64,000 bases of DNA from Thermoplasmatota archaeon (GTDB lineage: Archaea > Thermoplasmatota > Thermoplasmata > UBA10834), in the NCBI GenBank assembly GCA_040751795.1, contig JBFMHR010000002.1:256001-320000 (forward strand), written 5' to 3'. This document shows, piece by piece, positions 1-64,000 of this stretch (position 1 is its first letter; the number at the start of each line of letters is the position of its first letter). Made by a program: the position numbers and the translations under genes. The notes under the pieces were generated by a model. The model was not told the origin of the DNA and searched no databases. It saw only the letters and a list, made by a program, of their open reading frames with translations.

Positions 1-866
1 GGCACCCCGACGCCTATGCCCAGCGACGAGCCGTACCTGGTGAAGGTGAGGCCCTTGACGAACTCGGGGTTCATCTGCTTGAGGTCGCCGAGGACCGCGA
101 GCGTCCCCGCAGGCCTCTTCGGCACCCCGTTGGGCGTCCTCGGGGCGCCCGGGTTGAACTGCGTCCCCTCCCAGATGACGTGCCCCTGGGCGCCGCCCAG
201 GAATATGCGCGTGCCCACCCCGATGGTCCTGTAGTAGGGGTCGTTGATGAGCGGCGAGAGGGCGCCCGCGCTGCTGAACGTGGCGTTGCCCAGCTCCGGC
301 AGGAGCTTGCCCATGTAGGTGTAGAGCGTCTTCGAGGACGAGTTGGTCGCGGCCGCGTAGTTCTGGTACGCGTTCCTGACGTTCATCAGGACCGCCTGGT
401 TCACGGTCTGGAGGCTGACCCAGGTGTCTATCTCCTTCCTGGGGTAGCAGTCCGTGCCGTAGCCCGTGGCCCTCAGCCTCACGGCCTTGCCGCGGACGAG
501 GTCCTCGATCACGTGGGCGCCGCCGTGGGTCATGTTGTTCGTCTCGTCCAGTGCTGTCGCCCCGATGTAGCCGTCGACGGCCGCCAGCCCCGCCTGGGCG
601 GGCACGCCGTCGAGCCAGATCCTCTGCATCTTGATCGGGGGCTCGGAGTGGCCGAAGTTGATGTACGCCCCGGAGGAGCACATCGCCCCGAAGGTCCCGG
701 TCGTGACGACGTCGACCTCCTGGGCCGCCTTCTTGACTCCGTTCGACCTCACGAACGACTTGAACTCGTCTGCGGTCATCACGACGACGTCGCCCTCAGC
801 GATCTTGCGGCGTATCTCGTCGTAGGTCTTCGGCTTGGCACCGGTCTTCTTCGCCTTCGCGCTCAG
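1..866 (-). CDS. L-aspartate semialdehyde sulfurtransferase / homocysteine biosynthesis protein (DUF39, MA1821-like); 3' end runs off the window
   Basis: Not in the ORF track. Manual translation gives KTYDEIRRKIAEGDVVVMTADEFK...EVDVVTTGTFGAMCSSGAYINFGHSEPPIKM...HGGAHVIEDLV...GYGTDCYPRK...RNAYQNY...TLYTYMGKLLP...LSPLINDPYYRTIGVGTRIFLGG, typical of DUF39. Probable start is a CTG at 866 overlapping the asd stop (CTGA). Confidence 0.9.
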   Translation of the reverse strand, partial: MSAKAKKTGAKPKTYDEIRRKIAEGDVVVMTADEFKSFVRSNGVKKAAQEVDVVTTGTFGAMCSSGAYINFGHSEPPIKMQRIWLDGVPAQAGLAAVDGYIGATALDETNNMTHGGAHVIEDLVRGKAVRLRATGYGTDCYPRKEIDTWVSLQTVNQAVLMNVRNAYQNYAAATNSSSKTLYTYMGKLLPELGNATFSSAGALSPLINDPYYRTIGVGTRIFLGGAQGHVIWEGTQFNPGAPRTPNGVPKRPAGTLAVLGDLKQMNPEFVKGLTFTRYGSSLGIGVGV

Positions 867-1930
867 ATGAGTCCCTCCCTGTACGCGAGCTCCGCGTTCA
901 GCACCGATCCCCCGGCCCCGCCCCTGATGGTGTTGTGGACGAGGAGGTAGAACCTCAGCTGGTCTTTCCCCGTCCGGATCCTCCCGACCGTGACGGCCAT
1001 GCCCTTCGCCCTCGCAGGCTCGCCCGCCGACGAGTCGAGCCTCGGCTGCGGCCTGTCCTGCTCCCTGCGGACTATGATCGGCCTCACGGGGGCGCTCGGG
1101 AGGGCCAGCTCCTGGGGCCTCCCCCTGAAGTCCGCGAAGGCCTTCGCCACCTTGTCCGCGTCGGGCATGTCCTTGTGGTGTATGAACACCGCCTCGAGGT
1201 GCCCGTCCCTGGTCGAGACCCGCGCGCAGCTGGCCTCGATGTTGATGGGCGCGTCGACGAACCTCCCGTTGCTGTAGCCCCCGAGGATCTTCCTGCCCTC
1301 GGAGGTCATCTTCTCCTCCTCGCTCCTGATGAAGGGCAGGACGTTCCCGAGTATGTCCAGCGAGGGCACGCCCGGGTGCCCCGCGCCGGAGAGCGCCTGG
1401 TAGGTCGCGACGTAGACCTCCGTGAACCTGAACGCGTCGACCAGGGGCTTGAGCCCGAGGGCTAGGCCCGTCACCGAGCAGTTCGCGTTGGTGACTATGT
1501 AGCCGCCCTTCCTCCTCCGCTGCCTCTGGGCCTCGATGGAGGCGAGGTGGTCCGGGTTGATCTCCGGCAGGAGTATGGGAGTGTCCGGGTCCGTCCTGTG
1601 CGACGCGGCGTTGGAGTAGACGGCCATGCCCTGCTCGGCGCACGCGTCCTCCACCGGGCCCGCGACGTCGGACGGGAGGCCGCTGAACACGACCTCCACC
1701 CCGTCCTTGGCCAGGGCCGCGGCGTCGGTGCCGACGATCGTCTTGGAGCCGAGGCCCGCGTTCAGCTCCACGTCCGGCAGCTTCCAGACGTCGGACAGCC
1801 TCTTCCCCTCCGACCTGTCCGAGGCGCAGTGCGCCACGACGTCGAAGTAGGGGTGTCCGTCGAGCATGTGCGAGAACCTCTGCCCGATCATGCCGCTCGA
1901 GCCGAGTATTGCCGCTCTCTTCTTGGTCAT
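863..1930 (-). CDS. asd: Aspartate-semialdehyde dehydrogenase (archaeal type)
   Basis: MTKKRAAILGSSGMIGQRF Rossmann start, TNANCS catalytic Cys, YQALSGAG, HNTIRGGAGG. ATG at 1930; the longer track ORF is an upstream extension. Confidence 0.95.
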   Translation of the reverse strand: MTKKRAAILGSSGMIGQRFSHMLDGHPYFDVVAHCASDRSEGKRLSDVWKLPDVELNAGLGSKTIVGTDAAALAKDGVEVVFSGLPSDVAGPVEDACAEQGMAVYSNAASHRTDPDTPILLPEINPDHLASIEAQRQRRRKGGYIVTNANCSVTGLALGLKPLVDAFRFTEVYVATYQALSGAGHPGVPSLDILGNVLPFIRSEEEKMTSEGRKILGGYSNGRFVDAPINIEASCARVSTRDGHLEAVFIHHKDMPDADKVAKAFADFRGRPQELALPSAPVRPIIVRREQDRPQPRLDSSAGEPARAKGMAVTVGRIRTGKDQLRFYLLVHNTIRGGAGGSVLNAELAYREGLI

Positions 1931-1935
1931 CTCTC

Positions 1936-3018
1936 TCACGTCTCCATGTGTTCCTTGGTCGATTCCATCAGCCTGATGAACATGTCGTGGTCGGCCGCGC
2001 AGGACGCCTCCCTCAGCTCGCGGAGCGCGCGCTCCGCCGCCTCGGCCACCTCCTTCGTGTGCGGGTTCAGGGCCTGGATGTCGTGGTAGACCCTCCTGCT
2101 CTCCCCCGAGACCTCCTTCGCCAGCTCCGCCAGCCTCGCGAAGGATGTCCCCTGCGCCTCCCTGAACTCGGACGCCTTCTTGCCGGACGACCTGAGGGCC
2201 GTCCCGAACATCAGGGCGGTCATGTGCGAGAGCCCGAGTATGTAGGCCATCATCCTGTCGTGCTCCTCGAGGTAGAGCTCCACGACGTTCGCCCCGGAGT
2301 CCTTGAATATCCTCCTGGCCCGCGCGGTCGCCTCGCGGCTGCCGCAGTCGCAGACGACCACGTTCAGCCCCTTGGGCGACGGCGCCCTCGGCCCGAACAT
2401 CGGGTGGACGCTCGCGACCGTCACGCCGTCCGCGGCCGCGAGCCTCAGCGTGCTGGATATGTGCGATTTGATGCTGCAGATGTCCATGACGAGTCCCTTC
2501 GGCCGGGCAGCGAGGACCTCCCTGAGCTCCTCCTGGCAGACTCCGAGCGGGCTCGCCACGACCACGATGTCCGCCTCGGCAGCGGCCGGCCCGAGCTCCT
2601 TGGCGGCTGGGTAGCCCTTGCGCCTTCCCCTCGGGTCCCACACCCTGACCTTCGCGCCCCTGTTGGACAGGAACCTGCAGGTCCAGCCGCCCATGCTCCC
2701 CGCGCCGCCGACGACGAGGGCCCTCGTCCCCTCCAGCGGCAGCCTGGGCTCCTGCCTCTGGACCGCGACGGCGTCCGCGATGAGCAGCCTGGCAGCCTCC
2801 TTGGCGAGCCTCTTGTCGGCGCCGGCCGAGGCGGCGAGGCGGGCCATCTTCTCGACGACCTTCCTCTCCCTGGCCGGGTCCCTGACCTTGAGCCCGTCCT
2901 TCCGCTTCGTGAGGCCGATCTCCCGGGCCACGTCGGCCCTCTTAGATATGAGCCTGATGAGTTCGGCGTCGATCCTGTCGACCTCCGCCCTGAGGGCCTC
3001 CAGCTCGTCCACCGTCAC
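1936..3018 (-). CDS. tyrA: Bifunctional chorismate mutase / prephenate dehydrogenase
   Basis: N-terminal AroQ domain (LEALRAEVDRIDAELIRLISKR...RDPARE), then VVGGAGSMG, DICSIK, HPMFGP, EEHDRMMA. GTG start overlaps the aroC stop. Confidence 0.9.
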   Translation of the reverse strand: MTVDELEALRAEVDRIDAELIRLISKRADVAREIGLTKRKDGLKVRDPARERKVVEKMARLAASAGADKRLAKEAARLLIADAVAVQRQEPRLPLEGTRALVVGGAGSMGGWTCRFLSNRGAKVRVWDPRGRRKGYPAAKELGPAAAEADIVVVASPLGVCQEELREVLAARPKGLVMDICSIKSHISSTLRLAAADGVTVASVHPMFGPRAPSPKGLNVVVCDCGSREATARARRIFKDSGANVVELYLEEHDRMMAYILGLSHMTALMFGTALRSSGKKASEFREAQGTSFARLAELAKEVSGESRRVYHDIQALNPHTKEVAEAAERALRELREASCAADHDMFIRLMESTKEHMET

Positions 3019-4091
3019 AGGAACCCCCCCTGGAGCATGAGGTCCAGTATGACGGAGGCCGCGGAGTTCTCGACCACCGGCACCGCCCTCGGGACGATGC
3101 ACGGGTCGTGCCTCCCCTTGACCTCCAGCTCGACCGGCGATTTCTTGGCGACGTCGACGCTCATCTGCGGCCTGGCGATCGACGAGGTGGGCTTGAACGC
3201 GACCCTGAACTCTATCGGCATGCCTGTCGAGAGGCCGCCGAGCACCCCGCCCGCGTTGTTGGTCTTGGTCACTATCCTGCCGTTCCTCACCGCGTACGGG
3301 TCGTTGTGCTCGCTGCCCCTCATGGAGGCGGCGCCGAAGCCGGAGCCGAACTCGACCCCCTTGACGCCCGGGATGGAGAACATCATTGCCGACATGGCGC
3401 TCTCTATGGAGCCGAAGAACGGCTCGCCGACGCCGACCGGGACGCCCAGGACCGCGCACTTGACGACCCCGCCGACGGAGTCTTTCTCCTCGTGCGCCTT
3501 TACGATCTCCTCCTTCATGAGCTCCGCGGTCTCCCTGTCGGCGCACCCGACCGGGTTCGCCCTGGCGACCTTCTCCGCGATGCTGTACGGGACCTGCTTC
3601 TCCATGCGGACCGCGCCGATCTGGACCGTCTGGGCCACGACGCGGACGTCGGCCCTGTCGAGCACCTGCCTCGCGACCGCCCCTGCGATCACAAGGCCCG
3701 CCGTCATCCTTCCGGAGAACTGCCCGCCCCCGCGGTGGTCGTGGTGCCCCTTGTACTTCACCATGGCCGGGTAGTCGGCGTGGCCCGGCCTGGGCACCCT
3801 CTTGAACGAATCGTATGCGGACGAGTCGAAGTCCTTGTTCCTCACCAGGCCGACGATGGTCGCCCCGGTCGCCCTGCCGTCGACGACGCCGGAGATGACC
3901 TCGAGCCTGTCCCTCTCGGCCCTCGGGCTGGTTATGACGCCCTTGCCGGGGGACCTCCTGTCCAGCTCGACCTGTATGACTGCCTCGGAGACCTTCGAGC
4001 CGGGCGGGCAGCCGTCGACCTTTGCCCCGACGCAGGGGCCGTGGCTGGAGCCGAACACGCCGACCCTGTACTTAGCACCGAACTCGTTCAT
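3015..4091 (-). CDS. aroC: Chorismate synthase
   Basis: FGSSHGP, PRPGHADY, GGGQFSGRMT, FKPTSSI, GRHDPCIVPRA motifs; ATGA overlap with aroA. Confidence 0.97.
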   Translation of the reverse strand: MNEFGAKYRVGVFGSSHGPCVGAKVDGCPPGSKVSEAVIQVELDRRSPGKGVITSPRAERDRLEVISGVVDGRATGATIVGLVRNKDFDSSAYDSFKRVPRPGHADYPAMVKYKGHHDHRGGGQFSGRMTAGLVIAGAVARQVLDRADVRVVAQTVQIGAVRMEKQVPYSIAEKVARANPVGCADRETAELMKEEIVKAHEEKDSVGGVVKCAVLGVPVGVGEPFFGSIESAMSAMMFSIPGVKGVEFGSGFGAASMRGSEHNDPYAVRNGRIVTKTNNAGGVLGGLSTGMPIEFRVAFKPTSSIARPQMSVDVAKKSPVELEVKGRHDPCIVPRAVPVVENSAASVILDLMLQGGFL

Positions 4092-5350
4092 CTCCTCACC
4101 TCCAGGCGGCACCCCAGCTGGTGCATGTCCCTCAGGAACCCGGGGTAGGAGACCTTGTACGACTCGTCGTCCCGTATCCTGGTCCCCGAGGTCGATATCA
4201 GTCCAGCAAGTGCTGCCGCCATAAGAATCCTATGGTCTCCGTGCGTGTCCACGTCGGCCCCGTGCAGCTTCGCGCCGCCGGATATGACGCACCCGTCGTC
4301 GGTGGCCTTCACCCCCGCGCCCATCGCCCTCAGGAACGCGGTCGTGGTGGCGATCCTGTCGCTCTCCTTGTAGCGCAGGTTGGCGCCCCCCTTCAGCACG
4401 GTGGTGCCCTCCGACGCGGCCCCCAGGACCGCGAGGACCGGGAACAGGTCGGGCGTGTCCCTGACGTCTATCTCCAGCCCCTCCAGCCTCCCCCCGGTGA
4501 CCCTGACGGAGTCCGGCCTCGCGTCGACCTCGGCCCCGAAGTCCCTCAGGTGCTGGACGATGGCCCTGTCCCCCTGGGGCGAGGCGCCGTCCAGGTTCCT
4601 GACGGTGACGTCGCCGGACGTGATCGCGCCGGCCGCGAGCACGAAGGCCGCGGAGGAGTAGTCGCCCGGGACGGTGTACTCGTCGCGCTCCAGCTGCTGG
4701 CCCCCCTTGACCGAGAACCCGTCCCCGGTCTCCTCCGCCCTCCCCTTGAAGGCGCGCAGGATCTCGAGGGTGATGTCGACGTACGGCCTGGACACCAGCT
4801 CCCCGCCGACGCGTATGAGGGTGTCGTCGGGCTTCTGGGTGCAGGCTATGATGAGGGACGAGACGAACTGGGAGCTGACCCCGCCGGCGATCTCCGTCGC
4901 GGGCCCCCTGATCGGGCCCTTGACGCTGAGAGGCGCCCGGCCCGGCTGGCCCAGGTAGGACACTCGCGCGCCGAGCAGTCCGAGGGCGTCCGCCAGGGGC
5001 GCCATGGGCCTCTTGACGAGGCTCTCGTCGCCCGTGAGAGTGGTCGTGGTCGGCAGGAGCGAGGCGACCCCGGACACGAGCCTGATGGTCGTCCCGGAGT
5101 TCCTCGCGTCTATGACGGCCCCCGCCGGCCCGAGGTCGTCGCAGTGGATCCTCACCGACGACGGGCTCTTGGAGACGGACGCCCCCAGGGTGTGGAGCGC
5201 GTCCAGGGTGGCCCTGGTGTCCTCGGACAGCAGGGGCCTCCTCAGCACGAAGGGGCCGCGGGTGAGCGCCCCCAGGACCATCGCCCTGTGGGTGTAGGAC
5301 TTCGACGGGGACGCGACGACCGTTCCCCTCGCGACGGAGGACTTGATCAC
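4088..5350 (-). CDS. aroA: 3-phosphoshikimate 1-carboxyvinyltransferase (EPSP synthase)
   Basis: PSKSYTHRA, NSGTTIR, SSQFVSSL, LRYKESDRI, DHRILM motifs; GTGA overlap with aroK. Confidence 0.96.
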   Translation of the reverse strand: MIKSSVARGTVVASPSKSYTHRAMVLGALTRGPFVLRRPLLSEDTRATLDALHTLGASVSKSPSSVRIHCDDLGPAGAVIDARNSGTTIRLVSGVASLLPTTTTLTGDESLVKRPMAPLADALGLLGARVSYLGQPGRAPLSVKGPIRGPATEIAGGVSSQFVSSLIIACTQKPDDTLIRVGGELVSRPYVDITLEILRAFKGRAEETGDGFSVKGGQQLERDEYTVPGDYSSAAFVLAAGAITSGDVTVRNLDGASPQGDRAIVQHLRDFGAEVDARPDSVRVTGGRLEGLEIDVRDTPDLFPVLAVLGAASEGTTVLKGGANLRYKESDRIATTTAFLRAMGAGVKATDDGCVISGGAKLHGADVDTHGDHRILMAAALAGLISTSGTRIRDDESYKVSYPGFLRDMHQLGCRLEVRR

Positions 5351-6216
5351 AACAGCCGTGGGACCACCTCCGGGGCGGGCGTGTCGTTGATCGACGCCCT
5401 GAGGATGATCCCGTCCGCCCTGCCCTCGAGCGCGGCCCCGAGCCTCGCCTCGTCCTCCCTCCTGGCGAGGATGACCGTGGCGGGCCCTGTCCCCGAGATT
5501 CCGGCGGCGACGGCTCCCTTGTCCCTGGCCATCTGGGCGACCTCCTCGCTGAGCCCGAGGACCTCGGCGCAGGCGCGGGAGTTGACCTCGATCGCCCTGG
5601 CGTAGCTCCCCGACAGCGCCAGCTCCAGGGCCTCCTCCGAGCCCGGCACGGCGGGAGAGAAGTCCAGCCCCTTGACGAACGCCTTCTCGACCCTCCTGTC
5701 CGGCACGTGGATCAGCACCGAGAGGGACGGGTCGATGCGGCCCCTGGCCAGCACGCGCCTGTGGCGGTTGTCCGTCACGACGGCTCCTCCGAGGTAGCAC
5801 GCGGCCGCGTCGTCGAATGCCCCGGTCACCGTGACCCCGGCCCCTATCGACGCGTCGACGCCGGCGCCGATGATCCGCATGTCGTCGAGTCTGGATTTCA
5901 CGGCACGCGTCGCGGCCAGCACGACCGCGTTAGACGCTGCGCTGCTGCTCTTGAGGCCCCGCGAGACAGGGATGTCCGACTCGACCCTCACCTCGGCGCC
6001 GCGCCCTCCCAGCCCGGCCTCGCGAAGGACCGGCGCGACGCAGCGCCTGACGAGGTCTGCGCCCTCGGGCGGGCCGGCGAACTTGAAGGCCTCGCCCTCG
6101 GCCAGGAGCCTCACCTCTGCGTCCGTCTCGAGCGTGATGCCGAAGGCCGCGCCCCTCCCGGTGGGGATGGCGTTGACTATGGTCGCCGCGCCCCTGCAGG
6201 CCGCCCTGCCGATCAT
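5347..6216 (-). CDS. aroK: Archaeal shikimate kinase (GHMP family)
   Basis: GAATIVNAIPTGRGAA, PVSRGLKSSSAASNA GHMP motif, TGAFDDA, GISGTGP; ATG at 6216 overlaps the aroDE stop. Confidence 0.95.
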   Translation of the reverse strand: MIGRAACRGAATIVNAIPTGRGAAFGITLETDAEVRLLAEGEAFKFAGPPEGADLVRRCVAPVLREAGLGGRGAEVRVESDIPVSRGLKSSSAASNAVVLAATRAVKSRLDDMRIIGAGVDASIGAGVTVTGAFDDAAACYLGGAVVTDNRHRRVLARGRIDPSLSVLIHVPDRRVEKAFVKGLDFSPAVPGSEEALELALSGSYARAIEVNSRACAEVLGLSEEVAQMARDKGAVAAGISGTGPATVILARREDEARLGAALEGRADGIILRASINDTPAPEVVPRLL

Positions 6217-7700
6217 CCGAGCGCCCCCCTGGCCGCTTTCCTCATCGCTCCGACGTCCGGGCTCGCGCGCGTCCACCATGTGAACGACGCGGCCCCCTGC
6301 TGCACGAGCATCTCGAGGCCGTTCTCCGCCCTGGCCTTCCGCGACGCGGCGGCCTTCATGGCCTTCGTGACCGGCGGGTTGTAGACCATGTCGAGGTAGA
6401 GCACCCCCTTCCTGAACAGCCTCGTGGGGATGGGGGCGACGCCCCCGACGCCCTTCGTCCCCACGGGGGTGCAGTTGACTATGAGGTCGAAGCGGCTGTC
6501 GGACCTGCGGAGCGAGTCGAGGGTGACGGCGTCGAGGATGAACTCCCCCGCGAGCCTCTCGCCCTTCGCCCGGTCCCTGGCAGCGACGGTCACGTGCGCC
6601 CCCGCGCGCCTGAGGCCGATCGCCGCCGCCCGGGCCGCCCCTCCGGCCCCGACGAGGAGGGCGGAGGTGTCCTTGGTGACCTTCATTTTCTGTTCAACCG
6701 CCTTGGTGAACCCTATTACATCTGTGTTTTTCCCGTTCATCTTCCACGCCCTGAAGACGACGGTGTTGACGGCCCCCGTGGACTGCGCCTCCGGGTCGAG
6801 CTCGTCGCACAGGGCCCTCACCCTCTCCTTGTGCGGGACGGTGACGTTGAGCCCGGAGAACCCGAGCCTGCCGAGGGTCTCGAGCGCATCCCTCGTGAGC
6901 GCCTCGGGGGGCACGTCGAGGTTGAGGTAGACGCCCGTCAGCCCTGCGGCCCGCAGGGCGGCCTCCTGCATCGGCTTCGAGACGGAGTGCGCGACGGGGT
7001 GGCCCACGATGCCGAGGACGAACCTGTCCTCCCTCCCCAGCGCGGCCTGAGACGCGAGGTCCAGCTGGCCGGGCGCCGCCGCCCTGTCGCCCGCGCTGCA
7101 GTACACCATGGACGACCCCATCTGCCTCGCGCAGACCCTCGTGAGCTGCCCCTGGTCCCCCATGCCTATGAGCGTGAACTTGTCCCCCGCCGAGGAGCGC
7201 CTCAGCCCGAGGGACGCGAGCATGATGGCGTGGCCCGCGTGGCCGCAGGGCATCGCGACCTTCCCGAAGTCGCCCGCCGCGCAGGCCTTCGCGAGGGCCC
7301 TCTCGACCTCCTTCTCCGGCTGCGGCCTGGCGAAGTGGTGCGATGCGACGACCAGGGGGCCGCGCGCCCTGCGGGCCGCGAGGCCCATGGCCCTCCTGTC
7401 CAGATCCGTCTCGAGGTCGACGTACTCGAACCCCGCCCCGAGCACGGCCTTGAGCGCCTTCTCCCTCGCGGGCCCCCTCAGCCGCGACCTCCCTCCCTCG
7501 CGGGAGGACCTCAGGGTGGCTATGGCGGGGCCGGCGACGGCCTCCCTCACCTTCGACAACGACCCCTCGTCGATCCTCGGGAGGGCGAGGTGGTCCAGCC
7601 TGACCTCCACGAGGTCGGCGCCCTGCCTGAACGCCCTCAGTGACGAGCCGGAGACTCCAGACACGCTCCTCTCGACGAGAGAAGCCACGATGTACGTCAT
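6213..7700 (-). CDS. aroDE: Fused type I 3-dehydroquinate dehydratase / shikimate dehydrogenase
   Basis: AroD part: EVRLD, TLRSSREGG, YVDLE, FGKVAM, IGMG, APGQ. AroE part: HSVSKPMQ, NVTVPHK, GAVNT, NTDVIG, GAGGAA, NGLEMLVQQG. Confidence 0.93.
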   Translation of the reverse strand: MTYIVASLVERSVSGVSGSSLRAFRQGADLVEVRLDHLALPRIDEGSLSKVREAVAGPAIATLRSSREGGRSRLRGPAREKALKAVLGAGFEYVDLETDLDRRAMGLAARRARGPLVVASHHFARPQPEKEVERALAKACAAGDFGKVAMPCGHAGHAIMLASLGLRRSSAGDKFTLIGMGDQGQLTRVCARQMGSSMVYCSAGDRAAAPGQLDLASQAALGREDRFVLGIVGHPVAHSVSKPMQEAALRAAGLTGVYLNLDVPPEALTRDALETLGRLGFSGLNVTVPHKERVRALCDELDPEAQSTGAVNTVVFRAWKMNGKNTDVIGFTKAVEQKMKVTKDTSALLVGAGGAARAAAIGLRRAGAHVTVAARDRAKGERLAGEFILDAVTLDSLRRSDSRFDLIVNCTPVGTKGVGGVAPIPTRLFRKGVLYLDMVYNPPVTKAMKAAASRKARAENGLEMLVQQGAASFTWWTRASPDVGAMRKAARGALG

Positions 7701-7703
7701 GCC

Positions 7704-8744
7704 TCACTTCTCCCGGATGGTCTCCTCCACCCGCATCCCGAAGTGCCTGCCGCCCTTCTCCGTCTTGAGGGTGATGGGGTCGCCGAGCCTGAGCCTCGAC
7801 ACGGAGACGACCTTCCCCTTGGAGTAGACCCTTATGGTCTCCGCGTTCTGCACTATGGTGGAGAAGCGCTCCCCGTCGACGTCGGCCTCTATGAGCAGCA
7901 GGGGCCTCCTCTCGACCTTGGTCCTGCCGACCACGACCTTCCTTGTGTGGCCGTCCGCGCCGACGACCAGCGCCTCGTCGCCACCCTGCAGCTCGGAGAG
8001 GTACCTGGTGGTGCCGTCGGGCATCAGCACGTAGGCGTGCACGGGCCCGGCGTTGACCCTGAAGGGCCGCGAGGCCGCGTACTCCGACTCCAGCGACTCG
8101 GAGTGGATCAGGAACATGCAGGACGACTGGTTGCCTATGAGCATCCCCTCGCCCACGTTGAGCATCGAGCATGTGTCTATGCAGACCCTGTCTCCGAGGC
8201 CGAGCTGCCTCAGGACGGTGATCTTGCCCTCCTGCATCCGGAGCCTCGGGGCGCCCTCCTCGAGCATCCTCCTGAGCTTGCCCAGCTCCTCCAGTTTGGA
8301 GGGCACGAAGAGGACGCCGTCCGCGCCTTTCTCCATGGTCTCGAAGAAGAGCCTCGCCTCCTCGGCGGTCCTCGCGAGCATCAGGAGCTTCGCCCCCGTG
8401 CCCTGGAAGTGGACTATGAGGTTCTCGAGGGGGATGACCTTCCAGTCCTTCGCCGACACGATGACGTTCTGGAAGCGCTCGGCGGCCCTCCTGGCGGCGA
8501 CCTCGTCCGACTTCTTCGCTATCTCGACGAGCCTGCCGACCCTCTCCCCGTCCTCGACGAAGTCCGCCCCGTCGAGTAGGATGGACCTGAACCTGCCCAG
8601 CTTGGCCAGCTCATGGTCCTTCTTGTCGAGCACCACCGTGTCGAAGCCGTTCTCGAGGGCGGCGAGGACGACCTTCTTCCTGGATTCGCCGCCAGGCTGG
8701 TGGATGGCCCCGACCCACACCTTGCGGTCGATCAGGGCATTCAC
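7704..8744 (-). CDS. aroB': 3-dehydroquinate synthase type II (AroB')
   Basis: DWKVIPLENL, GDRVCIDTCS, RPFRVNAGPVHAY, QNAETIR, GRHFG motifs. Confidence 0.95.
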   Translation of the reverse strand: MNALIDRKVWVGAIHQPGGESRKKVVLAALENGFDTVVLDKKDHELAKLGRFRSILLDGADFVEDGERVGRLVEIAKKSDEVAARRAAERFQNVIVSAKDWKVIPLENLIVHFQGTGAKLLMLARTAEEARLFFETMEKGADGVLFVPSKLEELGKLRRMLEEGAPRLRMQEGKITVLRQLGLGDRVCIDTCSMLNVGEGMLIGNQSSCMFLIHSESLESEYAASRPFRVNAGPVHAYVLMPDGTTRYLSELQGGDEALVVGADGHTRKVVVGRTKVERRPLLLIEADVDGERFSTIVQNAETIRVYSKGKVVSVSRLRLGDPITLKTEKGGRHFGMRVEETIREK

Positions 8745-9529
8745 CGCCTATACGCCTCTCCCGGGGGCACGTCCTCGAGGACCACCCTGCGGATGGCCCT
8801 GGTGATGCCCGCGATGTCGTCGTGCTGGAAGACGTTCCTCCCTATGGAGACGCCCTTCGCGCCGGCCCTCATGGCCTCGCTCACCATGGCGAGCAGCTCC
8901 GGGTCCGAGCCCATCTTCGGCCCGCCGGCTATGACCACGGGTATGGGCGTGCCCCTGACGACCTCCTTGAAGGTGTCGATGGAGCCAGTGTAGCTGGTCT
9001 TGACGATGTCCGCGCCGAGCTCGGCCGAGAGCCTCGCGCAGTGCTTTATCGCCTCGGGGTCGAAGGAGCTCTTGACGTTCTTGCCCCTCGGGTAGCACAT
9101 GGCCAGGAGGGGCATGCCGAGCTCCCTGCACCTGTCGGCGACGGAGCCGAAGTCCGCGACCATCCGGTCCTCGTGCTCGTTGCCGAGGTTGCAGTGGATG
9201 GAGACCGCGTCCGCGCCTATGGCCGCCGCCTCGTCCGCCCTGGCGACCAGGACCTTGAGGTTGGGGTCGGCGCACAAGGACGTGCTCGCCGAAATGTGCA
9301 CGATGAGGCCGAGCCTCGAGCCCACGGCCGGCCCCGCGAAGGGGACGAGGCCCTTGTGAATGACGATGGCCGAGGCGCCGCCCTCGGCGAGCTTGTCCAC
9401 AGTGCTCCTGATGTCCTCGATGCCCTTGACCGGACCCAGGGATATCCCGTGGTCCATGGGCACGATGACGGTCCTCCCAGTCGCCTGGTCGAGGATCCGC
9501 CTCATCCGTATCGTCTTCCCTGTCATCAC
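8741..9529 (-). CDS. aroA': 2-amino-3,7-dideoxy-D-threo-hept-6-ulosonate (ADH) synthase, DhnA-type aldolase (AroA')
   Basis: PMDHG, YPRG, ELGADIVKTSY Schiff-base Lys, IAGGPK, GRNVFQH; adjacent to DHQ synthase II. Confidence 0.93.
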   Translation of the reverse strand: MMTGKTIRMRRILDQATGRTVIVPMDHGISLGPVKGIEDIRSTVDKLAEGGASAIVIHKGLVPFAGPAVGSRLGLIVHISASTSLCADPNLKVLVARADEAAAIGADAVSIHCNLGNEHEDRMVADFGSVADRCRELGMPLLAMCYPRGKNVKSSFDPEAIKHCARLSAELGADIVKTSYTGSIDTFKEVVRGTPIPVVIAGGPKMGSDPELLAMVSEAMRAGAKGVSIGRNVFQHDDIAGITRAIRRVVLEDVPPGEAYRR

Positions 9530-9623
9530 ATCACACTCGGATTACCGTGCTATTCCGTGTCAATGCCTTTGCGATGGTGCTGGACGTATAAGTCCCTTGC
9601 TACGCTTTGGCAGTGCGAAGGCG

Positions 9624-9666
9624 TACATTAAGTGACAATATTAATGTATTACTGTACACATGTAGT
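9624..9666. promoter_or_regulatory. Candidate TrpY operator region between divergent aro operon and trpY
   Basis: Perfect TGTACA at 9653-9658; TGTA at 9645, 9653 and 9661 (8-bp period); inverted repeat TACATTAA-N9-TTAATGTA at 9624-9648, in an AT-rich promoter island. Confidence 0.6.
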
Positions 9667-9677
9667 CATCGATTCCC

Positions 9678-10178
9678 ATGTGGGACAAGATAGCCAACTA
9701 CTTCGAGAAGTACCCGTCCCAGGCCAAGGTCGCGAGGTACCTCCTCAGGTACGGGCTGAGGATAGAGAAGGACCATGTCTTCTGCGGCGACGTCAGGATC
9801 GCGGACTCCTCGCTGGCGAGGGCCGCGGGCGTCGACAGGAGGGTCGTCAAGTCGACCCTGGACACCATAAGGAACGACCCGACGCTGCTGAAGTTCTTCT
9901 CGCAGCTGCAGCCGACCAACCACCTGAAGAACGCCGCGTCGGCCATGGGCTGGAGCGCGATCGAGATAGTCCCGACGGACGCCCACGAGCCCGGGATAAT
10001 CGCCTCGGTGGCCGAGATCCTGTCCAGGTCGCAGATAAGCATCAGGCAGGCCATCGTGGACGACCCGATGACCTCGGAGGAGCCGAAGCTGTTCATCGTG
10101 ACCGAGAGCCAGGTCCCGGCGGACCTGATACCCCTGATTCGGCAGTCCAAGGGAGTCAAGGGCGTCACGATCTACTGA
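9678..10178 (+). CDS. trpY: TrpY-family transcriptional regulator (HTH + ACT domain)
   Basis: MW start, YPSQAKVAR, FCGDVRIADSSLARAAGVDRRVV HTH, PGIIASVA...ISIRQA..DDP ACT domain; closely resembles Methanothermobacter TrpY as recalled. Confidence 0.85.
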   Translation: MWDKIANYFEKYPSQAKVARYLLRYGLRIEKDHVFCGDVRIADSSLARAAGVDRRVVKSTLDTIRNDPTLLKFFSQLQPTNHLKNAASAMGWSAIEIVPTDAHEPGIIASVAEILSRSQISIRQAIVDDPMTSEEPKLFIVTESQVPADLIPLIRQSKGVKGVTIY

Positions 10179-10203
10179 TCAGGGGCTGGGCCGCGGGGGT
10201 CGG

Positions 10204-11133
10204 ATGCGTCAGCTGGGGGAGCACACCAAGGCGTACCTCGCCATCGGCGTGGCCATGGTGTCCATCTCCTTCGCCTCGATATTCATCAAGTGGAGCGAGA
10301 GCGCCCCCTTCGTAATAGCCTCGTACCGCCTGGGCATCACCTGCCTCATACTGCTCCCGTTCCTCCTGTACTACGGAGGCGTCAGGGCCATGAGGTCCTT
10401 CAGGAGGGACGAGTGGGCCCTCATACTCCTGAGCGGAGTCGCCCTCTCCTTCCACTTCGGCCTGTGGATAACCTCCCTCGGGCTCACGCTCGTCTCGACC
10501 TCCGTCATACTCGTCACCTCGCACCCCATATTCGTCGCGGGGGTGTCGCACTTCCTCATGAGGGAGCACGTCCGCAGGGTCGCGGCCGTGGGCATCGTCG
10601 TGGCCTTCGCGGGAGTCTGCGTCATCTCCCTGAACGACTACCGCATCGGCGGCGACTCCCTGATGGGGGACCTGCTGGCCTTCCTGGGCGGCCTCTGCGC
10701 GGGGATATACTTCCTCTCCGGCAGGGTCGCGAGGAGGAGCGTCCCGCTGACGCCCTACGTGTTCTCGGTGTACGGGATATCCGCCCTCATCCTCCTCGCC
10801 TCGGCCGTCGCCGTGGGCGACGAGTTCGTCGTCACGGACGGGACCGAGCTCACCCTCTTCCTCCTCATGGCCATCGTGCCGACCATCTTCGGCCACACGA
10901 TGTTCAACTACGCGCTGAAGAAGGTCCCGGCGCACATAGTCTCCACCAGCGTCCTGGGGGAGCCCGTGGGGGCGTCCCTGCTCGCGTACCTGCTCCTGCC
11001 GGGCGAGGTGCCCAGCGTGTGGATCGTCGTGGGGGGCGCCCTGGTCGTGGGCGGCCTCTACGTGGTGCTGACGAAGGGGATGCCCCGGGGCGGCGCGGAG
11101 GACGGGGAGGCCGAGGGGACGGGCCCCCGCTGA
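10204..11133 (+). CDS. EamA/DMT family transporter
   Basis: About 10 hydrophobic segments in two repeats; SHPIFVA and LGEPVGA motifs. Confidence 0.9.
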   Translation: MRQLGEHTKAYLAIGVAMVSISFASIFIKWSESAPFVIASYRLGITCLILLPFLLYYGGVRAMRSFRRDEWALILLSGVALSFHFGLWITSLGLTLVSTSVILVTSHPIFVAGVSHFLMREHVRRVAAVGIVVAFAGVCVISLNDYRIGGDSLMGDLLAFLGGLCAGIYFLSGRVARRSVPLTPYVFSVYGISALILLASAVAVGDEFVVTDGTELTLFLLMAIVPTIFGHTMFNYALKKVPAHIVSTSVLGEPVGASLLAYLLLPGEVPSVWIVVGGALVVGGLYVVLTKGMPRGGAEDGEAEGTGPR

Positions 11134-11215
11134 GCCTTTTTACGAATGTCCCTCCGGATGCCCACCGTACCTTTCATCCACAAAAGATAATAACCTCGGC
11201 GCCAACACCTTAACC

Positions 11216-11824
11216 ATGAGCCACAACCTGGACGACGTCGACCGCAAGATACTGAGGGAGCTGCAGACGGACGGGAGGGCCTCGTTCAGGGACCTGGCCT
11301 CCCGGATAGGGGTCAGCACACCGACCGTGAGCGCGAGGGTGCAGGCGATGACCGACGCCGGCCTGATCAAGGGCTACGCCGCCCAGCTGGACGCGGACCT
11401 GCTCGGGCAGGTCTCGGTCGCTATCACCCTCGAGGCGAAGCCCTCGGACGTCGAGAGGATCTACGCGAGGCTGGTCGAGGAGGACATGGTGCGGCAGGTC
11501 TACGTCCTGTCCGACTCCAGGATACTCCTCATGGTCTCCTACTACAACCACGTGAAGTACAGGCAGTTCGTCGAGTCGCTCTCCAGGATACCGGAGATAA
11601 GGACCGTCACCACGGCGATGGTGATGAAGGCCCCGAAGGAGACGTCCAGGGCCGCCCTGACCGACGAGGCGGGCCTCATGATCAAGTGCTACTACTGCGG
11701 CCACCTCATCCACGACGAGGGGGTCAAGCTGAAGATAGACGGCAAGTACCACTACATGTGCTGCGACGTCTGCGCGAAGCTCTACAGGGAGAAGTACGAC
11801 AAGCTGAAGAAGTCGGCCCAGTGA
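11216..11824 (+). CDS. Lrp/AsnC-type regulator with C-terminal TRASH metal-sensing domain (CopR-like)
   Basis: LDDVDRKILRELQTDGRASFRDLA HTH; C-terminal CYYC-x20-CCDVC. Confidence 0.88.
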   Translation: MSHNLDDVDRKILRELQTDGRASFRDLASRIGVSTPTVSARVQAMTDAGLIKGYAAQLDADLLGQVSVAITLEAKPSDVERIYARLVEEDMVRQVYVLSDSRILLMVSYYNHVKYRQFVESLSRIPEIRTVTTAMVMKAPKETSRAALTDEAGLMIKCYYCGHLIHDEGVKLKIDGKYHYMCCDVCAKLYREKYDKLKKSAQ

Positions 11825-11825
11825 C

Positions 11826-11969
11826 TCACTGGGAGTACTCCTCCGGGCTCTTGTCGAAGGCGGCCTTGCAGCCCGGGGCGCAGAAGTAGTACTCCTTGCC
11901 CTTGTAGACCGACTTCCACTTCGCGGTCCTCGGATCGACCTGCATCCTGCATATCGGGTCTATGGCCAT
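11826..11969 (-). CDS. YHS/TRASH-domain small protein (putative copper chaperone), 47 aa
   Basis: Missed by the ORF track. MAIDPICRMQVDPRTAKWKSVYKGKEYYFCAPGCKAAFDKSPEEYSQ, preceded by RBS GAGGTGA. Confidence 0.92.
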   Translation of the reverse strand: MAIDPICRMQVDPRTAKWKSVYKGKEYYFCAPGCKAAFDKSPEEYSQ

Positions 11970-12200
11970 TCTCTCACCTCGAGAAGGTTGGGGAACGGAG
12001 CCAGGTTCTCAGTTGCGGGGCATAGAGTGGGGTCCAGCTCCGCTCCTTGGGGACACCAACGACGCCGCGCGGGATATCAATAGTCCCTTACAGGTTCTGG
12101 TCTCTCCCGCGCCGTGCGGGGCCGACAACTCACGGGCGCATACAACAACGCTTATATTCGGGTACCAGGTATGACCGAGTCCGGCAGCTGGTGGCACAGG

Positions 12201-12986
12201 ATGGCAATATTCGAGAAGTCTTCCGAGAAGGCCGTGACGCGCGCCATAATCGCGGGGTTCACGAGGGACATGGAGAGGTTCGCCGACTCCGAGGTCATCG
12301 TGGTCGGCGGCGGCCCGAGCGGCCTCGTGGCGGCCAGGGACCTCTCCCTCAAGGGGGTCAAGGTCCTGGTGATCGAGAGGAACAACTACCTGGGCGGCGG
12401 CTTCTGGGTCGGCGGGTACCTGATGAACACCATAACGATCAGGGCCCCCGCGCACAAGATCCTCGACGAGCTGGACATCCAGCACGAGGAGTTCGAGAAG
12501 GGCCTCCACGTCACGCCCGGCCCCCTCGCCTGCTCCAAGCTCATAGCGGCCGCCTGCGAGTCTGGCGCCGGCGTCCTTAACATGACGGCCTTCGACGACG
12601 TGGTGCTCCGGGAGAAGAACCGCGTCGGCGGGGTCGTGGTCAACTGGACTCCCGTCGCGCTGCTCCCCAAGCCGATCAGCTGCGTCGACCCGATTGCCTT
12701 CGAGTCGAAGCTGGTCATAGACGCCACCGGTCACGACGCCCTCGTGGTCTCCAAGCTCGAGGAGCGCGGGCTCATCAAGACGCCGGGCTTCGGCGCCATG
12801 TGGATCGAGAAGAGCGAGGACGCCGTGGTCCAGAAGAGCGGGCTCGCGTACCCCGGCCTCATCGTGGTCGGCATGGCCGTGTCCACGACCTTCGGCCTCC
12901 CGAGGATGGGCCCGACCTTCGGGTCGATGCTCCTCTCCGGCAGGAAGGGCGCAGAGGTCGCGTACAAGCTCCTCAAGAAGAGCTGA
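12201..12986 (+). CDS. thi4: Thiamine thiazole synthase (THI4 family)
   Basis: [41 protein letters not shown]. Confidence 0.95.
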
Positions 12987-13009
12987 GGTCCGTCCGGACC
13001 CTGGCCGGG

Positions 13010-16224
<3,215 letters not shown>

Positions 16225-16225
<1 letters not shown>

Positions 16226-17295
16226 CAGTCCCCCTCCAGCATGTCCTTGAAGCGGTCGAAGAGGAAGCGGGAGTCGAGGGGCCCCGCGTGCGCCTCCGGG
16301 TGGAACTGCACGGAGAAGATGGGGAGCTCGCGGTGCCTTATGCCCTCCACCGTCCCGTCGTTGAGGTTGGTGAAGGTCACGTCCAGGCCTGCGTCCTCGG
16401 CCGATGCCCTGTCCACTGCGAACCCGTGGTTCTGGGAGGTTATCAGGACCCTCCCCTCGAAGCCGACGGGCTGGTTGATCCCCCTGTGGCCGAACTTGAG
16501 CTTGAATGTCTTGGCGCCCAGCATCAGGGCGAGGAGCTGGTTCCCCAGGCAGATGCCCATCATGGGGAACTCATCCTTGAGCCTCCCCAGGGTGGACACC
16601 GTACTGTCCATCATCTCCGGGTGGGCCGGGTTCCCCGGGCCGTTCGTGATGAATATGCCGTCAGGGGAGAGCTCCCTCACCGCGTCCGCGCCGATGTCGA
16701 AGGGCGCCTGGACGACGTCGAACCTCTCCCTGAGCTCCCGCATGATGTCCTCCTTGACGCCGCAGTCGAGGACGACCACCCTCTTGGCCCCCGGGCGCGG
16801 GAACCTGAGGACCTCGTCCGTGCTCACGGCCGCCACGAGGTTGGAGAGCTCCGGGTGCCTCGCCTTCCGGACCCGCTCGAGCATGCCCTCGGGGTCGCCA
16901 GCGGTGATGCCGCCCATCATGGTCCCCGAGTTCCTGAGCTTCCTGATCAGCTCCCTGGTGTCGATCCCCTGGATCCCGGGCACCTGGTCGGAGGCGAGGA
17001 AGGAGCCGAGGGTCCCCGCCGAGTCCCTGTGGCTCGGGTGGTCGCACGCCTCCCTCACCGCGTAGCCCCAGACCTGGACCTTCCCCGACTGGGAGTCGCC
17101 CCTGTTCACCCCGTAGTTGCCCACGAGCGGGTACGCGGACACGAGGATCTGGCCGCAGTACGATGGGTCCGTCAGCGACTCCTGGTACCCCGTCATCCCG
17201 GTCGAGAAGACGACCTCGCCGATGACATCCTTGGAGAAGCCGAAGGGCATACCTTCGAAAACAGTCCCGTCCTCAAGGACCAGGTATCCCTTCAT
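16225..17295 (-). CDS. carA: Carbamoyl-phosphate synthase small subunit
   Basis: TGMTGYQESLTDPSY, GICLGNQ, SVQFHPE. Confidence 0.98.
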
Positions 17296-17389
17296 CTGAC
17301 GACCTTTCGGATATTCCGAGGTGGGTTAAAGAACCTTGCTCCCCGCGGTTATCCAGTTCGGGACAAGTCGGTGCGCGGGGCGCAGGATT

Positions 17390-17956
17390 TCAGACAACGG
17401 TCCGACCCGACCACTCCCTCTTCAGCAACGAGAAGACGTGCTCGTCGACGTAGACGCCGTCGATCTTGGAGAACTCCCTCATCACCCCTTCCCTCACGAA
17501 CCCGAGCCTGGCGGCGAGGGCCATGGAGCGCGGGTTGGTCGCGAGTACGGATATCTCGATCCTGTTCAGCCCCATCTCCTCGAAGCCGAACCGGACGGTC
17601 CTCTCCAGCGCCTCCCTCATCAGCCCCCTTCCCCAGTGCTCGGGCCTGAGGTCGTAGCCCATCTTCGCCTTGTCGTGCTCCTTGTCCCAGGCGTGGAAGC
17701 CGATGCTGCCGATGATGTCCTCAGTGCCCTTCAGGCGGATCCCCCACCTGTAGCCGAGGCCCTTCTCGAAGAGGCCGGTTATGTACTGCTCCAGCTCCTG
17801 CCTCGCGGCCTCCAGGTCCTTCGGCGGGGGGAACCCCTGGCCCACGGCGATCTCCGGTATCGAGAAGTGCCCGAGGTACCACTCGGCGTGCCCGCGGGTG
17901 ATCGCGCAGAGTTCGAGCCTCTCCGTGTGAAGCACCGGGAACTCGTGCCAGTCCAT
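17390..17956 (-). CDS. GNAT family N-acetyltransferase (RimJ/RimL-like)
   Basis: FPVLHTERLEL, MGYDLRPEHWGRGLMREA, NPRSMALAARLGFVREG. ATG at 17956. Confidence 0.9.
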   Translation of the reverse strand: MDWHEFPVLHTERLELCAITRGHAEWYLGHFSIPEIAVGQGFPPPKDLEAARQELEQYITGLFEKGLGYRWGIRLKGTEDIIGSIGFHAWDKEHDKAKMGYDLRPEHWGRGLMREALERTVRFGFEEMGLNRIEISVLATNPRSMALAARLGFVREGVMREFSKIDGVYVDEHVFSLLKREWSGRTVV

Positions 17957-18067
17957 GTCGTCCGCCCCGATGGACGGCGCCCGTAATAGAGGTGCCGCCC
18001 CTCGGGAGCGCCCGCCCCAGGGATTCATTTTATTACCGGCAACCCGATTGCCCAGGCCTGGTAGAGG

Positions 18068-18925
18068 ATGTTTCCGGGCCACTGCAAGGAGGTGAGCGTC
18101 AGGAGCGTCGCCTTCGAGCTCACCGAGGACAACATCAAGGGGTTCCTCTCGGGCAAGAGGGCCTACATCAGGACCAGGTTCTACGTGTTCAGCTCCGGCG
18201 ACCAGTGGGCCGTCGCCGAGGTCGAGAAGGACGAGGCCAACTCGGTCCTCAAGGGGATCAGGTCGGTCCGCGTCCTGTCGCTGCCAGATGACACCGCCTT
18301 CGTCGACGACCCGTCCCTGGAGGTGCTCTCCGCCTCGGTCATGGGCGCCCTCCAGCGCCAGACCGGCAGGAGGTGCGTGGTCGTCCGGGGGAGGGCGGAC
18401 CACATATCGTTCTTCCTGGAGGAGGAGCCGAGGATGCTCACCATATTCGACGTCGTGCCTCCGTCCCCGTCCAAGCTCGTGGGGATGGTCGACTCCGTCC
18501 TCGAGTCGGACCTGCAGGACATGTGCGTGTCGTACTCCGTGGTCGAGGCGGACCTCAACGACATCGCGGCCTCGGTGACATCTGGTTCCGTCATGTTCCC
18601 GTGCAGGGCCTCCGCGCTCAGGTCCCGCCTGCCGACATACTACCTCGACGAGACCAGGGAGCTCACGGAACAGCAGATCGCGGACGTCACCCTCGTGGGC
18701 TGCTCCCTCTCCGCCAGGATCTTCAAGGCCGTGTACGGGAGCGAGCCGAGGCTGGTCAACATGTGCCCGAAGGACCTGGCCAGGGCCAAGGGCGTGGAGG
18801 GCCCGGTCCTGGTCAAGTGCTGCAGGGTGAAGGAGGGCTTCGAGGTCGACGGGGACATGGCGGTAGTTCCGTGGGGCGTGAGGTCGTCTGAGCTCGCGGC
18901 GGCCCTGAGGGCGCTGCTCTCCTAG
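18068..18925 (+). CDS. Hypothetical Cys-rich protein (probable metal-binding)
   Basis: Host-like codon usage, 285 aa; Cys motifs FPCR, GCSLS, MCP, KCCR; no family recognised. Confidence 0.75.
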   Translation: MFPGHCKEVSVRSVAFELTEDNIKGFLSGKRAYIRTRFYVFSSGDQWAVAEVEKDEANSVLKGIRSVRVLSLPDDTAFVDDPSLEVLSASVMGALQRQTGRRCVVVRGRADHISFFLEEEPRMLTIFDVVPPSPSKLVGMVDSVLESDLQDMCVSYSVVEADLNDIAASVTSGSVMFPCRASALRSRLPTYYLDETRELTEQQIADVTLVGCSLSARIFKAVYGSEPRLVNMCPKDLARAKGVEGPVLVKCCRVKEGFEVDGDMAVVPWGVRSSELAAALRALLS

Positions 18926-20835
18926 ATGTCCAGCTCGTCGTCCCTGAACTTGACCACGGGGCACGGTCCGAGGCAGCGGCCGCAGTGGGTGCACAGTCCA
19001 GCGTCGATGACCGCCCTTCCCTCGAGCCTCATCGCGCCGTCCTCGCACCTGGCCACGCATATGCCGCACCCGGCGCACCCCATCGCGCGCAGGACGACCT
19101 CCCTGAGCAGCGCGGTCCTCTTCCTCACCTGCTCCTCCGTCTTCCCGCGGACCATCACGGGCCCCTCCCTGAAGACGGTGATGCCGGATGTCTCGGCTAT
19201 CCCGAGGTCGGGCGAGGTCGTGACCTTCCCGGCGATGTTCAGCAGGTTGGCGACGCGCTCCATGTCCAGGGGCCTGGAGAAGACCCCCTCGGCGCTGACG
19301 CCCTCCACGCACGGGTTGTACCCGGCGGTGGTCCTCAGCTCCAGGGGCGCTTCGTCCTCGCGCGCCGGCCCGGGCCCCAGCCCTTCGCCCAGGTCGCCCA
19401 GCTCCTGCGCGACGGAGTCGGGGAGCCGCCTCCACCTCCAGAGGTCGTAGTCGAGCCACGCCCTCGGCAGCCCCCTCTTCTCCGCGTACTCGGAAAGGAA
19501 CCTGGTCCACTCGCCGTACTCGCTGCCCAGCTCCCGCGCCCTCCTCAGCTCGGAGAGGTCCGTGGCGGGACACATGAAGCAGCCGATGCGTTCGATGCCC
19601 CGCGCGTACAGCGGGTTCGCGTCGGCGCCCTTCGAGAACAGGTACAACCACACATGCATCGCGGTCCACTTCTGGATGGGCGACGCGGCGAGCTGGTTCG
19701 GCGTCCACGGGTTCCTCCAGACCCTCCCCTTCCTCGCCCTCTGCTCCGACTCGTACGCCCTCTGGCCTATGAACGACAGGACCCCCCCGGGGAAGCTCTG
19801 CTGAATCAGCCTCGTCGCGGGGCCGAGCTTGCAGGTCTTGCAGCACCACCTGTAGTCCTTCGCGGGCGGGCCGAAGGTCCAGACGTTGTCCCAGAAGGTC
19901 CTCCCAGCGCTCTCGGTGACGAGGTCCAGGCCGTACCTCTCGGCCGTCTCCCTCACGTTCCTCATGGTCTCCTCGAACTCGAGGCCCGTGTCGATGAAAA
20001 GGAGCGAGGGCCTGATGCCCGCGTCCAAAACAAGCAGCAGCGTGGCGAGGCTGTCCTTGCCGCCGCTGTACGAGACAGCCACAGGGAGGTCGTTGTTGCG
20101 GACAGTCTTCTGGACGAACGCCTTCGCCTCCTCCACGCGCCTCTGAAGTACCTCGGCGTTCGCCTCGACCGCGTCCGCCCAGGTCGCCTTGGCCTCGAGC
20201 CGCCTCGCGTCCGTCCCGTCCACGACCCACCTGGTCTTGACTGCGGTCCCGCGCGCTCCGGGCCTCCTCATCTCCTCCGCGGACATCTTGGCGGTGCCGA
20301 CGGAGACCGGGTTCCGGGAGCCGTCGAGCACGAGGACGTCGTCCCCGGGGAGTATCGACGGGTCCGCGTCCAGTACCCCGACGGCGAGCGTGCTGGCCTT
20401 CTTCTCCTTGATAGGGACTATGGCGCCCTCGTCGACCGTGACCCTGCCCCTGCTCGCGACCGGCGCGAGCGCCGTCGCGCTGTAGGGCCTCAGGAGGAAC
20501 TTGTCCCCCTTGGCCAGGTGGAACCTCATCGCCCCGACGACGAGTCCGTCGACAATGACCTCGTCCATGCGGTCGATGTCGGGGGCCTTGTTCAGCAGGG
20601 CCAGCTTCCCGTCGGGGAGGACGGCCTCGCCGCAACCCGGCCCGAACTGCGCGTCGAGGAGCGCCCTCGCCCTCTCGATGTCGTGTCCGAACGCGGGGCG
20701 GGCGTCCCCGGGCGGCGTCAGCTTCACCTCCCTGGTCGCCGCGCCGCACCTGCCGCAGGCGGCCTGCTCCATCACCGGCACGTTGCACTCGTCGCACCAG
20801 CGCAGGTGCATCTTGCCGAGCCTGATCTCGCCCAC
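18922..20835 (-). CDS. Zn-finger/PUA/PAPS-reductase-like (PP-loop) protein with C-terminal 2x[4Fe-4S] ferredoxin
   Basis: CDEC..CGRC, PUA domain, SYSGGKDS PP-loop, WCCKTCK and GCFMCP, CAGCGICVARC/CTHCGRCLGPCP. Confidence 0.88.
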   Translation of the reverse strand: MGEIRLGKMHLRWCDECNVPVMEQAACGRCGAATREVKLTPPGDARPAFGHDIERARALLDAQFGPGCGEAVLPDGKLALLNKAPDIDRMDEVIVDGLVVGAMRFHLAKGDKFLLRPYSATALAPVASRGRVTVDEGAIVPIKEKKASTLAVGVLDADPSILPGDDVLVLDGSRNPVSVGTAKMSAEEMRRPGARGTAVKTRWVVDGTDARRLEAKATWADAVEANAEVLQRRVEEAKAFVQKTVRNNDLPVAVSYSGGKDSLATLLLVLDAGIRPSLLFIDTGLEFEETMRNVRETAERYGLDLVTESAGRTFWDNVWTFGPPAKDYRWCCKTCKLGPATRLIQQSFPGGVLSFIGQRAYESEQRARKGRVWRNPWTPNQLAASPIQKWTAMHVWLYLFSKGADANPLYARGIERIGCFMCPATDLSELRRARELGSEYGEWTRFLSEYAEKRGLPRAWLDYDLWRWRRLPDSVAQELGDLGEGLGPGPAREDEAPLELRTTAGYNPCVEGVSAEGVFSRPLDMERVANLLNIAGKVTTSPDLGIAETSGITVFREGPVMVRGKTEEQVRKRTALLREVVLRAMGCAGCGICVARCEDGAMRLEGRAVIDAGLCTHCGRCLGPCPVVKFRDDELDI

Positions 20836-20878
20836 GGTACCTCAGGAGAGGGTGCGCGTATTATAGCCTTTCCAGGGG

Positions 20879-21292
20879 CTACTTCAGCGCCTTGAGCTGC
20901 TTGACGACGGCCTCTACGGAGTCCTTCGCGCGCTCGATCCTGTCCTCGGCCTGGAGCCTGCTCATGCCGGGGCCGGTTATGCCCAGGCCGACCGGCTTCT
21001 CGTACTCGACCGCGAGGTCGGTTATCTTCCTCGCCGCCTGGCCGATGACGATCTGGTCGTGCTCGGTCTCGCCCTCGATGACCGCGCCTATCGCGACGGC
21101 CCCGTCCACGGACTTGTCCTTCAGGAGGGTCTTGAGCGCCAGGGGTATGTCGAAGACGCCCGGCACCATGACCACCTTGGCCACTTCCACGTCCAAGAAC
21201 CTCGCGTGCTCCTTCGCCCTCTCGAGCATCATCTGCGTGATGTCGAAGTTGAACTCGCTGCAGACGATGCCTATCCTGTACTTACCTGCCAT
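20879..21292 (-). CDS. ribH: 6,7-dimethyl-8-ribityllumazine synthase
   Basis: IGIVCSEFN, VPGVFDIP, GAVIEGETEH. Confidence 0.95.
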   Translation of the reverse strand: MAGKYRIGIVCSEFNFDITQMMLERAKEHARFLDVEVAKVVMVPGVFDIPLALKTLLKDKSVDGAVAIGAVIEGETEHDQIVIGQAARKITDLAVEYEKPVGLGITGPGMSRLQAEDRIERAKDSVEAVVKQLKALK

Positions 21293-21314
21293 GTCCTTGC
21301 CTCCATTCTCGATC

Positions 21315-22231
<917 letters not shown>

Positions 22232-22237
22232 GCGCCC

Positions 22238-22951
22238 TCACCCCTTCCGCTGGGACTCCTTCCAGGCGCCGACGACCTCGGCGCCCTCGAGGTACACGAG
22301 GCCGTTCCTCTGCGCGTAGGCCCTCGCGGCGGACTTGGGGAGCGCCTTCCCGTCGTCGCCCATCATCTCGCAGACAGTGGCGGACGGGACCAGCCCCGCC
22401 ATTATGACGAGCGCCGTCGAGAGCTCGGTGTGCCCGAACCTGGTCTCGAGTATCCGGTCGGTCGTGTTGAGTAGGTGGACGTGCCCGGGCGCCCTGAAGT
22501 TCCTCCCGAACTCCCTCTTGCCCCAGCCGTCCTCCTGTGAGATGGCCCTCCTGGACAGCTCCGCGAACTCCTTCACCGTGAGCGCGCGGTCGTCGTCCGT
22601 TATGCCCGTGAACGTCCTCCTGTGGTTGATGGTGATGCTGAACGCCGACTTGACGTCGTAGGGGATGTCGTTGGGGGTGAGCCCCTTCATGACCGGGTAC
22701 TGGTCGGCCATGCCCATGAAGACCTCGGTGAGGAACGGGAGGCCGAGCGCCTGCCTGATCCTCGGGTCGGCCGTGGTGCACACGAGGCCTCCCCCGTCCC
22801 GTCTCATCGCGCGGATGGCCTCGGAGGTGACGTGCTCGGAGGCGATGACCATGTCGGTCTCCTCCTCGCGGCCGTCCGCGTCGTAGACGAGGACGAAGCG
22901 CCCCTGCCTCAGGGCGTCCAGGGCCTGCATCACGGTAGCTGAAGCCATCAT
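22238..22951 (-). CDS. ribB: 3,4-dihydroxy-2-butanone-4-phosphate synthase (archaeal type)
   Basis: YDADGREEETD, FTGITDDDRA, PGHV, RFGHTE, CEMM. Confidence 0.95.
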   Translation of the reverse strand: MMASATVMQALDALRQGRFVLVYDADGREEETDMVIASEHVTSEAIRAMRRDGGGLVCTTADPRIRQALGLPFLTEVFMGMADQYPVMKGLTPNDIPYDVKSAFSITINHRRTFTGITDDDRALTVKEFAELSRRAISQEDGWGKREFGRNFRAPGHVHLLNTTDRILETRFGHTELSTALVIMAGLVPSATVCEMMGDDGKALPKSAARAYAQRNGLVYLEGAEVVGAWKESQRKG

Positions 22952-23007
22952 CCGCGACGATTCCGCCCGAGGATATTATCTGTGTTGTAGCTACTATTCC
23001 GAAGGTA

Positions 23008-25917
23008 TCAGTCTATCCTTCTTAAGGCCTCGGCGGGGGCCAGCCTGGCTGCCCTCCTGGACGGGGGCAGCACCGACAGGATCGTGACGGCGAAGGCGAT
23101 GGCGAAGACCAGGAGGACCTCGCCCCACGGGATGACGAACACCGAGATGTCCGAGAAGCCGCCCCAGTCGAAGAGCCTGTAGGAGAGCAGCAGCCCGAGC
23201 ACCACGCCGAGGACGATGCCGAGGAGGGCGACGAAGGAGGTCTCGAGCAGGAAGGTGCTGAGTATCATGCCCCTCTGGAACCCGATGGCCCGCATCACGC
23301 CTATCTCCTGCCTCCTCTCCGCGATGTTCCTTATGGTGATGATGCCGAGGCCGGATATCCCGACGATGAGGCCGACGCCGAGGAAGACCTCCATGAGCTG
23401 CATGACCGACGAGGACATGGCCATGGCCTCCTCGATGACGTCGTGGACCACTATCCCGTTGAGGCCGAACTCGGCCAGCCCCCTCTCGAGCTCCCCCATC
23501 ACGGCCTCGTCGGCGACCCCGGTGCCGGCGACGGTGTCGATGTAGAGGAGGTTGTCCATGACGCCGGTGGCGTGCGCGTCGACGAACGCCTTGGTCGTGA
23601 ACGCCCCGCCCACGAGTATCTGGTCCATGATCCCCACGACCGTCACGTTCACGCTCGAGCCGGCGGCGGATGTGACAGTGACGACGTCCCCCACGGCGGC
23701 GTACCACGCGCCAGGCTGGACCATGAACATCGACGGGACGACCGACCCGTCGAGTATGGTGAGGCCCGGGTCCTCCAGGACCGCGTTCCACGCCTCCTCG
23801 TCCGAGGCGTACTCCTCGGAGCGCTGGGCCAGCGAGAAGCGCCCCTCCTCCAGGAGCCCGTCGCTGAACCCGACCAGCATCCTGGTGGCGGACTCGTTCG
23901 AACCCTGGACGGACATCGTGACGTAGGCGGTGCTCGCCGTCTCCACCCTCTCTATCGCGTCGACGCCGAGGGCCGCGCCGACGCTCTCGGCCGCCTCCGT
24001 GAGGTTCGCCTCCGGCACCTCCCTGAGGGTGTACCCGATGATCTCGAAGCCGCCGGAGAACTTCTCGGAGAGGGTGTCCACGCTCTCCCTCTGGAACGAC
24101 GCTATCATGGCGATGACTATGACCGTGAACATGATCAGGGCGAAGATGAAGAGGGTGAGCCCCGTCCTGAACTTCTTGTTCATGGGGTAGCTCACGGCGG
24201 TCCTGAACACCGGGAGCAGGTTCCTGCCCCTTCCGAACAGCCTGACGAGGCCGGCCAGCATCAGGTCGCTGTTGAACATCGCGATGAGCACGGCCCCGGT
24301 CACCATCATCACCCCGGATATGATGAACATCTCGAGATTCCCCTCCAGCACGCCGAAGATGTAGGCCTCGATGCCGATGGGGTCGACGATGTAGTATATC
24401 ATCCAGAAGCCGGCGAGTGTGAATGGCACCCGCGGCCTGACGTACCTGACCGCGACCATGGCCGCCCCGCCGGAGGCGAGCGCCATTCCCGACGAGACGC
24501 CTGCGGCCTGCCCGGACGAGCCGCCGCCGTACATCAGGAGGAACCCGAGCGCGAGGGCCGCCAGTCCGGCGGCGAAGTACCTCCTCTCCGACTTCGCCAG
24601 CACCGGCTCGGGGATGTCCCGGATGGCCCTGACTATGTTGAGCCTGCTCACGCGCCACGACGCCGCCACCACAGTGAGCATGGTTATGAGGAAGCCCGCC
24701 GCGGCGGCGAGCGCCAGGCTCGCCCACTCGAAGTGCAGCGTGAACTCGAGGCCGCTGCCGCCCATCACGGCCGAGAACGCGTTGATCATCACGAACGCTA
24801 TGAGGAGGCCGAAGAGGGTCCCTACCGCGGAGGCGGCGAGGGCGTAGACCGCCCCTTCGAACACGAACGACTGGGTGAGGTCGCCCCTCTGCATCCCCAC
24901 CGCCCTGGAGATGCCCATCTCGGGCTTCCTCTCCTCCGCGAGCATGACGAATATGTTGACTATGAGCGCGACCCCCGCGATGATGGTGAAGGAGCTCATC
25001 AGGACGAAGAGCTGGGAGATCATGTCAGAGAGGGACTCGGCCTGCTCGACCCCCGCCCTCTTGACGTCGTCGTAGGTGTACTCCTCCCCGTCGGGGATCT
25101 CGGCCCTGAGCTCGGCTATCGCGGCGTCGGTGACCAGGTACCCGTCCTCCCTGGCGCCCTCGCAGGACACGTCCACGACGTTGACCATCGTCGGCGCGTG
25201 GAAGATGGATCCCTGGGCGTACTCCAGCTCCACGAACAGCATCCCCGCGAACCGCCAGGACCCCATGCCCTCGTCGGCCGCGATCGCCGACACCTCGAGG
25301 ACCAGGGGGGCTGCGTTCTTCGGGTACACGGCGACCGTGTCTCCCACCGCAAGGTCGAGGCTGCCCGCGAGGTCCTCGTTCGCGACGGCCTTTCCGTCGA
25401 CCAGCATGTCGCGGGTTATGGCGCCTCCGTCGGCGCGCTGGAGGCCGTTGACCACGTTGTCGGGGTCATACGCGAACAGGTACGCGGAGGGCTCCGCCTC
25501 GCCGGTGGAGGGGTCCACGACTGTGGAGACCTCCCGTATCGCGGGCGCGACAGCGTCGATGGCCTGGAGCCCGCCGTCCTCCAGCGTGTCTATGAGGCCG
25601 TAGGCGACGCTCTCGTTGAAGAACTGGTATATCCCGGCGTCGTCCTCGAGCGCGACGACGATGTCCACGTCGCCCGTGCTCTCGTAGACGTCGCCCCTGA
25701 TGATGTAGTCCATGGTGTCGCCGACCACGAGGGCCGCGGAGATCATGGCCGTGGCTATGAGCAGTCCGACGATGACTATGGCCGAGTACCTCTTCCTCCT
25801 CCGGATGTTCCTCCCGGCCATCTTGGCGAAGACCCTCCTCCGGACGGCCAGCAGGCCGGTCACGGCGAGGACCATTGCGACGAGGAACGCCAGTTGCACG
25901 AGCGCGCTCATGCGCAC
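23008..25917 (-). CDS. ABC transporter permease, duplicated MacB/FtsX-like domains
   Basis: Two repeats of TM - large extracellular domain - 3 TM, with EERKPEMGISRAVG and ERRQEIGVMRAIG. Confidence 0.9.
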   Translation of the reverse strand: MRMSALVQLAFLVAMVLAVTGLLAVRRRVFAKMAGRNIRRRKRYSAIVIVGLLIATAMISAALVVGDTMDYIIRGDVYESTGDVDIVVALEDDAGIYQFFNESVAYGLIDTLEDGGLQAIDAVAPAIREVSTVVDPSTGEAEPSAYLFAYDPDNVVNGLQRADGGAITRDMLVDGKAVANEDLAGSLDLAVGDTVAVYPKNAAPLVLEVSAIAADEGMGSWRFAGMLFVELEYAQGSIFHAPTMVNVVDVSCEGAREDGYLVTDAAIAELRAEIPDGEEYTYDDVKRAGVEQAESLSDMISQLFVLMSSFTIIAGVALIVNIFVMLAEERKPEMGISRAVGMQRGDLTQSFVFEGAVYALAASAVGTLFGLLIAFVMINAFSAVMGGSGLEFTLHFEWASLALAAAAGFLITMLTVVAASWRVSRLNIVRAIRDIPEPVLAKSERRYFAAGLAALALGFLLMYGGGSSGQAAGVSSGMALASGGAAMVAVRYVRPRVPFTLAGFWMIYYIVDPIGIEAYIFGVLEGNLEMFIISGVMMVTGAVLIAMFNSDLMLAGLVRLFGRGRNLLPVFRTAVSYPMNKKFRTGLTLFIFALIMFTVIVIAMIASFQRESVDTLSEKFSGGFEIIGYTLREVPEANLTEAAESVGAALGVDAIERVETASTAYVTMSVQGSNESATRMLVGFSDGLLEEGRFSLAQRSEEYASDEEAWNAVLEDPGLTILDGSVVPSMFMVQPGAWYAAVGDVVTVTSAAGSSVNVTVVGIMDQILVGGAFTTKAFVDAHATGVMDNLLYIDTVAGTGVADEAVMGELERGLAEFGLNGIVVHDVIEEAMAMSSSVMQLMEVFLGVGLIVGISGLGIITIRNIAERRQEIGVMRAIGFQRGMILSTFLLETSFVALLGIVLGVVLGLLLSYRLFDWGGFSDISVFVIPWGEVLLVFAIAFAVTILSVLPPSRRAARLAPAEALRRID

Positions 25918-25920
25918 ACC

Positions 25921-26670
25921 TCAGAAGGGCGCCGGGACGAAGTCCTTCTCGATGACCCCGTCCTTCATCATTATGATCCGGTCGGTCATCCTCCCGATGT
26001 TGTAGTCGTGCGTGACGACTATGAACGTCTGCCGGTTCTCCTTGTTCAGCTTCCTCAGGAGGTCCATTATCTCCTTGGAATACTCGCTGTCCAGGTTGCC
26101 GGTCGGCTCGTCGGCGAAGACGATCTCGGGGGTGTTGACGAGCGAGCGCGCGATGGTGACCCTCTGTTGCTGGCCGCCGGAGAGCTCCGACGGCTTGTGG
26201 TCCTTCCACTCCTCGAGGCCCACCGCCCTGAGGGCGTTCAGGGCCTTCTTCCTGGCCTCGGACGGGGAGGTGCCCGACAGCAGGAGGGGCAGCTCTGCGT
26301 TCTCCGCGGCCGTCAGGACCGGGAGCAGGTTGTAGGCCTGGAATATGAAGCCTATCTTCTCGGCGCGGTAGCGGGTCCTCTCGCGGTCGGTCATGTCCGT
26401 GAGGCGCCTGCCGCGTATGAGGACCTCCCCCTCTGTGATGTCGTCGAGGCCGGAGAGGCAGTTCAGGAGGGTCGTCTTGCCGCAGCCCGACGGCCCCATG
26501 ACGGCGACCATCTCCCCCTCCTTCACGGAGAGGTCTATGCCCCTGAGGGCGTCCACCTTCACCTTGCCGGAGTCGTAGACCTTCCTGAGGTTCCTCGCCT
26601 CCACTATGGAGGCCCCAGTCCCGGCGTCAGATGCCTGCTCCTTCCCCTTCGCAACCTTCTCCTTGGCCAT
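25921..26670 (-). CDS. ABC transporter ATP-binding protein (LolD/MacB-like)
   Basis: [25 protein letters not shown]; ATG at 26670 with RBS GAGGAGGT. Confidence 0.95.
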
Positions 26671-26825
26671 GGAAAAGACCTCCTCGGTCCCGGGGCCCCT
26701 CGCAGACGTGCGCGTAGGGCCTTCTGTGAACCAATACGGGAATCGTATTTCATCTTTATGTAGGTGGCCCGACAGGGCCGCCAACCACATTTATACTCCG
26801 ACGACCATCATCGCCGTGGGACCCC

Positions 26826-27866
26826 ATGCTGGACGACGTCAAGAGGATGGCATCCGTTGACTCCAGGGACATGCTCGGCGCGGTAGAGTCGATGTCGGAG
26901 CACCTGGCGGAGGGGGTCAGGCGCGGCAGGAAGGCCGGTCCCCCCAAGTGCTCCCCCGACTCGGTCGTGGTCTGCGGCATGGGCGGGTCGGCCATCGGCG
27001 GCGACGTGCTCAGGGCTTGGCTCGCCACGGATGTCGACATCCGGTGCGAGGTGGCGAGGGGCTACTCCGTCCCCAGGCACGTGGGCCGGCAGTCGCTCGT
27101 CGTCGTGTCGAGCTACTCCGGAAACACGGAGGAGTCGCTCAGCATGCTCGAGGACGCGCGGGCCAGGACCTCGAGGATCGTCACCGTCTCGTCGGGGGGC
27201 AGGCTGGCGGAGATGGCCGCCTCGCTGTCGCTCCCGCACGTCGCGGTCCCCTCGGGGATGGTGCCCCGCGCCTCGTTCGGCTACATGTTCGGCGCGCTTC
27301 TCGGGGTCGTGGAGCGCGCGGGGATCGCCTCGCCCGGCAAGCAGCTCGACGAGGCGGCCAGGGTGTTGGCGCAGGTGAACGGCAGGTGCTCCCGCGGCGT
27401 CCAGACGCAGGACAACCCCGCCAAGAGGATGGCCCACGAGCTGCACGGGTCGGTGCCCGTGGTCATAGGCCACGGCCTCAGCGCCCCTGTGGCGAGGCGC
27501 TGGGCCAACCAGATGAACGAGAACGCCAAGAGCGCCGCGTTCGCGTCCGAGCTGCCGGAGATGGACCACAACGAGGTCGTCTTCTGGGCCGCCGACCCCA
27601 GGAGCCAGGGCTTCTCGGCGGTGTTCCTCGACCACGACTTCTCCGACGCGAGGATGGCGCGGAGGCTCGAGGCGACGAGGGAGATGGTGTGCTCACGGTC
27701 CGCCGCGCACGTCGTCAGGGCCACGGGCAGGAGCCCGCTCGCGCAGATCATGTCGCTCGTCTCCGTCGGCGACTACATCAGCGTCTACAGCGCGGTGCTC
27801 AGGGGAGAGGACCCGAGCACGACGGAGCCGATCGAGAGGCTCAAGGACATTATATCGAAAAAGTGA
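26826..27866 (+). CDS. Bifunctional phosphoglucose/phosphomannose isomerase
   Basis: GMGGSAIGG, SYSGNTEE, QMNENAK, PEMDHNE. Confidence 0.93.
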   Translation: MLDDVKRMASVDSRDMLGAVESMSEHLAEGVRRGRKAGPPKCSPDSVVVCGMGGSAIGGDVLRAWLATDVDIRCEVARGYSVPRHVGRQSLVVVSSYSGNTEESLSMLEDARARTSRIVTVSSGGRLAEMAASLSLPHVAVPSGMVPRASFGYMFGALLGVVERAGIASPGKQLDEAARVLAQVNGRCSRGVQTQDNPAKRMAHELHGSVPVVIGHGLSAPVARRWANQMNENAKSAAFASELPEMDHNEVVFWAADPRSQGFSAVFLDHDFSDARMARRLEATREMVCSRSAAHVVRATGRSPLAQIMSLVSVGDYISVYSAVLRGEDPSTTEPIERLKDIISKK

Positions 27867-27909
27867 GCCGCCCTCGCGTAGAGCGCAGGCCATCGCCCAC
27901 GGATGAATT

Positions 27910-27948
27910 AAAAAAAGGCATCGGAGAGGGGGGTACATTCCCCCTCTC
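27910..27948 (-). terminator. Hairpin + U7 terminator
   Basis: GAGAGGGGG/CCCCCTCTC 9-bp stem followed on the minus strand by T7 (A-run 27910-27916), downstream of the RHH gene. Confidence 0.7.
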
Positions 27949-28060
27949 GCCCTTCACTTGCCTTCTTCAGAGGCGTGCCCTTCCTTTCCCTTTTCCGTCC
28001 CGCGGACGCCCGGCAGTCCGGGCCCGTGCGTCGAGAGGCCTCCGTTCCCACAGTGAACAT

Positions 28061-28462
28061 TCATTGCACGCGCATCCGAGACGCGGCGCGGGCCATCCCT
28101 TTCCTCGTGCCGCGCTCCTCGACCGCCTCTGAGACCTTCTGGCGCAGGAGGTCCTTGCCTTCGAGGTAGTAGCGCTTCCTATCCTCGACCCATCCGGCAA
28201 GGGCGAGAGTCACGGCCTGTGAGATGTCCGTTGCATCGCCGCTGGCGATGAACATCTCCACATCCTCCATGACCGCGGACGGGACGATGGCGCTGATCTT
28301 GTCCGAGTTCCATGTCCCTGCCTCGTCCTGGAGGTACGACTGGACGGCATCCCTGAACACGTCCGATACGCTCGCTTGGCCGTTCCTCTCCCTTATCGCC
28401 TCTAGCTCCCTGAGGTCCTCTTCGGGAAGTCTGACATTGATGCGTGCGGTCCTCGTAGTCAT
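28061..28462 (-). CDS. Tandem ribbon-helix-helix (CopG/MetJ-like) regulator
   Basis: RINVRLPEEDLRELE...SVSDVFRDAV and a second repeat KISAIVPSAVMEDVE...DISQAVTLAL. Confidence 0.8.
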   Translation of the reverse strand: MTTRTARINVRLPEEDLRELEAIRERNGQASVSDVFRDAVQSYLQDEAGTWNSDKISAIVPSAVMEDVEMFIASGDATDISQAVTLALAGWVEDRKRYYLEGKDLLRQKVSEAVEERGTRKGMARAASRMRVQ

Positions 28463-28478
28463 TGCAATCGCGGAGCCT

Positions 28479-28499
28479 TGTACGACAAATTGTCGTACA
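28479..28499. promoter_or_regulatory. Perfect palindromic operator TGTACGACAA-A-TTGTCGTACA
   Basis: 10-bp perfect inverted repeat between the minus-strand TATA-like TTTATA (28503-28508) and the RHH start codon. Confidence 0.75.
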
Positions 28500-28676
28500 G
28501 TCTATAAATAGCTATCTAGAAATCGGCCGACCCCCGTTTCCACTGCAACCTGTGGGGGACGCCGCCTCCCCGGGGCGGTCCCCTCGCGCCTGCGGCGCGA
28601 GCGCCCGTCGGAGGCGGGCCACGGATGTCCGGTTTGGGTGCATAATTTTTTAACCTGTCAGTGATTCCCTCAGTCC

Positions 28677-29969
28677 GTGCCTAGTCCGAGGGAGACAGCC
28701 CAGTCCATAAGGGTCCTCACCAGGAAGCACAACTCATGGTTCAAGGACTCCATCCCCCTGATCGCCTCCGAGAACGTCATGAGCCCACTGGCCCGCGAGG
28801 TCATGAACTCCGACCTCCACAACCGGTACGCCGAGGGGCTCCCCGGGAAGCGGTACTACCAGGGGAACATCTACGTCGACGAGATCGAGTCCCAGTGCGA
28901 GGCGCTCGCCAAGGATGTCTTCTCCTGCAAGTTCGCGGACGTCAGGCCCACCTCCGGCACGGTCTGCAACCTCGCCGTCCTCATGGCCATCGCGAAGCCC
29001 AGGGACAAGATGACCACGGTCGCCCTCTCCGACGGCGGCCACATATCCCATGCGAAGATAGGCGCCACAGGCCTCCGCGGGGTCAAGACGTTCAACTACC
29101 CGTTCGACGAGGACACGATGAACATCGATGTCCAGGGGACGAAGAGGCTCATCAGGGAGGTCAGGCCCCAGGTCGCCCTCTTCGGGCAGTCCGTGTACCT
29201 GTTCCCGACCCCGCTGGACGAGGTGAGGGAGGTCTTCGACGAGGTCGGGTGCAGGACATGGTACGACGCGGCCCACGTCCTAGGCCTCATCGCCGGCAAG
29301 AGGTTCCAGGACCCCATGCGCCAGGGCATCGACGTCGTCTCCGGGAGCACCCACAAGACCCTCCCCGGGCCGCAGCACGGGGTCATCCTCTCCGACCTCT
29401 CCGAGGAGGGGCTCGAGCCCGCCCTGAGGCGCGGCGTGTTCCCCGGAGTCACGAGCAACCACCACCTCCACTCCGTGGCCGCGCTCGCCGTGACGCTGGC
29501 TGAGACGAAGGAGTTCGGGGAGGCGTACGCCGACCAGACCGTCAGGAACGCGAAGGCGCTCGCCCAGGCCCTTCACACGAGGGGCATGGACGTCCTCTGC
29601 GAGAAGCACGGGTTCACCGAGTCGCACACGATAGTCGTGGACGTCGAGGAGTTCAGGGGAGGCGCGAAGGTCGCCAAGGCGCTCGAGGCGGCCAACATCA
29701 TCGTCAACAAGAACCTCCTGCCCTGGGACTCCGACCCTGTGAGGCCGTCCGGCATACGCCTGGGCTCACAGGAGGTCACCAGGCTCGGCATGGAGGAGAG
29801 GGACATGGACGCCGTCGCCGAGCTGATCGCCAGGGTCGCCAAGGGCGAGGACCCGGCGAAGGTGAGGGCCGACGCGGCCGCGCTCAAGGGCGGCTTCACC
29901 AAGGTCCACTACTGCTTCTTCGAGGGCGAGGAGGCCTACGACTACCCCTCGTACGACGGCGACGTCTGA
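28677..29969 (+). CDS. glyA: Serine hydroxymethyltransferase
   Basis: LIASEN, RYAEG, GGHISH, GSTHKTLPGP PLP-lysine motif, VNKNLLP. Confidence 0.97.
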   Translation: MPSPRETAQSIRVLTRKHNSWFKDSIPLIASENVMSPLAREVMNSDLHNRYAEGLPGKRYYQGNIYVDEIESQCEALAKDVFSCKFADVRPTSGTVCNLAVLMAIAKPRDKMTTVALSDGGHISHAKIGATGLRGVKTFNYPFDEDTMNIDVQGTKRLIREVRPQVALFGQSVYLFPTPLDEVREVFDEVGCRTWYDAAHVLGLIAGKRFQDPMRQGIDVVSGSTHKTLPGPQHGVILSDLSEEGLEPALRRGVFPGVTSNHHLHSVAALAVTLAETKEFGEAYADQTVRNAKALAQALHTRGMDVLCEKHGFTESHTIVVDVEEFRGGAKVAKALEAANIIVNKNLLPWDSDPVRPSGIRLGSQEVTRLGMEERDMDAVAELIARVAKGEDPAKVRADAAALKGGFTKVHYCFFEGEEAYDYPSYDGDV

Positions 29970-30045
29970 GGCGTGTCCGCCCCCCGATAGGCACGCCTGC
30001 AGGTTTATTACCGGACAGCATCATCCCTCTTCCTACTGATCCGGG

Positions 30046-30825
30046 ATGGCTGCTAGCATTCGCGCGGTCCAGACGGCTATCGCGCTGGTCAACGTGCTGA
30101 TATTCGCGCTGGTGTTCACCAGCCTGTGGCCTTTCCCGAGCGGTGACTTCAACATCGACCTCCCCAGCGCCAACGACGTGGTGTGGGACTACGACGACGG
30201 CGTCGTGACGGTCTCGGCCCCGTACTCGATCGACAACGGAGGCTTCTACGACGTGGAGGACCTCCTGCTCACGTACGACGTCAGGAACTACTCGGGCGAG
30301 GAGCTCCACTCGGGCGAGGTGGAGATAGGGACCCTCCCGGCGGGCCAGGTCTCGGCCGACTCCATCGACTTCACCTTCCCGATACTCGAGATGTACGAGT
30401 CGGGCGAGACGTGGATGGTGTTCAACGACGCCTTCCTCACCTTCAGGGTGGACGTCTCGTGCTACTACACCATGAGGCTCGTCCACTTCTACGCCGAGTA
30501 CAACGTGAGCGTGCCGTGGGAGGCGCTGATCCAGGAGGTCGAGTTCGACGGCGCGAGCGTCGACGACGGCCTCCTCCTCATCGACTACCACATCGCCACC
30601 TCCGACATATTCGACGGGCTCACGACGATGGACGTGTACCTGTACAACGGCACGGACCTCGTCGGCCACGAGTGGGAGACCATCTCCCTCGGGGGGTACC
30701 ACGACGGGACCTTCGCCTTCCCGCTGCCCCTCTCGTCGGTCCCGGACCGGGTCGTCTTCAGCGCCCAGGTCTACGACTTCCCCGTCGTGGAGACCGTAGC
30801 CTTCGACCCGGGGTGGTTGGCGTGA
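30046..30825 (+). CDS. Hypothetical membrane-anchored acidic beta-rich protein
   Basis: N-terminal TM/signal, then an acidic, aromatic-rich extracellular region; host-like codon usage. Confidence 0.75.
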   Translation: MAASIRAVQTAIALVNVLIFALVFTSLWPFPSGDFNIDLPSANDVVWDYDDGVVTVSAPYSIDNGGFYDVEDLLLTYDVRNYSGEELHSGEVEIGTLPAGQVSADSIDFTFPILEMYESGETWMVFNDAFLTFRVDVSCYYTMRLVHFYAEYNVSVPWEALIQEVEFDGASVDDGLLLIDYHIATSDIFDGLTTMDVYLYNGTDLVGHEWETISLGGYHDGTFAFPLPLSSVPDRVVFSAQVYDFPVVETVAFDPGWLA

Positions 30826-31535
30826 GCAAGAGCAGGTTCTCCGACGCCGTCTGGACGGCGTTCACTGAGTCGCTCCGGTTCATCGTCGTGCCGCTGATCC
30901 TCATCGACCTCGTCACCAGCCACTACCCGCAGCTCGCCACGGCCTTCATGACGGAGATAGAGGGGTTCGTCCTCTTCTTCGGCGGGATGATCGTGGCCGC
31001 GAGCACCCTGGAGTCGGTCCACAGGGCGGGGACCTACAAGCGCCTGCTGTTCGGCCTGTCGGCGCTCATCTTCGTCTGCATGTGGCTCTTCGTCATATTC
31101 GGCGGGGGCATGGCGGAGTTCTCGTACGGCCCGTACTTCGTGCGCATGGACCTGACGAAGATCGTGTTCATCATCCTGGCCGGGGTCTCCCTCAAGGGGG
31201 TCCTGGTCTACATGACCTTCTCGGCCCACAGGAGGGCGGAGGTCGAGCGCGCGAGGAAGAAGAGGGTCGAGGAGGCCGTGAGGGCCCGGGAGGAGGCGGC
31301 GCTGGTTAAGAGGAGGAGGCCCGCCCACGCGGCGCCCCGCGCGGCCTTCGCCGACTTCAGCTCGGCCGAGTTCGAGGTCACCGCGGACGACGAGGTCGGG
31401 TACACGCCGGCCCCGAACGCGAAGGACGCCGCGAAGGGGATGAAGATCTGCGAGGTCTGCGGCGCGTCCGCCCCGACCAAGGACTACGTCTGCAAGAACT
31501 GCGGCTCGTGGTTCCCCGCGGATTCGGTCACCTAG
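30822..31535 (+). CDS. Hypothetical 4-TM membrane protein with C-terminal zinc ribbon
   Basis: GTG start overlaps upstream stop; 4 TM helices, charged helix, CEVC-x10-CKNC. Confidence 0.8.
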   Translation: MSKSRFSDAVWTAFTESLRFIVVPLILIDLVTSHYPQLATAFMTEIEGFVLFFGGMIVAASTLESVHRAGTYKRLLFGLSALIFVCMWLFVIFGGGMAEFSYGPYFVRMDLTKIVFIILAGVSLKGVLVYMTFSAHRRAEVERARKKRVEEAVRAREEAALVKRRRPAHAAPRAAFADFSSAEFEVTADDEVGYTPAPNAKDAAKGMKICEVCGASAPTKDYVCKNCGSWFPADSVT

Positions 31536-32448
31536 GGGCCGCGCCGAGCGCCTCGAGCATCTGGCAGGCCTTGCACCTCTCCGAGACCGCGGGCTCCCCG
31601 CAGGCGCACTTCCCAAGGACGGCCGGCGCGAAGGCCGCCTCGAGGGCGGGGCGCAGGTCGTCGAGGCTCCTGAGCAGCGAGTGCCTCGTCCCGGGGAACC
31701 TGTCCTCGAGAGTGGCCAGGACCTCCCTGTACGAGTTCCTCACCGCGCCGGGGGCGTACGGGCACTCGAGGTCGTGGAACTCCAGCCCGTTGACCATGGC
31801 GTACAGCAGCGACTCGCTCTCCGGTATCGTCCTCAGGGGCTGCAACCTCCTGACCAGCCCGGGCTGCTCCCTCCTGTGCGGGCCGAGCCTCGCGAGCCTC
31901 TCGACGTCACCCCGGGCGAAGTCCATCAGTATCGACTGGGCGGTGTCGTCCAGGTTCAGGCCCGTGGCGATGTGCGTCGCCCCCCACCCGCGCGCCGCCG
32001 TGTTCATCGCCCTCCTCCTCAGGACGCCGCAGTAGCTGCAGGCGGACTGCTCCATCCCCTTGTGCGCTATTTCGTCCATGGTCGTGCCGTACATCTCCCT
32101 GAACGAGACCACTATGTGCTCGAGGCCGAGGCGCGCGCAGCTCCTTGCGACTATGGGTATCGACGACTCCCTGTACCCGGATATCCCCTCGTCGACGGTG
32201 ACGGCGCAGAGGGCCAAGTCCCTGCGCCTGCCGATTATCTTGGCCAGGAGCTCGAGCGCCACGGTGCTGTCCTTGCCCCCGGAGACCGCGACGGCGATGC
32301 GCTCGCCGCCCTCCAGGTCGACCTGCCCCCTGATCTCGTGCTTGACCCGCCTCTCGACGAAGTCGGAGAAGTGCTCCTCGCAGAGGTGGGCGCCGCTGTA
32401 CCGGACGAATACGACCGCCTGCCTGCCGCACTTGTCGCAGAGGGACAC
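31528..32448 (-). CDS. ncsA: tRNA 2-thiolation protein (NcsA/TtuA/Ctu1 family)
   Basis: CDKC..LCEEH Zn finger, SGGKDS PP-loop, CSYCGVLRR, NLDD, CPYA, C-terminal Zn finger. Confidence 0.9.
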   Translation of the reverse strand: MSLCDKCGRQAVVFVRYSGAHLCEEHFSDFVERRVKHEIRGQVDLEGGERIAVAVSGGKDSTVALELLAKIIGRRRDLALCAVTVDEGISGYRESSIPIVARSCARLGLEHIVVSFREMYGTTMDEIAHKGMEQSACSYCGVLRRRAMNTAARGWGATHIATGLNLDDTAQSILMDFARGDVERLARLGPHRREQPGLVRRLQPLRTIPESESLLYAMVNGLEFHDLECPYAPGAVRNSYREVLATLEDRFPGTRHSLLRSLDDLRPALEAAFAPAVLGKCACGEPAVSERCKACQMLEALGAAPR

Positions 32449-32546
32449 TGGCTTGCGATGCGGGGACCGGATATATTATTGCTTGTTTCGTGCAGCCCCC
32501 ACCAAGTTATTATTAAGGTTACTGCATTCGAGAGGCGCTGACTCCC

Positions 32547-33506
32547 ATGCAGGACGTCTGGATAGAGAAGCACAGGCCTAAGAAGCTGGCCGAGGTCATA
32601 GGCCACCGGGGCATCGTGGAGAGGCTCACTTCGTACGTGAAGACCAGGAGCATGCCCCATATGCTCTTCGCTGGTCCGGCGGGCACGGGCAAGACGACCT
32701 GCGCCATCGCCCTGGCGAGGGAGCTCTACGGCGACCAGTGGAGGGACAGCTTCATCGAGCTCAACGCCTCGGACGAGAGGGGCATAGACATCGTCAGGGG
32801 CAAGATCAAGGACTTCGCCCGCGCGGCCTCGATCAGCCAGGCGGACTTCAAGATAATCTTCCTGGACGAGGCGGACTCCCTCACGGGGGACGCCCAGGCC
32901 GCCCTGAGGAGGACGATGGAGCGGTACACCCAGACCTGCAGGTTCGTCCTCTCCTGCAACTACTCGTCCAAGATCATAGAGCCCATCCAGTCCCGCTGCG
33001 CCGTCTTCAGGTTCAGGCCCCTCAGCGAGGCGGACGTGAGGACGTACCTCGAGAGGGTCGCCAAGGTCGAGGGCGTGGAGGTCACCGAGGACGGTTTCCT
33101 CGCGGTCGTTGAGCTGGCCCAGGGAGACCTCAGGAAGGCGACCAACATACTGCAGGTCGCGGCCTCCGGGGGGCGCCGGGTCGACCCGGAGACGGTCTTC
33201 GAGTCGACGGAGAACATACGCCCGTCCGAGGTCAAGGAGCTGCTGGCCGTCGCGCTGAAGGGCAACTTCATGGCCGCGCGCTCCAAGCTGGACGACCTCA
33301 TAGTCAGGCATGGCCTCTCGGGCGAGGACATAGTGAGGGCGATACACAGGGCGGTGTTCGAGCTCCCCGTCAGCGAGGACTCCAAGATCAGGCTCGTGGA
33401 CCGCGTCGGCGAGGCGGAGTTCAGGATGGTCTCCGGCTCGAGCGAGAGGATACAGCTCGAGGCGCTCCTGGCCCACTTCTGCAACGAGGGAAGGTCGGCC
33501 AAGTAG
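32547..33506 (+). CDS. rfcS: Replication factor C small subunit
   Basis: [33 protein letters not shown]; no intein. Confidence 0.97.
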
Positions 33507-33579
33507 GGCGCGGCCAGCCTGCGGCGTGCTTCGCAACGGTTATATACGGCTAACTGGTTGGCCCAGCCGAGGCGCAGAC

Positions 33580-33729
33580 ATGGCGAGATTCCCAGAGGCC
33601 GAGGCCCGGAACCTTATCAAGAAGATCTGCATGAACTGCAACGCCAGGAACGCCATCAGGGCTACCAGGTGCAGGAAGTGCGGCTACAAGGGGCTGAGGA
33701 TCAAGACGAGAGAGGCCAAGAAGGCCTGA
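33580..33729 (+). CDS. rpl40e: 50S ribosomal protein L40e
   Basis: [42 protein letters not shown]. Confidence 0.96.
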
Positions 33730-33814
33730 TCGCGCCTCGGATGCAGCCGTCCCGTGTTCTTTCGAGCGACGCCCCCAGCCGGTCTGGGCGCAGGGCCAGG
33801 CCTGTTCCAGTTGA

Positions 33815-33912
33815 GAAGAAAAAGGGTGGAGGGGACTCCACCGCAGTTGGGCATCACCCTTTGGTTACACCTCTCCTCTTCCTACAAAAGAGCGAACCAA
33901 TTGGCTGAGTGG
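33815..33912 (-). ncRNA. Candidate small RNA (or short-peptide transcript)
   Basis: Minus strand: BRE/TATA-like GAAAAGAGTTAAAG at ~33930-33943, a structured ~95-nt body, and a terminal GGTGGAG/CTCCACC hairpin followed by T5. Confidence 0.4.
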
Positions 33913-34046
33913 TGTATGCACAAGGTGTTCTTTAACTCTTTTCATCGCCGTCGGAGAATATCTCAGAAATGTGTCAACCCATCCCCTTCGACCATGGCCG
34001 TTGTACGATTAGAATCTTTTTATTTGATTTTTGCCAATACAGTGTC

Positions 34047-35099
34047 ATGTGGCGTTTCCTCCCTTCCGAGATGACCGTCATACTAGCCTTGACCGAGGAT
34101 GCGGACAGGACCGATGCGCGGATCGCCGAGGAGTACGGCATGAACAAGGGCACGGTCGCCTCCGTGAGGCGCAGGCTGCTCGACTCCGGAGCCGTGTTCT
34201 TCGCGAGCGTCCCCTCCTTCAACAAGCTCGGCTGCGAGCTGATGGCGTTCCACACGGGGGCGACGGACCCGGCGGTGCCGGCCGACGTGAAGACCAACAA
34301 CTACCTCGAGTTCTGCGAGGGGAGCCCGAGCATCTTCAACGCGATGATAGGTGGCGGCTACGTCTCCTTCCTCAGCGTCTTCAAGGACGCCACGGACCTC
34401 GAGACGTTCCTCCAGGACCACGGCAGGTTCTTCTCCGGCCAGAGGCGGGCGTCCAGGGCGAGGCTGGAGACGGCGATGTTCCCCTACCGCCTCACGAGGG
34501 GGACGTACGCGACCAACTTCGCGCCGACCGTCCACGACTTCTTCAAGCTGGACGTGCCGCCGCCGAAGCCCCGCCCCACGACCTCGGAGAGCGTCACGAG
34601 CCCGGACCTCTCCAGGAACGAGGCGCGGACGCTCACGGAGCTCGTGGCGGACCCCACCTCCTCCGACAAGCAGCTCGCGTCGAAGGTCGGCCTGTCCAGG
34701 CAGGCGGTGACGCGCATCAGGCGGAAGCTCTTCGAGGAGAGGTACCTGACCCGCGTATGCATACCCAGGCTGTACAAGTGGGGCTTCGAGATCTCCGCCG
34801 TCACCCACTCGAGGTTCAACATGGAGCTCCGCTGGGACATAAGGGTGAAGGGCCAGCCGAAGGACGTCACCGCCCTCTCGTTCATGACCCTGTCCAAGGC
34901 GGACGAGGCCGTCACGAACCACATGGTCGCCACCTACCAGGAGTACTCCGAGAAGATGGAGGCCATGCTCGGGTGGTTCCACAAGATGAAGGCGTTCGAC
35001 GAGAACCCCAAGATCAACGTCTTCTCCCTCGAGAGGAGCACTGAGCTCAGGTCCTTCGACTTCCTCCCCGCGGTGAAGAACCTCCTGCGGGAGGCGTAG
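34047..35099 (+). CDS. Tandem Lrp/AsnC-like double winged-HTH transcriptional regulator
   Basis: Two HTH units (TDARIAEEYGMNKGTVASVRRRL; SDKQLASKVGLSRQAVTRIRRKL), each followed by a P..LG/WG hinge and a ferredoxin-like domain. TATA-like TTTTTATT ~25 nt upstream suggests a leaderless start. Confidence 0.8.
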   Translation: MWRFLPSEMTVILALTEDADRTDARIAEEYGMNKGTVASVRRRLLDSGAVFFASVPSFNKLGCELMAFHTGATDPAVPADVKTNNYLEFCEGSPSIFNAMIGGGYVSFLSVFKDATDLETFLQDHGRFFSGQRRASRARLETAMFPYRLTRGTYATNFAPTVHDFFKLDVPPPKPRPTTSESVTSPDLSRNEARTLTELVADPTSSDKQLASKVGLSRQAVTRIRRKLFEERYLTRVCIPRLYKWGFEISAVTHSRFNMELRWDIRVKGQPKDVTALSFMTLSKADEAVTNHMVATYQEYSEKMEAMLGWFHKMKAFDENPKINVFSLERSTELRSFDFLPAVKNLLREA

Positions 35100-35181
35100 G
35101 CCGCGGGGGAAGGGCTGAGAACGTGTAAATACGCCGCCCGGCAATACTCTGGACGGTGATGCCCTGAAGGTCACACCGCAG

Positions 35182-35556
35182 ATGGCGGCGAGGTGGGCGA
35201 AGGCAGTCTTCATGGCCCTGCTTGCGATGGTGCTCGTTCTCTACGGGAGCGGCTTCGTGTCCGACCTGGAGACCAACGCCGCGGCGGAGTGGAACATGTC
35301 CTTCGAGTGGACCTGGGACCTCCTCACCTACCTGATCTGGATAATCATCGCTTGGCTGCTCGTCGACGCCGTGATCATAGTCGTCCTGAGCTTCAAGATG
35401 GACGTGTACAGCCTCGGGGACGTGATGGACCGCCTCGCGAGGATCGAGAAGCGGCTCGGGCCGGAGAAGGCCAGGCCCGCGCAGGCGCCGCCGGAGGCCA
35501 TGGGCCCGGCGGTGACGGTCGACGAGGACAGGGAGCCGCCACCGCCGAAGGAGTGA
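35182..35556 (+). CDS. Hypothetical 2-TM membrane protein
   Basis: Two hydrophobic helices, short coiled coil, Pro-rich tail; host-like codon usage. Confidence 0.75.
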   Translation: MAARWAKAVFMALLAMVLVLYGSGFVSDLETNAAAEWNMSFEWTWDLLTYLIWIIIAWLLVDAVIIVVLSFKMDVYSLGDVMDRLARIEKRLGPEKARPAQAPPEAMGPAVTVDEDREPPPPKE

Positions 35557-35559
35557 GGC

Positions 35560-37884
35560 TCAGGCCTTCTCGGCGGCTTCCTTCTTCGGGGTGTCCTTCT
35601 TCGCGGCCCTCTTCGGGCACTCCATGTTGATGCAGAGGGTCCACGGGGGCCTCCCCTTCTGCTGCCAGACCTTGATCACGGGCGAGCGGCAGGCGTCGCA
35701 CGCCTCCCCGGTCGGCACTATCCTGCCGTACTGGGGCAGCGGGAACATGACCTTGCACTCGGGGTAGCCGGAGCACCCGGCGAACCTCTTCCCCTTCTTG
35801 GACTGGATGACCATGACGTCCTTGCCGCACGAAGGGCACTTGCCGAGCGTGCGCTCGCGCCTCGCCCCCTCGCACTTCGGGTCGATGCACACCACGTTCG
35901 GGGGCTGGCCCTTCGACACGAACTTCACCTTGGGCCCGCCGCAGACGTCGCACTTCTGGTCCGTCGCGAGGGCAAGGAAGCCGCTCGGCAGGGGATAGGT
36001 GTTCTTGCACTCGGGGTACCTGGAGCAGCCGGCGAAGCTGTGGCCGCCCTTCATCCTTATCTCCAGGAGCTGCCCCTGCCCGCACTTGGGGCACGCCCCG
36101 AGGTTGTGCTGGGCCCTGAGGGCCTTCCTGATGTCGTCCCCGATCTCCTTCTTGTTCTTCTCCAGGACCGCCATGATGTCGTCGAGCATGTCCTGGCTCT
36201 CCTCGACCACGTCCTCCTGGACCCTCTCCCCCTGGGCTATCAGGTCCATCTCGCCCTCGAGGTGGGCGGTCATCTTGGCGTGGGTGATCTTGTACTCGTC
36301 GTGGAGCCTCGCGTGGTTCTCGAGGGCCGCGATGACCGCTATGCCGCTCTCGGTCGGTTCGATCTTGGCCCCCTTCGCGAACCTCCGGTCGTAGAGCTTC
36401 TGGATGGTCTCGTGCCGCGTGCTCTTCGTCCCCAGCCCCTTGCGCTCCATCTCCTGGATGAGCGAGCCCTGGGTGTACCTGGGCGGCGGCTGCGTCTTCT
36501 TCTCGGTCGAGGAGACCCTGAGGACGTCGGCGACGTCCCCCTCCTTCAGCGCCGGGAGCGTGACCTCGCTGGACGTGTAGTACGGGTAGTACTTCCTCCA
36601 GCCCTGGAAGAGTATCCTGTAGCCCTCCGCCGCGAACGGCTCCCCGCCGAGGTCGAGGTCGACCAGGGTCGTCTCCGACCTGCAGGGCGGCGCGACGGTC
36701 GCGAGGAACCTCCTGGTGACGAGCTCGTAGACGTCCCACCTCTGCCCCTTGAGCTCGCCCCTGGTGGCGGAGTCGACGGGGTGTATCGGCGGGTGGTCCG
36801 TGGTGCTCCTCTTGCCCCTGGAGGGCCTTATGCTCTCCTGGGCCAGCAGCTCCTCGGCCTCGGCCGCGAACTCGGACTTGGTGAGCTTCTCGAGGATCCC
36901 CCTCAGGCTGAGCGAGGGCGGGTAGACGGTGTTGTCCGTCCTTGGGTACGAGATGTAGCCGTCGGTGTACAGGTCCTCGGCCACCTTCATGGCCTGGGCG
37001 GCGGTGAGCCCCCTCTTGGTGGCCTCCGCGAGGAAGACGGTCGTGTTGAACGGCGCGGGCGGGTACTCGTCCTTCTCGTTCACCGCGACGGACCTGACCG
37101 ACGCGGACTTGGCGGCCTTGGCCTTGGCGAGCGCGGACTGGGCGGCGGCCTTGTCGTCGAAGCTCCCGTGCTTGTGGCTGGCCCTGAACTCCTTGTCCTT
37201 CCTCAGATCCGCGGAGACGACCCAGTAGGGCGTCGGCTTGAAGTCGCGGATCTCCTTCTCGCGGGCCACGACCAGCGCGAGGGTCGGGCTCTGGACCCTG
37301 CCCACGGACAGGAAGTCCTTGCCCAGCTGCCCCGACGCGAGCGATATGAACCTGGTGAGCGCCGCCCCCCAGACGAGGTCTATGAGCTGCCTCGTCTCGG
37401 CGGCGGACGCGAGCTTGTAGTCTATCTCGGCGAGCTCGGAGAACGCCTTCTCGATCTCCCACTTCGTGAGGGCGCTGAACTTCGCCCTCTTCAGGGGCTT
37501 CTTGACCCCGGCCTCCTGCACGGCCTCGAGGCCGATCAGCTCCCCCTCGCGGTCGAAGTCGGTCGCGACGATGACCTCGTCGACGCCGGCGGCGATGTCC
37601 TTGAGGGCGGCCATGATCTTCTTGGCGGAGGGGTCGACCTTCTTCTCCGGCTTGGCGTATATGAGGTCCTTGGGGGCGACCGCGTCCCAGTTGTTGTACT
37701 TGTCAGGGTAGTCTAGTTCGACGATGTGGCCGCGGAGCCCCATGACGATGCAGTCCGCCCCCCCGCAGGCGAACTCGAAGACGGGCACCCCGGCGACGAA
37801 GCGCCTCTTCTGAGTGTTGTTGGAGAGAATCAGTGCGATCCTCTGCGCGGCGTGGTTCTTCTCGCTTATGATGAGCCGGCGCAT
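35560..37884 (-). CDS. topA: DNA topoisomerase type IA with C-terminal zinc ribbons
   Basis: LIISEK, ATDFDREGE Toprim, GRVQSPTL, GYISYPRTD active Tyr, GLGTKSTR, four C4 zinc ribbons. Confidence 0.96.
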   Translation of the reverse strand: MRRLIISEKNHAAQRIALILSNNTQKRRFVAGVPVFEFACGGADCIVMGLRGHIVELDYPDKYNNWDAVAPKDLIYAKPEKKVDPSAKKIMAALKDIAAGVDEVIVATDFDREGELIGLEAVQEAGVKKPLKRAKFSALTKWEIEKAFSELAEIDYKLASAAETRQLIDLVWGAALTRFISLASGQLGKDFLSVGRVQSPTLALVVAREKEIRDFKPTPYWVVSADLRKDKEFRASHKHGSFDDKAAAQSALAKAKAAKSASVRSVAVNEKDEYPPAPFNTTVFLAEATKRGLTAAQAMKVAEDLYTDGYISYPRTDNTVYPPSLSLRGILEKLTKSEFAAEAEELLAQESIRPSRGKRSTTDHPPIHPVDSATRGELKGQRWDVYELVTRRFLATVAPPCRSETTLVDLDLGGEPFAAEGYRILFQGWRKYYPYYTSSEVTLPALKEGDVADVLRVSSTEKKTQPPPRYTQGSLIQEMERKGLGTKSTRHETIQKLYDRRFAKGAKIEPTESGIAVIAALENHARLHDEYKITHAKMTAHLEGEMDLIAQGERVQEDVVEESQDMLDDIMAVLEKNKKEIGDDIRKALRAQHNLGACPKCGQGQLLEIRMKGGHSFAGCSRYPECKNTYPLPSGFLALATDQKCDVCGGPKVKFVSKGQPPNVVCIDPKCEGARRERTLGKCPSCGKDVMVIQSKKGKRFAGCSGYPECKVMFPLPQYGRIVPTGEACDACRSPVIKVWQQKGRPPWTLCINMECPKRAAKKDTPKKEAAEKA

Positions 37885-37940
37885 CTGGGGTTGGATGATT
37901 GGCCATTTATATAATGATGATGGGAGGCACCACGGAGCCC

Positions 37941-37963
37941 TGATGCTGGCATAGCCAGCATCA
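37941..37963. terminator. Perfect 10-bp hairpin just after purA stop
   Basis: TGATGCTGGC-ATA-GCCAGCATCA between purA 3' end and the topA TATA region (TTTATATAA ~37906-37914). Confidence 0.5.
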
Positions 37964-37969
37964 AGGAGG

Positions 37970-39292
<1,323 letters not shown>

Positions 39293-39435
39293 TTAGGACA
39301 AGCTGGACGCTCGTATTTAAAGATTAGAATGAGTCGGGTGCTCACGCCTCTCGCGGGGCGGCCTCAGGGAGGTTATTTGGGCAGGGAACCCGATTCGGCC
39401 TCAGGAGGAAGTGGCCCGGGAACGGGGGTGAGCGT

Positions 39436-40302
39436 GTGGCAGAGCTCTGGTTGTTTCTTGCCTTGGGGACAATGCTGGCATACGGCATCGGTCAGGTTCT
39501 CCAGAAGGTGGGCACGACCGGATGTGGCCCCACTGCCATGATCCTGTTCACGGCCCTCATCTGCGGATCGATCTGGGGAGCTTGGTACATCCTGTTCAGG
39601 GACGAGATGGAGATGACGTTGTACTCCCTCGCCGTCCCGCTGATCGGCGGCGCCCTGGGCATGTCCGGCAACGTGTTCTTCTTCGAGGCCTTGGCGAGAG
39701 GGAACGTCAGCGTGGTTGGGACGCTCGTCGCCGCATACCCATGCGTTACCGTCGTCGCTGCGTTCCTGCTCCTTGATGAGAGGCTCAGCGCAGTCAGGTA
39801 CGCAGGGGTCCTCCTGATACTGCTCGGCATCGTGGTCCTGTCGACAGGCGGCACCGGTTCCAGGCAGTCGGTGTCGAAGACTGGCCTCATGCTCGCCGCG
39901 GCGAGCTTCCTGGCTTTCGGCTTGGCGGGGGTGACGCTCAAGGAGGCGGTCAGAGTCGTCGGGAGCGACAACGCGATGGGTTTCTACGCTCTGGTGTACG
40001 TGCTCGGAGGCACATCGTATTGGCTGGTCAAACGCGGAGGCCGCTCGGAGGGCCCGGTGGCCAGGATGCCGCGGAGGGCGATTGGCATCGGCGCCGTAGG
40101 CCTGTCGTTCAGCGCGGTGGGCGGCATCCTTCTCATCTGGGCGCTCGTGGACGGCCCGGCGTCTATCGTGATCACACTGTCCGGGGCGTACCCGATTGTG
40201 ACGATAGCAGCCGCGCTGGTGTTCCTGAAGGAGAAGGTGGTCGCGCGTCAGGGCATCGGACTCGCGATGGTGCTCGTTGGGCTGCCATTTGTATCGTTTT
40301 GA
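39436..40302 (+). CDS. EamA/DMT family transporter
   Basis: 10 TM segments in two repeats, AYP motifs, LLDERL/FLKEKV. Confidence 0.88.
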   Translation: MAELWLFLALGTMLAYGIGQVLQKVGTTGCGPTAMILFTALICGSIWGAWYILFRDEMEMTLYSLAVPLIGGALGMSGNVFFFEALARGNVSVVGTLVAAYPCVTVVAAFLLLDERLSAVRYAGVLLILLGIVVLSTGGTGSRQSVSKTGLMLAAASFLAFGLAGVTLKEAVRVVGSDNAMGFYALVYVLGGTSYWLVKRGGRSEGPVARMPRRAIGIGAVGLSFSAVGGILLIWALVDGPASIVITLSGAYPIVTIAAALVFLKEKVVARQGIGLAMVLVGLPFVSF

Positions 40303-40314
40303 GCCAAGCGTCCG

Positions 40315-41421
40315 TCATGTCTTCCGGTACACGTCGAGGAGGTCGCCGAGGGGCGCGTCCGTCCTGAGGCCCTTGGGGTCGAAGTGCGTCCTCGAGGCCC
40401 TGAATCCGGCTTCCGACAGCTTCCCGACCATGTCCACGAGCTTGGGCGGCGAGTGCTTCGTGCGCTTGGCCAGCTCGTCCAGCTTGTAGAAGAGCGGCGG
40501 CGCCCCGACCTCCTCCTTCCAGAGGGCGAGGTACTTCTCGCACCTCGCGGAGGTCCCGAGGTCCTTCGTGGCCATCATCGCATCCAGCAGGTCCCCGGAG
40601 GACATCGCCCCGGTCCAGAGCGGCCCCGCGTCGGCCTTGTCCGCCCTCTCGGGGAGCAGGGCCCTCCCGAGGGTGGCCTTGTCGAAGTGGGCGTAGCCCA
40701 GCCTCTTGAGCGCCGCGTCGGCGCGGGCGGCGCCGTTCACGACCCTGAGGTAGCACCTGAAGTAGTGGTCCGTGTGGTAGCACAGGAGGGGCTCGCAGGC
40801 CCTGTCGTGCCTGGCCGCCTCCCTGGCCATGAACCCCATGAGTATCCTTATGCCGGTCTCGTGGGCGAAGGGCGACCTCTGGGACAGCGCCCCGTACCTC
40901 CTGAGCGAGGTCCTGGGGTAGGTGCCGTACAGGGGGGCGGTGTCGGTCGCGGTGATGGCGATCGTCCCCCCGTTCCTGCAGCTCTGGACCGCCGCATTGA
41001 CGAAGTCTATGGGCGTGCCGAAGGGGTCTATGTCGATGTAGTCGAACTGCTCCTCGGCGAGGACGGCCCTAAGGTCCCTGCACATGACCCTCACGTGGTC
41101 GAGGCTGTTGGCGGAGGCGTTCTCCTTCATGAGCACCGCGGCGGCGAGGTTCCTGTCGTTGAGGGCGAAGTCTGCGCGGACGCCCGTCTCGTTGGCCAGC
41201 CTCAGCCCCCGGGCGCCGGACGCGGCGAGCCCGTCCAGGACCTTGTCCCCGTCCCTGAACACGGCCCGCCCGAACATGACGGACACGTCCCTGCCGAACT
41301 CCATCTGCCTGTTGTAGAAGACGTCCCCGGTCCTGGTTCCGGGCCCCTTCTTGCAGAAAGCCTCCGGCACGAGGAGCTCGGTCGTGCCCTCGATGACCTT
41401 GACCAGGGATGAGGAGTTCAC
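40315..41421 (-). CDS. trm1: tRNA (guanine-26 N2)-dimethyltransferase
   Basis: VFYNRQMEFGRD, ASGARGLR, DIDPFGTP, TATD, GPLWTG, RTHF. Confidence 0.93.
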   Translation of the reverse strand: MNSSSLVKVIEGTTELLVPEAFCKKGPGTRTGDVFYNRQMEFGRDVSVMFGRAVFRDGDKVLDGLAASGARGLRLANETGVRADFALNDRNLAAAVLMKENASANSLDHVRVMCRDLRAVLAEEQFDYIDIDPFGTPIDFVNAAVQSCRNGGTIAITATDTAPLYGTYPRTSLRRYGALSQRSPFAHETGIRILMGFMAREAARHDRACEPLLCYHTDHYFRCYLRVVNGAARADAALKRLGYAHFDKATLGRALLPERADKADAGPLWTGAMSSGDLLDAMMATKDLGTSARCEKYLALWKEEVGAPPLFYKLDELAKRTKHSPPKLVDMVGKLSEAGFRASRTHFDPKGLRTDAPLGDLLDVYRKT

Positions 41422-41963
41422 ACGTACTCGCCCTTCATGAGTTTTATGATCTTGTAGGGCAGGAGGTTCCTGTTGATCGGCGTGACCTCCAGTATCCTGA
41501 CGTCGTCCCTGCGCCTGATGTCCTGGAGGAGCGGGTTCCTGGACTTCTTGTGGAGGGTGAGTATGATGGGCTTGTCGACCTCCATCGCGTCCTTGACCGC
41601 CTTCACGAACCTGTCTGACTCGACCTCCATCTTGCCGACCTCGTCTATCACGATGACGTCGGCGTTCTTGCTGGCGTCGACCAGCGCCTCCACTCCCACG
41701 GTGTCCAGGCTCTCGAGGTTCACGCCGTACTTGCCGACGCAGAACTTGGACTCGGTGTCCGTGTGCGCGAACACCGCCTTCCGCTTGGTCTTCCAGTCCA
41801 TGACGTAGAAGCCCATGCGCTTGCCCCCCTCGATTATGGGCTCCGTGACCATGCCCCCGACGACGAGCCCCTCCTCCTCGAGCATCTCGATGACCTTGAC
41901 GAGGGCCTGGGTCTTGCCCGCGCCGGGCAGGCCCGTGATCCCTATCTTGACTCCCCTCGTCAT
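41418..41963 (-). CDS. Nucleoside-triphosphatase (THEP1 family)
   Basis: ITGLPGAGKT, VGKYGV, VIDEVGKME; ATG at 41963. Confidence 0.92.
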   Translation of the reverse strand: MTRGVKIGITGLPGAGKTQALVKVIEMLEEEGLVVGGMVTEPIIEGGKRMGFYVMDWKTKRKAVFAHTDTESKFCVGKYGVNLESLDTVGVEALVDASKNADVIVIDEVGKMEVESDRFVKAVKDAMEVDKPIILTLHKKSRNPLLQDIRRRDDVRILEVTPINRNLLPYKIIKLMKGEYV

Positions 41964-42069
41964 GCTATCACCGCGGTGGCGCCGGAACGGTTTTCTGTAT
42001 GCGTATTCATATATATAATGTGTGTCATAAATCTTCAACACTCGATGACTGGCCGACGGGCCTCTCCGC

Positions 42070-42443
42070 TCACTCCTCGCCCCGCACGACCCTCTTCACG
42101 AACATGAGCGGGTAGCTCATCTCCTTCACGAACCTCATGCCTGCCTCGAGCTCCGTCCCCTTGTAGCGGATCCTGAGGGACACGTCCAGCATGTCCCCCG
42201 TGAGGGACACGTAGTCATACTCCCCGGACTTCTTGCGGAGCCTGGACCGGTCGATGCGCACCTCGACGTCCTCGACGAAGGGCTGGACCATGCTCCCGGC
42301 CTCCATGGCCTCCTCGAGCTTCTCCACGTTCTCGGCGCTCACGGGGACCCCGACGAACTGGTGGTAGATCGTGCCGAGCTTGATGCCGGCCTCGAAGGCT
42401 GCCCTCTCGGAGTCCGAGCAGTCGAAGTACTTCTCGGACTCAC
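42070..42443 (-). CDS. mptD: Archaeal dihydroneopterin aldolase (MptD family), apparently frameshifted just after the start codon
   Basis: Frame ending at 42070 reads EKYFDCSDSERAAFEAGIKLGTIYHQFVGVPV...QPFV...YVSLTG...YPLMFV. The coupled GTG at 42443 is one base out of frame. Confidence 0.8.
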
Positions 42444-43210
42444 GTTCTCTTGCGTCTCTCGTACAAGGGCCCCCCTACAAGGTACGCGGTGGTCAGAGCC
42501 AGCGCGATGCCTGTGGCGGTACGTGAGAACGCCGTATATAATTGTTGGTCGCCGACAAGGGCGATGCCAGCCACCGTCGGGAGGAGGGCCAGCGCGACGC
42601 CCACGACGCTCGCGACAGCCATGGGGCCGCGCATCTTCGGGTAAGGGACGGTGGAGGCCATGAGTATGCTCGCGACGAGGGCCGCCGGGAGCACGGCCGC
42701 AGGCGCCTCGCCGAACGAGAAGTAGTACTCGGAGGGCTCGGAGCCGGCGACGGGGCCGAAGAGCAGGCAGAGCAGTATCACGAACAGCGCCGCCCCTGGG
42801 GCGGGCAGGCCCGCGAAGTGGGGCAGCTGGAAGCCGCCCGCGCTGAACCTCGCCAGCCTGAAGAGGCCGGAGACGAGGAAGGCGACCGAGCACGCGAGCA
42901 CCAGGACGTCCTGGGGCGCCTGGAGGGGCGCCACCGCGGGGTCCTCGAAGACCGCGTACAGGAGGAACGCCGGCGCGAAGGCGAACGAAATGGAGTCGGA
43001 GATCGAGTCGAGGATCTGCCCCCGCGAGTGCTTGCTCCCGTACCTCCTCGCCATGAAGCCGTCCAGCCCGTCCATGACCATCGAGAGCAGGAGGAGGCTC
43101 GTGGCAGAGAGGTAGTTGCCCTCGGAGACGTAGACTATCGCGATGAAGCCGAGGGCGCCGTTGGCGAGGGTGAAGAGGTCCCCGAGGGAGACCCTATCCA
43201 GAGCGGTCAT
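42440..43210 (-). CDS. pssA: Archaetidylserine/phosphatidylserine synthase (CDP-alcohol phosphatidyltransferase)
   Basis: DLFTLAN, DGLDGFMARR-x-GQILDSISDSISF, RLARF, FAGLPAP. Confidence 0.9.
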   Translation of the reverse strand: MTALDRVSLGDLFTLANGALGFIAIVYVSEGNYLSATSLLLLSMVMDGLDGFMARRYGSKHSRGQILDSISDSISFAFAPAFLLYAVFEDPAVAPLQAPQDVLVLACSVAFLVSGLFRLARFSAGGFQLPHFAGLPAPGAALFVILLCLLFGPVAGSEPSEYYFSFGEAPAAVLPAALVASILMASTVPYPKMRGPMAVASVVGVALALLPTVAGIALVGDQQLYTAFSRTATGIALALTTAYLVGGPLYERRKRT

Positions 43211-43793
43211 CGGCGACCTCCGCGACGCACGTCACCCCGGCGCGGAGCCTCTGCCCCACCTGTGCCTTGATCCTGACCCTGCCCGGCGGGAGGAAGAGGT
43301 CCACCCTGGAACCGAACCTGATGAGGCCGAGGCGGTCCGCCTTCCCCAGCGGGAGGCCCTGGTCCACGTAGGGCACTATCCTCCGCGCGAGTATCCCGGA
43401 CATGTGCATGATCGTGATGTCCCCGATGCCGGTCTCCATGCCGACCTCGACGCGCTCGTTGTTCGGGGACCTGGCGCTGAACGCCGGCAGGTGCCTCCCC
43501 GGGTAGCGGACCATCTTGGAGACGACGCCCTCGATCGGGGCCCTCGTCACGTGGACGTTCCTGAGGGCGAGGTAGATGGAGACGAGCCCCTTCTCGTGGT
43601 CGACCTCCCTCACGACGCCGTCCGCAGGCGCGACGATGCCGCTGCCGGCGGACCTGGACGGGTCCCTGAAGACGAACGCGAGGAAGCCGGCGAGGCAGGC
43701 GAAGGCGACGCAGGCGTAGACGCTCACGAAGAACGTGGCGACGGAGGCTGCCGCGCTCAGCAGCACGAATACGCGTCCGCCCCTGGCGATCAT
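43194..43793 (-). CDS. psd: Archaetidylserine/phosphatidylserine decarboxylase proenzyme
   Basis: FRDP, APADG, VHVTRAP, NER, IRFGSRV pyruvoyl cleavage site. Confidence 0.92.
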   Translation of the reverse strand: MIARGGRVFVLLSAAASVATFFVSVYACVAFACLAGFLAFVFRDPSRSAGSGIVAPADGVVREVDHEKGLVSIYLALRNVHVTRAPIEGVVSKMVRYPGRHLPAFSARSPNNERVEVGMETGIGDITIMHMSGILARRIVPYVDQGLPLGKADRLGLIRFGSRVDLFLPPGRVRIKAQVGQRLRAGVTCVAEVADDRSG

Positions 43794-43835
43794 TCAGGTT
43801 GCCTCTGCTCCCAGAGCGAAGTCAAGACCGAACCC

Positions 43836-44489
43836 CTATTTAAGGAGCATCTTGGCGTCGACCACGACGACGCCCCTGCTCTTTATGAAGACCGGGTTCA
43901 GGTCCATCTGGTCCAGCCTGTCCATGTGCTTCTCGCCGAAGGCCGAGACCGCGAGGAGGAGGTTCACTATCCCCTCCCTGTCGACCTTGATCTTCCTGAA
44001 GCCCTCCAGTATGGGCGCCGCCTTGATCTCCCTGAGCATCTCCTCGGCGTCCTCCCTCTTGATCGGGACGACCCTGAACGTGACGTCCTTGTAGACCTCG
44101 GTGTAGATGCCCCCGAGGCCGAACATGATGGTCAGGCCGAAGGTGCCGTCGTTGATGAGGCCGACTATGACCTCCACCTTCCTGTCCTGCATCGACTCGA
44201 CCAGGATGTCCTCCCCGGGGAACTTGTCCCTCATCTTGCAGAACTCCTGCTCGAACTGGTCCCTCGCGACGTCCAGGGCGACGCCCCCGACGTCCGTCTT
44301 GTGGAGTATCTTCGGCGAGCAGACCTTGAGCACGACCGGGAACTTCAGCTTCTTCTGGTCGATGTCCGCCATGGACCTGCCCACCTGGAAGTCGGTGGTG
44401 GGTATGCCCGCCTCGCGGAGCACCTCCTTGACCTCGTTCTCCGCGAGCGCCTTCCTGCCCTCCCTGAGCACGGAATCGATGACAGACAA
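43836..44489 (-). CDS. acdB: ADP-forming acyl-CoA synthetase beta subunit (ATP-grasp)
   Basis: FPVVLKVCSPKILHKTDVGGV, MFGLGGIYTEV, DLNP, VDAK; TTG start at 44489 with AGGAAGG RBS. Confidence 0.9.
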   Translation of the reverse strand: MSVIDSVLREGRKALAENEVKEVLREAGIPTTDFQVGRSMADIDQKKLKFPVVLKVCSPKILHKTDVGGVALDVARDQFEQEFCKMRDKFPGEDILVESMQDRKVEVIVGLINDGTFGLTIMFGLGGIYTEVYKDVTFRVVPIKREDAEEMLREIKAAPILEGFRKIKVDREGIVNLLLAVSAFGEKHMDRLDQMDLNPVFIKSRGVVVVDAKMLLK

Positions 44490-44521
44490 GTTGACCGCCT
44501 TCCTGATGCGCGAATCGCGCC

Positions 44522-45100
44522 TTAATCCTTGCCGTGGCTCTGTATCGCGGCCTGGCCAAGGCGCCTCCCGAGCGCCAGCGCGGCCCTGTTCAGGTCGTGC
44601 GTCGCCTTCGGGACGGACTCGAGCATCGCCCTCTCCAGCGCCTCGAACGAGACTATGTCCGAGATCTCCCTGAGCGCGCCGAGCATGACAACGTTGCCCA
44701 CGACCCTGGTGCCCATGCCCTCGGCCTCCTTCGTCGCCCTGACAAGGTACACGTGCCCCGAGGGCTTGGCCCTCACTAGGTCGGGGTCCAGGATGACCTT
44801 GGTCTCGGGCTTGACCTCGTGGATGTACTTCTCGTAGGCCTGCTGCGAAAGGACCACGAGGTAGTCCGGGATCTCGACGAACGGGTAGTGCATGTCCCCG
44901 GTGGAGATCTTGACGTCGCACTTGGAGTGCCCGCCCCTCGCCGAGGGGCCGTAGGACTGCGTCTGGATGGCCGACTTGCGGGTGACCTTCCCCTCCTTGG
45001 ACACGGGCCGGTCGTACAGGGCCGCGGCCCTGGCCAGGACCACCCCCATGAGGATGACCCCCTGGCCCCCGAAGCCCGTGAACCTAATGCCTGTCTCCAT
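44522..45100 (-). CDS. korC: 2-oxoacid:ferredoxin oxidoreductase gamma subunit
   Basis: GFGGQGVI, QSYGPSARGG, NVVMLG. Confidence 0.88.
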   Translation of the reverse strand: METGIRFTGFGGQGVILMGVVLARAAALYDRPVSKEGKVTRKSAIQTQSYGPSARGGHSKCDVKISTGDMHYPFVEIPDYLVVLSQQAYEKYIHEVKPETKVILDPDLVRAKPSGHVYLVRATKEAEGMGTRVVGNVVMLGALREISDIVSFEALERAMLESVPKATHDLNRAALALGRRLGQAAIQSHGKD

Positions 45101-45902
45101 GTCCCTCGACTCCTACCCTCTCCTGGTAGCACTCCCGGTCCCTGTTGACGAACTCGCCGATGGTGATCTGCCCGGCGAGGTTGAGGTCGACGTGGTCGAC
45201 GTCCGCCGCCCTGGACTTCTCCCTACGGACGGTGCTCGCCTTGAACCAGTCGAGCATCGCGGACGGGTCGGCCATCTTGTTCCTGCGGCCGAAGTTCGTC
45301 GGGCACTGCGAGACGACCTCTATGAAGTTGAAGCCCTTCTTCTCCAGGGCGACCTTGATGGACTTGGTGAGCTCGTGCACCTGCCTGGTGGTCCACCGGG
45401 CGACGTAGTTGGCGCCCGCCGCGACGGCGATCTCGGCGAGGTCGAACGGGTACTCCCTGTTGCCCGCCGGCGTCGTGGTCGAGAGGAAGTCGTGCGGCGT
45501 GGTGATGGACGCCTGCCCGCCCGTCATCCCGTAGATGTTGTTGTTTATGCAGATGACGTCCATGTCGACGTTCCGCCTGCACCCGTTGATGAAGTGGTTG
45601 CCCCCGATGGCCCCGAGGTCCCCGTCGCCCGTGAAGACGACTATGTCCAGCTCCGGCCTCGCCAGCTTGAGCCCGCTCGCGAAGGCGATGGCCCTCCCGT
45701 GGGTGGTGTGGAGCGCGTCGGCGTTGATGTAGAGGGGTATCCTGGACGAGCAGCCGATACCGCTCACGAAGACGGTGTTGTCGAGGTCCCAGCCGAGGTC
45801 GTTGAAGGCCCTGAAGAAGCAGTTCATGACCGTGCCGTTCCCGCAGCCGGGGCAGAAGACGTGCGGCCATCGGTCCTTCCTGTAGAAATCGAAGAGCTCC
45901 AT
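45084..45902 (-). CDS. korB: 2-oxoacid:ferredoxin oxidoreductase beta subunit
   Basis: FCPGCG, SGIGCS, HTTHGR, GDGD TPP motif, NNNIYGMTGGQ, SQCP; ATG at 45902. Confidence 0.92.
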   Translation of the reverse strand: MELFDFYRKDRWPHVFCPGCGNGTVMNCFFRAFNDLGWDLDNTVFVSGIGCSSRIPLYINADALHTTHGRAIAFASGLKLARPELDIVVFTGDGDLGAIGGNHFINGCRRNVDMDVICINNNIYGMTGGQASITTPHDFLSTTTPAGNREYPFDLAEIAVAAGANYVARWTTRQVHELTKSIKVALEKKGFNFIEVVSQCPTNFGRRNKMADPSAMLDWFKASTVRREKSRAADVDHVDLNLAGQITIGEFVNRDRECYQERVGVEGHGDRH

Positions 45903-47032
45903 CAGATCGCCCCCATCTCCCTGAGCTTGTGCCTTACCTCGCCCGGGGTCGGCGGGTCCCCGCCGATCTTGGTGAGCAGCTCCACCTTCTTGCAGCCCGC
46001 CTCCAGGGCCACCCTCTTGATGTCCCAGAAGAGCTGGCCCAGGTTCATCTCGCAGACGAGTATGTGGTCCGCCTTGGCGGCGACCTCCCTTATGGGCTCC
46101 TCGGGGAGCGGCCATATGGTCTTGAGCCTGAGGAGGCCGATCCTGTCGTCCGCGGCCGCGACCTCCCTCGCGCCGAACGAGGCTGAGCCATAGGATATGA
46201 CGAAGTGCTTCGAGTCGGGGCAGAAGGTCTCCCACTTGTTGATGTCCTTCCTGCTCCTGACGATCTTCTCGTTGAGCCTCCTGACCAGCTCGGAGTGCAC
46301 CTGCGGGTCCTCCGGCTCTATCCTGGCGTCGGGCCTGTGGGTCATGCCGGTGACGGCCGCCTTGTGCCCCTTGCCGAAGGTGGGGAACGGGGGCACCAGC
46401 TCGTCCGGCACGTCGTACGCCTCGTCCATCCTGCGCATCCCCCTCTCCTTCCTGTTCACGATCTTGATCTCGGACGGGACGGTGAGGAGGCCCCTCATGT
46501 GGCCGACCTCCGCGTCCGAGAGCAGGAAGGTCGGGACCCTGTACTTCTCCGAGTAGTTGAACGCCTTGACGGTGAGGTCGAACATCTCCTGGACGCTCGC
46601 CGGGGCGAACGCGATGACCTGGTAGTCGCCGTGCGAGCCCCACTTGGTGGCCATGACGTCGCCCTGGGACGCGCGGGTGGGCTGTCCCGTCGACGGGCCA
46701 CCCCTCATGACGTTGGCGACGACTATGGGCGTCTCGGACATGGCCGCGTAGCCGAACGCCTCCTGCATGAGGGAGAAGCCCGGTCCCGACGTTGCCGTCA
46801 TGGACTTGACGCCGCCCCACGAAGCACCAATGACCGCGGAGATGCAGGCGATCTCGTCCTCCATCTGGAGGAACGACCCGCCGACCTCCGGGAGCCTCTT
46901 GGCCAGGCCCTCGGCTATCTCCGTGGAGGGTGTGATAGGGTAGCCGGCGAAGAACCTCAGGCCTGAGGCGATGGAGGCCTCGACGCACGCGTCGTTACCC
47001 TGCAGGAAGTACTCGCCCGGTGCGAGGGTCAC
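45902..47032 (-). CDS. korA: 2-oxoacid:ferredoxin oxidoreductase alpha subunit
   Basis: GYPITPSTE, QMEDE, TATSGPG, RGGPSTG; GTG at 47032 overlaps the delta stop. Confidence 0.92.
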   Translation of the reverse strand: MTLAPGEYFLQGNDACVEASIASGLRFFAGYPITPSTEIAEGLAKRLPEVGGSFLQMEDEIACISAVIGASWGGVKSMTATSGPGFSLMQEAFGYAAMSETPIVVANVMRGGPSTGQPTRASQGDVMATKWGSHGDYQVIAFAPASVQEMFDLTVKAFNYSEKYRVPTFLLSDAEVGHMRGLLTVPSEIKIVNRKERGMRRMDEAYDVPDELVPPFPTFGKGHKAAVTGMTHRPDARIEPEDPQVHSELVRRLNEKIVRSRKDINKWETFCPDSKHFVISYGSASFGAREVAAADDRIGLLRLKTIWPLPEEPIREVAAKADHILVCEMNLGQLFWDIKRVALEAGCKKVELLTKIGGDPPTPGEVRHKLREMGAI

Positions 47033-47274
47033 TTCTTCTCCACCTCCTCCTCGGGCCTCCACGATATGGCCTGGTCGGGGCAGCTGAGGACGCACAGCTC
47101 GCAGATGAGCTTCCCCTCGCGCTTCCAGTTGTAGCAGCTCTCGGGCGAGCTCACCACCGCCGCGAAGTACCCGCGCTCGGAGAGCTCGGACCCCTTGGAG
47201 TAGCACTTCTTGGGGCAGATGTAGACGCAGATGTTGCATCCCTTGCAGTACTTGAGGTCGATGACCGTCCTCAT
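47029..47274 (-). CDS. korD: 2-oxoacid:ferredoxin oxidoreductase delta subunit (2x[4Fe-4S])
   Basis: CKGCNICVYICP and C-x9-CELCVLSCPD. Confidence 0.88.
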   Translation of the reverse strand: MRTVIDLKYCKGCNICVYICPKKCYSKGSELSERGYFAAVVSSPESCYNWKREGKLICELCVLSCPDQAISWRPEEEVEKK

Positions 47275-47476
47275 CTAGTTCGACCCGCGCCATCGGGAGA
47301 ACGATATTTGAATGTATTTGACATAACGGAATTCGCTACCAGCTCCTCCAGGACGGCCGCGGGGCCTTGTCAGATTGAGCGCGGCGGCCCTCAAAACCGT
47401 TCAATGTCCCGGAAGCGGGGGCGCCCGCAGGTCAGGCGTGCTCAAGAAAGCATTAATACAGGCCTCCCGATAACTC

Positions 47477-48400
47477 GTGCCCGAGACGATGGATGCGCTC
47501 CAGACGGAGATCCTGAAGCTGAAGGAGCAGAAGAACGCCGTCATCCTGGGCCACAACTACCAGCGCAAGGAGGTCCAGGAGGTCTCGGACTTCCTCGGCG
47601 ACTCGTACGGCCTCTCCGTCCAGGCGACGAAGACGAAGGCGAAGGTCATCGTGTTCTGCGGAGTGGACTTCATGGCCGAGTCGGCCAAGATACTCAACCC
47701 GGAGAAGGTCGTCCTGCACCCGAACCTCAGGGCCAGGTGCCCCATGGCGGGCATGGTGGACGTCAAAGGGCTGAGGGAGCTGAAGGCGGAGCACCCGGGC
47801 GCGCCGGTGGTCTCCTACGTAAACACGAGCGCCGAGGTCAAGGCGGAGAGCGACATATGCTGCACCTCCGCGAACGCCGTCAAGATCGTCAAGTCCCTCG
47901 AGGAGGGGAAGATCATATTCGTCCCGGACACCAACCTCGGCCTGTACGTCCAGAGGTTCGTGCCGGACAAGGAGATAGTCTTCTGGCCTGGCTACTGCCC
48001 GACCCACATGAACATCCAGGCCAAGGACCTCGAGAGGCTCAGGAAGGAGCACCCGGCCGCCGAGGTGCTGGTCCACCCGGAGTGCACCCCCGACGTGATC
48101 GACGCGGCGGACCACGCCTTCTCGACCGAGGGCATCATCAAGCACGTCACGGCCTCCCCGAAGAGGGAGTTCATCATAGGCACTGAGTCGAACATGCTCC
48201 ACAGGCTGAGGAAGGAGGCGCCGGGCAAGGTCTTCTACGAGGTGCCCAACGCCACCTGCCCCAACATGCGCGAGATCTCCCTGGAGGACGTGCGCGACTC
48301 GCTGGCGAAGACGCAGCACAGGGTCGAGCTGCCCGCGGACATCATCAGGAAGGCGCGCCTGCCCCTGGAGCGCATGCTCAAGGCCGGCCGCCAGGAATGA
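47477..48400 (+). CDS. nadA: Quinolinate synthase
   Basis: GHNYQ, GDSY, CGVDFMAE, CPMA, YVNTS, CPTH, HPEC, CPNM. Confidence 0.97.
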   Translation: MPETMDALQTEILKLKEQKNAVILGHNYQRKEVQEVSDFLGDSYGLSVQATKTKAKVIVFCGVDFMAESAKILNPEKVVLHPNLRARCPMAGMVDVKGLRELKAEHPGAPVVSYVNTSAEVKAESDICCTSANAVKIVKSLEEGKIIFVPDTNLGLYVQRFVPDKEIVFWPGYCPTHMNIQAKDLERLRKEHPAAEVLVHPECTPDVIDAADHAFSTEGIIKHVTASPKREFIIGTESNMLHRLRKEAPGKVFYEVPNATCPNMREISLEDVRDSLAKTQHRVELPADIIRKARLPLERMLKAGRQE

Positions 48401-49042
48401 TCACTGCGACGCCAGGTCCGCGACCGGGCTGACGGCGAAGTAGACGCCGAACACCACCATCAGCGCCCCGCACGCCCCGAAGACCACCTCGTGCACGAGG
48501 GGCGTCCAGAGGTGCCTGCTCCTGAAGACCGCGAAGGACGTGAACGAGTACCAGGCTAGGTCGCAGCTCCAGTGCACCACCGCGAACACGACCACCACTA
48601 TCGCGCCGAACTCCTCCGCCGTGAATATCAGCAGAGCGCCGACCGTCGCCCACCAGAGGAAGAAGTAGGGGTTCGCCGAGGTCGTGAAGGCGCCGGCGAC
48701 CAAGGCGCTTTCCGGGAGGGAGTCCTTCCCCGTGACGGCTATCTGCTTCCTGGCGCGGATCATCATCACTCCCATGAACGCGAGGAGGGCCCCGCCCACG
48801 AGGCCGATGGCCGTCATGACCCTCTCGTCCTCGAAGACGAACCCGAGGCTCAGCACGATGAGGGCCATGAGCGGGAACTCGATGAGGCCGTGGCCCAGGG
48901 CGATCTTGACGCCGGCCCTCTCGTCCCTGTAGCCCTTGGCGATGGTCGCGGCCAGCACCGGCCCTGGCATCATCACCCCGGAGAACGAGATGACTATGGC
49001 CATCCCGAGGAATATCCAGACGTTCTGACTTATCGGGTCCAC
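48401..49042 (-). CDS. LysE family translocator
   Basis: SGVMMPGP, GHGLIE, ANPYFFLWW; 6 TM segments. Confidence 0.9.
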   Translation of the reverse strand: MDPISQNVWIFLGMAIVISFSGVMMPGPVLAATIAKGYRDERAGVKIALGHGLIEFPLMALIVLSLGFVFEDERVMTAIGLVGGALLAFMGVMMIRARKQIAVTGKDSLPESALVAGAFTTSANPYFFLWWATVGALLIFTAEEFGAIVVVVFAVVHWSCDLAWYSFTSFAVFRSRHLWTPLVHEVVFGACGALMVVFGVYFAVSPVADLASQ

Positions 49043-49127
49043 TGGACCCTCACTAGGCCGCCGGGATATTTAACCCGTGCGCCGCAGGGCCCCTGGTGCT
49101 GGGTAGAAATATCCGCACGGCGTTGGG

Positions 49128-49204
49128 GAGCACCGAGTGATGAGAAGAGGGTCAGCTGAGGTCCAAAGGACCCGTGATGAGCCCTATGAGTGCTGAATCG
49201 CTCG
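49128..49204 (+). ncRNA. Box C/D guide sRNA (sR-tMet-like; predicted to guide Cm34 of pre-tRNA-Met)
   Basis: C GTGATGA 49137-43; 12-nt guide; D' CTGA 49156-59; GGTCC-AAA-GGACC hairpin; C' GTGATGA 49174-80; 12-nt guide; D CTGA 49193-96; flanking GAGC/GCTC stem. Confidence 0.9.
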
Positions 49205-49253
49205 ACAGAAACCCAGGCGCGCACGGGCGGAGCCGCCCGTGCGGCCGGCAACC

Positions 49254-49805
49254 TCAGAGCTCGAAGCCGTCGTAGTCGAGGTCGCAGATCCTCTTGAAGT
49301 ACCCGCGCGGGTGCTTGCAGTTGGGGCAGGTCTCGGGCGCCTCCTTGCCCCTGTGCATGTAGCCGCAGTTGGTGCAGAACCAGACCTCCTCCCCGTCAGA
49401 CTTGTACAGGCTCCCGTCCTTCAGCCTGTCCAGGAGGAGCTGGTACCTCTTGGCGTGGTGGTGCTCGATGCTGATCACGTGCTCGAAGAAATCTGCTGCG
49501 GCGTCGTTCCCCTCCTCGCGCGCGACCTTGGCGAACTCCGGGTACATCTTGGTCCACTCGTAGGTCTCGCCGGCGATGGCCTTCTTCAGGTTCTCCTCCG
49601 TGTCCCCGACCATCCCGAGGAGCTTCATGATCATCGCCGAGTGCTCGTACTCGTTCTCGGCGGTCTCCTCGAATATCTTGGCGATCGCCTGGTGGCCCTC
49701 CTTGTTGGCCGCCCCCGCCCATTTCGTGTACTTGGCCCTGGCCTCGCTCTCACCTGCGAGCGCGGCCTTGAGGTTCTCCTCGGTCTTGCTCACGATACCA
49801 CTCAA
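49254..49805 (-). CDS. rbr: Rubrerythrin
   Basis: ALAGES, ENEYEH, AGETYE, EHHH diiron motifs; C-terminal CTNCG..CPNC rubredoxin domain. Confidence 0.95.
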   Translation of the reverse strand: MSGIVSKTEENLKAALAGESEARAKYTKWAGAANKEGHQAIAKIFEETAENEYEHSAMIMKLLGMVGDTEENLKKAIAGETYEWTKMYPEFAKVAREEGNDAAADFFEHVISIEHHHAKRYQLLLDRLKDGSLYKSDGEEVWFCTNCGYMHRGKEAPETCPNCKHPRGYFKRICDLDYDGFEL

Positions 49806-49861
49806 TGCGAGATTGCGCTCCTTGGATAAGAAGGAATCCGCGAACCAGTCAGCCGCCCGCC

Positions 49862-50377
49862 TCAGGACTGGAGCGCCACGACGTAGTCTATGAACCTGCT
49901 CAGGGGCATGCCGTCGTTCCAGCGCATTATGAGGTTCCCCTCCTTCGAGGGCTGGATCTTCGGGAGCCTCTCGTACACCGGCTTCAGCCTCCCGTTGAGC
50001 GGCCCGACGTCCAGGGTGAACATCCTCCAGGCGTCGCCGCGCTGGCGCTTGTACCTGAAGGCGTATATGGGCATCAGTCCGACCCTCCTGCAGTCCTCCA
50101 TCATCTCGTTGGCCTGGATGACGAGCTTCTCGTTCCTGCTGAACCTCAGCACGTCGCTGGTCGAGCTCTTGACCTCGATGGGGAACGACAGCCCCGCGCT
50201 GATGGCGACGAGGTCCACCCCGAGGGAGCCCGCGCCCCTGACGACCATGAACGGCCTGTCGCGGATCCTGAGGTACCCGCCCCGCTCGAGCGGGTCGCAG
50301 GTCTTGGTCACCCTGGCCAGCACGTCCTCGTTGGCACTCAGGATGCCCTTGAGCTCTCGCTCAAAAATCTTTCCCAT
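49862..50377 (-). CDS. hjc: Holliday junction resolvase Hjc family
   Basis: GKIFERELK, RGAGSLGVDLVA, IEVKS PD-(D/E)xK motif. Confidence 0.85.
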   Translation of the reverse strand: MGKIFERELKGILSANEDVLARVTKTCDPLERGGYLRIRDRPFMVVRGAGSLGVDLVAISAGLSFPIEVKSSTSDVLRFSRNEKLVIQANEMMEDCRRVGLMPIYAFRYKRQRGDAWRMFTLDVGPLNGRLKPVYERLPKIQPSKEGNLIMRWNDGMPLSRFIDYVVALQS

Positions 50378-50417
50378 CGCCTTCAGGTATGTATGCTGCT
50401 AGCAAGATATAAACGCA

Positions 50418-50939
50418 TCACTTCTGGTTGCAGTCTTCCATGGCCGCCCTGTCCAGCTCGTCCTGCAGCGTCCCCGCCCCGACGTCCCTGTGGAACGAGG
50501 CCTCCGACTTGGCGCCCGGCGCCCCGGAGCAATCGTCGTCGGTGACGCCCGCGTAGACGATGTGCAGCCTCTTGACCGTCACTCCCCTGTAGTGCCATAC
50601 GACGTCGTACATCGCCGCCAGGTCCGTGCTCCTGAGGCCCACCCCGCACACCTCCTTGGCGACCCTCTTGGCCGCCGTGGGGATGTCCTCGTAGGTGCTG
50701 ATCGGCCCGGCGGGGAGTGACCACCCCTTCCCGCCCTTCCCCCTCACCAGGGCCGTGCCCTTCTGGCCCCTGATGACGAGGATCATCTGCCCCTTGCAGG
50801 GGGCGTAGTCCAGGTCTGCGGCCTCGCCCCGCCTGTCGTACTCGAACTTGCGGACGCTCAGCCTGGGGGTGGACAGCGCCAGGGCGTCGATCTCGTCGGC
50901 CGTCGGCAGCTCGACCAGGATCCTCTTGGGCGGCTTCAC
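50418..50939 (-). CDS. NUDIX-fold protein with degenerate Nudix box
   Basis: WSLPAGPISTYEDIPTAAKRVAKEVCGV versus consensus GX5EX7REUXEEXGU. Confidence 0.75.
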   Translation of the reverse strand: MKPPKRILVELPTADEIDALALSTPRLSVRKFEYDRRGEAADLDYAPCKGQMILVIRGQKGTALVRGKGGKGWSLPAGPISTYEDIPTAAKRVAKEVCGVGLRSTDLAAMYDVVWHYRGVTVKRLHIVYAGVTDDDCSGAPGAKSEASFHRDVGAGTLQDELDRAAMEDCNQK

Positions 50940-52264
50940 GGCGCCAGCCTTGACCTGTCCCTTGGGTATAGGACCGCCTCCCTGATGTTGGGGAGGTTGA
51001 GCATCTTCTGCACGAACCTCTCCACTCCGAAGCCGAACCCCCCGTGCGGGGGCATGCCGTACCTGAAGGCCTTGAGGTAGAACTCGAAGGAGTCGAGGCT
51101 CAGGTTGTTCTCCCTCATCTGCTCCGTGAGCACGTCGTACCTGTGCTCCCTCTGCCCGCCGGAGACGATCTCCTGCCCGCGGTAGTCGAGGTCGAAGTAG
51201 CCTGTGAGCTCGGGGTCGTCGTCCCGCCTCTTGGCGTAGAAAGTGCTCCTCTTAAGGGATGTCGGGAACTCCGTGATGAAATAAAGTTCGGCCTTCCTCT
51301 CCTCCATCATGACCTCCCCTAGGAGCTTCTCCCCCTCGGTCCCGAGGTCCTCCCCATGCTCGAGCTTCATCCCCCTCGACCGCACCATCTCGACAGCGTC
51401 CGCGTACTTGACGCGCGGGAACGGCGTCAGGGGCTGCCCGAGCTCGACGCCGAGCGCCCTGAGCTCAGGCTTCGCGTGCTCGCGCACGTATTCGAGCGCG
51501 CCGACGGCGATGCCCTCAGCGACGTCCATGACGTCCTCCGAGGAGTGTATGAACGCGAGCTCCACGTCGAGGGACGTGAACTCGGCGATGTGCCTTATCG
51601 TGTCGGAGGCCTCGGCCCTGAACGCCGGGGCGATCTCGAATATCCTGTCCAGCCCCGTCGCCATGAGGTTCTGCTTGTAGAGCTGCGGGCTCTGGGCCAG
51701 GTACGCCGTCCTGTCGAAGTACCGGACCTGGAACAGCGTGGAGCCGCCCTCGGCGCCGGCGGCGACGATCTTGGGGGTGCTGACCTCGGTGAAGCCCTGC
51801 GACACGAGGTAGGCCCTTATGCCCTGGAGCGTGACGGACTTGATGCGGAAGGCCGCCTTGACCTCCTCCTTCCTCAGGTCCATGAACCTGTTGTTGAGGC
51901 GGGTGTCGAGGTCTGCGCCGACCTTGTCAACCACGCCCAGCGGGAGGGGCGTCTCGGCCCTGTTCAGCACATCGATCTTCGACGGGAGGACCTCGAAGCC
52001 GGCCCTGGCCTCCTTGCTGGCCTTCGCCTCGCCGGTCACGAGGAGCACCGACTCCCTCGGTATGGAGGCGACGAGGTCGAAGAGCTCCTTGTTCCTCTTC
52101 TTGAGGAGGGTGACCTGGACGACGCCGCGCGAGTCCCTGAGCTGGAGGAACGATATCCCGCCGAGGTTCCGGACCTCCTGGGCCCAGCCGCCGACGGTGA
52201 CCTCCTTGCCGTACATCTCCGGAGTTATCTCGTCGGAGTAGGTGATGTGCTGCCATGTGGGCAA
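50936..52264 (-). CDS. aspS: Aspartyl-tRNA synthetase (archaeal type)
   Basis: OB fold, TRLNNRFMDLR, LAQSPQLYKQ, FRAE, SGGQR, GMPPHGGFGFGVER. Confidence 0.97.
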   Translation of the reverse strand: MPTWQHITYSDEITPEMYGKEVTVGGWAQEVRNLGGISFLQLRDSRGVVQVTLLKKRNKELFDLVASIPRESVLLVTGEAKASKEARAGFEVLPSKIDVLNRAETPLPLGVVDKVGADLDTRLNNRFMDLRKEEVKAAFRIKSVTLQGIRAYLVSQGFTEVSTPKIVAAGAEGGSTLFQVRYFDRTAYLAQSPQLYKQNLMATGLDRIFEIAPAFRAEASDTIRHIAEFTSLDVELAFIHSSEDVMDVAEGIAVGALEYVREHAKPELRALGVELGQPLTPFPRVKYADAVEMVRSRGMKLEHGEDLGTEGEKLLGEVMMEERKAELYFITEFPTSLKRSTFYAKRRDDDPELTGYFDLDYRGQEIVSGGQREHRYDVLTEQMRENNLSLDSFEFYLKAFRYGMPPHGGFGFGVERFVQKMLNLPNIREAVLYPRDRSRLAP

Positions 52265-52404
52265 GAGAATACCACCGTCGAGCGTAACCGGTCGCGGATA
52301 TTTACCTTTTCGCCGGCGGGCCCGCAGGCTATCACCTCCGATATCTCCCTGGCAACGTTAATCTAGGATAGCGCCCCCTATCGTGGCGGGACTCCGGTGG
52401 GCAA

Positions 52405-53652
52405 ATGGAGCTGACCATTCTCGTCTATGTACTCCTGATAATAGCATTCGCCAGGATGCTGGGCGAGGTGGTCTCCAGGTTCAACGAGCCCGCGATAGTC
52501 GGCGAGCTCCTCGCCGGCGTCATCCTGGGCCCTTTCCTCCTCGGGGCGGCGACCGACTGGTTCGACGAGATGTACACGTCGTCGTTCATATCGGACCTCG
52601 CGGACCTGGGCATCCTGTTCTTCATGCTCTACGTCGGGATGGAGTTCTCGACCAAGGTCCTCGCCTCGCACCTGCGCCAGGGCGTCGCCATCGCCTCGGT
52701 GGGCGTGGCCACGCCCTTCGTCCTCGGCCTCCTGGCCGGGACGGCCTTCGGGCTCGAGGGCAGGACCCTGGTCTTCGCGGCCATCGCGGTGTCCGTCACC
52801 GCGCTGCCCGTGACGATAAGGATACTCAAGGACCTCGAGGTCCTGGACACCCGCACCAGCGGGGTGATAGTGAGCGCGTCCCTGATCACGGACCTCTTCC
52901 TCCTGTTCGCGATGGCCATGGTCCTCGGGGAGAACGGGGACTCCGCCACGCTGGAGGACGCCCTGATCATGGGCGCGGGCTTCGCGGTCTTCTTCATTCT
53001 CGCCTTCCTGGTGGGCAGGTACCTCGCCCCGTTCGTGTACTCGCTGCTCAAGAGGATGCGGACGGGCGAGGCCGCCTTCGCCCTCGCCATCACGCTCGCC
53101 ATAGGCTTCGCCGTGCTCGCGGAGCACATGGGCCTCCCCACCTTCATCGGCGCGTTCGTCGCCGGCCTCCTGCTCAGGGAGACGGGGAAGGGGCTGAGGA
53201 CCTGGGCCAGGGTGGAGGGGATCCTCTCGGGCATCACGCTCGGCTTCCTCGCGCCGATATTCTTCGTGCTCATAGGCTTCACGGTCGACTTCGGCGCGGT
53301 CGCCGAGTCGATATGGCTCTTCGTCTCGCTGACGGCGGTGGCCCTCGTCGCGAAGGTCGCGGGCTCCTACCTTCCCGCGAGAGTGACCGGCTCCGGCCGG
53401 ACCGAGTCGCTGGCCATCGGGTCCATGATGATGGGCAAGGGCGCGATGGAGCTGGTGTTCGCGCAGATAGCCCTCGAGGCCGGGATCATCGACGGCGAGC
53501 TCTTCTCCGTGCTGGTGCTCATGGCCTTCGTCTCGACCTTCGCGGCGCCGCTGCTGTTCAAGCACTTCTACAACAGGGCCGTGGTGCGCGGGGAGGTCGT
53601 GCGGGAGCCCGGCCCCCCGGCCGACGAGCCCGAGATGCTCCTCGAGCCCTAG
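52405..53652 (+). CDS. Cation:proton antiporter (CPA2/NapA-like)
   Basis: PAIVGELLAGVILGP, TALPVT, ITD, GAFVAG, GKGAMEL; ~12 TM segments. Confidence 0.92.
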   Translation: MELTILVYVLLIIAFARMLGEVVSRFNEPAIVGELLAGVILGPFLLGAATDWFDEMYTSSFISDLADLGILFFMLYVGMEFSTKVLASHLRQGVAIASVGVATPFVLGLLAGTAFGLEGRTLVFAAIAVSVTALPVTIRILKDLEVLDTRTSGVIVSASLITDLFLLFAMAMVLGENGDSATLEDALIMGAGFAVFFILAFLVGRYLAPFVYSLLKRMRTGEAAFALAITLAIGFAVLAEHMGLPTFIGAFVAGLLLRETGKGLRTWARVEGILSGITLGFLAPIFFVLIGFTVDFGAVAESIWLFVSLTAVALVAKVAGSYLPARVTGSGRTESLAIGSMMMGKGAMELVFAQIALEAGIIDGELFSVLVLMAFVSTFAAPLLFKHFYNRAVVRGEVVREPGPPADEPEMLLEP

Positions 53653-54539
53653 CGGGACCGCCCCGTGGCTATCGCGACGCCGGCCGCGATGACTACCGCG
53701 CACACCGCGGTCCAGAGCGCGACCTCCTCGCCCCTTATCACCCAGGCGAAGACGGAGGCGAACACCGGCATCAGGTAGATGAAGAACGCGAGCCTGGAGA
53801 CCTCCTCGTGCTCGAGGGCGCTGAGATAGAGGACCGACGAGGCGGCCGCGCACAGGGCCCCCAGGACGAGCAGGTTGGCCACCGAGGCCGCGTCGAAGTC
53901 GGCCCGCAGGTCCTGTTCCAGCGGGATGCTGAAGGCGAGCATCGCCGTGCCGATGATTATGGACAGGCCGATGACGAGCATGGGCGTGTTCCTCTCGATC
54001 ATCCTCTTGGCCGACACCCAGGCGAGGCCGTATGACGCGGCGGAGATCAGGATGAGGATGTTGGAGACGAAGCCGTCGTCGCCCAGGGAGAGGCCGCCGC
54101 TCGCGACCAGCATGACCGTCCCGCCCATGGCGAGGGCCGTGCCGACGCCCTTGGCGGCGGTCATCCGCTCCTTCAGCAGGACGACGGCGAAGAGCAGCGT
54201 CATCACGGGGCCGGAGGACTGTATCACGGACGCCACGGAGGAGGTCCCGTTCTCCAGCCCCATGTTCTGCAGGGCGTTGGGTATCGTGACGTAGAGCAGG
54301 CCGAGGAGGAGGAGCCCCTTCCACTCCCGCCTGAGCGTCGAGGCCACGTCGGCGAGGTGGTGGCGGGCGAGTAGCACCGCGGCCATGATGGCGGCGGCCG
54401 AGGCGAACCTCAGGAACCCGAGCACTATGGGCGAGAAGTCCTCGAGCCCTGTCTGGATGAGGGGGAAAGCGAGGCCCCAGAGCGCCACGGCCGAGATGGC
54501 CATGGCCGAGACCTTCCAGGCCTTGCTCGGGGCGTCCAT
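53649..54539 (-). CDS. EamA/DMT family transporter
   Basis: LWGLAFP, FLRF, LLKERM, YLMPVF; two EamA repeats. Confidence 0.9.
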   Translation of the reverse strand: MDAPSKAWKVSAMAISAVALWGLAFPLIQTGLEDFSPIVLGFLRFASAAAIMAAVLLARHHLADVASTLRREWKGLLLLGLLYVTIPNALQNMGLENGTSSVASVIQSSGPVMTLLFAVVLLKERMTAAKGVGTALAMGGTVMLVASGGLSLGDDGFVSNILILISAASYGLAWVSAKRMIERNTPMLVIGLSIIIGTAMLAFSIPLEQDLRADFDAASVANLLVLGALCAAASSVLYLSALEHEEVSRLAFFIYLMPVFASVFAWVIRGEEVALWTAVCAVVIAAGVAIATGRSR

Positions 54540-54602
54540 CGGGCGGGGCCATCGCTGAGCCTGTAGTTATTCCTTGCCAAGAGCACGCGAGGAGGTGTGG
54601 CC

Positions 54603-56018
54603 CTAGGCCGACCCGTTCGCCTTCCCCTGCCTCTTCTTCCCGAGGGAGTCGAGCCTCCGCCCTTCGTCGTAGAGGCACCTGAGGGCCTTCGCCGCCCTCA
54701 TGGCGGACGGGTACACGGGTATGTTCTTGACCCTGAGCTCCTGGACGACCTCGTCTATCTCGGGGCCGCCCACCCAGCAGGCGATGATGGGCTTGTTGAG
54801 GTTCCTCTTCTCCTCGACGAGCTTGATCACCGCGCCCACGTACTCCCTGGGCCTCGCGATGCCGGCGTGGACGCAGACCATGATGAGCGCGTCGACGTTC
54901 GGGTCGGAGAGCATGATGCTCCCGGTCGCGTGGTACCTGTGGAACCTCGCGTCCCCCGTGACGTCCAGCGGGTTCCTCGCCGTGGTTATGCCGGGGAGGT
55001 GGGGCTTCAGCGCGTCCGCGGTCTTCTTGGTGATGTTGGTGACCTTGAGGCCCAGGGACTCGCACCAGTCCGCGGTCATGATGCCCGCGCCCCCGCCGTT
55101 GGATATGATGCCCACCCTGTTGCTGTTCGCCGGGGGCTGGTACGCGAGGGCCCTGGCGAAGTCGAAGAGCTCGCCGACGTCGTAGGCCCTCTGGATGTGG
55201 ACCTGCCTGAACGCGGAGTCGTAGACCGCGTCGGAGCCGCTGAGCGAGCCGGTGTGGGTCGAGGCCGCCGCCGAGCCGGCCGGCGTCCTCCCGGCCTTTA
55301 TGGCGACCACGGGCTTCCTGCACCTCCTCGCGGAGTCGAGGAACTTCTTGCCGTCCTTGATGCCCTCGATGTACATGGCGATGACCTTGGTCGCGGGGTC
55401 CGCGTCCAGGTAGTCCAGGAGGTCGGCGTCATCCACGTCGGCCTTGTTGCCCACGCTTATGACCCTGGAGAGGCCGATGTGCTCGCCGTTGGCGTAGTAG
55501 ACCATGCCGACGCAGAGGGCGCCGCTCTGGCTGATGAGGGCGATCTCGCCCCTCTTGGGCATTCCGAAGACGAAGGCCGCGTCGAGGTTGTCGACCGGGT
55601 CCTTGTAGCCGAGGGTGTTGGGCCCGACGAGCCTGATGCCCCCCGAGCGGGCTATCTCGAGGACCTCGTTCTCGAGCGCCCTGCCCCTCTCCCCGGTCTC
55701 CCCGAATCCCGCGGATATCACGACCGCGCCCTTGACCTTCTTGCGGGCGCACTCGGTCATGACCTTAGGTACGAACTCGGCCGGGACGGCGATTATGGCG
55801 AGGTCTATGTCCTCCTTGACCGCGAGGACGCTGGGCTGGGTCTTGAGGCCCATGATCTCCGGCGTCTCGGGGTTGATCGGGTAGACCCTCCCCTTGTAGC
55901 CGTGGACGAGTATGTTCTGGAGTATCTCGTACCCGATCTTCATGGGGCTCCTCGAGGCGCCGACGACTGCTATCGACTTGGGCGAGAAGATCGGTCGCAG
56001 GTCCTCCACGGTTCCCAT
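54603..56018 (-). CDS. acdA: ADP-forming acyl-CoA synthetase alpha subunit
   Basis: AVVGASR CoA-binding, GPNTLG, SQSGA, THTGSL phospho-His, NPLD. Confidence 0.92.
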   Translation of the reverse strand: MGTVEDLRPIFSPKSIAVVGASRSPMKIGYEILQNILVHGYKGRVYPINPETPEIMGLKTQPSVLAVKEDIDLAIIAVPAEFVPKVMTECARKKVKGAVVISAGFGETGERGRALENEVLEIARSGGIRLVGPNTLGYKDPVDNLDAAFVFGMPKRGEIALISQSGALCVGMVYYANGEHIGLSRVISVGNKADVDDADLLDYLDADPATKVIAMYIEGIKDGKKFLDSARRCRKPVVAIKAGRTPAGSAAASTHTGSLSGSDAVYDSAFRQVHIQRAYDVGELFDFARALAYQPPANSNRVGIISNGGGAGIMTADWCESLGLKVTNITKKTADALKPHLPGITTARNPLDVTGDARFHRYHATGSIMLSDPNVDALIMVCVHAGIARPREYVGAVIKLVEEKRNLNKPIIACWVGGPEIDEVVQELRVKNIPVYPSAMRAAKALRCLYDEGRRLDSLGKKRQGKANGSA

Positions 56019-56087
56019 CGGGGTATCACTCTTGACGGAAGAGAGGGCTCTGTCAGTTTAAGCCTTTGCCACCGACCCGTCTGCGGC

Positions 56088-57146
56088 TCAGTACATCCGC
56101 GAGTACCGCGCGAGTATGCTGAGGGCGACCTCCGTGATCCACAGGTCCTTCTCGGGATGAGGCCTGTCCGACTGCATCCAGAAGCCGTCCTTGGAGCGCG
56201 CGCCGAGTATCCACCTTATGGGCCTGTCCATGCGCTCGTCGTCCGGGCCGAAGCCCAGGAAGGTGAGTATGTCCAGGGCGCAGAGGCCGCTGCCGTAGTG
56301 GGTCGGGTACTTCAGCTTGGTCCAGTGCCCCTCGTCCCCGAAGAAGTTGGCGTGGTGGTTCCTCTTGAAGAACCCGTCCAGGACGAAGTCCGCGCCGCGC
56401 AGGGCCCTCCTGTCCCTCGTGGGCCTGATGGTCGCGGACATCCCCCTCACGACCATCATGGTCGTCCAGACGCAGCTCGGGACCCCCCTCAGCCTCGGGT
56501 CCCCCGGGTCGTACTCGAGCCCGCCGTTGACGAGGCGGAGGAAGTCCTTCGTCCTCATGTGCCGGTACTCGGGGAGGTACCTCAGGTCCTGCATATAGGG
56601 TATGAGCCAGCCGCCGTCCTCCCTCTGGATGGAGTAGAGCCAGTCCCTCAGCCTGCGGACCCTGGGGTCGTCCCCGGCGCCCAGCAGCACCGTGTTCCGC
56701 AGCGCGTAGCCGTTGTAGTGCGGGAGGGGGAACCTCTCTCGGGGGCCGGGGATGTACCCCTCCTTGGTCTGCCAGCCGAGGATCCTCTCGACGCACCTGC
56801 CCACCCTCCCCTCGTCCATGGTGGTCAGGCTGTCCCCGAGCGCACCCAGGTTCCTCAGCATGGTGATGTAGGTCCACCCGTAGGGCGGCCCGGGGCCGGC
56901 GTCCTCCTCCGACTTCCTCGCGGGCGATATGGGCCATGTCCCGTCCTCCCTGATCGCCGCCATGAGCGCGAGCCTCGGCGGGTAGGTCCTGCACGCCTCG
57001 GCGGCCGCCCTCAGGGCCGGGTCGTCCGGCGGCCTCGCCAGCACGTCGAAGAGGAGCCAATAGAGCACGGGTGGAGGGGCCACCCTGAGGAGCTTCCTCG
57101 ATGAATCCCTCACCACCTCGTCGATCTCGTCCTTGAGGTTCGGCAA
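56088..57146 (-). CDS. Hypothetical alpha/alpha-toroid protein with QW-like (prenyltransferase/squalene cyclase) repeats
   Basis: Repeats AIREDGTW, WQTKEGY, IQREDGGW, ARSKDGFW. Confidence 0.75.
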   Translation of the reverse strand: MPNLKDEIDEVVRDSSRKLLRVAPPPVLYWLLFDVLARPPDDPALRAAAEACRTYPPRLALMAAIREDGTWPISPARKSEEDAGPGPPYGWTYITMLRNLGALGDSLTTMDEGRVGRCVERILGWQTKEGYIPGPRERFPLPHYNGYALRNTVLLGAGDDPRVRRLRDWLYSIQREDGGWLIPYMQDLRYLPEYRHMRTKDFLRLVNGGLEYDPGDPRLRGVPSCVWTTMMVVRGMSATIRPTRDRRALRGADFVLDGFFKRNHHANFFGDEGHWTKLKYPTHYGSGLCALDILTFLGFGPDDERMDRPIRWILGARSKDGFWMQSDRPHPEKDLWITEVALSILARYSRMY

Positions 57147-57164
57147 CCCCGGTCCCCCGGCCGC

Positions 57165-59225
57165 TCAGGCCTTGGGCGGCCCCGCCTTGGGGAACGCGAC
57201 CCAGAATATTGAACCCTTCGTGTGGTCCCCCGGGACGAGGTCCTCGACCCCCGCCTCGCCCCCGTAGGCCTCCGTGAGCGACTTCACTATGGTGAGGCCG
57301 AGCCCCTGCCCCTTCAGCTGGCTAATCGTGGACAGCCTCTGGTACCTGCTGAAGAGGAGCCCCTTCTTATCGGGGGGCACGCCCTTGCCCTGGTCCTCCA
57401 CCGAGACCCTCCACGCCGGCCTCGTCCCGACCATCGACGCCGAGACCCTGACGGTCACGGGCCTCCCCCCGCCGTACTTCGCCGCGTTGCTGATGAGGTT
57501 CACGAAGATGTCCCCCGCGAGGCCCCCGAGCTCGACCTCCTGCCCATCGCCGCCGTACTCCCTGACGAACTCCACCGCCGCCCCCTCGGGGCGCGCCCTG
57601 ACGTCCTCGATGGCCTCGTCCAGGAGCGGCCGGAGCTCCCGCCTGGACAGCTCCTCGGCCCGCCTGGTCTTCAGCCTCGTGAGCTTGGATATCCTGTCGA
57701 CGAGGACCTCTATCTTGTTCAGCTGCGAGGCCGCGGACGCGGCCATGTCCGCCTTCTTGGACTCCGCGACCCCGGGGTCTCCCATCAGCTGGACGAAGGC
57801 CTTCGCGGCCCCGGCGTAGTTGGCTATGTCGTGGACGAGGAGGTCGTTGTAGAGCCCAAGGGCCGAGCTGATCTCCTCGAGGCGCCTGCCCGCCTCCTCG
57901 AGCTCCGTGACGTCCAGGGCTATCTCCAGGCGGGCGAGCCGCCCGTCCGGCCACTCTATCGCCCTGTCCAGGCACTGGTACCACCTGCCCGTCCGCGTGT
58001 TCTGGAACCTCCACGAGTACGGCCCTGTCGGCCTCCCGTCCCTGACGAGGTGCTGGTTGGTGCAGAAGCTGCAGGGCCCCTCCTGGTCGCTCTGGAGGAC
58101 CTCGTAGCACCGCCTCCCGATTATGTCCTTCCCGAATGCCTCCGTGATCGGCCTGTTGGCCGCGAGGAGCTCGTAGGTCGAGATGTCCGCCACGTACACC
58201 ATCGCGCCGAGCTCGTTCATGATGGTCATGATCTCCCCGAGCTCCTTGCGGACGGACTCCTCCCTCCTCCTGACCTGCTCCATCATCCTCGCATCGTCGC
58301 AGGCCAGGCCGATCTGGCTCGCCACCGCCTCCAGGAAGGCCCCCTCGTGGTGGGACAGGTCCCTCTCGGTCACGGACGCGAGGAGGAGCGCCCCTATCAC
58401 CCTGCCCCTCGCCCTGATCGGCACCCCCGCGGCGCAGCTGACGCACTCCTCCTTCCCGCCGGGCGCGGGCGGGCCAAGGCCGGCCAGCTCGTCCCCGTGG
58501 AGGGCGAACATCCGCCGGTCCCTCATGACCCTCCCGCTCAGCCTGGAGAACAGCTCCCCGCACTGGCGGTGCCCGGGGGGCAGCTGGACCGCGATGCCCC
58601 CGAGGTGGTGCATCGAGATGGCTCCGTGGGAGCAGTGCATCAGGCCCATGACGAGCTCGAGGGACCTCCTCATCACCTCCCCCTCGTCGAGCTCCTCCTG
58701 GGCGGCCGCGAGGGCTATCAGCGTCCCCGCCGTGAACTCCTTGCTCCTTATCTCCTCGAAGACGTCCCCGACGTGCATGGACGCCCAGTAGGTGACGTCG
58801 AGGAGCTTCCTGAACGCGGCGAAGCACTCCTCCTGGTCGTCCGGGCTGCAGCCCCTCCTGACCTCGTCGATGATCGTGCTGGTCCCGATGTTGATGACCC
58901 TCTGGATCTCGGTCAGCTTGAAGCCCATCGAGCTCCTCAGCGAGACCATGCGGTTGGAGAACTCGAAGAGCCGCGAGTAGTCCCCGCTCGCGACGGCGTC
59001 CCTAAGGCCGGCGATCATGTCGTCGACGCTCGCGAGGATCTCCTCCTCGGGCCTGCCCGAGTACTTGGGGCTCGAGGCCATCACCTCCCCGGCCCACCTC
59101 CTCCGAATGGCCTCCCTCCTCTCGTCGAGGACCTTGAGCAGCAAGTCTCCGGTCAATCCAAGGCTCTCCGCGGTCCTGCGAGACACCACCCGTCGTCCGC
59201 TGGTACCGGTCCGAGTATTCGCCAC
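57165..59225 (-). CDS. Cytoplasmic sensor histidine kinase (RsbRD-N globin-like, GAF, PAS, HisKA, HATPase)
   Basis: H-box HDIANY, N-box NLISNAAKY, G1 DQGKG, G2 GQGLGL; GAF (GVPIRARGRVIGAL); PAS (YVADISTYELLAAN). Confidence 0.9.
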   Translation of the reverse strand: MANTRTGTSGRRVVSRRTAESLGLTGDLLLKVLDERREAIRRRWAGEVMASSPKYSGRPEEEILASVDDMIAGLRDAVASGDYSRLFEFSNRMVSLRSSMGFKLTEIQRVINIGTSTIIDEVRRGCSPDDQEECFAAFRKLLDVTYWASMHVGDVFEEIRSKEFTAGTLIALAAAQEELDEGEVMRRSLELVMGLMHCSHGAISMHHLGGIAVQLPPGHRQCGELFSRLSGRVMRDRRMFALHGDELAGLGPPAPGGKEECVSCAAGVPIRARGRVIGALLLASVTERDLSHHEGAFLEAVASQIGLACDDARMMEQVRRREESVRKELGEIMTIMNELGAMVYVADISTYELLAANRPITEAFGKDIIGRRCYEVLQSDQEGPCSFCTNQHLVRDGRPTGPYSWRFQNTRTGRWYQCLDRAIEWPDGRLARLEIALDVTELEEAGRRLEEISSALGLYNDLLVHDIANYAGAAKAFVQLMGDPGVAESKKADMAASAASQLNKIEVLVDRISKLTRLKTRRAEELSRRELRPLLDEAIEDVRARPEGAAVEFVREYGGDGQEVELGGLAGDIFVNLISNAAKYGGGRPVTVRVSASMVGTRPAWRVSVEDQGKGVPPDKKGLLFSRYQRLSTISQLKGQGLGLTIVKSLTEAYGGEAGVEDLVPGDHTKGSIFWVAFPKAGPPKA

Positions 59226-59389
59226 GATACTACTTAAAATCTGCCGTCCAGCCCCCCTGGCCGCGGCTCGCTCGCGGGCCCTGGCCAGGGAGTCGGCGTC
59301 CGCCGTCCCCCTGGGAACGGTTAATATACGCCTAGGCCCTTTTCAGCCGGACACGAAAGGAACGGAGATTCCGACCGGAGGAAGGACAA

Positions 59390-60526
59390 ATGGCTGAGAA
59401 GGTCACAGTCTCTCTCATAAAGGCGGACGTTGGATCGATCGCGGGGCACTCCAGGCCCCACCAGAGGATGATGCAGGTCGCGGGGGAGGCCCTCGCCAAG
59501 GCGGTCCTCGACGGCCTGCTGATAGACTACTACGTCACCAGGTGCGGGGACGACATGCAGCTCCTGATGACCCACAGGAACGGCGAGAACCACAAGGAGG
59601 TCCACAAGACCGCCTGGGACGCCTTCATGGCCGCGGCGGGCGAGGCGAGGAAGATGCACCTGTACGCCGCAGGGCAGGACCTCCTCTCCGACGCCTTCTC
59701 CGGGAACGTCAGGGGCCAGGGCCCCGGCGCGGCGGAGATGGAGTTCGTGGAGAGGCCGACCGAGCCGATGCTCGTGTTCATGGCCGACAAGTGCGGCCCG
59801 TCCGCGTACTCTCTCCCGATAAGCAGGATATTCATGGACCCGTTCACGACCACGGGCCTGGTCATAGACCCGAGGGCCCACATCGGCTACGACCTGGAGG
59901 TCGTGGACGTGGTGGACCACAAGAGCGTCGTCATGAGCTCCCCGGCGGAGATGTACGACATACTCGCGCTCCTGGGCGACACGACGAGGTTCGCGGTCAA
60001 GAGGGTCATGCACAGGGACATAGGCATCGCGGCGACCGTCTCGACGGAGAAGCTCAACATCCTCGCGGGCAAGTACGTCGGCAAGGACGACCCGGTCATG
60101 CTCGTCAGGTGCCAGTCAGGCCTCCCCGCGGTGGGCGAGGTCCTGCAGCCCTTCGCCTTCCCGGCGCTCGTGGCCGGCTGGATGAGGGGCTCGCACTACG
60201 GCGCGTGGTACCCCTGCGGCGTCGACGAGTCCGACCCGACCTACCACGACGGCCCGCCGAGGTTGTGCTGCCTCGGCATCCAGATCAACAACGGCAGGAT
60301 ACAGGGCGCCGAGGCGCCCGGGCTCAAGCCTGGCGACCACAGGCCCATCGACTACTTCGCCGGGCGCGAGTGGGACATCGTCCGGGAGAAGGCCATGGAG
60401 ATATCGATGTACATGAGGGGCCACGGGCCGTTCATGCCGGGGATAGTGGCGCCCGACGACCTCGAGTACACCACCAGGCCCGAGATCCTCAAGAAGCTCG
60501 AGCCGCGGATGAAGCCGCTCGGGTGA
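59390..60526 (+). CDS. fbp: Fructose-1,6-bisphosphate aldolase/phosphatase (class V)
   Basis: IKADVGSIAGH, CGDD, GQDLL, GNVRGQGPG, YVGKDDP, GWMRGSH, DGPPR, EYTT. Confidence 0.96.
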   Translation: MAEKVTVSLIKADVGSIAGHSRPHQRMMQVAGEALAKAVLDGLLIDYYVTRCGDDMQLLMTHRNGENHKEVHKTAWDAFMAAAGEARKMHLYAAGQDLLSDAFSGNVRGQGPGAAEMEFVERPTEPMLVFMADKCGPSAYSLPISRIFMDPFTTTGLVIDPRAHIGYDLEVVDVVDHKSVVMSSPAEMYDILALLGDTTRFAVKRVMHRDIGIAATVSTEKLNILAGKYVGKDDPVMLVRCQSGLPAVGEVLQPFAFPALVAGWMRGSHYGAWYPCGVDESDPTYHDGPPRLCCLGIQINNGRIQGAEAPGLKPGDHRPIDYFAGREWDIVREKAMEISMYMRGHGPFMPGIVAPDDLEYTTRPEILKKLEPRMKPLG

Positions 60527-60539
60527 AGGGGCGGTCGCC

Positions 60540-61217
60540 TTGACCCTCAGGAAGCCGGCCATCGTGGTGAACTTCAAGACCTACCTCGAGTCGAGCGGGG
60601 AGGAGGCGGTCGCGCTGGCCAGGCTGTGCGAGCAGGTCGCCAAGGAGACGGGCTCTTCGATCATAGCCGCGCCGGCGCTCCCCGACCTCGCGCTCGTCGC
60701 GTCGTCGGTCGACATACCCGTCTACGCGCAGCACGTCGACGAGGTCCGCCCCGGCAACACCACGGGCCACGTCACCATGGAGAACATACGCGCCTCGGGT
60801 GCCGCGGGCACGCTCCTCAACCACTCCGAGAGGAGGATCAAGGTCGCCGAGATACACGACCTCATAGGCCTCGCCAGGTCCCTGCACCTCGCGACCATAG
60901 TGTGCACCAACAACCCGGGCGTGAGCGTCGCGTGCGCCGCGATGGGGCCCGACGCGGTCGCGGTCGAGCCGCCGGAGCTCATCGGGGGCGACGTCTCCGT
61001 CACGACGGCGAACCCCGGCATCGTGAGCGACACCGTGCGGGCCATACGCTCCGTGAAGCCCGAGGTCGCCGTCCTCTGCGGCGCGGGCGTCAAGAACGGC
61101 CGGGACGTCGCGAAGGCCATCGAGCTGGGCGCGGACGGCGTGCTCCTGGCATCGGGCGTCGTCAAGGCGAAGGACAGGCGCGCCGTCCTCATGGACCTCG
61201 CGGCCGGCCTCCGCTGA
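60540..61217 (+). CDS. tpiA: Triosephosphate isomerase (archaeal type)
   Basis: VNFKTY, NHSERR, AVEPPELIG, CGAGV, LASGVVKA. Confidence 0.97.
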   Translation: MTLRKPAIVVNFKTYLESSGEEAVALARLCEQVAKETGSSIIAAPALPDLALVASSVDIPVYAQHVDEVRPGNTTGHVTMENIRASGAAGTLLNHSERRIKVAEIHDLIGLARSLHLATIVCTNNPGVSVACAAMGPDAVAVEPPELIGGDVSVTTANPGIVSDTVRAIRSVKPEVAVLCGAGVKNGRDVAKAIELGADGVLLASGVVKAKDRRAVLMDLAAGLR

Positions 61218-61245
61218 GCGCGCGCTACGTGTAGCAGTTCATCAT

Positions 61246-63402
61246 TTGACCAGGCCCGCCCATCGACGGGCGATGCGTGTCCTGGGCCGCGCGGCGGTGT
61301 CATCGGCTTTGCTCTTCGTCCTCGCGGCATGGGGCCTGCATCCGGCCTCGGGCTCGGCGGACGCCCAGGCGCCCCCCTTGGCGGTCGCGGAGTTCTACCC
61401 ATGCGCGGTCGGCGGGGACGAGTACCTGGTGCTGTCCAGCCGCGGCGCCGAGGCCGTCAACCTCATGGGCTGGACGGTGTCCGACGGCGAGGGCTCCATC
61501 GCCCTCCTCGGCGGGCTCCTCCGGCCGGGCGAGGCGCTGTCGATCTCTGAGAACGCGTCGTCCTTCGAGCGCGCCTACGGGACGGCGCCGGACCTCCACC
61601 TCCCGTCCTGGACGTCGGGCGACGGGGCGGACGTGACGGGCACGTTCAGGCTCGCCGACTCGGGCGACGCGCTCGAGCTGAGGTCTCCCGACGGGTCGAT
61701 GGCCGACGCGGTGGCGTACGGCGAGTGCCCTGTCCCGTCCTCGGGATGGGTCGGGGACCCGATCCCTGCGCTCAGGCAGGGGGAGGTCGCCCGCCGCATC
61801 CATGTGCCGGTCCTCCAGGACACCGACACCTCTGCCGACTGGACCCCTTTCAGGGAGCACAGGTACGGCTACTCCTCGCACCCCGTCGTCTCATCCGCGG
61901 TTCCGGCGGGATGTGTGAGGTGCTTCACGAGCCCGGACTGCTCCCTCGACGTGGTCCTGGAGGCGATATCGGGCGCGTCCTCCCAGCTCAGGGTGTGCTC
62001 GTACGAGCTGTCCTCCTCGCCCGTGTGCGTCGCCCTCCTCGCCGCCGCGTCGCGGGGCGTGGACGTGAGGGTCCTGGTCGACTCGCAGCCCGTGGGAGGA
62101 ATGTCCCAGGCGCAGGTCGCGTGCCTCTCGTCCCTCGCCCGTGGCGGGGCGGAGGTGAGGGTCCTGGGCGGCGACATGGCCGACGGCGAGGTGAGGCACG
62201 TGGGCGCCCTGCACGCGAAGTACATCGTCGTCGACGGGGACACGCTCGTGGCCCTCTCCGAGAACCTCGTGGAGGACGGCGTCCCGACGGACAGGCTCTT
62301 CGGCAACAGGGGATGGGGCGTGGCCGTGGAGGACGCGTCCATCGCCTCGCACATGTCTGCCGTCTTCGACGACGACTCCCGGACCGAGAGGACGGACGTG
62401 TGGCTGTGGACCGAGGACCCGAGGTGCGACCCGCATGCGGGGCTCCCGGAAGCTCCCAGGTGCGAGCATCCCGAGGGGATGATGGGCCCTGGGGTCAGCT
62501 CGGGGGACGCGGTCGTCTCGCTGTTCCTTTCCCCGGACGCGTCCATGGCCTCGCCGTTCCTCGCGGAGGTCCTCTCAGACGCGGACGACGTCTCGTTCGA
62601 GCAGTTCCAGGCGGAGCTGGAGTGGGACACGCGGTGGTCCGGCGAGCCATTGATGAACCCCGTCGTGGAGGCGGTGGCCGACGTGATGCGCGGGGGAGGG
62701 TCCGCCCGCGGCCTCATGGACGGCCTCTGGTACAACGCCGAGGGGAACGGGGCGGTCGCCGACTATCTCTCCTCCGTCGCGCTCTCGTGCGGGCTGCCGC
62801 CGTCGTTCGGGCTGCTGGCGGAGGAGAGCCCCGTGACGGTGCTTCACAACAAGGGCCTGGTGTCCGGCGACAGGGCCGTCGTTTCGAGCAACAACTGGGT
62901 GTACGCCTCCTTCGCGAGGAACAGGGAGCTCGCCCTCGTCGTCGACGGGGGCGGCGTTTCGGAGTACTTCTCCGCGGCGTTCGAGCTGGACCGGGTGCCG
63001 GACACGTCCGCGCCCTTGGCCGACGCCGGCCCCGACATGGTGCTGGAGGCGCCGGGCGCCGTGGTCCTGGACGCATCCGCGTCCTCGGACGACCGCGCGC
63101 TGGCCAACTTCTCGTGGGACCTCGACGGGGACGGCCGGGCGGACGCGTGGGGGGAGAGCGTGTCGGCCCAGATCGCCTATGCCACGGAGGCGGCATTGAC
63201 GGTCAGGGACGCGTGGGGCAACACCGCCTCGGACACGGTGGCGGTCGCCATGGACGCGCCGGGCCAGCCGCCCCATGACCCCCCGGTGACGCCCGCGGCC
63301 GTGCCCTGGCCCCTCCCCGCCGTGGTCTCGTTGGCCATAGTCGCCCTCGCGGCGGCGCGCAAGCTTAATCTGTCACGTCAATCTACTCGTCCGAAGGGTT
63401 AG
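61246..63402 (+). CDS. Secreted phospholipase D-family protein (lamin-tail, 2x PLD, PKD domains, C-terminal TM anchor)
   Basis: Signal peptide, LTD (EFYP..DEY..NLMGWTVSDG), HAKYIVVD and HNKGLVSGD, PKD (ADAGPD..LDASASSD..FSWD), C-terminal TM. Start may be the ATG at 61273. Confidence 0.85.
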   Translation: MTRPAHRRAMRVLGRAAVSSALLFVLAAWGLHPASGSADAQAPPLAVAEFYPCAVGGDEYLVLSSRGAEAVNLMGWTVSDGEGSIALLGGLLRPGEALSISENASSFERAYGTAPDLHLPSWTSGDGADVTGTFRLADSGDALELRSPDGSMADAVAYGECPVPSSGWVGDPIPALRQGEVARRIHVPVLQDTDTSADWTPFREHRYGYSSHPVVSSAVPAGCVRCFTSPDCSLDVVLEAISGASSQLRVCSYELSSSPVCVALLAAASRGVDVRVLVDSQPVGGMSQAQVACLSSLARGGAEVRVLGGDMADGEVRHVGALHAKYIVVDGDTLVALSENLVEDGVPTDRLFGNRGWGVAVEDASIASHMSAVFDDDSRTERTDVWLWTEDPRCDPHAGLPEAPRCEHPEGMMGPGVSSGDAVVSLFLSPDASMASPFLAEVLSDADDVSFEQFQAELEWDTRWSGEPLMNPVVEAVADVMRGGGSARGLMDGLWYNAEGNGAVADYLSSVALSCGLPPSFGLLAEESPVTVLHNKGLVSGDRAVVSSNNWVYASFARNRELALVVDGGGVSEYFSAAFELDRVPDTSAPLADAGPDMVLEAPGAVVLDASASSDDRALANFSWDLDGDGRADAWGESVSAQIAYATEAALTVRDAWGNTASDTVAVAMDAPGQPPHDPPVTPAAVPWPLPAVVSLAIVALAAARKLNLSRQSTRPKG

Positions 63403-63408
63403 GCGCGA

Positions 63409-63849
63409 ATGCTCGTACGAAAGTTCGTCCCCGGCGACGTCCAGGCGGTATCGAGGGTGGTGCAGAGGTCCCTCGGGGAGAACTACGCCCCCTCCCTCTA
63501 CATGACCGTCCACAACCTCTGGCCCGAGGGCTTCCTGGTGCTCGAGGGCGAGGCCGGGGTGATAGGCTTCGTCGCGTCGGTCGTGGCCGGCCCTGGCACG
63601 GCCAGGGTGCTGATGCTCGCGGTCGAGCCCGAGCACAGGGACCTGTCGGGCGGGTCGAAGCTGATGGACGCGCTCTACTCGAGCTGCATCGCCAGGGGGC
63701 TCGACACCATAGTGCTCGAGGTCAGGAAGAGCAACCCCCGTGCGAGGGCGTTCTACGAGCGCCACGGCTTCAAGGTCACGGGCGAAATAAAGCGCTTCTA
63801 CACCAACGGCGAGGACGCGGACACGATGTCCAGGCAGCTGCTGAGCTGA
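63409..63849 (+). CDS. RimI/Ard1-like N-terminal acetyltransferase
   Basis: LMLAVEPEHR, LEVRKSN, FYERHGF, FYTNGEDA. Confidence 0.9.
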   Translation: MLVRKFVPGDVQAVSRVVQRSLGENYAPSLYMTVHNLWPEGFLVLEGEAGVIGFVASVVAGPGTARVLMLAVEPEHRDLSGGSKLMDALYSSCIARGLDTIVLEVRKSNPRARAFYERHGFKVTGEIKRFYTNGEDADTMSRQLLS

Positions 63850-63855
63850 GGCGGC

Positions 63856-64000
63856 TCATCCGTAGCCGCGCTTGTCGTCGTGCTGGTGGTAGTTCCAGTA
63901 GTGGTAGGGGGAGGACTCCTTCTCGGAGGTGCTGATGTCCTTGGAGACTCCGCCCATGTAGCTCCCGTAGCGCTCCTTGATCTGCTCCTCCACGGGGCGG
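63856..64000 (-). CDS. C-terminal fragment of an unidentified gene entering from the right edge
   Basis: Open frame with host-like codons: ...RPVEEQIKERYGSYMGGVSKDISTSEKESSPYHYWNYHQHDDKRGYG*. Confidence 0.65.
   Translation of the reverse strand, partial: RPVEEQIKERYGSYMGGVSKDISTSEKESSPYHYWNYHQHDDKRGYG

Follow-up and report, generated by a model that had tools for sequence, protein, structure and literature searches.

A box C/D sRNA lies between a LysE-type gene and a rubrerythrin gene

The window, a stretch of 64,000 nucleotides from the genome of a Thermoplasmatota archaeon, contains a 211-nt gap bounded by a LysE-type translocator gene (48401-49042, minus strand) and a rubrerythrin gene (49254-49805, minus strand), and inside this gap, on the plus strand, lies a box C/D sRNA. 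A first-pass annotation made from the letters of the window had described four consensus boxes and two 12-nt guides here, and the sequence from 49137 to 49196 bears this out. The features of the locus are as follows.

49107-49112, plus strand: TATA-like element AAATAT, about 26-30 nt upstream of box C
About 49128-49204, plus strand: box C/D sRNA; the ends are a guess of the first-pass annotation
49137-49143, plus strand: box C, GUGAUGA, invariant in alignment A1
49144-49155, plus strand: D' guide GAAGAGGGUCAG, 12 nt; predicted target 23S rRNA helix 69, C1920 (E. coli numbering)
49156-49159, plus strand: box D', CUGA, invariant in alignment A1
49160-49172, plus strand: D'-C' hairpin GGUCC-AAA-GGACC, then CG; recognized by covariation
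49175-49180, plus strand: box C', UGAUGA; recognized from the sequence and alignment A1
49181-49192, plus strand: D guide GCCCUAUGAGUG, 12 nt; predicted target C34 of intron-containing pre-tRNA-Met(CAU)
49193-49196, plus strand: box D, CUGA; recognized from the sequence and alignment A1

All four boxes match the consensus and are invariant across 25 homologues. When both strands of the 2.05-Mb genome were scanned with the regular expression TGATGA-N10-13-CTGA-N3-25-TGATGA-N10-13-CTGA, this locus was the single site recovered; a version of the scan with relaxed boxes returned the same single site, and the four-box pattern occurred 0 times in each of 5 simulated genomes of equal size (first-order Markov). 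A loose C/D scan yielded 409 candidates versus 149 in the reversed genome, a difference too noisy for counting C/D sRNAs.

A run of at least five A/T bases starts between positions -36 and -24 relative to box C in all 26 homologous loci, within flanks that are otherwise G+C-rich. From this we infer that AAATAT at 49107-49112 is a promoter element, and its conservation suggests that the 5' end of the sRNA lies nearer 49133-49137. The terminal stem can be drawn in two alternative ways, as CGAG (49134-37) paired with CUCG (49201-04) or as GAGC (49128-31) paired with GCUC (49200-03); the minimum free energy (MFE) fold of the sRNA pairs box C itself. The window also holds a G+C-rich inverted repeat at 49216-49246, CGCACGGGCGG-AG-CCGCCCGUGCG, in the space that separates the sRNA from the 3' end of the rubrerythrin gene; this repeat could act as a terminator-like hairpin for either strand.

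The sRNA and its internal stem are conserved in Thermoplasmata

Strong matches to the sRNA were found in 26 of 41 relatives, and six more gave matches to the D guide only. In a broader sample from the class, a signature composed of box C', the D guide and box D (at most one mismatch) was present in 166 of 401 genomes and in 53 of the 105 genera sampled; the reversed control of the same signature was represented by 0 sites among the matches listed. In other families of the class, the D guide is unchanged but its partner D' guide is quite different.

The segment between boxes D' and C' forms a hairpin in which 96.5% of alignment cells are paired. Its pair 35-45 is UA in 13 sequences, GC in 6, CG in 3 and AU in 1, with none unpaired, and the observed covariation score was reached by 0 of 500 shuffles. 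The closing stem of this internal motif is followed by a 3-nt bulge ahead of the GA of box C'. Because of the covarying closing stem and the bulge, we read the internal C'/D' motif as K-turn-like, whereas such motifs in archaea usually are K-loops. In G039, a class-level relative, a loop of 3 nt takes the place of the D'-C' hairpin.

The locus might alternatively be an unexpressed motif that arose by chance or has decayed. Contigs from three RNA libraries lie over the rubrerythrin gene, and contigs of the library X19, which is RNA only by guess, also lie on the upstream LysE-type gene; the sRNA is left uncovered, although contigs of this kind cannot show absence. Against this stand the uniqueness of the four-box pattern in the genome, the conservation over 26 loci of boxes, guides (the D' core in 21 of 26), hairpin covariation and TATA-like element, and the significant targets of both guides described below. 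We give this possibility almost no credence; at the level of sequence, the comparison confirms the sRNA as a genuine box C/D guide RNA.

The D guide pairs with an intron-containing pre-tRNA-Met

The first-pass annotation had proposed that the D guide acts on a tRNA(CAU) with an intron at position 37/38, and such a gene exists. Among 40 matches above threshold that the tRNA model RF00005 gave in the genome, one is an intron-containing tRNA(CAU) gene (G000:C34:14559-14663, minus strand; 60.7 bits), which reads ...UCGGA CUCAUA/GGGAGUUCUUCUGACCAGAUGCUCCUAGGAC/A UCCGA..., the slashes marking the splice sites. Its 31-nt intron sits at the canonical 37/38 site, begins with GGGAG and ends with GGAC. 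This gene probably encodes elongator tRNA-Met and not tRNA-Ile2(CAU), as its sequence features and the pairing itself suggest; of the other tRNA(CAU) genes, C50:9274 is presumably initiator-like, and C23:219044, which also contains an intron, presumably tRNA-Ile2-like. ARAGORN, run on the whole genome with introns allowed, reported two tRNA(CAU) genes and missed C34:14559-14663. ARAGORN also placed introns of 200-1800 nt in several tRNAs, among them a "tRNA-Pyl" whose intron would be 521 nt long, and these calls look artefactual.

With GACTCATAGGGA (ACUCAUAGGG) of this tRNA, the D guide forms an unbroken run of 10 Watson-Crick pairs. The duplex comprises A31-A37 and the first three intron bases (ACUCAUA/GGG); mismatches to the pre-tRNA remain at the two outermost guide bases, as they do as a rule in the class. 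The N+5 rule points to the G that is fifth among the guide bases counted upstream from box D; this G stands opposite C34, so that the wobble position named by the first-pass annotation is the one selected by the 10-bp duplex. A 10-nt match was attained by 468 of 20000 shuffled D guides (2.3%) when these were compared with 9.1 kb of rRNA and tRNA. The exact strings that had been put forward fared less well: the 12-mer D target and an 11-mer refutation string are absent from all tRNA genes, the duplex being 10 bp, and an exact genome search with the 12-mer CACTCATAGGGC returned the sRNA itself only. Two sites with one mismatch to CACTCATAGGGC, C12:374376 and C23:1254, were set aside; they are G+C-rich and probably coding, and neither ARAGORN nor RF00005 places a tRNA over them.

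Of the 41 relatives, 38 have a homologous tRNA gene, and across the class CTCATA is followed by GGG in 38 of the 39 tRNA sequences read (29 + 6 + 4; locus L075 was left out by a filter), the exception being G036 with GCG. Beyond GGG, the tRNA-Met intron has diverged past recognition. Since GGG is kept in 38 of 39 such divergent introns, our data support the view that the intron is retained for its share of the guide duplex. Changes at the two outer guide positions in distant families are not consistently compensated, and the working duplex is therefore the invariant 10 bp.

Drawn by hand, the pre-tRNA contains a bulge-helix-bulge-like motif with the bulges UA/G and AC/A and an outer helix of GGAG and CUCC; the MFE fold of the pre-tRNA gave no cloverleaf (z -0.28). 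The guide duplex overlaps the 5' bulge and extends into the outer helix. Because three of its pairs involve intron bases and it covers the 5' splice bulge, guide binding and splicing would be mutually exclusive, and methylation would thus come first. The same order was concluded for Haloferax, where intron bases also take part in the pairing (PMC2584109).

A second tRNA offers a partial match to the D guide. In the tRNA-Ile2-like tRNA(CAU) at G000:C23:219044-219138 (minus strand), the intron starts with AGGGAC, a near-copy of the guide site in tRNA-Met with one extra A. With the precursor sequence GGCUCAUA/AGGGAC, the D guide could form, counted by hand, a G.U pair and six Watson-Crick pairs, then one mismatch and two further pairs, and it might act on this tRNA in addition to tRNA-Met or instead of it. 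This pairing falls short of our search cut-off (10 pairs or a run of 8), and it is also under the criterion of 9 consecutive pairs for guide-target duplexes given in PMC4644070, which the two duplexes proposed here exceed with 10 pairs each, N+5 position included. We regard an action of the D guide on the Ile2-like tRNA as improbable, and the extra A of its intron may matter for discrimination by the sRNP. C34 of elongator tRNA-Met is very probably the target of the D guide, as judged from the pairing and its conservation.

The D' guide matches helix 69 of 23S rRNA

The D' guide had been left unassigned, with the suggestion that it pairs with the same intron or with another RNA. Its best match among the stable RNAs is in 23S rRNA, where it forms 10 contiguous Watson-Crick pairs with UGACCCUCUU (LSU position 1963; G000:C12:63323-63334, minus strand). 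When shuffled D' guides were compared with the same 9.1 kb of rRNA and tRNA, 248 of 20000 (1.2%) had a 10-nt match. For E. coli numbering, positions were counted from the annotated start of an E. coli 23S gene to which the region had been aligned. On this scale the D' duplex extends from U1917 to U1926 in the 3' strand of helix 69, the loop Us are 1911, 1915 and 1917, and the N+5 partner is C1920. The numbering is consistent with the helix-69 pseudouridines and A1912 as numbered in PMC2584109 and PMC4644070, and the latter describes helices 68, 69 and 71 as archaeal methylation hotspots.

The helix-69 target is present in 22 of the 24 relatives whose LSU was read; G010 has one C-to-U change, and G026 an insertion within the site. 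On the guide side, the D' core AGAGGGUCA is kept in 21 of 26 sRNAs and across four families (f1, f2, f14 and f15), with 11 contiguous pairs in G040. This includes f14 and f15, in which the tRNA-Met introns are unrelated; the introns of G039 and G040, which belong to other families, have only GGG in common with ours. As the D' guide is kept despite unrelated introns, the invariant rRNA target is the best explanation for its conservation.

The remaining five relatives (G004, G005, G006, G010 and G027) carry the variants GAAACGGGUCAG or GAACUGGGUCAG, which reduce the helix-69 duplex to 6-7 + 2 pairs; their rRNA shows no compensating change. With these variants in view, the D' guide might have no target or act on some other RNA, in which case the helix-69 match would be coincidental and the D guide alone functional. 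The combination of different D' guides with the same D guide in other families fits such a reading, as does the occurrence of the helix-69 10-mer in protein-coding DNA, TGACCCTCTT having 17 copies in the genome on both strands together. The presence of GAAACGGGUCAG in both genus g1 and family f2 could likewise hint at another constraint. However, few shuffled guides attain a match of this length, the core is maintained in four families, and helix 69 belongs to the described hotspots. An exact search of the five genomes for an alternative perfect 10-mer target of the variant guides found none, returning the sRNA and scattered matches, with zero in G006. A D' guide that is orphaned or directed elsewhere thus seems unlikely, though it is the most serious of the competing readings, and we lean towards helix 69 as the target, a choice that depends on complementarity and conservation. 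The part of the earlier proposal that pointed to another RNA would then hold, in the form of a predicted 10-bp duplex with helix 69.

Two observations accompany these searches. The variant GAAACGGGUCAG occurs in two separate lineages, genus g1 and, in family f2, G027, and G004 has GAACUGGGUCAG (loci L030-L033 and L036). The 12-mer CTGACCCTCTTC, which the first-pass annotation had derived as the D' target, has two exact sites in the genome; both look protein-coding and occur at roughly the control rate.

The other part of the earlier proposal, pairing of the D' guide with the tRNA-Met intron, comes down to a match of 6 nt. The intron loop contains CUGACC, complementary at 6 of 6 positions to the box-proximal GGUCAG of the D' guide, and one could imagine that both guides clamp the pre-tRNA-Met, the D' contact aiding the D duplex. 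GACC is present in all 25 introns of f1 and f2 that reach this part (23 from f1 and 2 from f2) while neighbouring loop bases change, and by eye it tips a small stem, UCU paired with AGA, which becomes UUU and AAA in G023. However, the f1 introns are close kin and not independent, and for a 31-nt intron and a 12-nt guide the estimated chance of any 6-mer match is about 4%. G039 and G040 have the same D' guide and introns that lack GACC; other D' guides show no complementarity to their own introns when compared by eye, and the N+5 rule would direct methylation at an intron base that is discarded. We consider a clamp of this kind quite improbable. It is equally doubtful that the intron is kept as a two-point docking handle, with the D' guide kissing the GACC mini-hairpin while also serving helix 69.

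The 23S gene itself, which lies outside the window, is 3626 nt long against a model of 2987 positions. It contains an insertion of about 695 nt (G000:C12, about 62622-63316; L130) whose product is a LAGLIDADG endonuclease of 219 aa (PF00961, 87.9 bits). The insertion immediately follows UUAAGGU and lies 5 nt downstream from the D' target. Of the 24 relatives' LSU read, 10 likewise have an insertion at this site, and the D' guide is alike in carriers and non-carriers. The insertion in the LSU of G026 (L148) is placed differently, inside the predicted D' target after UGACCCU, and not at the site of the LAGLIDADG intron.

A model for a dual guide

Taken together, these results make it likely that the sRNA is a dual guide, for C34 of tRNA-Met and C1920 of 23S rRNA. 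The independently transcribed sRNA would assemble with L7Ae, Nop5 and fibrillarin into a methylation-guide RNP. Its D guide would pair with A31-A37 and the intron GGG of pre-tRNA-Met, bringing C34 into register with the fifth guide base, where it would be 2'-O-methylated ahead of intron splicing. Its D' guide would pair with U1917-U1926 of 23S rRNA and select C1920. What the sequences show is the boxes with their spacing, the complementarities, the conservation and the genes for the proteins; that the sRNA is transcribed, enters an RNP and directs both methylations, and that splicing follows, we infer from these. If the model holds, one small RNA would mark two parts of the decoding machinery.

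Relation to known guide RNAs

A search of Rfam with the sRNA recovered no family at gathering level. Under permissive settings the best matches were all C/D families and spanned 49132-49200, with scores of 33.8 bits for sR3 (RF01133; gathering 41), 29.5 bits for sR41 (RF01126; gathering 54) and 23.2 bits for sR-tMet (RF02163; gathering 50; E 0.037); snoPyro_CD scored 15.5 bits (gathering 45). By its predicted function, the sRNA belongs with the sR-tMet-like guides, although by score it is outside the Rfam family. There is consequently a practical gap, in that the sRNA is missed by Rfam at gathering level and its target tRNA by ARAGORN.

The resemblance to haloarchaeal sR-tMet (RF02163) resides in the D guide, which is identical: GCCCUAUGAGUG agrees letter for letter with the Rfam sR-tMet consensus, in support of the sR-tMet-like, trans-acting guide that the first-pass annotation had envisaged. 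The two RNAs differ in the remainder of the molecule. All boxes of the sRNA described here are consensus, and its C'/D' motif has a covarying closing stem, whereas haloarchaeal sR-tMet reportedly has an atypical C'/D' motif and that of H. volcanii is said to carry a long 3' extension. A D' sequence like the one here, with its predicted helix-69 target, is lacking from the Rfam consensus. Haloarchaeal sR-tMet (Joardar et al. 2011, as cited in Table 1 of PMC4033218 and in PMC6601510) is likewise a separate, trans-acting C/D RNA directed at C34 of elongator pre-tRNA-Met, a precursor that has an intron and contributes some of its bases to the duplex.

Guidance of this methylation by a separately encoded RNA has a longer history. 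Grosjean et al. 2008 (PMC2584109) describe Cm34 of intron-containing tRNA-Met as guided by a separately encoded sRNA, name Pyrococcus sR49 as a predicted guide and count 18 candidates in archaeal genomes. Our literature search found no name for the sRNA in Thermoplasmata, and the 18 candidates could already include members of this class. For the elongator tRNA-Met of Thermoplasma acidophilum, which has a canonical intron, Table 1 of PMC4307237 lists Cm32 and Cm56 and no Cm34. Guiding of tRNA-Met is known from other archaea, and the sRNA is an ordinary addition in a new lineage; new here are the target gene, the 10-bp duplex, the intron GGG, the assignment of C1920 and the covarying internal stem. 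With it, the uncultured Thermoplasmata would be added to the archaea that use a guide RNA to methylate the wobble base of elongator tRNA-Met and link this step to the tRNA's intron.

Further parallels are less close. The consensus D guide of Pyrobaculum sR41 (RF01126) agrees with ours at all 10 upper-case positions of 12; Pae sR41 was later removed from the annotation for want of reads and of C'/D' boxes (PMC6009581). In humans, box C/D RNPs containing SNORD97 and SCARNA97 also act on the wobble C34 of elongator tRNA-Met(CAT), but these RNAs are eukaryotic and intron-encoded, two of them cooperate, and the tRNA is without an intron (PMC6601510). The guide for tRNA-Trp in Euryarchaeota applies the same RNP chemistry to C34 of an intron-containing pre-tRNA; it is carried by the intron of the very tRNA on which it acts (PMC2584109), whereas the sRNA here is a separate gene. 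The nucleotide predicted for the D' guide has a bacterial counterpart, since TlyA is reported to form 2'-O-methylcytidine at C1920 of helix 69; as a stand-alone protein enzyme that uses no guide RNA, TlyA is an analogue only. The second guide predicts RNA-guided Cm1920 where bacteria use the protein TlyA.

The genome encodes guide RNP proteins and a candidate guide in the tRNA-Trp intron

The genome has genes for fibrillarin (241.5 bits), a Nop-domain protein (201.5 bits) and two proteins of the L7Ae family. In the tRNA-Trp gene (G000:C23:301226-301401, minus strand), an intron of 102 nt contains the C/D-like boxes CUGA and UGAUGA together with a guide, GUAACUGGAGC, that is complementary to the tRNA's own anticodon arm; it corresponds to the C/D guide known from tRNA-Trp introns of Euryarchaeota. 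Given the protein genes and the tRNA-Trp intron guide, guided methylation of pre-tRNA is to be expected in this organism. Archaeal fibrillarin and Nop5 genes usually stand side by side; here they lie about 120 kb apart (C1:374367-374972 and C1:253122-253745).
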